Of a stretch of DNA of 64,000 nucleotides, positions 1-64,000 are shown piece by piece. The first letter of the stretch is position 1. Every line of letters begins with the position of its first letter. The stretch comes from Eledone cirrhosa. Lineage: Eukaryota. The stretch is taken from contig OZ024750.1 in NCBI GenBank assembly GCA_964016885.1, positions 40,114,001 to 40,178,000 on the forward strand, given 5' to 3'. The position numbers were made by a program, and so were the translations under genes. The notes below the pieces were generated by a model. The model was not told the DNA's origin. It saw only the letters and a program-made list of their open reading frames with translations, and made no database searches.

Positions 1-650
1 AGAGTTTTAGGGATTCAAACTCACAGACACACACACAAAGACAGACATCCTCAGGGAAGTGACATAATGCATACAGACAGATATTATAAGGGCGCGACGT
101 TATATGTATGTATCTATCTAAAAGGAGAAAGACTAAGAATTATAGAGAGAGATCGCTGAATCGCCTAATGTGGTCCCTAGGGCATTGAAAATTTGAAATT
201 TCTTTGGCTCAGAACACTCCCTGAAACATAAGTATTACATGTGTAAAGTTTGAAAACAGTTGGTTGGGTGGTTCTTGAGTTTTAGGGATTCAAACTCACA
301 CACACACAGACAGACATCCTCAGTTTTATATATATAGACTAGCAGAAAACCACCGGCAGGCGGTTTTCTGCTAGTCTATATATCTAAAACAGAGAATGTC
401 TGTCTGTCAACTCACTAAAACTTGAGAACCATCCAACCGATTGTTTTCAAACTTTAGACATGTAATACTTATGGTCCTGTGAGTGTTTTGAGCAAAAATT
501 ATTTCAAATTTCCAATGCCCTAGGGACCGCATTAGGCGATTTAGCGTTCTCTCTATATAATTCTTAGTCTTTCTTTTTAGATAGATACATAGATATAACG
601 TTGCGCCCTTATAATATCTGTCTGTATGTCTGGCTGTCTGCATTACGTCA
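1..650. mobile_element. Non-autonomous Helitron/Helentron(HINE/DINE)-like copies in inverted orientation around a CTAG-ended hairpin
   Basis: 375-650 (+) starts TCTATATATCTAAAAC..TGTCTGTCTG and is the diverged reverse complement of ~60-338; 1-53 repeats 277-323. The central 339-374 CTAGCAGAAAACC..GGTTTTCTGCTAG gives a CTAG|TC junction on both strands. 5'-TC, 3'-hairpin-CTAG and a GTCT microsatellite are Helitron/DINE hallmarks. Confidence 0.55.
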
Positions 651-761
651 TTATGAGGCGCTCAGTGTGTGTGTGCATATATATATGTATCGTAATGCAG
701 ACAGCAAGACATAGCTTTCCTTCCCCTCTTCCAGCGTCTCTCTCTCTCCCTCCCGCTATCC

Positions 762-841
<80 letters not shown>

Positions 842-936
842 TATAAAGAGAGAGAGTGGGGGAGGCTTACAACTCGAATACATAAGCACACAGATATCTC
901 ACACAATACCTACACACACGAGCGCGCGCACACACA

Positions 937-967
<31 letters not shown>

Positions 968-1300
968 TTCATATATTGTGTCTATAGAATATACAAAGTT
1001 TTCGATATAAACAAGTGTTGAAAAGTTCCTGGGGCCTCGTCTATCCACTAATTCTTTAAACAAGTCGAACAATTTTTCAGAAAAAAATCGAAACATTTGG
1101 TAATTTCTATTGGTTATGTAAAGTCTCTGGTTAAGATATGCAGGAAGATATTTAGAATTAGTCAAGACGGTTTTCATGGCACTAAATATAAAAATTGCAA
1201 GAAATATTATCCAACAAATTTCAATTATATAATTATTGCAATAAAATATAAAAACAAAAAAAAGTAAGTAATGAAAATAAAGAGAGGGGTTTGGAGCTGC

Positions 1301-1687
1301 AGACTCCACACCCCAGTCTAGGTGGTATATCTCAGCTGTGGCAGGGAGTGACAGACTCTACACCCCAGTCTAGGTGGTATACCTCAGCTGTGGTAGGGAG
1401 TGACAGACTCTACACCCCAGTCTAGGTGGTATATCTCAGCTGTGGTAGGGAGTGACAGACTCTACACCCCAGTCTAGGTGGTATACCTCAGCTGTGGTAG
1501 GGAGTGACAGACTCTACACCCCAGTCTAGGTGGTATATCTCAGCTGTGGTGGGGAGTGACAGACTCTACAACCCAGTCTAGGTGGTATACCTCAGCTGTG
1601 GTGGGGAGTGGTAGACTCTACACCCCAGTCTAGGTGGTATATCTCAATGTGGTAGGGAGTGGTAGACTCTACACCCCAGTCTAGGCG

Positions 1688-1690
<3 letters not shown>
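1301..1690. repeat. 52-bp minisatellite, ~7.5 copies
   Basis: AGACTCTACACCCCAGTCTAGGTGGTATATCTCAGCTGTGGTAGGGAGTGAC at 1301, 1353, 1405, 1457, 1509, 1561, 1613. Confidence 0.95.
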
Positions 1691-1721
<31 letters not shown>

Positions 1722-1727
1722 AATTCT

Positions 1728-2390
1728 ATAAAATGTAGGAATCTCAGCGCGGGGTAGCTGTCAACAGCTGATTGTTATGTGCACAGCAAAATCCGGGTGA
1801 AATTATAACCACATGTTGAGCGGAAGTACCGAGAGAGGAAAAGGATGTAAAGCTTAAGATAAGAAAAGAGAGAGGTAAATATATTTGGCATGTTGTTGTT
1901 GCTGCATATTTTAAAAGGCCATGATAAAAGAATAGTTAAGTGATGAAAACTAAAAAAACTTTCACGTTTGAACGAATTCATCAAATTTCTGCTCCAACCT
2001 CAAATTTTTAGAGGACGAACTCAGACTTTACCTGATCACCTTTGATTGTGAGAAAGGTTTGGCAAAGAAGGAACAACTTCTAACGAATAACAACGAAACC
2101 TCATTCAATATACACAATGGCGTGTAATTTGTTAACAGCCAATCCTTCATATAATACAATCAATTTATGTAATATACTCAAGATATTTCAAACAGACCAA
2201 CCCACAATTGGGTGTACACATGTAAGTCAATATCGATATAACTGTGTGGTTAAGGAATTTGTTTCGTGGTCACATTGTTTCAGGTTCAATTTCACTGTGT
2301 GACACCTTGGGCAAGTATCTTCTACTATAGCATCGACTAGACTAATGCTCTGTGAGTAAAATTTGGTAGACGGGAACTGTGCGGAAGTCG
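1728..2390 (+). repeat. Left copy of ~670-bp inverted duplication (partner ~11435-12105)
   Basis: Reverse-complement identity; the ORF track gives identical peptides at 2117-2302(+) and 11521-11706(-). Confidence 0.9.
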
Positions 2391-2394
2391 CCCC

Positions 2395-2424
<30 letters not shown>

Positions 2425-2426
<2 letters not shown>

Positions 2427-2622
2427 CGAAGGAAATGTGGTAAGGAACCAGGTGGACCATAACGCACCAAAGTACTCAATACTTAGAGTAGTAGAGTGGG
2501 TAATAGGAACGAGTAGGACCCCGACGGCTGAGCTCAAGCCGTGTCGACGGCTAATTCTGAACCAGAAGTCCAGAATTAGCCGACGAAACGGCTTGAGCTT
2601 AGCCGTAGGGGTCCTACTCGTT

Positions 2623-2627
<5 letters not shown>
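2425..2627. mobile_element. HHR-bearing pLTR-like family B fragment, fold-back, between (TA)n tracts
   Basis: TAGGAACGAGTAGGACCCCGACGGCTGAGCTCAAGCCG..AATTCTG is followed by its reverse complement. Same family at 14637, 16440, 40028 and 60383. Confidence 0.7.
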
Positions 2628-2667
<40 letters not shown>

Positions 2668-2702
2668 GGGGCGGCTTGTGTGTGTGTATACCGTATTTCC
2701 CG

Positions 2703-2749
<47 letters not shown>

Positions 2750-2919
2750 GTGGTGTGTGTGCAAAAAAAAATCAAAACAAAAATGGGATAGTCATGGCTA
2801 GAATACCTTTGATTGTCGAATTGCTCGTTCGACGCTTACCTACGGCTGAAAGTACTAAAAAATCATTTTTTACATACACGCTTTGCAAATGCGCATATCC
2901 CTCTCCTCACATACAAGAC

Positions 2920-3130
2920 TAATCCAGCCCCCCACCCCTCCCCTACAGGACTTGACGCCAGTCCCTAGGAGGGTTGAATCCCCAGCTACGGCTGGTACGC
3001 ACCTTTTTTCGGTTGAGTTTACTGTGAAATGAAGTGTTTTGCGCAAGAACCCAACACACAACCTAGTCCAGGAATCGAACCCATGACATTATGATCGTAG
3101 ATCATACATCCTTACCACCTAGGCCACACA
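2920..3130 (-). mobile_element. tRNA-derived SINE (family 2)
   Basis: Minus strand GTGGCCTAGGTGGTAAGG..GGTTCGATTCC (A/B boxes); homologous to 22602-22890 and 56675-56900. Confidence 0.7.
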
Positions 3131-3257
3131 AACACGCACACTATAAATCCAACAGCCTTACCACTAAGCCACACAAACACGCACACTATAAGTCCAACAG
3201 CCTTACCACTAAGCCACACATACACACACTATAAGTCCAACAGCCTTACCACTAAGC

Positions 3258-3288
<31 letters not shown>

Positions 3289-3373
3289 TATAAGTCCAAC
3301 ACCCTCACCACTAAGCCACACATACACACACACACTATACGTCCAACAGTCTCACCACTAGGCCACAAATCTC

Positions 3374-3404
<31 letters not shown>

Positions 3405-3440
3405 TAAGTCCAACACCCTCACCACTAAGCCACACACACA
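3110..3440. repeat. ~45-60-bp tandem repeat of the SINE tRNA-like head
   Basis: Repeated CACTATAAGTCCAACAGCCTTACCACTAAGCCACAC with a variable (CA)n. Confidence 0.85.
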
Positions 3441-3590
3441 CACACAAAAACGTATATTTAAACTGTATAGCAGTTCTGCTTGTTCTATCCCAAACAACTG
3501 ACATGTTAGCATTACCTGTCAGTGATAAAGGCACTAGATACACAACAAAAAAACTATGATACATATATATTAAAATATACATACATACAC

Positions 3591-3676
<86 letters not shown>

Positions 3677-3767
3677 GTGAAAAATGGAACGGGAACAAAA
3701 CAGAGAGGCAGTACGAACAAAGGTTTATTAGTTTCACGCTCTTGAGAGTGTGTGTGTGTGTGGGGGG

Positions 3768-3823
<56 letters not shown>

Positions 3824-3863
3824 CATACATACATATATATGTGTGTGTATATTTATATATAAA

Positions 3864-3889
<26 letters not shown>

Positions 3890-3897
<8 letters not shown>

Positions 3898-6167
3898 GGA
3901 AAAATTTGAACAGGGACAAAACAGAGGCAGTACAATAAATGTTTATTAATTTCACGCTCAGGAGAGTGGGGGGTAGGTGGGGGACGACGTTTCGGGCATA
4001 AGCCCTTCCTCAGGTGGGAAGTGTGTGGGAACAGAGTTCAAAAGGTGTGTAGGGGAGTGGTGGAGAGACATATAGCGAAAGGAAACGGTGCGAATGAAAA
4101 AATAACAAATAAAGATAAAAAATAAAAATAAAGCATGATCAAAATACAAGGAATGAGAAAATTTAAAAATAAAGGCATGATCAAAATAAACTGAAATTAA
4201 AAGGGGGGTAAACAGGTGGTGGAAGGGTGTGGGGTGAGTGGGGGTGGTGGCGGGTGGAGTGGGGAGAGGGAGACGGGGTGTCCGAGCGGGGAGGGCTGAA
4301 GGTGGTGTGTGTGTGTAGGTGTGCGTGTGTGTGTGTGTGTGTATGTGAAAGTAAGGGTTGGGGGAAGAACGGGGTTGCATGTTCAGGAAGAGGTGTGTGT
4401 GGGGGGTGTTTTTGTGGGTCGGAGTGTCTGTGCGTGTGTGGATAGGGGGTGGGGGGAGAGGAAACAGGAGGCTGAGGGTGTAAATATGTGGTGGGAAGCA
4501 CGTGTGTGTGGGGTTTAAGCGTGTAGTGGGTGTGGGTGGCGTATGGAGAAAAACATTTTTTGGGGGTGTGTGTGTGGGTGAGTTATATAGGTGATTACGT
4601 AAGAGGATGGTTGAAAAGTTGGTAAGTTCCAAGGATGTTTAGAGGATTGGTTGTAAGTCAATTTCTGCGTCTGGGTAATCCATGAAGCGGTGGTCGGAAG
4701 AGGAGAGATGTGGGGTGCGCGCGCAACAGGAAGTGGTCAGAAGTGGGAGTGCTGTGGTCTGTTGGTGCTGGGAGGTGGTCAGAAGGGCATAGCAGCAGTC
4801 GGTGGAATGGTAAGGGGGCGAGGATGGGTAGGTGTGAAAGTTGGAGTGAGGAGGGTGTGTGTGTGTGTGTGTGTGTGTGTATTAGTAGGGGTGTTAGTGG
4901 GATGAGTGAGTGTGGCGCGAGGGTGTGGGTGGAGCGGGGAGAGAAGGGTGTGTGTGGTTCTATGGAGGGAGTGTGGTGTACTGGTGTGTGTGTAGTTTGA
5001 TGAAGAGGTGTTAGTGGGTGTTAGTATACGGGAGGTGGGGAGGGGTTGAATGCAGGTGTGAGTGGGGTTAGTGGTGGTAGGGTGTGTAGAGTTGGTGGTG
5101 TACGAGGGTTTGTGGGTACGTGTGCGTGGGGTTGGGGGTGTTAGTGATGTTAGTTGCGTGTGGGGTGGGTGGTGTAAGTGGGTGCGTGTGTTCGTGTGCT
5201 TGGGGTTAGGGGGTGTTAGTGAGGTTAGTTGCGGGGTGGTGGGATGGAGGTGTGGGGGTGAGAGGTGTGAGGGTGAGGGTTAGTGGTGGTAGTAGGGTGT
5301 GTGTTTAGTGTGAGCGTGTGTATATATGTGCCGGTGGGTGTGTGCGTGTGATAAGGAGGGGGAGGAGGAGAAGAGGGGAGGGAAGGGATGTTAGTATGTT
5401 AGTTGGGGAAGGGTGGTCAGATGAGGGGTGGAGTGGAGGTGTTAGTATTGTTAGTGTGGGGTGGGCGGTGTAAAGGAGGGGTGTGTTAGTGGTGTTAGTG
5501 GGGGATAAGTGTGTGTGTGTGTGGGGGGGGGGGGTCGAACGCTAAAGGAATAAGGGTGGGGAGTTCAGGCCGGGGGGAGTGTGGGTCTGTAAGATGAAGA
5601 TAGTTCGTTGTTCGACCGTAAGGCGATGGGCGGGTGTTCCGTGGCACTGGAGTAGGCCACAGACTGTGAGATGGCGGGCGATGGGGGAACTGCCCCCGAG
5701 ACGAATATCCCGGAGGTGCTCCGTGACTCGGTCCGCCAGGCGACGTCCTGTCTGTCCGTTGGGACCCTGGAAGGTGGTGGTGTTGGTGATGTGGGGACAG
5801 GTGTTGCAGCGGGACCTAGAACAGGGAAAGGAACCGGGGGGGGACAGAGCGTGGGTTGGGGGTAGGGAGCTGTGGACGAGGAGGGTGCGGAGATTGCGTG
5901 CGCGTTTGAAGGAGGGGAGTGGTGGGGTTGGGAAGATGTGGGAGGTGGAGGGGTCGGACTGGAGGCGTCGGAAGAGGCGGCGGATGGTGCGGTGGAGGGG
6001 TAAGGTGGAGGGGTGGTAGGTGATGGGGAAGGGGAGACGGTGGGTGGGTGTGCGGTGGCGTGGGGTGAGGGTGGTGGAGCGGGGGATAGCACGGGCGCGG
6101 GTGAGAGCGGTGTAGACGAGAGAGGGGGGTAACCTCTGCGGATGAAATGGCTGACTAGGGAAAGGGC
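3890..6167 (-). mobile_element. Degenerate Penelope-like derivative: C-rich low-complexity body with 3' hammerhead-like motif
   Basis: Minus strand starts with a peptide [14 protein letters not shown] (like the PLE RT C-terminal F..xGYP motif). It ends with CTGAGGA-AGGGC-TTAT-GCCC-GAAAC-GTC (3985-4013), then AATAAA. The 3' end is duplicated at 3670-3750 and it is bounded by (TA)n. Confidence 0.45.
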
Positions 6168-6168
6168 A

Positions 6169-6207
<39 letters not shown>

Positions 6208-6232
6208 GTGTGTGTGTGTATATATATATGTA

Positions 6233-6292
<60 letters not shown>

Positions 6293-6295
<3 letters not shown>

Positions 6296-6858
6296 GGTGG
6301 TGGCTGCCAACTCGTTTTCGAGTACGGCCACTACTTTATATCCATGTAGGAGAACTCCTACCGATGCGCTGAACGAGTGTGACTTTTTAGTCCAGCCAGA
6401 GACTTGAAAACTCTGGTACAAACACTACACTTGTGACAATTATTGACACATAGTGCTGGGCCCATGGTACCATGTGAAGCTTTTATAGTGAGCAAAGGCT
6501 CTGCACAAAGCCAGTCCCACTCTCTTAACAAGATGATATTTACCAAAAAGAAGAATAAGTCAACATCATTGGATACCATCAGGGTTGCAGGTGTTATATC
6601 AGAGTTTTCCTTCTCCTCGAATTCTGCCTTGACAAAGGCTAAGGGGTCATCTCTCCCAGTGATTTTGGATGGCCATTGACTCTTAAGAGCTCCTTTGCCC
6701 TTTGACAGGTTTTGTTTTTAATCCTGCAGGATGTCCAAAGTCACCCTCCTCACCAAGAAACCTTGGTTGGGGTTGCCAGTTTAGTCGCCAACGACCCGAC
6801 CATGGGACAGGTTGTACTGGGATACATGTTACCAGTAGCACCAACTGGTGACCTGACA
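6293..6858 (-). mobile_element. RTE-clade derived, internally deleted non-autonomous element
   Basis: C2H2 C-terminus [22 protein letters not shown] and a CTCGAAAACGAG 3' hairpin resemble RTE/BovB 3' ends. The 5' part is homologous to 17250-17342. It is flanked by (TA)n. Confidence 0.55.
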
Positions 6859-6887
6859 ATATATATACATACAGACATACATACATA

Positions 6888-6969
<82 letters not shown>

Positions 6970-7004
6970 CATACATACATACATACATACATACATACAT
7001 ACAT

Positions 7005-7062
<58 letters not shown>

Positions 7063-7319
7063 AAGGATACTATTTATGGTTATGTATATACTAAAACTTT
7101 TTATAGTTATATTTTAAACCCTAAACAGTGATGGTCAGTCATTTATTACTACCTTATTACATCAATATATACATATGTATCTGTATGTCTCTTGCGTTGG
7201 AAAGGAGGTCAATCATGTGTACAAACATTGAAAAATGCTCCGAAGATTTCAAGCCTAGGTTTGGATGAAACGATTGTAAGTGAATAAATGCTTTGAACAT
7301 AGCTTTGATTCTTGTGAAT

Positions 7320-7350
<31 letters not shown>

Positions 7351-7396
7351 GTATACATACATATACATACATATATATACATACATACATATACAT

Positions 7397-7431
<35 letters not shown>

Positions 7432-7940
7432 CATAAATACACACACACACACACACACATACTTGGTTGACAACAAGACAAGAATCAGACTAGGCTGAAT
7501 TGCTAAACAGGAGCAGCTATTAAATAAGAACTTGGGGGGGGGGGGAGACTGGTTCTTATACTGAAGTAAGTGAACGAAGGTTTTTCTCTTAGTTTTACTG
7601 GCATCACATCATCATACACTGTAGGACCTACATCTGCAAATACACAGAGGAAAAATCGCATTTTTGCTTAAGATAAAAGAAATGTTTAAACTGGAATATA
7701 ATTGTTTCTGTTGTACGTTGTTTTTCTCATATCTTTATAGATATGTTTCCACTTTTTTTAAAATAAATTACCTCCCTTTTTTAAAAACAACATAATGTGG
7801 CTATTACTCCTGGCAAAAACCAAACCACAGCCATGTCAACTCTCCCCGTCAGACGCGGAGATCTCTCACCCACTTTGGGGAGGATGAGAGATGCCTTCTC
7901 TTGTGAAAATGGGTATAGCTTTCATTATGTAAAATCTCCC

Positions 7941-8131
7941 CGGTGGATTGGCAGTATCAGTAGAGGGTTGGACGGACGCCATGCTTTCCAGCATAGTTAC
8001 GCCCCTTTACGATCTGAGTTCAAATCCCGCCGAGGTTGACTTTGCCTTTCATCCTTACGGGGTCGATAAAATAAAGTACCAGTAATGCACTGAATAATTT
8101 GCTGGCCTTGTGCCTAAAGTAGAAACAATTA
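7941..8131 (+). mobile_element. tRNA-derived SINE family 1, full length
   Basis: GGTGGATTGGCAG..GAGTTCAAATCCCGCC (B box)..TTTGCCTTTCATCCTTACGGGGTCGATAAAATAAAGTACCAG..TAGAAACAATTAT; more than 12 copies in the window. The core resembles the Meta/MESC SINE domain (from memory, unverified). Confidence 0.85.
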
Positions 8132-8139
8132 TGTAAAAT

Positions 8140-8430
8140 TTCCCCATCTTGCCTCATTTCTCTCCGTTTTGGGGGCCCTTTTGTCATGGTGTTCCTCCGT
8201 TTGGGTTTTTGGAGGTTGGCAGGTCTGCCAAACAAACCGGCAGCAAACCCAGGGGTAAACTCCTGTCCCCGGAGAAAGATAGTTGGATAACATCGGCTGG
8301 TCTCGCTTGGTGATCCAGCTGGATCAATTGGAGATGTTTGCCTCAGACAGGATCGGCTGGAAGGAGTGTGTGGGGACTCTGCACCCAACGACCCTGTCGG
8401 GAATCTGTGGAAGAAAAACAGAAGACTATT
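8140..8430 (+). mobile_element. RTE-like LINE remnant (3' end)
   Basis: Peptide LEMFASDRIGWKECV matches the RTE C-terminal AxDRxxW motif. Confidence 0.4.
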
Positions 8431-8934
8431 TTTTCTTAGATTCAATTCAACGAGGGTCGTTATATTTTGAAGACAATGTTACAGCTTTATCTCTTTATTT
8501 AATCAATTTAAGCGTTCGTATAGAGCTAGTTAGCCATGACAAACTAGGAGAGGTGTCTCCAATACTCCTTACAATTCAGAAACAAAACTAAGAGAGAAAT
8601 AGAGAGCGAAAAAAGAAAAGGAAAAGAAGGAAAACAGGAGTGAAGAGAAGCAAAAATATGAAAAGGGGTGAAAAACAGGGACAACCTCTGGAAATCACTA
8701 CAGTTTCGGTTTATTAAGGTCGATACCATTCAGTCCAGTGTACATTGGGACATAACAAAACAGGGAGAGACATGTTATGTCTTTAGGTAAATTACACAAA
8801 TATATAGTGTGGAAGGGTTGAGTTAAAGGAGAGAAATAGTAAAACAGAAGAGAATAGGGAGTGTTGTCTAATGTGTAGAGAAGGTAAGAAGGGAAAATAT
8901 AGGGGAAAACAAACCGGGAGGTGTGATGATGATG

Positions 8935-9008
<74 letters not shown>

Positions 9009-9044
9009 GGTAAACAGAAATAACAACACAATCAGTACAGTACA

Positions 9045-9180
9045 TAGAAGGAATATATTAGTTTAACGCTGGAAATAGGAGGAAGAGGGTCTTAACGTTT
9101 CGGACGCTAGTCCTTCATCAAAAGAAAGAATGAGAAATAAGATAGATTGAAGGGACGGGTGGGTTGGAAATAGAAAAAAT
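9045..9180 (-). ncRNA. Minimal hammerhead-like motif in pLTR-like repeat (family also at 38850-39010 + and 53850-53960 -)
   Basis: Minus strand TTGATGA-AGGAC-TAGC-GTCC-GAAAC-GTTA with palindromic AACGTT; C3 is mutated. Confidence 0.55.
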
Positions 9181-9234
9181 GTGTACAGGTCTATTTATGT
9201 TGCCATCTATATTTATAAATATATTAGCATCTCA

Positions 9235-9364
9235 CAGATTTATACCGGTAACATAGCTACAGTTTACTATCTCATGTTCAGATTTATACCGGTAACATAG
9301 CTACAGTTTACTATCTCACGTTCAGATTTATACCGGTAACATAGCTACAGTTTACTATCTCACG
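9235..9364. repeat. 44-bp tandem repeat x3
   Basis: CAGATTTATACCGGTAACATAGCTACAGTTTACTATCTCA repeated three times. Confidence 0.9.
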
Positions 9365-9606
9365 GCCTCCATTTTTCGCTTCATAATTTTCCCACTAATT
9401 AATGATATACTTTAATCAAATTTTTCAGAAAATAAATTTTTTTCGCAATTTATAATAATTGTAGAAATGACATAACATTCCTGTAGGACATAACACTGCC
9501 TATGGCAAGCAGTGAAATTGTGACCCTGCCCAGAGGTATAACTAGGGAAAATAGCCCCTGTGGCAAGCAGTGATATTGTGACCCCTGCCCAGAGGTATAA
9601 CACACG

Positions 9607-9692
<86 letters not shown>

Positions 9693-9697
<5 letters not shown>

Positions 9698-9853
9698 GTA
9701 ATAATAAATTTGAAGACTAAAATCCAAAGAGGGCTCGATAAGGATAAATATATATCAAATATATAAGAACCGTAGGGCAAATATTTATTAAAATAACAGA
9801 TTAAAGTTTAAGCAAAGAAACGCTGCTTTCACCCTTAACGGGATCTTCTGAAA

Positions 9854-9857
<4 letters not shown>
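9693..9857 (-). mobile_element. CAGAAGA-core hammerhead family element between (TA)n tracts
   Basis: Near-identical to 12373-12440, 12544-12705, 15896-16140 and 57055-57235. Confidence 0.75.
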
Positions 9858-9887
<30 letters not shown>

Positions 9888-10269
9888 AGAGTATTGAAGT
9901 TTGCTTGAAACATTGTGGAATAATAAGGTAAATTTCTTTAAGTCGTTTAAAACAACGAACAGCGGAGGACGCGTTTCGCACCTTTCCGACAGACAACCTT
10001 TCTCCCACCCCGGAAAAAAACCCCAGTTGATGGATGTGAATCCGAAATATATAGGGACAATTAAATCTCTCCCAAGGTAACTCTCTCTCGTGTTGTTATT
10101 TTAATTTTATCCTTTATGCTCTTTTCTTCATTCCTCTACACGTCTTATACACGCCAAGCATCTCAACGTACACCCACTTACATCTCTCTCTCCACCACCG
10201 GATCTTGTTACCCGGAGATTTACCCATTTGCATTGTCGAGACTTCCAAACGACTTAAATATATATATAT

Positions 10270-10300
<31 letters not shown>

Positions 10301-11349
10301 GTTATTTTGTTGTCGGTTCATAAGGCTGGTGTAGTCTGCAATCCGGAGAGGAGGAGAGAATAATGGTCTGTAGACCTCTGCAGCCTGAAGGTAGCGGTGA
10401 ATCTTTCACATAGCTTGTTTGTATCGTGGTGCCCGGTCTCTCTGTGTGTAAGACGTGGGATGATACAGGCTTTATATACCTGTCGCTTTCTGTCTCCCAC
10501 CTCGAGGGATCGCCCACGCATGAACCTGTCCACACTGAAAAGGATGGTGACCTAGAATTTGATTTTTAGGTGTCACCCAGGGTTCAAGGCGTCGACAGAT
10601 TTCGCTACATATTGTGGGAAACGTTATTTCCGCAAATTCTTATGGACAAATAAACGTTAAGAAATTTACGAGGAAACGGGTGTGAGAAAAGACAAAACAG
10701 CCAAGCCCACTACATGACAGTTTAATTCAATACTTACTTCCTACACGAGACATTGTTGTAGAAAGGTGCATCGGAGCTTATTAATAATAAGCTCGTAAGT
10801 TCGATTCCCAAAAGTCCATTGTGTCCTTGAGCAAGACGCTTCATTTCGCGTCGCTTCAGTCCATTCTGCTGACAAAATGTCATTTACTATGGCCTTGAGT
10901 CGACCCAAACTTTGTAGACATAGACTGCCTGTCGATTAGACTGCACTTGTAATTCAAGTCGAAGGGCAGACCTTGTTCAACATTGAGGTACGTTAAGTCT
11001 CTCTGAGAACCAAGTTAAGAGTACAATCAGCCGTGGGACGCTCAGTCACTTGCATGTTAATTTCACAAGCAGGTTGTTTCCGTTGTTTCTAACAAGTGGG
11101 ACGCTCGTCGTCGAAACCGACGGAGGTCCAGCAACACCAGACATCTCACTTACATTACTGTCTCCCGTCAATCGGCCGAAAACCAGCATCGCTACACTTA
11201 CAGTTGTGGATTCCTTGTGGAATCCTTGTGAAAGCATCACTTTTGCAACCACCTGGTTTCGGTAACAGTTCCGCTGTGAATCACCTTGGCACAGATTGAC
11301 CTGCGTCTTCAGGGTGAAATTTAGTAGGCAAAAACTGTGAAAAGTTCCG

Positions 11350-11425
<76 letters not shown>

Positions 11426-11434
11426 GTAGGGCGG

Positions 11435-12105
11435 GCTTCCGCACAGTTTCCGTCTACCAAATTTTACTCACAGAGCATTAGTCTAGTCGATGCTATAGTA
11501 GAAGATACTTGCCCAAGGTGTCACACAGTGAAATTGAACCTGAAACAATGTGACCACGAAACAAATTCCTTAACCACACAGTTATATCGATATTGACTTA
11601 CATGTGTACACCCAATTGTGGGTTGGTCTGTTTGAAATATCTTGAGTATATTACATAAATTGATTGTATTATATGAAGGATTGGCTGTTAACAAATTACA
11701 CGCCATTGTGTATATTGAATGAGGTTTCGTTGTTATTCGTTAGAAGTTGTTCCTTCTTTGCCAAACCTTTCTCACAATCAAAGGTGATCAGGTAAAGTCT
11801 GAGTTCGTCCTCTAAAAATTTGAGGTTGGAGCAGAAATTTGATGAATTCGTTCAAACGTGAAAGTTTTTTTAGTTTTCATCACTTAACTATTCTTTTATC
11901 ATGGCCTTTTAAAATATGCAGCAACAACAACATGCCAAATATATTTACCTCTCTCTTTTCTTATCTTAAGCTTTACATTCCCTTCCGTTTCCCCCCTCTC
12001 TCTTCTTCCGCTCAACATGTGGTTGTATTTGAACCCGGCTATTGCTGTACACATAACAATCAGCTGTTTACAGCTACCCCCGCGCTGAGATTCCTACAAT
12101 TTTAT
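11435..12105 (-). repeat. Right copy of ~670-bp inverted duplication (partner 1728-2390)
   Basis: Reverse-complement identity to 1728-2390. Confidence 0.9.
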
Positions 12106-12319
12106 GAGTGGTTAGAGAATTGGATTCGCAATCTTGAGGTTGTGAGTTCGATTCCTGGACCGGGCGATGCGTTATGTCCTTGAGCAAGACTCTTTATTTC
12201 ACGTTGCTCCTTCTACCTGGAGTTGTGACCAATAGATAGTATTAGCAACTGGAAAGACCAACGGAAACATTGTTTCCTCGGTCCGATTTGACGAAAGTCG
12301 ATTGACTGTCTGTCGATAT

Positions 12320-12378
<59 letters not shown>

Positions 12379-12902
12379 TAACAGATTAAAGTTTAAGCAA
12401 AGAATCAGTGCTTTCATCCTTAACGGGATCTTCTGAAATTAAAAAAATCAATCCTTATAGATGCCTGTTGAGGGAATTTTGTTCATGTGTATATATATGT
12501 ATATACATGAACGAGGGAATTTTGTTCATATATATATATATATAGTAATAATAATAAATTTGAAGACTAAAATCCAAAGAGGGCTCGAAAAGGATAAATA
12601 TATATCAAATATATAAGAACCGTAGAGCAAATATTTATTAAAATAACAGATTAAAGTTTAAAGCAGCGATTCTTTGCTTAAACTTTAATCTGTTATTTTA
12701 ATAAATATATATATATATAAAAGTGGATGAATACTTCAACAGGCACTATGTACTTGTAGAAATATGCAAGGTGTTTATAATATTTGTGGTTCAATGGTAC
12801 TAATTCGAGATACCAGAACAATATAAAAATAGCTGAGCAAGCGGTTATCAAACAATTCTCTAAATAAATTAAAAAACGATTTAAATAATCACCTGTTCTA
12901 TT

Positions 12903-12983
12903 GTTGTTACCGACGGTTTCATCATTCCAAAAGATTGGAAATCCAGAGAATTTCCAATGGAAAGAAATGAATCTTCAGACAGC
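12903..12983 (-). ncRNA. Type I hammerhead ribozyme motif with long stem II
   Basis: Minus strand GCTGT-CTGAAGA-TTCATT..(TTGGAAAT/ATTTCCAA)..AATGAT-GAA-ACC-GTC-GGT-A-ACAAC. Confidence 0.6.
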
Positions 12984-13099
12984 TCATTTCCACACTATAA
13001 GGTTGCCAGCCCTACAGTAAGTAAATATTTCGCTTCCTGCCCAACGCATGCGGTCAGGCCGTTAAAATGACACACATGCAAAATCAGGTCGCAGATATA

Positions 13100-13508
13100 T
13101 ATATATGAACAAAATTCCCTCGTTCATGTATATATATATATATATATATATATGAGCAAAATTCCCTCGTTCATGTATATATATATATATATATATGAGC
13201 AAAATTCCCTCGTTCATGTATATATATATATATATATATGAACAAAATTCCCTCGTTCATGTATATATATATATATATATATGAGCAAAATTCCCTCGTT
13301 CATGTATATATATATATATATATATGAACAAAATTCCCTCGTTCATGTATATATAAAAGGATCGATCGACTTTCGTCAAATCGGACCGAGGAAACAATGT
13401 TTCCGTTGGTCTTTCCAGTTGCTAGTACTATCTATCGGTCGCAACTCCAGGTCGCAACTCCATGTATATATATATATATATATATATATGAGCAAAATTC
13501 CCTCGTTC

Positions 13509-13543
<35 letters not shown>

Positions 13544-13786
13544 CAAAATTCCCTCGTTCATGTATATATATATATATATATATATATATGAGCAAAATTC
13601 CCTCGTTCATGTATATATATATATATTAATACTGCTCAGAAGCGATTCCTAGAGCTGAAATGATTGTAAATGACCTCTCTGAGTCTAAACTCTAAGCTAT
13701 TTATATATATATATATATATATGAACAAAATTCCCTCGTTCATGTATATATATATATATATATACATGAACAAAATTCCCTCGTTC

Positions 13787-13844
<58 letters not shown>

Positions 13845-13862
13845 GAGCAAAATTCCCTCAAC
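13100..13862. repeat. ~24-bp hairpin motif repeated ~12x with variable (TA)n spacers
   Basis: ATGAACAAAATTCCCTCGTTCATG alternates with (TA)n; inverted copies at 12470-12530. Confidence 0.9.
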
Positions 13863-13898
13863 AGGTATCTATATTTATTTGTTCTTATACCTTACAGA

Positions 13899-14001
13899 AT
13901 CCCTCCGATGAAGAATTCGTTCTGGTAACAAGGACCATATCAATTCAAACTATCGCCTGATTTATTCTTCAATTCAGAAACTGTAATTACGGTCAGGGGT
14001 T
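13899..14001 (+). ncRNA. Type I hammerhead ribozyme motif (U4C core, long stem II)
   Basis: ATCCCT-CCGATGA-[long insert]-GAA-ACTGTAATTACGGT-C-AGGGGT, with a near-palindromic stem III and a GUC triplet. Confidence 0.6.
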
Positions 14002-14144
14002 TGGGGTCAGGATCCTTATATTTAGGGGTTTTTTAATGTGAGTATATCCCTAGGGAAGATTCCTGTAAACTATTCTTGCAAGTACTTTAACTGTTACATA
14101 CCCCTCAGTGATTGGTATAAGATACTCCCTCTCTGTCTCCCCCA

Positions 14145-14193
<49 letters not shown>

Positions 14194-14410
14194 AAGACGA
14201 TCGACTTTCGTCAAATCGGACCGAGGGAACAATGTTTCCGTTGGTCTTTCCAATTGCTAATACTATCTATCGGTCGCAACTCCAGGTAGAAGGACCAACG
14301 TGAAATAAAGTGTCTTGCTCAAGGACATAACGCATCGCCTAGTCCAGGAATCGAACTCACAACCTTACGATTGCGAATCCAATTCTCTAACCACTCAGCC
14401 ACACGCCTTC

Positions 14411-14990
<580 letters not shown>

Positions 14991-15832
14991 TGAATTAATA
15001 TTTCGTATTAGTTTCGGGACTCTGAATTATTATTTCGTCCCATAGAGTTACGGCCCTTGCCATTCTGAGTTCAAATCCCGCCGAGGTTAACTTTGCCTTT
15101 CATCCTTACGGGGTCGATAAAATAAAGTACCAGTAATGCACTGGGTATTTGTTGACATTGTGCCAAAAGTAGAAACAATTATATTTTTCTTCAAATATTC
15201 AGCTCATTTGCATAACACCATTTTAACCCCTCCTTTCTTTACTCTCTCCTTTCTTTAGTCCCTCCTTCCTTTAGCCCCTCCATCCTTTAGCTCTTCCTTT
15301 TTTTAGTCCATTCCTTCTCTGTTAGTTTCCTTCTATCTTTGAATTGTTCTCTCTCTCTCTCTTCACTTCTCTGTCACTCCATAATGTTTGTTGTTCACTC
15401 AGCACAACACACATAACTGCTATTATTGTTTTAATTAGCACCTGAGATGACAGCTTACATTGTCCCTGTTATGTCCGGTCAAGGTGACCGAAATGGGTCA
15501 TGTGCTTGTGTATCTGACATTTCAATAGTTAACTAAAAACCAAATTACAATTCCTCGCTTAATGACTAAACTCCGTTCAACGACGTGGTCGTAAATCGAA
15601 TTGATCGTTAAACAAATTCCTCACTTAACGAATAGGCTTCATTCCAGAAGGCGTCTCGTCTCGTTCGTCGGAAAGAGGCCTCGTGGTGACCTGAAGAGGT
15701 CAACAAAAACATTGCTTCGTGGAAAATGAAGTATCAAACATTTACAAAACACTGGAATCTTCCACTGTTAATTGTCAACAGATGGTAATTGTCAATTTGT
15801 TCACGGATGAAAAACATCGCCCACTACCTGTG

Positions 15833-15895
<63 letters not shown>

Positions 15896-15896
<1 letters not shown>

Positions 15897-16136
15897 TTAT
15901 TAAAATAACAGATTAAAGTTTAAGCAAAGAATCGCTGCTTTCACCCTTAACGGGATCTTCTGAAACTAACTAATGGTTAGTTTCAGAAGATCCCGTTAAG
16001 GATAAAAGCAGCGATTCTTTGCTTAAACTTTAATCTGTTATTTTAATAAATATTTGCTCTACGGTTCTGATATATTTGATATATATTTATCCTTATCGAG
16101 CCCTCTTTGGATTTTAGTCTTCAAATTTATTATTAT

Positions 16137-16140
<4 letters not shown>
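15896..16140. mobile_element. CAGAAGA-core hammerhead family, fold-back copy
   Basis: 15896-15970 is the reverse complement of 15976-16050 with a 5-nt spacer; (TA)n lies on both sides. Confidence 0.8.
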
Positions 16141-16174
<34 letters not shown>

Positions 16175-16388
16175 GGAAAAAATGAAACGAAATTTCATTT
16201 CTCACTTTTAGTACGATTGTTACTTAAATATAAGTATGTACACGTACATACATATATGTATACAGACGTACAGTAGTATGTATATATATATACATACATG
16301 CACACATATATATATATGTACGTATGGATTCACCGAACATTTATTATAATGCTCGGTGTGTTTGTAAACAAACATCCCGTATTACGCC

Positions 16389-16442
<54 letters not shown>

Positions 16443-16646
16443 GAATGGAGTCAGGCCGCCGACCACTGAGCTCCGGCCGTTTCGACAGCTAGGTCTGAAC
16501 TCAGCCATTGGGGTCCTGACTCTTTTCCTATTACCCATTCTACTACACAGTATCGAGTACTTTGGTACGTTATGGTCCAACTGGTTACTTACCACACTTC
16601 GATCTGGTCCGACTCTGGAATAAAAACCTCGTCGGACCTCTGTGGT

Positions 16647-16915
16647 AATAATTGTTTCTACTTTAGGCACAAGGCCAGCAATTACCCCAGTACATTACTG
16701 GTACTTTATTTTATCGACCCCGTAAGGATGAAAGGCAAAGTCAACCTCGGCAGGATTTGAACTCAGATCGTAAAGGGACGTAACTATGCTGGAAAGCATG
16801 GCGTCCGACCCTCTACCGACACTGCCAATCCACCAAATAATAATAGGCACTACGTTAGGCACAAGGCCAGCAAATACCCAGTGCATTACTGGTACTTTAT
16901 TTTATCGACCCCGTA
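16647..16915 (-). mobile_element. SINE family 1, full copy plus partial copy
   Basis: Reverse complement of 7941-8131. Confidence 0.85.
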
Positions 16916-17364
16916 ATAATGATAGAATGAATATACATGCCATATAAAAGATCTAACGTTTCGCGTTCCTAGTTTTCCAGTCTCATCCTGTGTGGTCAGT
17001 TTATGCTGTTTTGATTGGTGGTTTAGCTATGAGCAATGTTTTGGCATGTACGATAGGTGGAAAGGGGGGGGGGGGGTGAACGTAGTGACGAGGTAGTGGT
17101 GGGGAGCACTAGTTGATGTGAGTGGTGGGATAACTGGTCAACATCATCGGATGGTTCCGAAGACACAAGTTTTTTTTTTTTTTTTTAGAGTTTCCCTCTC
17201 TTAGAAAGGTGTTGTGACAACTGGGGGGGCTTTCACTCTCAGGTGGACTAAAACAAAAAAGTACTATTTGGATGGTCGTGGACTCTGCTGAGTTCCTCCG
17301 CCCTTTGCCGGGTCTTGTATTTCATCCCGCAGGGTGTCCAAATATATATATATGTGTGTGTGTG

Positions 17365-17452
<88 letters not shown>

Positions 17453-17879
17453 ATTATAATGGTCCTTGCCATTATAAGTTCAAATCCCGCCGAGGTTAAC
17501 TTTGCCTTTCATCCTACGGGGGTCGATAAAATAAAGTACCAGTAATGCACTGGGAATAATTTGCTGGCCTTGTGCCAAACGTTGAAACAATTATAATGGT
17601 CATATGATAATCAATTTGTTTGGGAAATAGTAATTTGAGCAGGTATGTGCTTTGATATCTTCCTCCCTACCTCACACACACACACACACACACATACACT
17701 CACACACACAGATACACACACACAGATACACACAGACACACAGACACATATTTGACAAGACATATCCAGTAGTTTAACAACGGCTAACTATAACAATCTA
17801 CGTATGAATCTATCTATATTCGGACATTAGAGGCCACAATCTAACTCTCTAATTTAGAGGAAATATATTTGATAGCCAG

Positions 17880-18005
<126 letters not shown>

Positions 18006-18127
18006 TTTTATAGAAGGAGCTTCTACAGGACTAGTACTGTTTCATTCAGATGAAATCTTCAGGAAGCTTCCTGATGATTTCATCTGAATGAAACAGTACT
18101 AGTCCTGTAGAAGCTCCTTCTATAAAA
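18006..18127. ncRNA. 122-bp palindrome encoding a complete type I hammerhead on each strand
   Basis: AGCTTC-CTGATGA-TTTCATCTGAAT-GAA-ACAG-TACTAGTC-CTGT-A-GAAGCT at 18065-18115 (+); mirror copy with CTGAAGA on the minus strand. Confidence 0.8.
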
Positions 18128-18202
18128 TAAAAAAAATTTTACTCTGCCTTGTATTGAGTACCTTACTTACTGTGGTTATCCCCGACTCAACCCGGGACCT
18201 AC

Positions 18203-18246
<44 letters not shown>

Positions 18247-18261
18247 GTATATACACGTATG

Positions 18262-18304
<43 letters not shown>

Positions 18305-18394
18305 GTATATACACGTATACACGCACACATATATATATATATATATTATTCAAAATATTAACGAATGAAGATATTCACATAATCAAAATATATG

Positions 18395-18436
<42 letters not shown>

Positions 18437-18480
18437 GTATACACACACACATATATATATATACACACACACATGTATAG

Positions 18481-18544
<64 letters not shown>

Positions 18545-18640
18545 ATTCCACAACTTATTAAAACGTAGTTTTAAATTAACTGCAGAAATTGAAACAATAT
18601 CCGATGCGGCTACATCAAAGGGATTGCCTCAGTGAAATCA

Positions 18641-20190
18641 AAGAAACTAAAGCTCTGTTGTAACTAAGACAGTTACAGTAACCCCACCACTAAGGCTGGT
18701 TTATTGGGTAGTTGAAGAAACTAAAGCTCTGTTGTAACTAAGACGGCCACTGTAACCCCACCACTAAGGCCGGTTTATTGGGAAGTTGAAGAAACTAAAG
18801 CTCTGTTGTAACTAAGACAGTTACAGTAACCCCACCACTAAGGCTGGTTTATTGGGGAGTTGAAGAAACTAAAGCTCTGTTGTAACTAAGACAGTTACAG
18901 TAACCCCACCACTAAGGCTGGTTTATTGGGGAGTTGAAGAAACTAAAGCTCTGTTGTAACTAAGACGGCCACTGTAACCCCACCACTAAGGCCGGTTTAT
19001 TGGGTAGTTGAAGAAACTAAAGCTCTGTTGTAACTAAGACAGTTACAGTAACCCCACCACTAAGGCTGGTTTATTGGGTAGTTGAAGAAACTAAAGCTCT
19101 GTTGTAACTAAGACAGTTACAGTAACCCCACCACTAAGGCTGGTTTATTGGGTAGTTGAAGAAACTAAAGCTCTGTTGTAACTAAGACAGTTATAGTAAC
19201 CCCACCACTAAGGCTGGTTTATTGGGTAGTTGAAGAAACTAAAGCTCTGTTGTAACTAAGACGGCCACAGTAACCCCACCACTAAGGCTGGTTTATTGGG
19301 TAGTTGAAGAAACTAAAGCTCTGTTGTAACTAAGACAGTTATAGTAACCCCACCACTAAGGCTGGTTTATTGAGGAGTTGAAGAAACTAAAGCTCTGTTG
19401 TAACTAAGACAGTTACAGTAACCCCACCACTAAGGCTGGTTTATTGGGTAGTTGAAGAAACTAAAGCTCTGTTGTAACTAAGACAGTTACAGTAACCCCA
19501 CCACTAAGGCTGGTTTATTGGGTAGTTGAAGAAACTAAAGCTCTGTTGTAACTAAGACAGTTACAGTGACCCCACCACTAAGGCTGGTTTATTGGGTAGT
19601 TGAAGAAACTAAAGCTCTGTTGTAACTAAGACAGTTACAGTAACCCCACCACTAAGGCTGGTTTATTGGGTAGTTGAAGAAACTAAAGCTCTGTTGTAAC
19701 TAAGACAGTTACAGTAACCCCACCACTAAGGCTGGTTTATTGGGTAGTTGAAGAAACTAAATCTCTGTTGTAACTAAGACGGCCACAGTAACCCCACCAC
19801 TAAGGCTGGTTTATTGGGGAGTTGAAGAAACTAAAGCTCTGTTGTAACTAAGACGGCCACAGTAACCCCACCACTAAGGCTGGTTTATTGGGTAGTTGAA
19901 GAAACTAAAGCTCTGTTGTAACTAAGACAGTTACAGTAACCCCACCACTAAGGCTGGTTTATTGGGTAGTTGAAGAAACTAAAGCTCTGTTGTAACTAAG
20001 ACGGCCACTGTAACCCCACCACTAAGGCTGGTTTATTGGGGAGTTGAAGAAACTAAAGCTCTGTTGTAACTAAGACAGTTACAGTAACCCCACCACTAAG
20101 GCTGGTTTATTGGGGAGTTGAAGAAACTAAAGCTCTGTTGTAACTAAGACGGCCACAGTAACCCCACCACTAATCTGGTTTATTGGGTGC
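18641..20190. repeat. 74-bp minisatellite, ~21 copies
   Basis: GTTGAAGAAACTAAAGCTCTGTTGTAACTAAGACAGTTACAGTAACCCCACCACTAAGGCTGGTTTATTGGGTA at 18711, 18785, 18859 and onward. Confidence 0.97.
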
Positions 20191-20240
20191 GTTTGACGGA
20201 GACCAAACTTGCAAGTATTCCAGCTAGATCTCGGCTTTAA

Positions 20241-20461
20241 CCCTTTAGCATTTAAACCTACCATATCCGGCCAGAATTCTCTCACCTCTTTCTGTTCAAA
20301 CCGTCCATAACCGGCTGCTCATACTTATGTTAAGGTATTGGTCTCAAAATAAATAATATCAAAGTCTCGTAGATCCGATATTATGTGAGATATTTATGTG
20401 AGATAAAGCCTTTACTGTGAAAATACAATAGTATATATAGAGTAATGTAAATTCTAAAGGG
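20241..20461. mobile_element. piggyBac-type MITE
   Basis: TTAA|CCCTTTAGCATTTA...TAAATTCTAAAGGG|TTAA, i.e. TTAA TSD and CCC-ended TIRs; sister copy at 27467-27642. Confidence 0.85.
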
Positions 20462-20867
20462 TTAAAGATATCTTCCTCACTCCCTGTCTCTGGTCTCGCT
20501 GACTTTGAAATATGTCATGGTCACTGTCCCCTCCCTCTCTACATATTTTGCCTTTCATACCTACGGTGTCGATAAAGTACCAGTGACGTACTGAGGTCGA
20601 TTTAATCAGAAACCGTTATTAGTATAAATGTACTCTCGTTCTTCAATCTTATATAAAATGTGTATTTTGCGAAGTAACCTAGAAACATGTTATTAGTATT
20701 AATGGACCTGATATCATGCTACTAATGCCCTAGGTTAAATCACAGCATTTATAGTCTAGAAGTTTGTAACTGCACCAATTAAATAAAATGCAGTGCTTGC
20801 AGAGGGTTAAATATCAAATATATATGAAATATATACTAGTGCGTGTATTTACTGCACCCTAAGATAG

Positions 20868-21082
20868 GGCGGCGAATTGTCAGAGTGGTTAGAACGTCAG
20901 ATAGAATGGCAGAGTGGTTAGGACGTCAGATAGAATGGTAGAGTTGTTAGAACGTCAGATAGAATGCTAGAGTGGTTAGAACGTCTGATAGAATGGTAGA
21001 GTTGTTAGAACGTCAGATAGAATGCTAGAGTCGTTAGAACGTCAGATAGAATGGCAGAGTGGTTAGAACGTCAGATAGAAGG
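20868..21082 (+). repeat. 29-bp tandem repeat (~7x) derived from a SINE head
   Basis: AGAGTGGTTAGAACGTCAGATAGAATGGC repeats follow GGCGGCGAATTG, like the SINE 5' end at ~27905. Confidence 0.85.
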
Positions 21083-21155
21083 ATTCGTCCCGGTTCACTA
21101 CTCTAGTATTGGAGGTCGATTCTTCCTCTATATTTCTTTAAAGCTCTTTCTCGTT

Positions 21156-21860
21156 AAGAAAAGTCAGCGTTAATGTCATGCTACAATCAGGCTAGGAATT
21201 GCCGCGAAAAATGTTATTCTTAAGAACCTATATCTTAACAGAGGTATATATTATAACAGAGGTATATATAGTGGGCGTCTGCATGGTATAATGTGTGAAC
21301 AGAAACACACATTATACCATGCAGACGCCCACTATATATACCTCTGTTATAATATATACCTCTGTTAAGATATAGGTTCTTAAGAATAACATTTTTCGCG
21401 GCAATTCCTAGCCTGATTGTAGCATGACATTAACGCTGACTTTTCTTCTTTCTTTCTGTTTTTTTTTCTCTTTGACCGGGAGGTTAGTAGCACATTATAA
21501 GCTTTCGCCCCTTCACCAGATAGCCTTAAGTAGACCGAATAGCCAGCACTTGAGGGCGACCGGCTAAAGTGGAAGATGCTAGATGGTCGGTCGTCCTCGG
21601 GTCTATGATTTTCATGATTTTATATTTCGAATACCTGATGATATCACCGGATTCATACGGAACCCGGTCATTGAAATGATCATAGTATAATAAACCTTTC
21701 AAGGATTTACACAAGTCCTGTTATTTTATTATAATATTTAACTTCGTACTCGCACCACCAACTACACAAACGAAGACGGTTGAGTACTCTCCATATTATT
21801 ACATCAAGACTGACCATACGGAATGACCAGCTCTATCCAGTGGTGAACCTTCAAACCTAA
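21156..21860 (+). mobile_element. Penelope pLTR/retrozyme-like insert: 5' fold-back + hammerhead + AATAAA + (TA)n
   Basis: ~140-bp perfect inverted arms at 21156-21447; HHR at 21631-21688. Confidence 0.65.
21631..21688 (+). ncRNA. Type I hammerhead ribozyme, canonical core
   Basis: ATAC-CTGATGA-[ACCGGATTC/GAACCCGGT stem II]-GAA-ATGATCAT(palindromic stem III)-A-GTAT, immediately followed by AATAAA. Confidence 0.75.
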
Positions 21861-21983
<123 letters not shown>

Positions 21984-22054
21984 CATATATATATATAATT
22001 ATTTATTGTATATATATATATACAATAAATAATTATATATATATATATACAATA

Positions 22055-22099
<45 letters not shown>

Positions 22100-22149
22100 T
22101 TTATTGTATATATATATATATATATATACAATAAATAATATATTTTAAC

Positions 22150-22512
22150 AATAATAAGACACAATTATTTCACCTCAATTGGCCCCACTCTCTTTAATAT
22201 TACACTAAAACGCATTAAAACAGAAACAGACCCCACCAAGTTCAAGAAGTCTTTGGACAAATTCCTTCAAGAAATCCCGGATAAGCTTCTTACACCCGGA
22301 TATGCCTCCGTAAACAATAACTCTCTACTTGAGGGGACCATGGTGTCCAAATCCTGATTAAAAAGACTTCGCCAGATGGTGCTATAAGTTAGACATGGTC
22401 TTGGCCAATACTGGCCAATACTGGCCAATACTGGCTAATACTGGCCAATACTGGCCGAAACTGGCCGAAACTGGCCAATACTGGCCGAAACTGGCCGAAA
22501 CTTATCAAAGTT
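22150..22512 (+). mobile_element. 5'-truncated CR1-group LINE 3' end with 10-bp repeat tail
   Basis: Translates RHNYFTSIGPTLFN..FKKSLDKFLQEIPDK..GY..NSLLE..*, the typical CR1 ORF2 C-terminus. (CTGGCCAATA/CTGGCCGAAA)n at 22401-22500. Confidence 0.75.
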
Positions 22513-22601
22513 ATTCTATGTAGAAATAAATATTATATATATTTTTATTTTGCTATATTTATATCCTTTGATATTTAATATACTATTATATCATTTCAAG
22601 T

Positions 22602-23105
22602 GGAGGTGTATGGCCTAGTGGGGTAAGGGTGTTGGACTTACGGTCATAATGTCGTGGGTTCGATTCCTGGATTTTGTGTTGTGTTCGTGGGCAAAACACT
22701 CCATTTCAAGTTGCTCCAGTATACTCAGCTGAGAATGAATACCAGCAATAGCTGGGGGTTTAACCCTGCGATGGACTGGCGCCCTGTCCGGGGGGGGGGG
22801 GGAGTCTGGTACTCTCAGTCGCCGCTTCAGGCCTTGAAACCAGGATAAGCACCGGCGTGATGAGCCTTCTGGTTTAAGACAGACTTTAACCTGTGATGGA
22901 CTGAGGTCTTGTCGAGTGGGGTGTATTGTACCCTCAGTCACTTAACGCCACAGAACTTAGGATAAGCACTGCCCTGATGATCCTTCAGTCTTGGGACATA
23001 CTTTAACCTGTGATGGACTAGGGTCCTATCCAGGAGGGACGCTTCACGCCATGGAACCGGGATAAGTACCGGCCAAATGACCCTTCTGGCTTAAGACTGA
23101 CTTTA
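22602..23105 (+). mobile_element. tRNA-derived SINE family 2 with triplicated 3' module
   Basis: TGGCCTAGTGG (A box), GGTTCGATTCC (B box) and AACCCTGCGATGGACTGG. The ACCTGTGATGGACT..GGATAAG..ACTTTA module recurs three times. Confidence 0.75.
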
Positions 23106-24199
23106 GACATTTTATATCATCTCTACCGCAACAACAACCAACCACGCCCTGGAACTTTATATATGGTCAGCTAATTACCATTGTAGAAACTATTATGGAG
23201 ACATATCGATTATATCGGATATCCTTTAAATGAAATGAATATCGTTGTCACGTGATTAATGTCGCAGAACCCACCTGAAGGATTTCGGTGATTCGGGGCG
23301 GTTTTTCTTCTCCTGCGTACACTCATACATACACATACATACACACGCACATACACTCGCACATACATACGCACATACACCCATATATACATACATACAC
23401 ACACACACACACCCACATACAAACACACGCACATACACCCATATATACATACATATTCACACACTCATACACACACATACACACACACATACACCCATAT
23501 ATACACGCTCACACACCCACATACAAACACACATATATACATGCATACACACGCACATATATACATACATACATATACACTCACACATATACATGCATAC
23601 ACACACACATATTCAAACACACACATATACACACATACACACGCACATACACCCATATATACATACATACACACTCACACACCCACAAACAAACACACTC
23701 ATACACCCATATATACATACATACACATCCACACACACATATACATGCATACACAAACACATACACACACACACACATACACACACAACACTTACATTAG
23801 TATACCACGCATACACATGTACACACAAAAACCACATATACATACACACACATACCTACACATGTAACAGGATTTGACAAATGTACGACCATCAATGACA
23901 TCCGATTCCGATAGTCACTTGTTATTAATAACCACAAGGCACCTTATCCCTTCTAAATTTTTAATAATTTATTGCTGTATATAAACAACCAAATGGTTGT
24001 TTATATACAGAAAAACAAGATGGTGTACGACAGAACAAAGGAGAGACACAAAATAACAAATCAGTAACCGAGAAGGTCACAGAATGTGTGACGAAAGAGC
24101 TTTGACAATATATAAATAATCATCCGGTTATTGAACCAACCAACTGGAAATTTATAACAAATTGAAGTGAAAACCAACAGGTGCGTGTGTTTTTATTGC

Positions 24200-24395
24200 C
24201 AACATGACCCTCCCAAAGTATAACAACATGACCCTCCCAAAGTATAACAACATGACCCTCCCAAAGTATAACAGCATGACCCTCCCAAAGTATAACAACA
24301 TGACCCTCCCAAAGTATAACAACATGACCCTCCCAAAGTATAACAGCATGACCCTCCCAAAGTATAACAGCATGACCCTCCCAAAGTATAACAAT
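24200..24395. repeat. 24-bp minisatellite x8
   Basis: CATGACCCTCCCAAAGTATAACAA; a single copy also occurs at ~60340. Confidence 0.95.
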
Positions 24396-24453
24396 ATCTG
24401 TTTCAACACACGTTTTCTGATAAGAAATCTTGCAAAACAAATTCAAAAACGAA

Positions 24454-24488
<35 letters not shown>

Positions 24489-24690
24489 CGCGCGCGCGCG
24501 CGTGCGTGTGTGTGTGTGTGCGTGCGCGCGTGTGTGTGTACATGTGTGTGTGTGTATGTGCGTGCGTGCGCGCGTGTGTGTGTGTACATGTGCGCGCGCG
24601 CGCGCGCGTGTATGTGTGTGTGCGTGCGTGCGCGCGCGTGTGTGTGTGTGCATGTGTGTGTGTGTGTGCGCGTGCGTGCGCGCGCGTGTG

Positions 24691-24750
<60 letters not shown>

Positions 24751-25596
24751 CGTGCGTGTGTGTGTCTGCATGAGTGTGTGTGTGCAATTTATTGTAGCCT
24801 GTTCTAAGACTATGTGGTTACACACCAGAAACTTTCTTCAACCAACATGTAACACAGATTTCAGGTATGTGAAATGTAAAGCTAATTTTAAAGTAATCAA
24901 CATTTAATTAGAATGACACTGTTTTTGTTGTTGTTCTTCTTTTTCTTCTTTTTCTTTATAATACGAGAAAAGAGAAACGTCGCTAGAATTTGGAACACAT
25001 GAATGAACTGTTTGAGGAGAAATTAAGTCGAGTAATCTAACAGACTTAATTTCAAAGACTTCCTGAAGAGTAAATTTGCTTCGTCATTCAAGTCTGTTTG
25101 AAAAGAAATTCTGGTGAGGAGTCATTGATGAGTTCTGAGTAAAAGAAACACTAGCAGAAGACTAATTATAGAAACTGCAACAAATATTACGGCAGAAGTT
25201 GAAACTAAAGCAATATTAACTACTTGACACCAAGATGAATATCTTATAAACGAAACCAAGGAATTTAAAACTAATGAGTGCATCTATAAATTATGATGAA
25301 ATAGAAAGATTTGGCGGTGAAAAAAACAATTTCTCAGTCTTTTGGGAATTTATATATATATATACATACAAGGTTGGTGAAATAAATCACTGCCACTACT
25401 GGAATTGAATAACCAAAACCGTAGCGGTATGTGGCATATCAAATCTTATATTTTATCTGATGAAAACGTACTTAAACACCATTGTACCTTAGAAATATGT
25501 ATAATATAATATATATTTTGATTATGAGAATATTTTTCATTTATTAATATTTTGAATAATATACAAACATACATGTATGTACGCGTATGTATATGA

Positions 25597-25628
<32 letters not shown>

Positions 25629-25644
25629 GTATATATAATAATAA

Positions 25645-26057
25645 TAATTGTTTCTACTTTTGGCACAAGGCCAGCAATTACCCAGTGCATTACTGGTACT
25701 TTATTTTATCGACCCCGTAAGGATGAAAGGCAAAGTTAACCTCGGCGGAATTTGAACTCAGACCATAAAGATCCGTAACTCTTTGCTGCAAAACATAACG
25801 TCCGACCCTCTACCGATACTGCCAACCCACCGCCCTACAAATAATGGTTTCTTATATAGGCACAAGGCCTGCAATTTGGGGGAGGGGAAAGTCGATTAAA
25901 TCGACCCCAGTGCGTGACTGGTACTTTATTTTATCGAACCCGTAAGGATGAAAGGCAAAGCTCGGCTGGATTTGAACTCAGACCATAAAGGTCCGTAACT
26001 CTTTGCTGCAAAGTATGGCGTCCGACCTTCTACTGATACTGGACAACCCACCGCCCT
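25645..26057 (-). mobile_element. Tandem dimer of SINE family 1 (two subfamily variants)
   Basis: Two consecutive minus-strand copies, each ending CCACCGCCCTACAAATAATG on the + strand. Confidence 0.8.
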
Positions 26058-27466
26058 ACAAATAATGATAGTTAAGATGGGATTAATTCACCATCATTGT
26101 TTATTGCATGATATATATTTCTGTTACATGGTTATTCATGTAACTTTGTCAGATTGCATAACTACACCTGGGATTGCGATATGCCGGTGGCCATGTACAT
26201 TTATCCTGGAGAGGGGGGGGGGGGAGAAAGAGATATAGAGGAGTAATCGAATCAGTTTTAGACTGGTACTTTCTTTTATTGGTTTCGATAGGATGAAAGG
26301 CAAAGCATTCTATCCGACGTTCTAACGACTCAGTTATATTATTACAAAATTGATTTCGGTGGAACTCGGAATGCAGAGAGGCGACGAATATTGCAAATCA
26401 TTCTCCCCGATGTTTTAACGATTCTGCTAATTCACCACCTTCAACAACACCAAGGATTTCTTTTATATGCCAAAGGTTACGGTGTTGAATTCACGATTAT
26501 AAAGTTGTCGGTTCGATTCTTGAACCAGACAACGCGTGAACAGGAGGCTATATTTCATGTCGTTCGAGACCACTCAACTGGAAAAATAATTAGTACCAGC
26601 AACAGCGGGGGGTTAGCCCCTGCAACGAACTGGTATCCTGTGCAGGAGAGAATTCTATCCATGATAAGACTGGAAGCCCTTACCATTAAAACACCCGAGA
26701 AACCCCTACAAGATGAAATCTGGTAGGTGGCCAGCTAAGCTTATATAGGTGTAAACTGTCACATACAATGGCAGTTGATAAGGTGTGTGAACTGAGGAAG
26801 AGGAAAGTCGATTATATCGACCCCAGTACTTCACTGGTACTTTATTTTACCGACCAGTCAAAGGATATAAAAGCTGATCTGGGTGTGAGTTGAACTCAGA
26901 ACCTAATGCCATAACTAAAAGCTGTAATGCTGTCTGAGACTCTACCAATTCTGCCAACCCACCGCCTTCTCTGTCTTAATAATAATCATATCTTGTACCA
27001 AAGGTGAAAGATAAGGTTAAAGCCTGTGAAAATAGTTGAAAACAGTTCATTAAAACCAGTCTAACAATACGATCTTTTATTGTTTGTCAGTTCATATTCT
27101 AAAAAGAGGAAGATTTCTCTGGGAAACCTTACGTTAACTCACACCATCTTCTACTATATTTATATTCATTTAAGAATATATTCAACGATTCATTTGCATT
27201 TTATTTCTTCTTCCTTTATTTTGTTATCTTCTCCCACCCTCCTTCTCTTCCTCTTTCACACATTTCTCCATTTGCCAGTTTAACAATATATCCATCATTA
27301 TACCTCTTTAGAACACATCTGATCAACTTAATATGGTGTCCACTTTGCAAGCGCCCACGATATATATTTCATCAACAGTGCTCTATTGTATCTAATGGAA
27401 GACAACTGTTGTTGGTCCACCTCTCTCTTAGTCATAGATTGGTGTTATATAGAATTGTGTAGTTAA

Positions 27467-27642
27467 CCCTTTAGCATTTAAACCGGCTGTAACTAGCCGC
27501 TCATACTGTTGCTAAGGTATTGCTCTCAAAATAAATAAAATCAAAATTTCATAGATTTGATATTATGTGAGATATTATGTGAGGTAAAACCATTACCATG
27601 AAGATATAATTGTAAATATAGATTAATGTAAATGGTAAAGGG
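27467..27642. mobile_element. piggyBac-type MITE
   Basis: TTAA|CCCTTTAGCATTTA...TAAATGGTAAAGGG|TTAA. Confidence 0.85.
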
Positions 27643-29029
27643 TTAAAGAGGACTTCATTTTCTCGCAGTATTTATTTCAAATACTTCCATGGGTATCACA
27701 TGGCAAGAGTTTCACTCCGTTAAATGATATTGCTTTAAATACAGTGGATAAAGTATTATTTGATATGCTGTATACATAATCATTCTCTCTTGAATTTATA
27801 TTATCAATAGCTCGGAATTTATCCTGGAGCTTTCATGTTGCATGATGCATGTCTGTAATTCTTCAGACACGACATTTCCATTCGTTTTAGTAATAGATGC
27901 AAGGGAGGCAGTGAATTTCCAGTCGTTTGAATGTCGATTAGAATGCTTTGCAGCATTCGTTCCTGCTCTCTGCTCTTTCAGTTCAAATTCCGTTAAGGTT
28001 ACCTTTAGCTTTCATCCTTTCGGGGTCGATAAAACAGTACCAGTTTAGTATTAGGGTTAATTCTTCCTCCATATCTCTATATCTCACTTCCTTTCTCTCA
28101 CTCTCTGTCCTTCTCTGGTATAAATTTGCTCTATTCAGATATGGCAAGGAGATGGGCTCTGCTAGGTTTTAAAATGTCCTAAGAAATGCCGTAAGACAAT
28201 ATGGCGCTCATACGATTCTCTCAGGAGTTATGGGTCCATACCAATATATATAAGATGTTATTTTTACTGTTGTTTAGTCCCTAGGTCAAACCTAATCAAG
28301 CATACCTACAGCATATAAGTTTTGGGATGAATGACTGGGTCAGATTCATTCAAGCGTCGTTCCTGCTGTAAAAATCGCGTCTTTTCATACAAAAGAGGTC
28401 ATTATCCAACATTTTCTTTCTGTTTCAAAGATGGCTGGATGTTGGTTTAAGAAGCTTCCTCACTCACGAAAATAATATTTATTTTGAGCGACAAGAAAGC
28501 ACTGAACTTTATTTATGAATGATAAAAAGACAAAAAGAAGACGGTAAAAAGAAAAGGCGTGAGAGAAGAAATGAGAAAATGGGCAAACTCTGCACCTTTG
28601 GCTTGAGGGCATATCTCAGCTGAACTTCACGGAAATGATGGCAGAAGTGTAGTCTTGGAGAAAAGTCAGAGATATCCGCTGTATCAACCATTCTTCCTCG
28701 CCGAAGTCCTTTCATTTGGCGACTGGCACAAAAATATTTAGTTACTCAATGAACGTGTCTGCATTGGTCAGTATGGGTCATCTCTGTATATGAATATGTC
28801 TGTCTGTGTGTATGCCAGAGGTTCTCAAACGTTTTGTCCCCCCCCCTCCACCTCCTCACGGCCACGTAATACCCCCCCCCCCCATATTTCCAGAGAGACC
28901 TACCTACACACAAATTGTAAATAATATATAATAAAATAAAATCGTTAATTTATATACAATAAATAATATAATATATTACTGTGTGTAAATAAATATTATA
29001 TATTTTTTATTTAACTATATTTATATATA

Positions 29030-29220
29030 ATTGTTTCTACTTTTTGGCACAAGGCCAGCAATTATCCCAGTGCATTACTGGTACTTTATTTTATCGACCC
29101 CGTAAGGATGAAAGGCAAAGTTAACTTCAGCGGGATTTGAACTCAGACTGGAAAGGGACGTAACTCTATGCTACAAAGCATGGTGTCCGAACCGCTACCC
29201 ATACTGCCAATCCACCAACC
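29030..29220 (-). mobile_element. SINE family 1
   Basis: Reverse complement of 7941-8131. Confidence 0.85.
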
Positions 29221-29495
29221 TGGTGGATTTTTATTTCACTCAATAGTTCACACAGTAGTGAAAGTATCAAAACCACAGAAAAGATCAGTCCAGTTTTCTC
29301 AATAGTTCACACAGTAGTGAAAGTATCAAAACTACCGTTCAATCATTAATGTCACCAGTTTTAAAATAATCATCGCATTATGTTAATGAAGATTGTTTGT
29401 TTATAATTTGCTTGAACTGCGTCTGAGAAACAACAAATGTTGCTAAGCTACTTACTAAACATGAATATTTGACACAAAACTACACTTGCATACAG

Positions 29496-29575
<80 letters not shown>

Positions 29576-29814
29576 ATCTATCTGTCTATCTGTCTACGAT
29601 GGACACATGTGCTGAGCTCGCTCGGTAAGTTTTTGTTTAAATTCATACGGAAATTGTAAACTGTAAACTTTCATTTTTGTATCATTTTGTAGAGGGACTG
29701 CCAGGTCAAATTTTGATCTGGTCGGTCTCTCAAAATATTCTGCGCCTTTGGGCGAAATAGTATTGTGAACATTTTATCTCTCGAAAAACTTCGAAAAACC
29801 CTATTTTGAGAAAA

Positions 29815-29991
29815 ATGGCTGAAGCATCCTCACCATCAATCAAAGAAGGAAAGGGGAAGTTATACTCACAGCTTCCCCCTGCCACTGTCACAGCAGCAGA
29901 TGCCAAAGGCAGAGGTCAGAGAGAGGAAGAATTGTCTTCACCTGTTGACCGACCACTAGATGTAGCCACAACTACACAAGAATTTGAAAAC

Positions 29992-30022
<31 letters not shown>

Positions 30023-31659
30023 GCAACAATAAAGACAGCAAAAACAACAACAACACAAACGTCACAAGTATCCACACACGAAACGAGAAAGACAACAACA
30101 ACAACAAAGATGAAAACAACTCAAACGACGAGAAACAAAACAATACTAATATCCAAAACGAAAACAAAATATCTTTTGCACAAACGGCTAAATTATCAGT
30201 CGCTTATGTGCTGGAAGATATTTCAAAAGCAAAAGAAATGCTGGAAAAAGCCAAGAAATATGTGTCTTTTGGCGAAAACGGATCGTTTTCTATACATTCA
30301 CCTCCGGAGCTAAAAAGACAGACGGAATTACGAACTGTCGTATTCCGAACAATTTTAAATAAAACAAAGAAACCAGCGCAACCATCTCAAGCAGAAACTC
30401 AGTTAGTCTTGAAAGACGCGATGAGAGACATCACTTTCATACAAAAGGATAAACTCTATGGGAGTTTATCCATATTGATGAAAGACGAATTGGCGGCAAA
30501 AAAATACTCTGTGTCGCCAATTCGGTCCACACACTACACCTTCTTCCCCACCTACATGGGTAAAAAAACCCAGAGGATATGGATAACCACCATCACCCCA
30601 AACATAAACTACTGGTGGTTACTAACCGGTTTCCTCAATTTAGACGAGGACAACCTCATCTCAATAGGGAAGGCATCCGGCGACGCGTTCAGTGGAACGA
30701 GCCTTGAAGTTCTGACCCAAATAAGGCCAGAACGCATCGCCCAAATCCCTGAGCGCGTCATGCTGGATGACCGTACCCACCTCAACATTATTGTGGAGGG
30801 TAGGCGTCCCTCCTGTTACCTCTGTGGCAATAGAGGTCACCTGAGGGCTGCCTGTCCCCAGCTCACACAGAAAAAAACACTGCTACCAACACCAACACCA
30901 CCCCAACTACAACAACAAAAACAACCACAACAACAACAAAAACCAACAACCCCACCACCACAACAACAACAACAACAAACACGTGAAAAAATAACACAGA
31001 ATACTGTCCCACCCAATCCCTCCCCACCCAAAACAAATACAAAAACACGCACACCGCAAACACTACCAGAAAACATACCCCTCCCACCCAACAAGGAAGA
31101 CGAACCTCTTTCGTCGCAAGACGAAAAAGATCCCTTCCAACAAGTAAAAAGAAAGAAGAGGAGACACACCACAGACACACATGTTAACTTTAACCCCCCC
31201 CAAGAGAACACAAACTACACACAAACCACCCCTCCCTGTCACACAACACTAACTGCTACACAAAAAAAGACATTACAATACACATACATGAACACAGACA
31301 ACAAAGAATTACGGAAAACAATTTCAGCAAACCCTTCGGTCCAAACCGAAGGGCCAAACTTTATAACTGCTGTGGGACTACCTCATTTGAAAATGATAAA
31401 AGTCCCAATGCACTTGTACAAAACACTGAAAATAAATTTCACGGAGGACGTGGGCCCCCCCTGCGCCAAACCAATCAACCGCGTCCTCCTAAAAAATTTC
31501 ACCCCCCCACCTCACCCAGACACCCACTCAACGACAAACACCCCAACCCCACAACACACCGATGCCCCTTCACTTCCACAAACCACAACCCCACCCAACA
31601 ACCCATCCCCAACCAGCATGGAAATTGAGCGGCCCGTTTCCCGGGACGCAGAGAGGTAA
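29815..31659 (+). CDS. LINE ORF1, gag-like nucleic-acid-binding protein with CCHC zinc knuckle
   Basis: ATG at 29815; VEGRRPSCYLCGNRGHLRAAC (CX2CX4HX4C); N-rich and Q/P-rich low-complexity flanks; basic VKRKKRR. Confidence 0.85.
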
Positions 31660-31683
31660 GTGCCTTTTCTCTTTACCACCAAC

Positions 31684-34600
31684 ATGGCTGTGCTAAGAGT
31701 AGGGTGTCTAAATGCGCGTGGCCTGGGCTCGTCTTGGAAGCAAGCAATGCTTCTAAATGACCTCAGGTCACAATCTATAAATGTGATGGTTATCTGCGAG
31801 GCCCGGATCAGCAGCATGCGACAGCTAGCCCCCACCTTTGACGACTTTGAGATGCACGCATCTCTCTGTCAGCCCGGAGGTGGGGGTGGGGTTGTCGTTC
31901 TGCTGCAAAAACATATGGGCCTTGCAACACAGATAGTTCACTTGGACCCAGGGGGTCGACTGGTGGTGCTGGACCTTGGCAGTGGTGAAGGTAGAGCCTT
32001 TAGGCTGATAGCCGCATATGCCCCTTTTGGGACAGAGCGGCCCGACTTTTTCCAGCGTCTGGAGTCTTTTCTAGGGACGTCCCGTTCCCTGCTTTTAGTG
32101 GGGGATTGGAATGGTATCCTGGATGCACGTTGGGACTATGCAGGGGCATGTCCCGATAGAGAGGGGTGCAACAGCCTCAAGGGGTTACTCGGCCGATTTG
32201 ACCTGGCCGATAGATTTCGACTAGATTTTCCGACGGTGCCAACCTGGTCTTGGTCAAATCGCAGCGGATCATCTAGATCGTACCTAGATAGATTTTTAGT
32301 TAGAAATAAGGACAGGGACTTTTTAAGTTGTCCAGAAATGCTCATGGTTGGCTATTCAGACCACAAGTTGGTGACCTGCATGGTCAACCTTGATAGAACG
32401 CATAGACAGGGCCCCGGTTACTGGAAGCTCAACTTGTCCTTGCCGGCAAGTAGAGCCTACAGGAATCGGATTAGTACGTTAGTTAAGGAACGGTTGACTG
32501 GAGCGATCGTCAACAGCAGGTGGTGGGTATCTCTAAAGAGAGAGATTAGAGTAGTCTCGATTGAATTTAGTAAGGTTCTAGCTGCGGATAGGAATAGGAA
32601 GGAAAGGGAGCTAATAGATAGAGTAGAAGAGGCAATTAGAAGCGGCGACGTGGCCAGAGTGCTAGCGTCGAGAACGGCTTTGAGCCAGTTTTTCGACGCG
32701 AAGCACGAAGGCTGCGTTGTCCGAAGTAAAATACGTGCTCTAGGGAACGAGGGGGCCAAAGCTGTTAGCTGGGCCCGCGTGACAGAGGCCAACAGTGGAA
32801 CTAAATCCACCATCCGGTCTTTGCGAGACCTGGATGGACGGGCGATTCTTGAGCCTAAGCAGATGTGTGAGGCCTTTCAAAGGCACTTTGCCCGACTGTT
32901 CGGGAGGGGCGGGGAGCCGGTTGGAAACGTGGACTTCGGTCCATACCTCGACGGCCTGCCGCGCCTCTCGGACAGGGAGGCGAAGTCTTGCGAGGAGCCG
33001 ATTTCGGCCGCTGAGATAGAGGACGTGCTGGGCCAATGCGGCAAACGCAAATCCCCGGGTCTCGATGGTCTTCCTTACGAATTATATCTAGCTATGCCGG
33101 ACTTGTTCCCCGATCTCCTCGAGGCGGTCTACTGCAACTGGCAACAGAACGGGAGAATTCCCTGTACTGTGACCAAGGGCGTAGTCACGCTAGTGAGGAA
33201 GGACGAGAACAAGGGGGACGAAATAAGTAACTTCAGGCCCATAACTCTGCTAAATACAGAGTTACAGATTTTGGCCAAAGTGCTAGCAAAGAGGTTGGCG
33301 CTTGTCGTGGGCAACCTGGTGGGAGTTGCGCAGACATGCGCTATCCCGTCCAGGTCCATCCATGACAACCTCCACCTCATGCGATACATCATAGAGAGGG
33401 TTGGGAACGAACCCGGCTTTGGTGGGGCTCTGATCAACTTGGATCAATCTAAGGCGTTCGATAGGGTCGACCATGGTTACCTGGATGCGGTGCTAGCGGC
33501 GGCAGGCTTCGGACCCGTTTTCAGGGGCTGGATCACTGCTATGCACAGCAGCCGCATCTGCTCTAGGGTCAAGGTGAACGGCTACCTCTCGGAGCCGTTC
33601 AAAATCGCGCGGTCCATCCGACAAGGGTGCCCTCTCTCCTCCCTTCTGTATGTGTTGACTCTCGAGCCACTACTGCGGAAGTTGGAGTTGTTGCAGGGCA
33701 TCCCTTTGGAACCGGGATTGCGGAAAGCGGTGTCAGCCTACGCCGATGATGTGACAGTAATGGTGTCGACGGCCTCCGAAATCGAGGCGGTCGGCACCTT
33801 ACTGGAGGAGTACGAAAAGTTCACAGGGGCTAAGCTGAACCGGGACAAGTCGATCGGTTTGCAACTCGGCACGTGGAGGGGCAGACCGATGCCTTCCGAT
33901 GGCGTCGTCGGACGCTGGACGGAGGGCCCGGTGAAGTTGCTCGGGGTCTGGTTCGGACCGGACCTCCAGGTGGAGAAAAACTGGGCGGAGGTTACGAACA
34001 GGGTGTTTGCACTGACCCAGAAGTGGGCCAGTTGCAAACTATCCCTGAAAGGTCGGGCGGAGGTGGCGAACACTTATATAGCGTCCGTCATCTACTACCG
34101 CCTGACCGTAGTGCCCTGCCCAAGGGAAACCCTCACCAAGATGGAGCGCGCGCTCTTCCAATTCCTTTGGAAGGGGCGGGCTCCTATGGTGAGGAGATCC
34201 ATCTGCTGTCAACACCCTTCGAAAGGAGGGCTGGGGATGCCGTGGCTAATGATGCGTAAACACGCATTAAGGCTACGGCACCTCTACGTATTCCTCACCG
34301 GACAACCGGTGTGGGCCCCGTTTGTGAGACGAACCTTTCCCAGACTCGTCTCACTCACCGAACTGCAATCCTGGGTCAAGCAGAGACCGAGAAAACTGGG
34401 CGCCTGGCACACTGAGTGTGCCCAGGCGCTCACCGCCCTCTGGCAGGCGGATCCGGTTATCAGTGGAGACTCCACCGCAACATTCTATAGAGGGCTGGTA
34501 CGCAGCAGGTGCGACGACGCCCTCGGAGAAGCCCTAGACATGGAGGAGGACGAACTGGCCAGCCTGTTCGGTAGGACATTCAGCCCGGGACCTATGGACA

Positions 34601-35121
34601 ACTTCCAGAAGTCCCTGGCCTGGCAGTGCTACCGAGGGGCTTTACCCGTTCGAGAAAGGCTCTACAGACACGGGCGCCCGGGTAGGGACCCCGCCAAAAA
34701 GATCTGTCCCAGATGCGTGTGCGACGAGGAAACCGTTGCACACGCATTGGTACACTGCTCGGGCGTAGCCGATCTGTGGGGCTATGTCGAACAACTGCTG
34801 TCAAGGGTGGGACCGATCCGGTTGACCACCGAGTCTATTGTAATGATCAAGCCGCCTCCCCCCTTCAAAGATGAAGCAGAGGCGGTGTTTCTGTGCGTAA
34901 TAGCCATGGCGAAAGAGGTTGTATGGTGGACGCGTCTGAAAGGACTGAGGTCGGGCGCCTTTCTCTCTGGCCAACAACTGGTCCGTTTCTTCCGATATCA
35001 TTTCGGAAGAAGGATCAGGATGGAGAGAGAGGTGCTGCACCCCAGTCGTTTTTATGAAAGGTGGGTGAAAGTGGCGAGAATGGCCCGTGTGAATGGGCCT
35101 TCTCTTTACATAAGCCTGTAG
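31684..35121 (+). CDS. LINE ORF2: AP endonuclease + reverse transcriptase + C-terminal CCHC (zf-RVT)
   Basis: APE motifs LNARG, GDWN, LDRF, SDH; GYWKLN; RT motifs SPGLDG, FRPITLLN, LDQSKAFD, RQGCPLS, YADD; GGLG; CPRC..EETVAHALVHC. Confidence 0.95.
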   Translation: MAVLRVGCLNARGLGSSWKQAMLLNDLRSQSINVMVICEARISSMRQLAPTFDDFEMHASLCQPGGGGGVVVLLQKHMGLATQIVHLDPGGRLVVLDLGSGEGRAFRLIAAYAPFGTERPDFFQRLESFLGTSRSLLLVGDWNGILDARWDYAGACPDREGCNSLKGLLGRFDLADRFRLDFPTVPTWSWSNRSGSSRSYLDRFLVRNKDRDFLSCPEMLMVGYSDHKLVTCMVNLDRTHRQGPGYWKLNLSLPASRAYRNRISTLVKERLTGAIVNSRWWVSLKREIRVVSIEFSKVLAADRNRKERELIDRVEEAIRSGDVARVLASRTALSQFFDAKHEGCVVRSKIRALGNEGAKAVSWARVTEANSGTKSTIRSLRDLDGRAILEPKQMCEAFQRHFARLFGRGGEPVGNVDFGPYLDGLPRLSDREAKSCEEPISAAEIEDVLGQCGKRKSPGLDGLPYELYLAMPDLFPDLLEAVYCNWQQNGRIPCTVTKGVVTLVRKDENKGDEISNFRPITLLNTELQILAKVLAKRLALVVGNLVGVAQTCAIPSRSIHDNLHLMRYIIERVGNEPGFGGALINLDQSKAFDRVDHGYLDAVLAAAGFGPVFRGWITAMHSSRICSRVKVNGYLSEPFKIARSIRQGCPLSSLLYVLTLEPLLRKLELLQGIPLEPGLRKAVSAYADDVTVMVSTASEIEAVGTLLEEYEKFTGAKLNRDKSIGLQLGTWRGRPMPSDGVVGRWTEGPVKLLGVWFGPDLQVEKNWAEVTNRVFALTQKWASCKLSLKGRAEVANTYIASVIYYRLTVVPCPRETLTKMERALFQFLWKGRAPMVRRSICCQHPSKGGLGMPWLMMRKHALRLRHLYVFLTGQPVWAPFVRRTFPRLVSLTELQSWVKQRPRKLGAWHTECAQALTALWQADPVISGDSTATFYRGLVRSRCDDALGEALDMEEDELASLFGRTFSPGPMDNFQKSLAWQCYRGALPVRERLYRHGRPGRDPAKKICPRCVCDEETVAHALVHCSGVADLWGYVEQLLSRVGPIRLTTESIVMIKPPPPFKDEAEAVFLCVIAMAKEVVWWTRLKGLRSGAFLSGQQLVRFFRYHFGRRIRMEREVLHPSRFYERWVKVARMARVNGPSLYISL

Positions 35122-35404
35122 GTGGAAAAGAGGAAGGAACGAGGGAGCACCCCCTCTCTGTGCTCCTGAGGAAAAGGGTTGCACACTTTTTTCGGGGGTG
35201 TGTGCGACCCCCCAAGGCGCCTCCTCTCTATTGAGGATTTTGTTAAACATTTTATTTTTTGTTATATCTTATTTTATTTTTATATTTTGTTATTGCCTCC
35301 TCCTTATTGAGGACGCCTTTTTGTGTAAACTCCCCCCTTTGTACTTGTCCCACTTTTGATGCCCTAGTGGCAAATAAAAGAAACTTATCTTATATATATC
35401 CACA

Positions 35405-35593
35405 GGGCGGTGGATTGGCAGTATCGGTAGAGAGTCGGACGCCATGCTTTCCAGCATAGTTACGTCCCTTTACGATCTGAGTTCAAATCCCGCCGAGGTT
35501 GACTTTGCCTTTCATCCTTACGGGGTCGATAAAATAAAGTACCAGTAATGCACTGGGTAATTGCTGGCCTTGTGCCTAAAGTAGAAACAATTA
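35405..35593 (+). mobile_element. SINE family 1, full length
   Basis: Near-identical to 7941-8131. Confidence 0.88.
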
Positions 35594-35596
35594 TCT

Positions 35597-35636
<40 letters not shown>

Positions 35637-35672
35637 AATGTATTTTCGTATGTTGATTTTTCCATTATATTA

Positions 35673-35718
<46 letters not shown>

Positions 35719-35748
35719 ATATAATGGCGAAATCAGCATACGAAAATA

Positions 35749-35812
<64 letters not shown>

Positions 35813-36285
35813 TAAGATAATAAAGTAATCACCATACAATAATACATTCATACATAATGAAATAATGAGATGTAACAAAGATGTAGGTTTATGGTAGTAA
35901 CTGAATACTTAAATCCAGGTTTTTTTACTTCCATTCTTTCTTCTTTATAGAATTATTTAATGGGTTTTAGGATTGGTAGTAGTTATGCAAGTTGATAAGA
36001 TAGGACAAGAATTTAAAGAAGAGGTCATTACGACTGAGATTAGAGAATTATTTAAATTTGTAAAGTTAAGAATATCTAAGAAATGTCGTGTTCTTTTCAA
36101 GTTTGTTATCTATATTTAATTTTGTCTTGGCGAGAAGTATCACGTCCTCCCGACTATAATTTATTCATATAACTACTTGTTTACTTGCTGGTCAGAGGAA
36201 GTACTGATATGGCATGAAGGTATATCTGTCGTCTTAGAAGAGAAATACATAATCTCCATAATAGACACATTACGGTCCAACGTAA

Positions 36286-36866
36286 CTGGGATGATGACAT
36301 CAGTTGCGGGTCCTCTATCAGGCGGATCGAGTCACCGCGCCTGCCTCCGCTCCGCTTATCAGCCCAACAGCGGCGCGTGGCTCAATTCGGTGGCCTCCTC
36401 ATCAACCGGTACCCTACTTGATGATGAGTACACTTGCATCGGACGATCCCAACGCCTTGGCTTCCGCGTGTGTGAGCTATATAAATGCCGCTGCCGGGCG
36501 GTTATTGACAAGTTCGGCCTGCACCCTCTGTCTTGCCGTGGGATGATGACATCAGTTGCGGGTCCTCTGTCAGGCGGATCGAGTCTCGTGTGGACCAACA
36601 TCACCGCGCCTGCCTCCGCTCCGCTTATCAGCCCAACAGCGGCGCGTGGCTCAATTCGGTGGCCTTCTCATCAACCGGTACCCTACTTGATGATGAGTAC
36701 ACTTGCATCGGACGAGCCCAACGCCTTGGCTTCCGCGTGTGTGAGCCACATAAATGCCGCTGCGGGACGGTTATTGACAAGTTCGGCCTGCACCCTCTGT
36801 CTTGCCGCCAGAGTGTGGGCCCGTTTCTCCGACACACCGTTCTCAACGACATATTGAGAAGCGGCT
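36286..36866 (+). pseudogene. CRE-clade (RLE-type) non-LTR retrotransposon relic, zinc-knuckle region, tandemly duplicated
   Basis: SGAWLNSV..GTLLD..RLG..HKCRCG..DKFGLHPLSC..RHTVLNDI is the typical CRE post-RT/CCHC region. A ~250-bp block occurs twice (36288 and 36540). Confidence 0.7.
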
Positions 36867-37049
36867 GTCATATGGGGTTCGATAGGGGAAAATAATCGAT
36901 GTAAACCCGAAATTGTACATCAATATACACTCATGACAGGAGCAATGTGCTCGAACACGGAAGAGCCGAACTCCCACCCTCATCGCCCCCATCTCTCTCG
37001 CCCTCCCCATCTCTCTGTATGGTGAGCAAATGGGGCTCCATGTGCTGGT

Positions 37050-38065
37050 CACCCCACAGCCCCGGCGGATAGAATGGAGAAGGTGTTTCCCTGAAGGATA
37101 GTAAGTTAGATGCGCTGGAAGAGCTATCCCATCTCGCGAGACTCACACCTGCGGCTGGCCAGCTCAGCGCCTATGGTGGTGAATAGGGAGGTAGCCCTAG
37201 GACCGAGGACACCAGAAGTCTCCACTGCTACAGGTAGCCAGCTCAGCGCCTATGGTTGTGAATAGGGAGGTAGCCCTAGGACCGAGGACACCAGAAGTCT
37301 CCACTGCTACAGGTAGCCAGCTCAGCGCCTATGGTGGTGAATAGGGAGGTAGCCCTAGGGCCAAGGAGACCAGAAGTCTCCACTGCTACAGGTAGCCAGC
37401 TCAGCGCCTATGGTGGTGAGTAGGGAGGTAGCCCTAGGACCAAGGAGACCAGAAGTCTCCACTGCTACAGGTAGCCAGCTCAGCGCCTATGGTGGTGAAT
37501 AGGGAGGTAGCCCTAGGACCAAGGAGACCAGAAGTCTCCACTGCTACAGGAAGCCAGCTCAGCGCCTATGGTGGTGAGTAGGGAGGTAGCCCTAGGGCCA
37601 AGGAGACTAGAAGTCTCCACTGCTACAGGTAGCCAGCTCAGCGCCTATGGTGGTGAGTAGGGAGGTAGCCCTAGGGCCAAGGAGACCAGAAGTCTCCACT
37701 GCTACAGGTACCCAGCTCAGCGCCTATGGTGGTGAATAGGGAGGTAGCCCTAGGACCAAGGAGACCAGAAGTCTCCACTGCTACAGGTACCCAGCTCAGC
37801 GCCTATGGTGGTGAATAGGGAGGTAGCCCTAGGGCCGAGGACACCAGAGGTCTCCACTGCTACAGGTAGCCAGCTCTGCACCTATGGTGTTGAGTAGGGA
37901 GGTAGCCCTAGGGCCGAGGACACCAGAAGTCTCCACTGCTACAGGTAGCCAGCTCAGCGCCTATGGTGGTGAATAAGGAGGTAGCCCTAGGACCAAGGAG
38001 ACCAGAAGTCTCCACTGCTAGGGGCACGACCGCAAACATGTTGTCGGAGAGCGACGCCAGAGAGA
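37050..38065 (-). pseudogene. CRE-clade restriction-like endonuclease C-terminus, interrupted by a minisatellite
   Basis: VPLAVETSGLLGPRA before the array and ESREMG*LFQRI*LTILQGN after it match the P.A.ET.G...QRIS...GN tail. Confidence 0.7.
37155..38020. repeat. 79-bp minisatellite, ~11 copies
   Basis: AGGTAGCCAGCTCAGCGCCTATGGTGGTGAATAGGGAGGTAGCCCTAGGACCAAGGAGACCAGAAGTCTCCACTGCTAC at 37232, 37311, 37390 and onward. Confidence 0.97.
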
Positions 38066-38207
38066 TTTCTTCCATACTATCATAAGGGTGGTGATGGTAT
38101 CGTTTACTGATATACACGTCTATTGATACAGACACACACTGAAAGACTGACTCTCAATAAATATTGGCATTTTAAAAATGAGATCGATCACGTTTCTCGA
38201 CTGTAAT

Positions 38208-38430
38208 ATTGTTTCTACTTTAGGCACAAGGCCAGCAATTTAAAGGGGTGGGGGAAAGTCGATTAAATAGACCCCAGTGCATTACTGGTACTTTATTTAT
38301 CGACCCCGTAAGGAAGAAAAGCAAAGCTAACCTCGGCGGGCTTTGAACTCAGAACGTAAAAGACCATAACTCTATGCTGCAAAACATGGCGTCCGACGCT
38401 CTACTGATACTGCTAATCTACTTCCCTAAC
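38208..38430 (-). mobile_element. SINE family 1 with probable TSD
   Basis: TCTCGACTGTAATATTG occurs at both ~38194 and ~38431. Confidence 0.85.
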
Positions 38431-38485
38431 TCTCGACTGTAATATTGAAAAATTGTTAACATGGCGGTTAATATTAATATTTTAA

Positions 38486-38621
38486 TTCTTCTTCTTCTTC
38501 TTCTTCTTCTTCTTCTTCTTCTTCTTCTTCTTCTTCTTCTTCTTCTTCTTCTTTTTCTTCTTCTTCTTTTTTCTTCTTCTTCTTCTTCTTCTTCTTCTTC
38601 TTCTTCTTCTTCTTCTTCTTC
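38486..38621. repeat. (TTC)n microsatellite
   Basis: Seen directly. Confidence 0.97.
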
Positions 38622-39932
38622 TAGATTGGAAGATGGAATGAGGTTGGTATAATTGAAGTTGCCTATAAACTGGATTTGTAGTCAGTTTAGACAATATTAT
38701 ATTTAGAAGATTGAAACCTTAGATAGCAAGAATTCAACAGTAAAGAAATCGCAGACAAACCCAGTTTTAGAATGTTATTAACAACAAACAGTGATATATT
38801 TTAGTAATAAAATTAATGAAGTTAGCGTTGAGATATTTAAGGGGCATTAAAAAGCTACTTTCTATTTTATCTTTTATTCCTCATTCTATATTCCGATGAA
38901 GGACTAATGTCCGAAACATCAAGACTCTTTTCCTCCTATATCAAACGTTAAACTAATATATTTCTTCGTTGAACTGTGTTGATGTTTGCTTTGTTGTTTC
39001 CGTTTACTTTTTGTATAAAGATAATTATACGGTGAGGTAAAAACAATATTAGTTAATAACTGGTGACTATTGAGTCATTATATTTTTAGTAGACAGGGAT
39101 GCAATCAGCGCCTTTAGATGAATTGTCAACGAAATGAGAGGCAATGGACAATGAGTGCTGCTGAAGACTAAATTAGTAATTAGTAGTCGGATACACTCTT
39201 ATCCCGCCTATTTATGACTTTCTCTTAGTCCAGTAATTAAATATTAACACCAGATGAACAAATTCAACTAAACTATATCCGACTGTCTGTCAAGGAAAGC
39301 CTTGAAATATTATATATAGTCTAAAGCAGCGGTCGCCAGCCAGTGATCCACGGATCTCTGGTGGTGCAAGAGAAAATGTTGGTGGTCTGCAGAAAAATTT
39401 GGACTTTATTTGCAATTTTTATGTTTTATTAATAATAAAACAAAAATAATATTTGGCTAAAATATATTTTATAACATCCCTGAAACATGTTTCTCCTCAG
39501 TAAAGAACTAACTTCCATGAACGAATTTTCCACATATGTATCATCTATCGACAATATGACCACACGTACACTTCAGTATTGTTTAATAAAATTGAAGTCC
39601 TCTGATCATTATTTTACGCCTTCTATGGCGTTCTATCGATAGCAACCGTCACCAAGTGATCAAGCTAGATCCCCACGAAACCAACCAAACTCAGAGATGT
39701 TATCCAACCATCTTCTTATGTTCTGCCTCTGGGTTTTCTGCTGGTTAGCTTTGTTCGTAAATTCTGTCCGGGATTAGCTTCTGAGACATTTTAACCCCTT
39801 GACCGCAATATCAGAGCTATGATCTCTAGACTCCGAGGGGCAGCGACTCCACCTGGCATCACTCCCTGAACTCCGAGCAGCTCCTTCCACTAACGTTATT
39901 CCCAAAACTCTTCAGACGCACCCCGTTTTCAG

Positions 39933-39992
<60 letters not shown>

Positions 39993-40164
39993 GTAAGTAG
40001 GAACGAAGTCAAGGTTGCACCATAAAATTCTGGAATTAGCCGTCGAAACGGCTTGAGCTCAGCCGTCGGGATCCTACTTGTTCCTATTACCCACTCTACT
40101 ACCCTAAGTATTGAGTACTTTGGTGCGTTATGGTCTACCTGGTTCCTTACCATATTTCCTTCGT

Positions 40165-40195
<31 letters not shown>

Positions 40196-40339
40196 TTTAT
40201 ATATATATACAGAGAGAAGGAGAGAGATGTTTAACCACTGCTAAGACTTACGTGATGCCCCTTACTTTTGAATGAAATATTATCAAGTAGTTTCTACAAA
40301 ACGTCGCTGGGTAAAATGTCGTTGGACGAAACGTCCTTC

Positions 40340-41398
40340 TCACCGTCTGGGTCTAATCCTTGAATTAACATGTTTGTGTCTCTCTGTAATCACACCGTCT
40401 GGATCTAATCCTCGAATTAACATGTTGTCTCTGTAATCACACCGTCTGGGTCTAATCCTCGAATTAACATGTTTGTCTCTGTAATCACACCGTCTGAGTC
40501 TAATCCTCGAATTAACATATTTTTCTCTAATCTTCGAATTAACATGTTTGTCTCTCTCTGTAATCATACCGTCTGGGTCTAATCCTCGAATTAACATGTT
40601 TGTCTCTCTCTGTAATCACACCGTCTGGGTCTAATCCTCGAATTAACATGTTTGTCTCTCTCTGTAATCACACCGTCTGGGTCTAATCCTCGAATTAACA
40701 TGTTTTTCTCTCTCTGTAATCACACCGTCTGGGTCTAATCTTCGAATTAACATGTTTGTCTCTCTCTGTAATCACACGGTCTGGGTCTAATCCTCGAATT
40801 AACATGTTTGTCTCTCTCTGTAATCACACCGTCTGGGTCTAATCCTCGAATTAACATGTTTGTCTCTGTAATCACACCATCTGGGTCTAATCCTCGAATT
40901 AACATGTTTTTCTCTCTCTGTAATCACACCGTCTGGGTCTAATCTTCGAATTAACATGTTTGTCTCTCTCTGTAATCACATCGTCTGGGTCAAATCTTCG
41001 AATTAACATGTTTGTCTTTCTCTGTAATCACACCGTCTGGGTCTAATCCTCGAATTAACATGTTTGTCTTTCTGTAATCACACGGTCTGGGTCTAATCCT
41101 CGAATTAACATGTTTGTCTCTCTCTGTAATCACACCGTCTGGGTCTAATCTACGAATTAACATATTTGTCTCTCTCTGTAATCACACGGTCTGGGTCGAA
41201 TCCTCGAATTAACATATTTGTCTCTCTGTAATCACACCGTCTGGGTCTAATCCTCGAATTAACATGTTTGTCTCTCTCTGTAATCACACCATCTGGATCT
41301 AATCCTCGAATTAACATGTTTGTCTCTCTCTCTCTCTCTGTAATCACACGGTCTGGGTCTAATCCTCGAATTAACATGTTTGTCTCTCTGTAATCACA
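40340..41398. repeat. ~50-58-bp minisatellite with variable (CT)n, ~20 copies
   Basis: CTGTAATCACACCGTCTGGGTCTAATCCTCGAATTAACATGTTTGT(CT)n. Confidence 0.95.
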
Positions 41399-41929
41399 GA
41401 AGCAATGCATCTGACGCTGTTTAATGGCCGCCATGACATATGTGATTCTCTGTAGTTTGGAGGGAAATATCAGTGGAATTGAAAGGATAAAAATAATTAG
41501 CTTCAATTTGATGTGTTTTCGGCTGTTGATATTTTCTAACTTTCCCTGAAGAGTGATCCCTCTCCCTCTCACGTGTAAAACAGGAAGCTGAGCAAACTAG
41601 ACTGACGTTGCTGGAACATGGAGTGATCGCTCGTACATTTCCGGTCGTTTCTTGTTTTTTTGTGGGGTGGGTTTTTTTTCATTTTCACACACACACACAA
41701 ACACATACACAAACACACACACACACATACACACACACACGGAAATATGCATGTTAACACACGCAAAGCCACTGTAAGACATTTTCACAAACACACAATC
41801 GTTTAGTAATATACACGTCTTCAAAACTTCACACTTTCTCACACACACACACACACTTCTTCACACATACACACTTTCTCACACACACACATACATACAT
41901 AATCTGTCTCTCTCACTCTCTGTCTCTTC

Positions 41930-42327
41930 CATATATATACATATATACATATATATACATACATACATACATATATGCATACATACATACATGCATATAT
42001 GTATACATACATATATACATACATACATACATATCTATATATATACATACATACATGCATACATACATACATACATATATATATACATACATACATACAT
42101 ACATGCATACATACATACATACATATATACATAATACATACATGCATACATACATGCATATATACATACATATATAAATACATACATGCATATATATATA
42201 TATATACATACATATATACATACATACATAGATACATAGATAATACATATATATATACATACATGCATACATGCATATATATATACATACATATATACAT
42301 ACATACATACATACATACATACATACA

Positions 42328-42363
<36 letters not shown>

Positions 42364-42634
42364 CATACAAACATGCATAGATACATGCATACATACATAG
42401 ATACATAGATAATACATATATATATACATACATGCATACATGCATATATATATACATACATATATACATACATACATACATACATACATACATACATACA
42501 TACATAAACATACATATATACATACAAACATGCATAGATACATGCATACATACATACATACAAACATACATACATACACACATGCATACATACATACATA
42601 CATACATACATACATACATACATACATACATACA

Positions 42635-42665
<31 letters not shown>

Positions 42666-42700
42666 GTATATGTATATATAAATGCTTATATAAATATGCA
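41930..42700. repeat. Degenerate (TACA)n/(TA)n microsatellite block
   Basis: Seen directly. Confidence 0.9.
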
Positions 42701-42931
42701 GATATATATATACACACATTTAAACATACAAACATTCACACACACACACAGGTACACTCATACACATATCTATATACATCTCTCTCTCTATATATATATA
42801 TTATATGTATGTGTGTGTGTATCGTTGGAAGGTTATATACGCCCAAACCGTTAACTCTCTCTCTCTCTCTCACACACACTCTCTCTCACACACACACAGT
42901 CTCTCTCTCTCACACACACACGCTCTCTCTT

Positions 42932-42976
<45 letters not shown>

Positions 42977-43624
42977 TCCTTTCTCCCTCTCTCTCTATCT
43001 CTCACACATACACACTCCACCCCAACCCTGTCTCTTTATTTTTTACACAATGCACATTAGCATTATTCCGTCCTTTGTATTTTTCAGAACTTGCTTAAAT
43101 AAAATATATATTTCTCTTGTCGCCATTTTCCTATTTTCAAACTTCTACTTCCTGTAAACCTTCCTTTGCTGTAGTTATACAAAGGAGTCGGTTAAATGTC
43201 ATTGAACAACTTTTGAATGTGTGAAAGTGATGATGATAGTTATAATATCCACAAGGTCATGAATTTCTTAGGAAACTGCTGTCGGCTCGTCTATTTAATT
43301 TATATGTATACGTGTTTGAAGTCATGCGACATGCCTTAAGCAGGTTTAAACTTGCTGGGCCCATCCTTTCTCCAGGTCTGACCACAGCCCGGTTTCTTAC
43401 AAAGAGGGTGGGAGTGTGATGGAGAAGAACGGAGAAAGAGATAGAGAGGAAGGGATAAAGAGATAGAGAGGAAGGGATAAAGAGATAGAGAGGAAGGGGT
43501 AAAGAGATAGAGAGGAAGGGGTAAAGAGATAGAGAGGAAGGGACGAAGAGAGAGAGAGGAAGGGAGGAAGAGATAGAGAGAAAGAATCAACCCAGTACTA
43601 GGCTGGTACTTTTTTACTGACTTC

Positions 43625-46600
43625 GAAAAGATGAAAGGCGATGTTGACCGCTTCTTATCTACTATGGAAGGATGAAAGGCGATGTTGACCGCTTCTTACC
43701 TACTATGGAAGGATGAAAGGGGATGTTGACCGCTTCTTACCTACTATGGAAGGATGAAAGGCGATGTTGACCGCTTCTTATCTACTATGGAAGGATGAAA
43801 GGCGATGTTGACCGCTTCTTACCTACTATGGAAGGATGAAAGGGGATGTTGACCGCTTCTTATCTACTCTGGAAGGATGAAAGGGGATGTTGACCGCTTC
43901 TTATCTACTCTGGAAGGATGAAAGGCGATGTTGACCGCTTCTTATCTACTATGGAAGGATGAAAGGCGATGTTGACCGCTTCTTATCTACTCTGGAAGGA
44001 TGAAAGGCGATGTTGACCGCTTCTTATCTACTATGGAAGGATGAAAGGCGATGTTGACCGCTTCTTACCTACTATGGAAGGATGAAAGGGGATGTTGACC
44101 GCTTCTTATCTACTATGGAAGGATGAAAGGCGATGTTGACCGCTTCTTATCTACTATGGAAGGATGAAAGGCGATGTTGACCGCTTCTTATCTACTCTGG
44201 AAGGATGAAAGGGGATGTTGACCGCTTCTTATCTACTCTGGAAGGATGAAAGGCGATGTTGACCGCTTCTTATCTACTATGGAAGGATGAAAGGCGATGT
44301 TGACCGCTTCTTACCTACTATGGAAGGATGAAAGGGGATGTTGACCGCTTCTTATCTACTATGGAAGGATGAAAGGCGATGTTGACCGCTTCTTATCTAC
44401 TATGGAAGGATGAAAGGCGATGTTGACCGCTTCTTACCTACTATGGAAGGATGAAAGGCGATGTTGACCGCTTCTTATCTACTATGGAAGGATGAAAGGC
44501 GATGTTGACCGCTTCTTACCTACTATGGAAGGATGAAAGGCGATGTTGACCGCTTCTTATCTACTATGGAAGGATGAAAGGCGATGTTGACCGCTTCTTA
44601 CCTACTATGGAAGGATGAAAGGCGATGTTGACCGCTTCTTATCTACTCTGGAAGGATGAAAGGGGATGTTGACCGCTTCTTATCTACTCTGGAAGGATGA
44701 AAGGCGATGTTGACCGCTTCTTACCTACTATGGAAGGATGAAAGGGGATGTTGACCGCTTCTTATCTACTCTGGAAGGATGAAAGGCGATGTTGACCGCT
44801 TCTTACCTACTATGGAAGGATGAAAGGCGATGTTGACCGCTTCTTATCTACTCTGGAAGGATGAAAGGGGATGTTGACCGCTTCTTATCTACTCTGGAAG
44901 GATGAAAGGCGATGTTGACCGCTTCTTACCTACTATGGAAGGATGAAAGGCGATGTTGACCGCTTCTTATCTACTATGGAAGGATGAAAGGGGATGTTGA
45001 CCGCTTCTTATCTACTCTGGAAGGATGAAAGGCGATGTTGACCGCTTCTTACCTACTATGGAAGGATGAAAGGCGATGTTGACCGCTTCTTATCTACTCT
45101 GGAAGGATGAAAGGGGATGTTGACCGCTTCTTATCTACTATGGAAGTATGAAAGGCGATGTTGACCGCTTCTTATCTACTCTGGAAGGATGAAAGGGGAT
45201 GTTGACCGCTTCTTATCTACTCTGGAAGGATGAAAGGCGATGTTGACCGCTTCTTACCTACTATGGAAGGATGAAAGGCGATGTTGACCGCTTCTTATCT
45301 ACTATGGAAGGATGAAAGGCGATGTTGACCGCTTCTTACCTACTATGGAAGGATGAAAGGGGATGTTGACCGCTTCTTACCTACTATGGAAGGATGAAAG
45401 GCGATGTTGACCGCTTCTTATCTACTATGGAAGTATGAAAGGCGATGTTGACCGCTTATCTACTCTGGAAGGATGAAAGGGGATGTTGACCGCTTCTTAT
45501 CTACTATGGAAGTATGAAAGGGGATGTTGACCGCTTCTTATCTACTATGGAAGTATGAAAGGCGATGTTGACCGCTTCTTATCTACTCTGGAAGGATGAA
45601 AGGGGATGTTGACCGCTTCTTACCTACTATGGAAGTATGAAAGGGGATGTTGACCGCTTCTTATCTACTATGGAAGGATGAAAGGGGATGTTGACCGCTT
45701 CTTATCTACTATGGAAGGATGAAAGGGGATGTTGACCGCTTCTTACCTACTATGGAAGGATGAAAGGCGATGTTGACCGCTTCTTACCTACTATGGAAGG
45801 ATGAAAGGGGATGTTGACCGCTTCTTACCTACTATGGAAGGATGAAAGGCGATGTTGACCGCTTCTTACCTACTATGGAAGGATGAAAGGGGATGTTGAC
45901 CGCTTCTTACCTACTATGGAAGGATGAAAGGGGATGTTGACCGCTTCTTATCTACTATGGAAGTATGAAAGGCGATGTTGACCGCTTCTTATCTACTCTG
46001 GAAGGATGAAAGGGGATGTTGACCGCTTCTTACCTACTATGGAAGTATGAAAGGGGATGTTGACCGCTTCTTATCTACTATGGAAGGATGAAAGGGGATG
46101 TTGACCGCTTCTTATCTACTATGGAAGGATGAAAGGGGATGTTGACCGCTTCTTATCTACTATGGAAGGATGAAAGGGGATGTTGACCGCTTCTTACCTA
46201 CTATGGAAGGATGAAAGGGGATGTTGACCGCTTCATATCTACTCTGGAAGGATGAAAGGGGATGTTGACCGCTTCTTATCTACTATGGAAGGATGAAAGG
46301 GGATGTTGACCGCTTCTTATCTACTCTGGAAGGATGAAAGGGGATGTTGACCGCTTCATATCTACTCTGGAAGGATGAAAGGGGATGTTGACCGCTTCTT
46401 ATCTACTATGGAAGGATGAAAGGGGATGTTGACTGCTTCTTATCTACTCTGGAAGGATGAAAGGCGATGTTGACCGCTTCTTATCTATTCTGGAAGTATG
46501 AAAGGGGATGTTGACCGCTTCTTATCTACTCTGGAAGGATGAAAGGCGATGTTGACCGCTTCTTACCTACTATGGAAGGATGAAAGGGGATGTTGACCGC

Positions 46601-49600
46601 TTCTTATCTACTATGGAAGGATGAAAGGGGATGTTGACCGCTTCTTATCAACTATGGAAGGATGAAAGGCGATGTTGACCGCTTCTTATCTACTATGGAA
46701 GGATGAAAGGGGATGTTGACCGCTTCTTACCTACTATGGAAGGATGAAAGGGGATGTTGACCGCTTCTTATCTACTATGGAAGGATGAAAGGGGATGTTG
46801 ACCGCTTCTTACCTACTATGGAAGGATGAAAGGCGATGTTGACCGCTTCTTATCTACTCTGGAAGGATGAAAGGCGATGTTGACCGCTTCTTATCTACTC
46901 TGGAAGGATGAAAGGCGATGTTGACCGCTTCTTACCTACTCTGGAAGGATGAAAGGCGATGTTGACCGCTTCTTACCTACTATGGAAGGATGAAAGGGGA
47001 TGTTGACCGCTTCTTATCTACTCTGGAAGGATGAAAGGGGATGTTGACCGCTTCTTATCTACTCTGGAAGGATGAAAGGGGATGTTGACCGCTTCTTATC
47101 TACTCTGGAAGGATGAAAGGCGATGTTGACCGCTTCTTATCTACTCTGGAAGGATGAAAGGGGATGTTGACCGCTTCTTATCTACTCTGGAAGGATGAAA
47201 GGCGATGTTGACCGCTTCTTATCTACTCTGGAAGTATGAAAGGGGATGTTGACCGCTTCTTATCTACTCTGGAAGGATGAAAGGGGATGTTGACCGCTTC
47301 TTACCTACTATGGAAGGATGAAAGGCGATGTTGACCGCTTCTTATCTACTATGGAAGGATGAAAGGCGATGTTGACCGCTTCTTACCTACTATGGAAGGA
47401 TGAAAGGGGATGTTGACCGCTTCTTATCTACTCTTGAAGGATGAAAGGGGATGTTGACCGCTTCTTACCTACTATGGAAGGATGAAAGGGGATGTTGACC
47501 GCTTCTTACCTACTATGGAAGGATGAAAGGGGATGTTGACCGCTTCTTACCTACTATGGAAGGATGAAAGGGGATGTTGACCGCTTCTTATCTACTATGG
47601 AAGGATGAAAGGCGATGTTGACCGCTTCTTATCTACTATGGAAGGATGAAAGGCGATGTTGACCGCTTCTTACCTACTATGGAAGGATGAAAGGGGATGT
47701 TGACCGCTTCTTATCTACTCTTGAAGGATGAAAGGGGATGTTGACCGCTTCTTACCTACTATGGAAGGATGAAAGGGGATGTTGACCGCTTCTTACCTAC
47801 TATGGAAGGATGAAAGGGGATGTTGACCGCTTCTTACCTACTATGGAAGGATGAAAGGGGATGTTGACCGCTTCTTATCTACTATGGAAGGATGAAAGGC
47901 GATGTTGACCGCTTCTTACCTACTATGGAAGGATGAAAGGGGATGTTGACCGCTTCTTATCTACTCTTGAAGGATGAAAGGGGATGTTGACCGCTTCTTA
48001 TCTACTCTGGAAGGATGAAAGGGGATGTTGACCGCTTCTTATCTACTATGGAAGGATGAAAGGGGATGTTGACCGCTTCTTACCTACTCTGGAAGGATGA
48101 AAGGGGATGTTGACCGCTTCTTACCTACTATGGAAGGATGAAAGGGGATGTTGACCGCTTCTTATCTACTCTGGAAGGATGAAAGGGGATGTTGACCGCT
48201 TCTTATCTACTATGGAAGGATGAAAGGGGATGTTGACCGCTTCTTATCTACTATGGAAGGATGAAAGGCGATGTTGACCGCTTCTTATCTACTATGGAAG
48301 GATGAAAGGCGATGTTGACCGCTTCTTACCTACAATGGAAGGATGAAAGGCGATGTTGACCGCTTCTTACCTACTATGGAAGGATGAAAGGCGATGTTGA
48401 CCGCTTCTTATCTATTCTGGAAGGATGAAAGGCGATGTTGACCGCTTCTTACCTACTTTGGAAGGATGAAAGGCGATGTTGACCGCTTCTTATCTACTCT
48501 GGAAGGATGAAAGGGGATGTTGACCGCTTCTTACCTACTATGGAAGTATGAAAGGGGATGTTGACCGCTTCTTATCTACTCTGGAAGGATGAAAGGGGAT
48601 GTTGACCGCTTCTTATCTACTCTGGAAGGATGAAAGTAGATGTTGACCGCTTCTTATCTACTCTGGAAGGATGAAAGGGGATGTTGACCGCTTCTTATCT
48701 ACTCTGGAAGGATGAAAGGGGATGTTGACCGCTTCTTACCTACTATGGAAGGATGAAAGGCGATGTTGACCGCTTCTTACCTACTATGGAAGGATGAAAG
48801 GGGATGTTGACCGCTTCTTATCTACTCTGGAAGGATGAAAGGGGATGTTGACCGCTTCTTATCTACTATGGAAGGATGAAAGGGGATGTTGACCGCTTCT
48901 TACCTACTCTGGAAGGATGAAAGGCGATGTTGACCGCTTCTTACCTACTATGGAAGGATGAAAGGCGATGTTGACCGCTTCTTACCTACTATGGAAGGAT
49001 GAAAGTGGATGTTGACCGCTTCTTATCTACTCTGGAAGGATGAAAGGGGATGTTGACCGCTTCTTACCTACTATGGAAGGATGAAAGGGGATGTTGACCG
49101 CTTCTTATCTACTCTGGAAGGATAAAAGGGGATGTTGACCGCTTCTTATCTACTCTGGAAGGATGAAAGGCGATGTTGACCGCTTCTTACCTACTATGGA
49201 AGGATGAAAGGCGATGTTGGCCGCTTCTTACCTACTATGGAAGGATGAAAGGCGATGTTGACCGCTTCTTACCTACTATGGAAGGATGAAAGGGGATGTT
49301 GACCGCTTCTTACCTACTATGGAAGGATGAAAGGCGATGTTGACCGCTTCTTACCTACTATGGAAGGATGAAAGGCGATGTTGGCCGCTTCTTACCTACT
49401 ATGGAAGGATGAAAGGCGATGTTGACCGCTTCTTACCTACTATGGAAGGATGAAAGGGGATGTTGACCGCTTCTTATCTACTCTGGAAGGATGAAAGGGG
49501 ATGTTGACCGCTTCTTACCTACTCTGGAAGGATGAAAGGCGATGTTGACCGCTTCTTACCTACTATGGAAGGATGAAAGGCGATGTTGACCGCTTCTTAC

Positions 49601-52600
49601 CTACTATGGAAGGATGAAAGTGGATGTTGACCGCTTCTTATCTACTCTGGAAGGATGAAAGGGGATGTTGACCGCTTCTTACCTACTATGGAAGGATGAA
49701 AGGGGATGTTGACCGCTTCTTATCTACTCTGGAAGGATAAAAGGGGATGTTGACCGCTTCTTATCTACTCTGGAAGGATGAAAGGCGATGTTGACCGCTT
49801 CTTACCTACTATGGAAGGATGAAAGGGGATGTTGACCGCTTCTTATCTACTCTGGAAGGATGAAAGGGGATGTTGACCGCTTCTTATCTACTATGGAAGG
49901 ATGAAAGGCGATGTTGGCCGCTTCTTACCTACTATGGAAGGATGAAAGGCGATGTTGACCGCTTCTTACCTACTATGGAAGGATGAAAGGCGATGTTGGC
50001 CGCTTCTTACCTACTATGGAAGGATGAAAGGCGATGTTGACCGCTTCTTACCTACTATGGAAGGATGAAAGGGGATGTTGACCGCTTCTTACCTACTATG
50101 GAAGGATGAAAGGCGATGTTGACCGCTTCTTACCTACTATGGAAGGATGAAAGGCGATGTTGGCCGCTTCTTACCTACTCTGGAAGGATGAAAGGGGATG
50201 TTGACCGCTTCTTATCTACTCTGGAAGGATGAAAGGGGATGTTGACCGCTTCTTATCTACTATGGAAGGATGAAAGGCGATGTTGACCGCTTCTTACCTA
50301 CTATGGAAGGATGAAAGGGGATGTTGACCGCTTCTTATCTACTCTGGAAGGATGAAAGGCGATGTTGACCGCTTCTTACCTACTATGGAAGGATGAAAGG
50401 GGATGTTGACCGCTTCTTACCTACTCTGGAAGGATGAAAGGGGATGTTGACCGCTTCTTATCTACTCTGGAAGGATGAAAGGCGATGTTGACCGCTTCTG
50501 ACCTACTATGGAAGGATGAAAGGGGATGTTGACCGCTTCTTACCTACTATGGAAGGATGAAAGGGGATGTTGACCGCTTCTTATCTACTATGGAAGGATG
50601 AAAGGCGATGTTGACCGCTTCTTACCTACTATGGAAGGATGAAAGGGGATGTTGACCGCTTCTTACCTACTATGGAAGGATGAAAGGGGATGTTGACCGC
50701 TTCTTACCTACTATGGAAGGATGAAAGGCGATGTTGACCGCTTCTTACCTACTATGGAAGGATGAAAGGCGATGTTGGCCGCTTCTTACCTACTATGGAA
50801 GGATGAAAGGCGATGTTGACCGCTTCTTACCTACTATGGAAGGATGAAAGGGGATGTTGACCGCTTCTTATCTACTCTGGAAGGATGAAAGGGGATGTTG
50901 ACCGCTTCTTACCTACTATGGAAGGATGAAAGGGGATGTTGACCGCTTCTTATCTACTATGGAAGGATGAAAGGCGATGTTGACCGCTTCTTACCTACTA
51001 TAGAAGGATGAAAGGCGATGTTGACCGCTTCTTATCTACTCTGGAAGGATGAAAGGGGATGTTGACCGCTTCTTACCTACTATGGAAGGATGAAAGGCGA
51101 TGTTGACCGCTTCTTACCTACTCTGGAAGGATGAAAGGCGATGTTGACCGCTTCTTACCTACTATGGAAGGATGAAAGGCGATGTTGACCGCTTCTTACC
51201 TACTCTGGAAGGATGAAAGGCGATGTTGACCGCTTCTTACCTACTATGGAAGGATGAAAGGCGATGTTGACCGCTTCTTACCTATGGAAGGATGAAAGGC
51301 GATGTTGACCGCTTCTTACCTACTATGGAAGGATGAAAGGCGATGTTGACCGCTTCTTATCTACTCTGGAAGGATGAAAGGCGATGTTGACCGCTTCTTA
51401 TCTACTATGGAAGTATGAAAGGGGATGTTGACCGCTTCTTATCTACTCTGGAAGGATGAAAGGCGATGTTGACCGCCTCTTACCTACTATGGAAGGATGA
51501 AAGGGGATGTTGACCGCTTCTTATCTACTATGGAAGGATGAAAGGGGATGTTGACCTCTTCTTACCTACTATGGAAGGATGAAAGGGGATGTTGACCGCT
51601 TCTTATCTACTCTGGAAGGATGAAAGGCGATGTTGACCGCTTCTTACCTACTATGGAAGGATGAAAGGGGATGTTGACCGCTTCTTATCTACTCTGGAAG
51701 GATGAAAGGCGATGTTGACCGCCTCTTACCTACTATGGAAGTATGAAAGGGGATGTTGACCGCTTCTTACCTACTATGGAAGTATGAAAGGGGATGTTGA
51801 CCGCTTCTTATCTACTCTGGAAGGATGAAAGGCGATGTTGACCGCTTCTTACCTACTATGGAAGGATGAAAGGGGATGTTGACCGCTTCTTACCTACTAT
51901 GGAAGTATGAAAGGGGATGTTGACCGCTTCTTATCTACTATGGAAGGATGAAAGGCGATGTTGACCGCTTCTTACCTACTATGGAAGGATGAAAGGGGAT
52001 GTTGACCGCTTCTTACCTACTATGGAAGTATGAAAGGGGATGTTGACCGCTTCTTATCTACTCTGGAAGGATGAAAGGCGATGTTGACCGCTTCTTACCT
52101 ACTATGGAAGGATGAAAGGGGATGTTGACCGCTTCTTACCTACTATGGAAGGATGAAAGGCGATGTTGACCGCTTCTTATCTACTCTGGAAGGATGAAAG
52201 GCGATGTTGACCGCTTCTTATCTACTCTGGAAGGATGAAAGGCGATGTTGACCGCTTCTTACCTACTCTGGAAGGATGAAAGGCGATGTTGACCGCTTCT
52301 TACCTACTATGGAAGGATGAAAGGCGATGTTGACCGCTTCTTATCTACTCTGGAAGGATGAAAGGGGATGTTGACCGCTTCTTACCTACTCTGGAAGGAT
52401 GAAAGGCGATGTTGACCGCTTCTTATCTACTATGGAAGGATGAAAGGCGATGTTGACCGCTTCTTATCTACTCTGGAAGGATGAAAGGGGATGTTGACCG
52501 CTTCTTACCTACTATGGAAGGATGAAAGGCGATGTTGACCGCTTCTTATCTACTATGGAAGGATGAAAGGCGATGTTGACCGCTTCTTATCTACTATGGA

Positions 52601-53773
52601 AGGATGAAAGGGGATGTTGACCGCTTCTTACCTACTCTGGAAGGATGAAAGGCGATGTTGACCGCTTCTTATCTACTATGGAAGGATGAAAGGCGATGTT
52701 GACCGCTTCTTACCTACTATGGAAGGATGAAAGGCGATGTTGACCGCTTCTTATCTACTCTGGAAGGATGAAAGGGGATGTTGACCGCTTCTTACCTACT
52801 ATGGAAGGATGAAAGGCGATGTTGACCGCTTCTTATCTACTCTGGAAGGATGAAAGGGGATGTTGACCGCTTCTTACCTACTATGGAAGGATGAAAGGCG
52901 ATGTTGACCGCTTCTTACCTACTCTGGAAGGATGAAAGGCAATGTTGACCGCTTCTTACCTACTATGGAAGGATGAAAGGCGATGTTGACCGCTTCTTAC
53001 CTACTATGGAAGGATGAAAGGCGATGTTGACCGCTTCTTATCTACTCTGGAAGGATGAAAGGGGATGTTGACCGCTTCTTACCTACTATGGAAGGATGAA
53101 AGGCGATGTTGACCGCTTCTTACCTACTCTGGAAGGATGAAAGGCGATGTTGACCGCTTCTTACCTACTATGGAAGTATGAAAGGGGATGTTGACCGCTT
53201 CTTATCTACTATGGAAGTATGAAAGGGGATGTTGACCGCTTCTTATCTACTCTGGAAGGATGAAAGGGGATGTTGACCGCTTCTTATCTACTATGGAAGG
53301 ATGAAAGGGGATGTTGACCGCTTCTTATCTACTATGGAAGGATGAAAGGGGATGTTGACCGCTTCTTACCTACTATGGAAGGATGAAAGGCGATGTTGAC
53401 CGCTTCTTATCTACTCTGGAAGGATGAAAGGGGATGTTGACCGCTTCTTATCTACTCTGGAAGGATGAAAGGGGATGTTGACCGCTTCTTATCTACTCTG
53501 GAAGGATGAAAGGGGATGTTGACCGCTTCTTACCTACTATGGAAGGATGAAAGGCGATGTTGACCGCTTCTTATCTACTCTGGAAGGATGAAAGGCGATG
53601 TTGACCGCTTCTTATCTACTCTGGAAGGATGAAAGGCGATGTTGACCGCTTCTTACCTACTATGGAAGGATGAAAGGCGATGTTGACCGCTTCTTATCTA
53701 CTCTGGAAGGATGAAAGGCGATGTTGACCGCTTCTTATCTACCCTGGAAGGATGAAAGGCGATGTTGACCGCT
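43625..53773. repeat. ~10.1-kb satellite of a 41-bp unit (~247 copies) nested inside a SINE
   Basis: Unit GAAGGATGAAAGG(C/G)GATGTTGACCGCTTCTTA(T/C)CTACT(A/C)TG. Both flanks continue the SINE family 1 sequence. Confidence 0.98.
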
Positions 53774-54334
53774 ACAAGAATTGAACTGAGAACTCAAAGT
53801 GAAGTTTGCAACAAGGAAACAGAAACAACAAAGCAAACAACACAGTACAATGAAGAATTATATTAGTTTAACGCTTGATATAGTAGGAAAAGAACTTCTA
53901 TGTTTCGGACACTAGTCCTTCATCAAAAGATAGAATGAGAAGTAAAAGATAAAATAGAAAGATAAAGAAAGAGAAGAGGAACGAACGAATTTTTTTTTTT
54001 TTTTTTTAGAAAAAAGCACGTGCGTATTGAGTCAGCCATTTTGGAGTAACTAGACACCACAACGTATTTTGTCTGGCACTCCACCGCTTCTGTCTTCCTC
54101 TACATTTGAAAGAATTCGTGTCATAAGAAACCAAATTTGTGACAAAAAGGAAAGGAATGGTTGAGATTAGCAGGATATAATCTCTCCACAAAATCGATTC
54201 CAGGTCTCGATCAATAGTTAGTTATTTCATCGACTTTGAGAGAATGCTAAATAAAGTCGACCTCTGATCTGAATTCAGAACGCATGAGGTTGTAACTTAA
54301 TTCCATAAAGTCCTTCATACATCGCTCTACAGTT

Positions 54335-54575
54335 TTTACCTTCTGGTTGATAATATAGAGGAACTATGGCCCTCAAAGTCCTTAATCCATACCTCAAGAG
54401 ATTTTACATTCTGGTTGATAATATAGAGGAACTATGGCCCTCAAAGTCCTTAATCCATACCTCAAGAGATTTTACATTCTGGTTGATAATATAGAGGAAC
54501 TATGGCCCTCAAAGTCCTTAATCCATACCTCAAGAGATTTTACATTCTGGTTGATAATATAGAGGAACTATGGCA
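54335..54575. repeat. 68-bp tandem repeat x~3.5
   Basis: CTGGTTGATAATATAGAGGAACTATGGC at 54343, 54411, 54479 and 54547. Confidence 0.93.
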
Positions 54576-55774
54576 TGTTTGACTATATAACAAAAACACT
54601 GTAGGTTAATTGTCAAAAACAATAGAAAAACTTCACATTTTAAGGCTGTTATATCACTACTGTTAGTATTTTTCACTCCGTTATCATTATCGAGTCCGAT
54701 ATGTCGGCCTGGCAATCATATATGGGTTGAAGCAGATATGTCAAACTGAGGGTACTCCAAGGGCCACATGGGCCACATATGTGTTGTCTGAGGGCCACAC
54801 ATGACAACTAATTGCCCACATTACAACTAATTTTTATTTTATTTTATATTACGAAGATAAAACATGCTCGAGCTGTAAAAAACCTTTGTGCGGGCGGCGG
54901 GTGAGTTTGTAAAGGGCCGCATGTGGGTTAAAGTATAAAATAAGACGTCAACTGAGAAATGTTAGGTCAGCCAAGCCTAGGGAAGAGAACTATTTGGTTG
55001 TATTTCATCATCCTTCAGCTGGCATTTGATTTCATGTCATGATAAACAGATGTTGGGTTTGAAATATGTTGAGACTTATCTTTTCGCAGGTTGCTATTTC
55101 CTTGAGATAACTGAAATAAAATAACGACAGAAATCCTATCTTACCAATGATAACTAAAATTAAAACTATTTATCATTAGAATTATTATGTTATTAGGTAA
55201 CTGCACACACACACATACAGACACACACACACACATACACTCATATACACACACACAGACAGGCAAACACACACACACATACATACAGACAGACAGACAG
55301 GCACACACACACATACATACATACAGACAGACACACACACAAAAACAGACACACACACACAAAGACACGCACACACACAGAAAGACAGACAGATAGACAC
55401 ACACACATACACTCATATACACGCAAACACAAAGATACACTCACATACAGAGAAAGACATACACACACACAGAAAGACAGACAGACACACATACATACAG
55501 AGAAAGACACACACAACGACACACATGGATACAGAGAAAGACACACACACATTCAGGGAAAAACACACACATTCAGAAAAGACACACACATGCACACACA
55601 CACACACACACAGACGCACACGCACACGTACACACACAGACACACAGACGCACACACTCACACACACACACCCCACACCCACCCACACTCACACACACAC
55701 ACCCCACACCCACCCACACGCACATACACATAGACACACAAACACACCCGCCTAACAAATTTGGTCGTAAAAAA

Positions 55775-56370
55775 TAGAGCAGACGATATATCTTTAGTTA
55801 CAACAGCAGAAAATATATCTTCTGCTACAACAGCAGACGCTATATCTTCTGTTACAACAGCAGACGATATATCTTCTGTTACAACAGCAGACGATATAGC
55901 TTCAGCTACAAGAGCAGATGATATATCTTCTGTTACAACAGCAGACGATATATCTTCAGTTACAACAGCAGACGATATATCTTTAGTTACAACAGCAGAC
56001 GATATATCTTTAGTTACAACAGCAGACGCTATATCTTCTGTTACAACAGCAGACGATATATCTTCAGCTCCAACAGCAGACGATATATCTTTAGTTACAA
56101 CAGCAGACGATATATCTTTAGCTACAACAGCAAACGATATATCTTCTGTTACAACAGCAGACGATATATCTTCTGTTACAACAGCAGACGATACTCGTAT
56201 ATCTTTAGTTAGAACAGCAGACGATATATCTTCTGTTACAACATCAGACGATATATTTTCTGCTACAACAGCAGAGGATATATCTTTAGTTACAACAGCA
56301 GACGATATATCTTCTGTTACAACAACAGACGATATATCTTCTGTTACAACAGCAGACGATATATCTTCGA
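55775..56370. repeat. 27-bp minisatellite, ~22 copies (open frame ADDISSVTT)
   Basis: CAGCAGACGATATATCTTCTGTTACAA repeats. Confidence 0.95.
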
Positions 56371-56674
56371 TAGGGCCTCAGATATTAGCTCCAGATCAGA
56401 CTTGATCGTGCTCACTACGTTTTCTTACCATCATAATGTCATGTGTTCGATTCTGGACTGGGTTGTGTGCAGTGTTCTTTGGTCGCAGAAAATAGAGTTG
56501 ATTGAACATAAGATCTTTTGATAGGTTTCTACTTACATCTTATGTAGAGTTATCTTTTTTTTAATGTCTTTTGAAGTTGTAGACTGAGACAGAAACAGGA
56601 AAGTCTAATTTAGGGTTTAGTAGTTACAAGCTACAAGTAGATGTAAATATAATCTGATATGACATACTTTATTT

Positions 56675-56900
56675 GGAGGCTCCTGGCCTTGTGGTAAGGA
56701 TGCTGGGCTTATAATCATAATGTCGTGGGTTCGATTCTTGGGTTGTGTTGTGTTCTTGAGCAAAACACTTCATTTCACGTTGCTCCAGTATACTCAGCAG
56801 AAAATGAGTACCAGCAGCAATAGCTGGTGGTTTAACCCTGCAATGGACTGGTGTCTTTCCAGAGAAGTCGGGCTGTACTCTCAGTCACGGAAACTGTTGA
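56675..56900 (+). mobile_element. tRNA-derived SINE family 2
   Basis: Homologous to 22602-22830. Confidence 0.75.
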
Positions 56901-56995
56901 ATAAGTTGAGTAAAATAAACCTGGGGACAGAAAAGGTTGACAGAAACGCCAGTGGGAATCGTTATATATATATATATATATCGATTCCCACTGAC

Positions 56996-57032
<37 letters not shown>

Positions 57033-57604
57033 CCACATATATTTATTCATTTCTAAAACTTCAGAAGATCCCGTTAAGGGTGAAAGCAGCGATTCTTTGC
57101 TTAAAATTTAATCTGTTATTTTAATAAATATTTGCTCTACGGTTTTATATATTTTTATAAATATATTATCCTTATCGGATTTTAAATCTATTATCCTCTT
57201 CGGATTTTAGTCTTCACATTTATTATTATTACTATATACTAGCAGAAAACCACCCTTAGGGTGGTTTTCTGCTAGCATGTGTAGTGTGTATATTGATATT
57301 ATACGCAAGTATATATGCATGTAGATATGATACATCAAATAAAACCGTAATTGACAATATACACAGAAATTGAACGAAGACTGTGTTACACTGTCTTATG
57401 TAATCAGTAACATAATCCATGATACATAAAAAAAAAACGATATTATATATAAACTGCATTAGGAGAAAATTAGTAACAGAAATTAGTGACGGAAAATTAG
57501 TGACGGAAACTAGTGACCGAAAGTGTTGACATTTGAAAATTTTAAAGAAGTGAATCTTTAATAAACATACACACACACACACTCACACACACTCACATAC
57601 ACAT

Positions 57605-57656
<52 letters not shown>

Positions 57657-57877
57657 AATTAAGTTAAAAATGTACATCCACATATGTATACTGAAATACT
57701 AGTATGCATATGAATACACACACGTATACATATGTAGATGTACCGAGTTTTTCACTGGTCACTTTACTGTGAGTGTCCAGCTATTCTGTATGTAAACACA
57801 CAGACAAACCGGTTTTTAGAGTCATACTGGTTTTTGAGGAAGCACCTTTCCTCTATTCTCCAGAAAGCCAGGCAAGG

Positions 57878-57922
57878 AATATTGAACTAGTTTCGATGTT
57901 GATACATCTCATCAGCAATATT
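57878..57922 (-). ncRNA. Minimal type I hammerhead ribozyme
   Basis: Reverse complement of the 58805-58849 motif, with one change in the stem II loop. Confidence 0.85.
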
Positions 57923-58804
57923 TACCTATCTTCCGGCCTCTCTAGAGAATCGTGAAAGCACATATCGTTATATGCTTTTTCTATGAAAATTAGTAGTGGG
58001 CAGACTAATTTGCATAGAGCGTGAGTACGTACCGGTTCAACGGAGACGATAAAAACAAATAACGAAACGAAATTAAATTTCGTTTCATTTGTAACTCACT
58101 TTTGTATGACTGACGCTTAAACAATTAAGTTAAAAATGTACATCCACATATGTATACTGAAATACTAGTATGCATATGAATACACACACGTATACATATG
58201 TAGATGTACCGAGTTTTTCACTGGTCACTTTACTGTGAGTGTCCAGCTATTCTGTATGTAAACACACAGACAAACCGGTTTTTAGAGTCATACTGGTTTT
58301 TGAGGAAACACCTTTCCTCTATTCTCCAGAAAGCCAGGCAAGGAATATTGAACTAGTTTCGATGTTGTTACTAGTTCAATATTCCTTGCCTTGCTTTCTG
58401 GAGAATAGAGGAAAGGTGTTTCCTCAAAAACCAGTATGACTCTAAAAACCGGTTTGTCTGTGTGTTTACATACAGAATAGCTGGACACTCACAGTAAAGT
58501 GACCAGTGAAAAACTCGGTACATCTACATATGTATACGTGTGTGTATTCATATGCATACTAGTATTTCAGTATACATATGTGGATGTACATTTTTAACTT
58601 AATTGTTTAAGCGTCAGTCATACAAAAGTGAGTTACAAATGAAACGAAATTTAATTTCGTTTCGTTATTTGTTTTTATCGTCTCCGTTGAACCGGTACGT
58701 ACTCACGCTCTATGCAAATTAGTCTGCCCACTACTAATTTTCATAGAAAAAGCATATAACGATATGTGCTTTCACGATTCTCTAGAGAGGCCGGAAGATA
58801 GGTA

Positions 58805-58849
58805 AATATTGCTGATGAGATGTAACAACATCGAAACTAGTTCAATATT
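58805..58849 (+). ncRNA. Minimal type I hammerhead ribozyme
   Basis: AATATTG-CTGATGA-GATGT-AACA-ACATC-GAA-ACTAGT-T-CAATATT: 7-bp stem I, canonical core, 5-bp stem II, palindromic stem III; predicted cut after 58842. Confidence 0.9.
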
Positions 58850-59270
58850 CCTTGCCTGGCTTTCTGGAGAATAGAGGAAAGGTGTTTCCTCAAAAACCAG
58901 TATGACTCTAAAAACCGGTTTGTCTGTGTGTTTACATACAGAATAACTGGACACTCACAGTAAAGTGACCAGTGAAAAACTCGGTACATCTACATATGTA
59001 TACGTGTGTGTATTCATATGCATACTAGTATTTCAGTATACATATGTGGATGTACATTTTTAACTTAATTGTTTAAGCGTCAGTCATACAAAAGTGAGTT
59101 ACAAATGAAACGAAATTTAATTTCGTTTCGTTATTTGTTTTTATCGTCTCCGTTGAACCGGTACGTACTCACGCTCTATGCAAATTAGTCTGCCCACTAC
59201 TAATTTTCATAGAAAAAGCATATAACGATATGTGCTTTCACGATTCTCTAGAGAGGCCGGAAGATAGGTA

Positions 59271-59315
59271 AATATTGCTGATGAGATGTAACAACATCGA
59301 AACTAGTTCAATATT
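59271..59315 (+). ncRNA. Minimal type I hammerhead ribozyme
   Basis: Identical motif 466 bp downstream of the 58805 copy. Confidence 0.9.
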
Positions 59316-59889
59316 CCTTGCCTGGCTTTCTGGAGAATAGAGGAAAGGTGCTTCCTCAAAAACCAGTATGACTCTAAAAACCGGTTTGTCTGTGTGTTTA
59401 CATACAGAATAGCTGGACACTCACAGTAAAGTGACCAGTGAAAAACTCGGTACATCTACATATGTATACGTGTGTGTATTCATATGCATACTAGTATTTC
59501 AGTATACATATGTGGATGTACATTTTTAACTTAATTGTTTAAGCGTCAGTCATACAAAAGTGAGTTACAAATGAAACGAAATTTAATTTCGTTTCGTTAT
59601 TTGTTTTTATATATATATATATATATATATATCCCTGCATTTATCTTTTCATATATCTTTCGGTTTACTTGACTGTATTTTACTATATTGTCTCTCACCC
59701 TATCAGCCTTTTATCCTACCATCTTTATAACTATATCTATATGTTTATCTTATTTTGTTTTTCATTATTTTATTTATTTTTTTTTTTTTTTCATATTCCG
59801 ATTTTATTTTATTCTATCTTATTATTTCTCATTTCCTATCCTTTTCCTCATGTTATTTTCCATGTTATTTTTCATGTCATTATCTCTAC

Positions 59890-60052
59890 ACTTTATTTTA
59901 TCGACCCCGTAAGGATGAAAGGCAAAGTTAACCTAGGAGTTCAAATCCCGCCTAGGTTAACTTTGCCTTTCATCCTTACGGGGTCGATAAAATAAAGTAC
60001 CAGTAATGCACTGGGATAATTGCTGGTCTTGTGCCAAAAGTAGAAACAATTA
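59890..60052. mobile_element. SINE family 1 fragment with 5' fold-back
   Basis: A ~48-bp arm, a 13-nt spacer AGTTCAAATCCCG, then the reverse-complement arm; flanking ATTATCTCTACAC is duplicated. Confidence 0.8.
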
Positions 60053-60242
60053 TCTCTACACCTCAGTATACATGCACTGTATCGCCAGTCCTGAACCAGT
60101 TTTTTGATAATTTGGCTGGTGATAACAATATTTAAAATCGAATGTCAAAGCAGCACCTCAGGTAGCGATTGTTAGACACATCTAGCCAATGAAACATATG
60201 TTAATACTTGTATAGCTTATCCATGTTATTCTTCACTCCTTT

Positions 60243-60317
<75 letters not shown>

Positions 60318-60382
60318 CGTTTCTGAATTTGTTTGGCAACATGACCCTCCCAAAGTATAACAATATATATATATATATATAT

Positions 60383-61140
60383 AGGAAAAGAGTCAGGACC
60401 CCGACGGCAGAGCTCCGGTCGTTTCGATATATATATATATATATATATAGGAAAAAAGTATGACGCCGACGGCAGAGCTCAAGCCGTTTCGACGGCTATT
60501 TCTGAACTAAATTAGAATTCTTAGCCTGGTGAATAAATAGCCGAACTTGTCAAGGGGGTACTTCCTTATATGGGAAGATTGTAGTTGTCAAGAAGATTGG
60601 TTAAAATTTGTTGTAAACACAAATAAGTCTATCATGGCATTTGGTGGGAGGTAGGGTTGGCTGAACTTGCCTGTAGAAGAATAGGGGAGTGAGTGGAGCG
60701 GTCAAGCGTTGAAAGTGATATGTATACAGCAGAATCTGAGGATAGTGTATGAAATGGAGGAGGAGGTTATAGGATAGGTAAATCGAATGAGAATAGGAGA
60801 CAACAAAGAATTTCGCACAGGTCAAACGGGAGGAAGAAGGAGTCTAGTCCCTGAATTCGGTGAACATAAGTTCTGTGAAATCGTAGACAAGAGAGAAAAA
60901 AAGGAACAACCAACCTGGTCAAAGTGTGCGCGAGTTCTCTCGTGTCTACTATTTCACAGAACTTATGTTCACCGAATTCAGGGACTAGACTCCTTCTTCC
61001 TCCCGTTTGACCTGTGCGAAATTCTTTCCTTGCTCACATTTCGACTAGGTTTGATGGTCTTTATTCTCTCTCGTCCACGATTTCACAGAACTTATATTCA
61101 TAGAATTCTGGGACTTGACTTCTTCTTCCTCACTTTTCGT
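60383..61140 (-). mobile_element. Family B element with degenerate HHR and distal inverted segment
   Basis: Homologous to 14637-14990; 60806-60895 is inverted at 60937-61027. Confidence 0.55.
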
Positions 61141-61302
61141 TGCATTACCATCTTTGATTGTTTACAGTCTCGCTCGTTCCCCTTATTTACGTGTCCCAAC
61201 GACTTTCTTTAGCCGTTGCTCGCACCAACCGGAGGTATATGGTCTTTAAAGCGATGAAATACCAATGAAGGTTGGAAGATCACTGATGAAGGACTAACTT
61301 TA

Positions 61303-61415
<113 letters not shown>

Positions 61416-62877
61416 GATATTAAATAAATGTAAACTATATTTATAAAACCATATTTATTTCATTATATATATTTCAGGGATATCATATTAACAATATGTT
61501 ATGCCTTCCTCAGACAAAATACAATATAGACAGTTTTATAGATAAATAGATTTGACATACCGTTCAACATCGACTTGTATTTGAAAAAGTTGATTTGGCA
61601 GTGAAAAATTGTAAACAGAAAGAAAGAAAGAAAGAAAGAAGGAAAGAAAGAAAGAAAACGAAGAAAAAGAAGAAAAAGAAGAAATGCATGCAACAAAATA
61701 GAGAGATGGAAAGATAGATAAAGAGAAGAACTTCATGTAAAGAAACAGAGAGAGATATATATAGAGAGAGGAAATAGATAGAGATAGATATATATAGAGA
61801 AAAGTAGGTAGTTGAACATCCGTTGAATGAACGTATCAATGATACATTTATTTATTTATTTATTTATTTAGCTCTAGTATTAATGTAAGGGAGATATATG
61901 TGGTTAGGAAAGAAACCAGCCGTTATATAGAGAGAAAAATGAAAAGTAACCAGACATAGGCGAGGCAGAATTTAAAAACCCTATGTTTTAATGTAGAAAT
62001 ATTAGTTCGTATAAAAACCAGCCACTATATTGTAAATATCAGTATTCCTGAATGAGACACGTATCTATAATGTGTGAAAAGTAATGATCTTATGTCTAGT
62101 TTTAAAAATTCATATGTTTATATGATAACTACAAACATCGATGTGAATTTACGTGATCAACTCTGCAAACCCCTATTTCACACGGAGAACATTCTCATTG
62201 TGCTATAAAAATTTAAGTATACATATATGTGTATATATACACATATATATAGAGTCTATATTAATTTTAACAATACTATTCTTGTCTTTACTCTACATGA
62301 TTATCTATCAAGCAGAAATAGAGAACAGATTTCAATATATTAATAAAAAATATCAGAAACAAAAACAAAAAATAATAATAATAATAATAATAATAAACAA
62401 ATAAATAAAATAGAAAACTAAAAAATATTACATATTAAAAATAAAAATATTAAAAATATTAAAAAATATTAAAATAATAAAAATAAAAATAAAAACATAA
62501 TAGAAACATAATATGCCACGCAAATCGACCACAAAGATCAACCCTTCAAAATTAATTGACAATATATTGCCAAGTTCATTATAAGCATCAGAGTCGAAAA
62601 CAGATAAAGCTAAAAATTATTTACCAAATCGCGTCTAGCAGAAAACATTTCAAAAAGTTTAGGATGCCCATTTGGTCTACATATGTTCTTATATTTAATA
62701 TAGAAGTGTATCTAGTGTAACGTTTATTCGATATATTTGGAGCATCAACTTTTAGGGTAGTTTAATTTTTCATGAAGAATGTTTAAATAAAAATAAAAAG
62801 AAAAAGAAGAATAAAAAGAAGAAATCGAAAGATTTATCGGCTAGTTTCCCAAATAATTATAAATCAAACTAAATATA

Positions 62878-64000
62878 CTACATTTTAAATTTAAATTTAT
62901 ATTTAAAAGTTGAGTTCAATCTATGTTTGCAGCAACTGAATAAATTTGTCCGTAGATTAAGGGAATTTTTAGATTTTAGTATAAAGAATATCTCCTCCGC
63001 GCAGAGGTCACATGTCTCAGAGGATGAATTAAAAGGAATCCCTCTTGAGACTATATTCCAAGCCGTCGAATATCTAACGTTATCTTGCCTAAGTTGCCAG
63101 AGTACGCCTGATAGTGCTGTTGAAGATTTTTTGCTTGGATCTGTGAAAGAATTCTTGTGGTTATTATAGCGAAGTTTAAATTCCGTCGATGTGGAACCGA
63201 CGTAGTTAAAAGAATTAGAGTCCGTTTTAACATTACAGTTGTATATTATATTTTTAACTAAGCAGTTGTTATTTAACGGACATTTAGATCTATCTCTACA
63301 GTTACATTTGTTAACTTGTATATTATTTATGCTATTATCGCTAGGTTTTAAGTTCCTATTATTTATTCTATTAATATTTTGTGCTAAATTTTTGGTGGAT
63401 GAGTAGGTTAATTTTATAGTATGTCTATTGAAAATTGAGTGATACCTATGTGTTCTAGGGAATCGATTATCAAGAGCTTTAAAAAATAGTTTAGCGATGT
63501 GGGTTTTAATGTTTAGTGAGAAAGAGGGGGCAAACCATATTATGTTCCTAGTTCTATTTCTTTTTTGGCTTTTGGAATTATTGTAATGCTTTCTATTATA
63601 GTTGTTAAGGTTGTGGCCGTAATTAAAATAGTTGTTATTTTGTTTAGTTTGTCTATCATTATCTATGTACATAATCTTATCACTATATCCTGCTCTAGCT
63701 AACGCTTCATTGTAGTACTGGGCTTTTTCGTCGAAAATCTTTCTATTAGACGAGATTCTAGAGATACGTTTTTGAACAGAGTTTACTATAGTGTTTTTGA
63801 CAGATCTGGGGTGGTTAGAGTTAAAGCTGACATAGTTTAAGTTTTCATTCAACTTGTGAAAAGGATAGTGAAGACATGTGTTGAGATTTAATGTTATATC
63901 TAGGAAATTGACTATTCTATGGTTGTTCTCAATTTCTATTTTTAGATTAAAGTAATTAAAAAATTGTGTAATTTGTTTTCTTTTTCTATTTAGTTCAGAG
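62878..64000 (-). CDS. Penelope-like element ORF (RT C-terminus + GIY-YIG endonuclease), 5' part beyond the window
   Basis: The frame is open to the window edge: ..VNFLDITLNL..YVSFNSNHP..AGY..IIWFAPSFS..CNCR..CPL..C..NIIYNC..YVGST..FKLRYNNH..CDLCAEE..CKH, characteristic of Penelope/Poseidon-type PLEs. Confidence 0.92.
   Translation of the reverse strand, partial: SELNRKRKQITQFFNYFNLKIEIENNHRIVNFLDITLNLNTCLHYPFHKLNENLNYVSFNSNHPRSVKNTIVNSVQKRISRISSNRKIFDEKAQYYNEALARAGYSDKIMYIDNDRQTKQNNNYFNYGHNLNNYNRKHYNNSKSQKRNRTRNIIWFAPSFSLNIKTHIAKLFFKALDNRFPRTHRYHSIFNRHTIKLTYSSTKNLAQNINRINNRNLKPSDNSINNIQVNKCNCRDRSKCPLNNNCLVKNIIYNCNVKTDSNSFNYVGSTSTEFKLRYNNHKNSFTDPSKKSSTALSGVLWQLRQDNVRYSTAWNIVSRGIPFNSSSETCDLCAEEIFFILKSKNSLNLRTNLFSCCKHRLNSTFKYKFKFKM

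What the first reader, a model, noticed from the sequence alone, without database searches (positions are those of the whole stretch)
18006..18127. Ambisense double hammerhead: loopless palindrome whose single mismatch is the free N7 core position
Seen: a 122-bp palindrome centred on AAG|CTT (18066/18067). Each strand reads AGCTTC-CTGANGA-stem II-GAA-ACAG..CTGT-A-GAAGCT, a complete HHR with a GUA triplet. The only asymmetry (18058/18075) gives CUGAUGA versus CUGAAGA, at N7, the one unconstrained core base. Inference: this is either two different functional templates joined head-to-head or a chance mutation. Either strand could self-cleave if the HHR fold competes with the long hairpin.
Basis: partly seen in the sequence, partly recalled or inferred. 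Interest (0 to 1): 0.75.

Follow-up and report, generated by a model that had tools for sequence, protein, structure and literature searches.

The report
Back-to-back Penelope retroelement stubs
This mirror-image stretch is one of many back-to-back stubs of a young Penelope-like jumping gene and its single mismatch is found in no other copy, so it is likely a chance mutation; the copies' shared start point likely marks where the element's RNA begins.

Summary
The 122-bp palindrome is real, but it is part of a ~220-bp insertion in (TA)n. Two 5'-truncated ends (pLTRs) of a young Penelope-like retroelement with Hydra-clade motifs are joined head to head through a 4-bp AGCT overlap; only the right arm has the 3' tail. 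The genome holds 2,480 exact copies of a 30-mer from the arm, and about 130-140 loci share this junction. The family reads CUGAAGA. The U at N7 occurs once (versus 1,750 A-type arms), and the same arm has a second change against the family, so the asymmetry is likely chance, not two templates. The hammerhead is plausible (core kept, one compensated stem I pair, U·U at 10.1/11.1), but the hairpin is predicted to beat it by ~73 kcal/mol. More useful: 1,013 of 1,750 arms end exactly at the first or second base of stem I, 29-30 nt below a TATA box, also in a sister subfamily without the AGCT palindrome. None of 100 tailed arms starts at the cleavage site. This fits two cDNAs running off the RNA's 5' end (inferred; no RNA data). 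The architecture is published, and this scan reported similar stubs in other genomes.

The parts
17988..18068 (-). Tail-less arm: pLTR stub from +1 (18068) through the hammerhead to TTCTAT and an expanded A-run (22 T on +), fused to (TA)n
   Evidence: 56 of 57 sampled mini-palindromes have exactly one tail
18065..18206 (+). Tailed arm: pLTR stub from +1 (18065) to the fixed family end CTACG|TAT
   Evidence: 99 of 100 tailed arms end at +138..+141; matches tandem copy L085
18065..18068 (.). Self-complementary AGCT shared by both arms (junction); about 130-140 loci have the same junction
   Evidence: 132 + 133 matches
18065..18115 (+). Type I hammerhead motif: stem I 18065-70/18110-15, core CUGAUGA 18071-77, U·U 18078/18089, stem II 18079-88, GAAA 18090-93, stem III 18093-108, predicted cleavage after 18109
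18018..18068 (-). Second hammerhead motif with the family-typical CUGAAGA (N7 at 18058); predicted cleavage after 18024
18075..18075 (+). N7 = T, the only such copy of this subfamily in the genome
   Evidence: (1 T, 1 C, 7 G matches) versus (1,750 A)
18137..18206 (+). 3' tail (~70 nt); in tandem parent copies it runs on into the 5' leader and the ORF (ATG at +184). It carries a second change against the family, at 18149
17916..17987 (.). (TA)n target microsatellite, left side
18204..18241 (.). (TA)n target microsatellite, right side; a target-site duplication cannot be read

Best explanation
The palindrome is two 5'-truncated, hammerhead-bearing ends of a Penelope-like retroelement sitting head to head in a (TA)n repeat, likely made when both cut target strands primed short cDNAs that ran off the 5' end of the element's RNA and were joined through AGCT, with the N7 mismatch likely a later point mutation. 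Shown: family membership, parent ORF, fixed 3' ends, one tail per insertion, sharp 5' edge at +1/+2, uniqueness of the T. Inferred: (1) the parent RNA starts at +1, the first base of stem I, from the pLTR's TATA promoter; (2) the RT starts at two internal sites (~+60-70 and ~+139), one per target strand, as shown in vitro for another PLE; (3) starting in the 5' copy of this region yields a 60-140-nt run-off cDNA, whereas starting in the 3' pLTR copy yields long cDNA; (4) the two ends anneal by microhomology or are trimmed and filled; (5) the template is uncleaved RNA. The stub has lost its promoter; a host read-through transcript is predicted to form a ~60-bp hairpin and not to cleave.
For: Family: 2,480 exact 30-mers, 1,563 exact tail 37-mers. 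Parent: tandem copies place TATA, HHR, tail and ORF in order. The ORF model (pLDDT 90) hits telomerase RT first (E 2e-8), and Hydra-clade motifs are present. 5' edge: 1,013 of 1,750 arms intact from +2 lose the parent base at -1 and 559 read through to -7. In 100 tailed arms, 29 end at -1..+2, 0 at -2..-17, 20 at +3..+9, 21 are scattered over +14..+83, 0 at the cleavage site +46, 1 at -18, and 29 read through. TATAAATA starts at -29 (subfamily A) and -30 (sister subfamily, with CCAAT at -84). The sister subfamily with AGAT instead of AGCT shows the same edge in 13 of 30 loci. Two cDNAs: in 15 of 57 mini-palindromes only the tail-less arm reaches +2, which fold-back copying of the tailed arm cannot give; junctions vary between loci. 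N7; private arm differences run at about 0.9% per site, about one expected per 61-bp arm pair.
Against: No transcript start was observed. The promoter is inferred from motif spacing only. A cap-derived extra G is not established: G precedes +1 in 30 of 100 listed arms versus T in 2, but partner-arm microhomology explains many of these. One locus (duplicated on C6, L111-L114) has the same rare N7 = G in both arms, and 2 shared versus 26 private differences were seen in 32 pairs; this fits one RNA template but also arm-to-arm copying or conversion. End calls are from simple extension alignments and are ambiguous by 1-3 nt where arms share microhomology; the samples come from the first part of contig C1 and include a few duplicated loci. 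The T at 18075 could also be an assembly error, since no reads of this individual were available.
Confidence: 0.75

Rival explanations
1. Same element and same stub, but the second arm is made by fold-back: the first cDNA's 3' end hairpins and copies itself back towards the target.
For: Both arms share a rare N7 = G at one locus. The frequent GGAAGCTCCTGA junction (6 loci) can be drawn as a 3-nt-loop hairpin.
Against: In 15 of 57 mini-palindromes the tail-less arm holds 5' sequence that the tailed arm lacks. In 2 of those 6 junctions the arm reaching +1 is the tail-less one.
Confidence: 0.12
2. The +1 edge is not a transcript start but an RT stop or joining hotspot caused by stem I, by the AGCT palindrome, or by a splice acceptor (CCCAG|) as in Drosophila Penelope.
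For: AGCT is self-complementary and is used as the overlap at about 130-140 loci. In D. virilis the intron ends at the 5' end of helix I (PMC4209133, results).
Against: The edge persists in the AGAT subfamily (13 of 30). A structural block is expected on the 3' side of a stem, and no peak lies at +46..+52. No shared upstream exon sequence precedes the truncated arms. TATA spacing fits a start at +1 in both subfamilies.
Confidence: 0.1
3. The palindrome is a functional ambisense double ribozyme built from two different templates, or a master palindromic element that moves as a unit.
For: N7 is the tolerated core position and both arms keep the core. The identical junction recurs at many loci.
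Against: The T variant is unique. A/G N7 asymmetries also occur at L117 and L119. Junctions are heterogeneous. The hammerhead fold is disfavoured by 72-74 kcal/mol in the palindrome. The stub lacks the TATA region.
Confidence: 0.02
4. Assembly artefact (inverted chimera).
For: No reads from this individual cover the locus. Palindromes next to microsatellites are error-prone (general knowledge).
Against: The arms differ in 3' end and in the tail in the family-typical way; the same architecture recurs in 59 of 71 short tailed arms with different flanks.
Confidence: 0.01

Closest known systems
EN+ Penelope-like element insertions with inverted 5'-truncated pLTR and one-sided tail (PMC8557442 passages; Pen2a_Av in PMC3846280, parts 1-3 of 5)
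   Same: Inverted pLTR adjoining the 5' end, overlap at the junction, tail on one side only, microsatellite target, TATA/Inr-like motif in the pLTR.
   Different: Here both arms are minimal (60-140 nt) with no ORF, the tail is ~70 nt rather than 30-40 bp, and such stubs are the majority outcome (59 of 100 tailed arms).
Hydra-clade PLEs (Craig et al. 2021, PMC8557442, Hydra section)
   Same: DKT, CxCX5C linker, CxxC..E and CxH motifs, C-terminal EN, hammerhead, (TA)n targeting, ~700-aa ORF.
   Different: RWR instead of RWK in this copy; the one unit measured (L062) is about 5.5 kb, not <3 kb; no tree was built.
Opposite-strand dual min-HHRs in Schistosoma PLEs (PMC4209133, results)
   Same: Two hammerheads on opposite strands from truncated PLE ends.
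   Different: Those lie ~100-700 bp apart; here they overlap by 4 bp. This motif has a 4-bp stem III with an 8-nt palindromic loop, a 3-bp stem II and U10.1·U11.1.
Poseidon PAc in vitro (Frangieh et al. 2024, PMC11167929, main text)
   Same: Two internal RT start sites defining the tail, both target strands extended, AT-rich target, uncleaved RNA as the dominant template, protein-assisted hammerhead.
   Different: Different clade. A run-off at the transcript start and head-to-head joining of two cDNAs were not described in the text read.
Minus-strand strong-stop DNA of LTR retroelements (recalled)
   Same: Priming near the RNA 5' end gives a short run-off cDNA of a terminal repeat.
   Different: The primer here would be target DNA, not tRNA; no strand transfer is shown. 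Analogy only.

Membership tests
Type I hammerhead ribozyme | Core CUGANGA, GAAA, NUH triplet | tested here: met
   Both arms; core invariant apart from N7 in 15 of 16 aligned variants, L101 being the exception
Type I hammerhead ribozyme | Three stems with comparative support | tested here: met
   97.6% of cells paired; one clear compensated pair in stem I (C-G to A-U, 5 of 16 rows, probably one event); pair 1 is unpaired in 4 of 16; stems II and III are nearly invariant and so uninformative
Type I hammerhead ribozyme | G10.1-C11.1 pair | tested here: not met
   U·U instead; reported as a natural variant and the best-tolerated mismatch (PMC3088659 passage)
Type I hammerhead ribozyme | Match to an Rfam hammerhead model at gathering score | tested here: not met
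   0 matches in the window
Type I hammerhead ribozyme | Self-cleavage | not testable with these tools
   Predicted only: the HHR fold lies 4-5 kcal/mol above the free ensemble for a half, 7-8 in longer contexts, 72-74 in the palindrome
EN+ Penelope-like element | Single ORF with telomerase-like RT | tested here: met
   YRDD in 59 of 59 homologs; top fold hit TERT 3du5, E 2e-8; Pfam and PDB sequence searches blank for the query
EN+ Penelope-like element | C-terminal GIY-YIG endonuclease | tested here: met
   VY..YIG motif; weak PF01541 in 3 of 60 aligned members; Atlas neighbours carry PF01541. Weak support, not a direct Pfam hit
EN+ Penelope-like element | pLTRs in tandem or inverted arrangement with HHR and one-sided tail | tested here: met
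Hydra clade of PLEs | DKT, CxCX5C, CxxC/CxH around conserved E and N | tested here: met
   Query has all; homologs 55, 57, 59 and 59 of 59
Hydra clade of PLEs | RWK motif | tested here: inconclusive
   Query RWR; RWK in 42 of 59 and RW[KR] in 59 of 59 homologs
Hydra clade of PLEs | (TA)n insertion preference | tested here: met
   99 of 100 tailed arms end at +138..+141, nearly all running into TA repeats
Hydra clade of PLEs | Generally short (<3 kb) | tested here: not met
   About 5.5 kb in L062, the only copy measured, with a microsatellite-rich 3' region and an internal inverted repeat; the paper gives this as typical, not diagnostic
Hydra clade of PLEs | Placement in the RT phylogeny; absence of CCHH | not tested
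   No reference PLE set at hand; CCHH looks absent by eye only
Animal non-LTR retrozyme | Head-to-tail tandem units each with an HHR, no ORF-bearing parent | tested here: not met
   The arms are the pLTR of an ORF-bearing element; no tandem unit at this locus
MITE / foldback DNA transposon | Fixed unit with symmetric terminal inverted repeats | tested here: not met
   Asymmetric ends and variable centres

The most novel reading that the evidence does not exclude
Most insertions of this family are paired strong-stop cDNAs. The element's mRNA begins exactly at hammerhead stem I, both target strands prime near that 5' end, and the genome keeps hundreds of fossils that map the transcript start to the base. 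The ribozyme would then be a 5'-leader cutter (removing the first 45 nt with the cap) whose cleaved product is not used as template.
Probability: 0.5. Interest if true: 0.55.

Novelty: new member of a known kind. Interest (0 to 1): 0.3.

Why it matters
The finding as raised (a designed ambisense ribozyme with a meaningful N7 asymmetry) is explained as an ordinary retroelement stub. What remains of value is family-level. How PLEs form inverted pLTRs and what their hammerheads do are stated open questions (PMC8557442 discussion passages). This young family gives three sharp coordinates (5' edge +1/+2, ends ~+60-70 and ~+139) and a nearly intact ORF, enough to design a direct test of double priming and run-off.

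Tried and rejected
Rfam scan: no hit. Pfam and PDB sequence searches of the parent ORF: blank. My first label, Neptune (recalled from the Cys linker), was dropped after reading the Hydra diagnostics. Sequencing runs: no RNA holder listed, which says nothing on expression. Laying two raw DNA runs and two contig sets of related organisms showed family relatives with variation in loop II, loop III and one stem I base, but no piece spanning this locus, so it neither confirms nor refutes this copy or its T. A read-based check of the +1 edge was not obtained. Lünse et al. (PMC5785218) is not held and was seen only as cited in PMC6765202. One search had an off-by-one constraint and is superseded. The cleavage-site end reported by the scan for another genome was tested and not seen here (0 of 100 at +46, one at +44). 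Cap-G test inconclusive. Splice-acceptor reading rejected for lack of a shared upstream exon. Paper searches found no description of a transcript-start edge in PLE mini-palindromes; the library is incomplete, and supplements (e.g. Craig et al. files S1/S2 with Hydra consensus sequences and HHRs) were not read and may hold this family.

Full report
Observation. The sequence at 18006-18127 is a palindrome centred on 18066/18067 with one unpaired position, 18058/18075; z about -21 against shuffles. Both strands carry a type I hammerhead layout from +1 (18065 on +, 18068 on -) to +51, and the mismatch is N7. U10.1·U11.1 is a reported natural variant (PMC3088659, passages). Rfam finds nothing in the window.

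It is a repeat. A search with one half returned 71 matches from 40 scored of 413 candidates, most as adjacent opposite-strand pairs. An exact 30-mer occurs 2,480 times and an exact tail 37-mer 1,563 times. The exact A/A version of this junction gives 132 + 133 matches, about 130-140 loci. The right arm runs on for ~70 nt to CTACG|TAT and then (TA)n; the left arm stops after TTCTAT and an A-run. Of 100 tailed arms, 99 end at +138..+141, and 59 of the 71 short ones have an inverted arm next to them. Of 57 mini-palindromes, 56 have one tail only.

The parent. Longer copies are flanked by inverted arms and contain ORF pieces. L062 holds a 754-codon open frame. Tandem copies show the order pLTR with TATAAATA, hammerhead, tail, leader, ATG at +184. 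Pfam and PDB sequence searches were blank. There are 441 homologs at E <= 1e-20; with 59 of the 120 listed as alignment the model has pLDDT 90 and its best structural match is telomerase RT. The motifs match those given for the Hydra clade (PMC8557442, Hydra section): DKT, CxCX5C, CxxC..E, CxH and (TA)n targeting are met, RWK reads RWR, the <3 kb length is not met in the one copy measured, and no tree was built.

The N7 mismatch. With the subfamily's flanks, non-A N7 gives 9 matches in the genome: one T (this locus), one C and seven G, against 1,750 with A. In 32 arm pairs (of 33 loci given; one gave no pair) there were 26 private differences, 4 of them junction effects in one locus, and 2 shared, over 40 sites per arm; 19 of 32 pairs had at least one. 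That is about 0.9% per site, or about one mismatch per 61-bp pair, with a 1 in 61 chance of falling on N7. L117 and L119 also differ between arms at N7. The right arm has a second change at 18149. Older subfamilies do use CUGAUGA, so N7 is free between lineages, but this T sits in an otherwise pure young-subfamily arm. A chance substitution (or an assembly error) is the simple reading.

Is the ribozyme real? Across 16 hand-picked variants from the subfamilies the core is kept in 15, loop II varies freely, and one stem I pair is compensated (C-G to A-U in 5 rows, probably one event); the first stem I pair is broken in 4 rows, and stems II and III hardly vary. This supports a selected hammerhead in the parent lineages but does not show activity. 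Predicted cost of the hammerhead fold: 4-5 kcal/mol for a half, 7-8 in the natural 5' context, 72-74 in the palindrome (a nearest-neighbour model without tertiary contacts). On either strand the antisense arm comes first, so kinetics also favour the hairpin (inference). PLE hammerheads are reported as weak, dimer- or protein-assisted (PMC4209133 parts 1-2; PMC11167929 parts 1-2).

How it forms. Arms end sharply at the first base of stem I. Genome-wide, 1,013 of 1,750 arms intact from +2 lack the parent's base at -1, and 559 read through to -7. In 100 hammerhead-anchored arms, 37 end at -1..+2, 23 at +3..+12, 1 at -8, and 39 reach -15 or beyond. In 100 tail-anchored arms, 29 end at -1..+2, none at -2..-17, 20 at +3..+9, 21 over +14..+83, none at the cleavage site +46, 1 at -18, and 29 read through. 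A sister subfamily of 11,993 matches has AGAT, not AGCT, and shows the same edge in 13 of 30 loci, with 16 read-throughs and one end at -6; so the edge is positional and AGCT only supplies a handy overlap. TATAAATA begins at -29 or -30, with CCAAT at -84 in the sister, the spacing of a polymerase II start at +1 (established knowledge; not measured). In 15 of 57 mini-palindromes only the tail-less arm reaches +2, in 10 only the tailed arm, in 16 both and in 16 neither; the first class needs two cDNAs. With the two internal start sites and two-strand extension shown for PAc (PMC11167929), the likeliest path is two target-primed cDNAs running off the RNA 5' end and joined end to end. Against or unresolved: no RNA evidence of any kind was obtained; one duplicated locus has a rare G in both arms; the cap-G signal is confounded; end calls are uncertain by a few bases; the samples come from one contig.

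Comparison with what is known. Inverted truncated pLTRs, one-sided tails and microsatellite targets are published PLE features (PMC8557442 passages; PMC3846280 parts 1-3), as are opposite-strand hammerhead pairs (PMC4209133) and TATA/Inr motifs in pLTRs (PMC3846280); D. virilis Penelope has a TATA-less internal promoter (PMC2377424 passages). Searches found no paper on a transcript-start edge in such stubs, within an incomplete library and without supplements. Also seen: 10.64898/2026.07.22.740005 (part 1 of 5), PMC6765202 and PMC13282606 (passages). Earlier notes of this scan (unchecked AI notes) describe the same kind of stub in many other genomes, including a start just before the ribozyme; I had reached this reading before opening them.

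Verdict. Observation confirmed; the special meaning of the N7 mismatch is not supported; the object is a new member of a known kind. Interest 0.3, carried by the family-level map of ends.

Noticed in passing
window 57650-59610: Array of ~466-bp units, each with a canonical dimer-type hammerhead (57891-57915 minus; 58812 and 59278 plus), arranged as an inverted plus tandem block in (TA)n with the turn at ~58368 inside a hammerhead: retrozyme-like.
   Followed up: partly
window 3990-4013 (-): Another hammerhead-like core with a bulged A and a 4-bp stem II next to (TA)n; probably a different PLE family.
   Followed up: no
window from ~18590 onward: 74-bp minisatellite, at least 19 copies up to 20000.
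   Followed up: no
L111-L114 (G000 C6 ~90.73 Mb): Duplicated mini-palindrome with the rare N7 = G in both arms: one template or arm-to-arm conversion.
   Followed up: partly
arms listed: Of 33 arms that end at +2, 18 have T in place of the +1 A, though T is rare before +1 (2 of 67). Unexplained; possibly misincorporation at a modified first base (speculative).
   Followed up: no
window 18105-18124 and relatives: A hairpin covering the cleavage site and the 3' strand of stem I is predicted in subfamily A and ends where the tail-less arm ends; it could be an off-switch or an RT start signal.
   Followed up: partly
window 16646-16925 and 17464-17554: Copies of a common short interspersed repeat in both orientations.
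   Followed up: no
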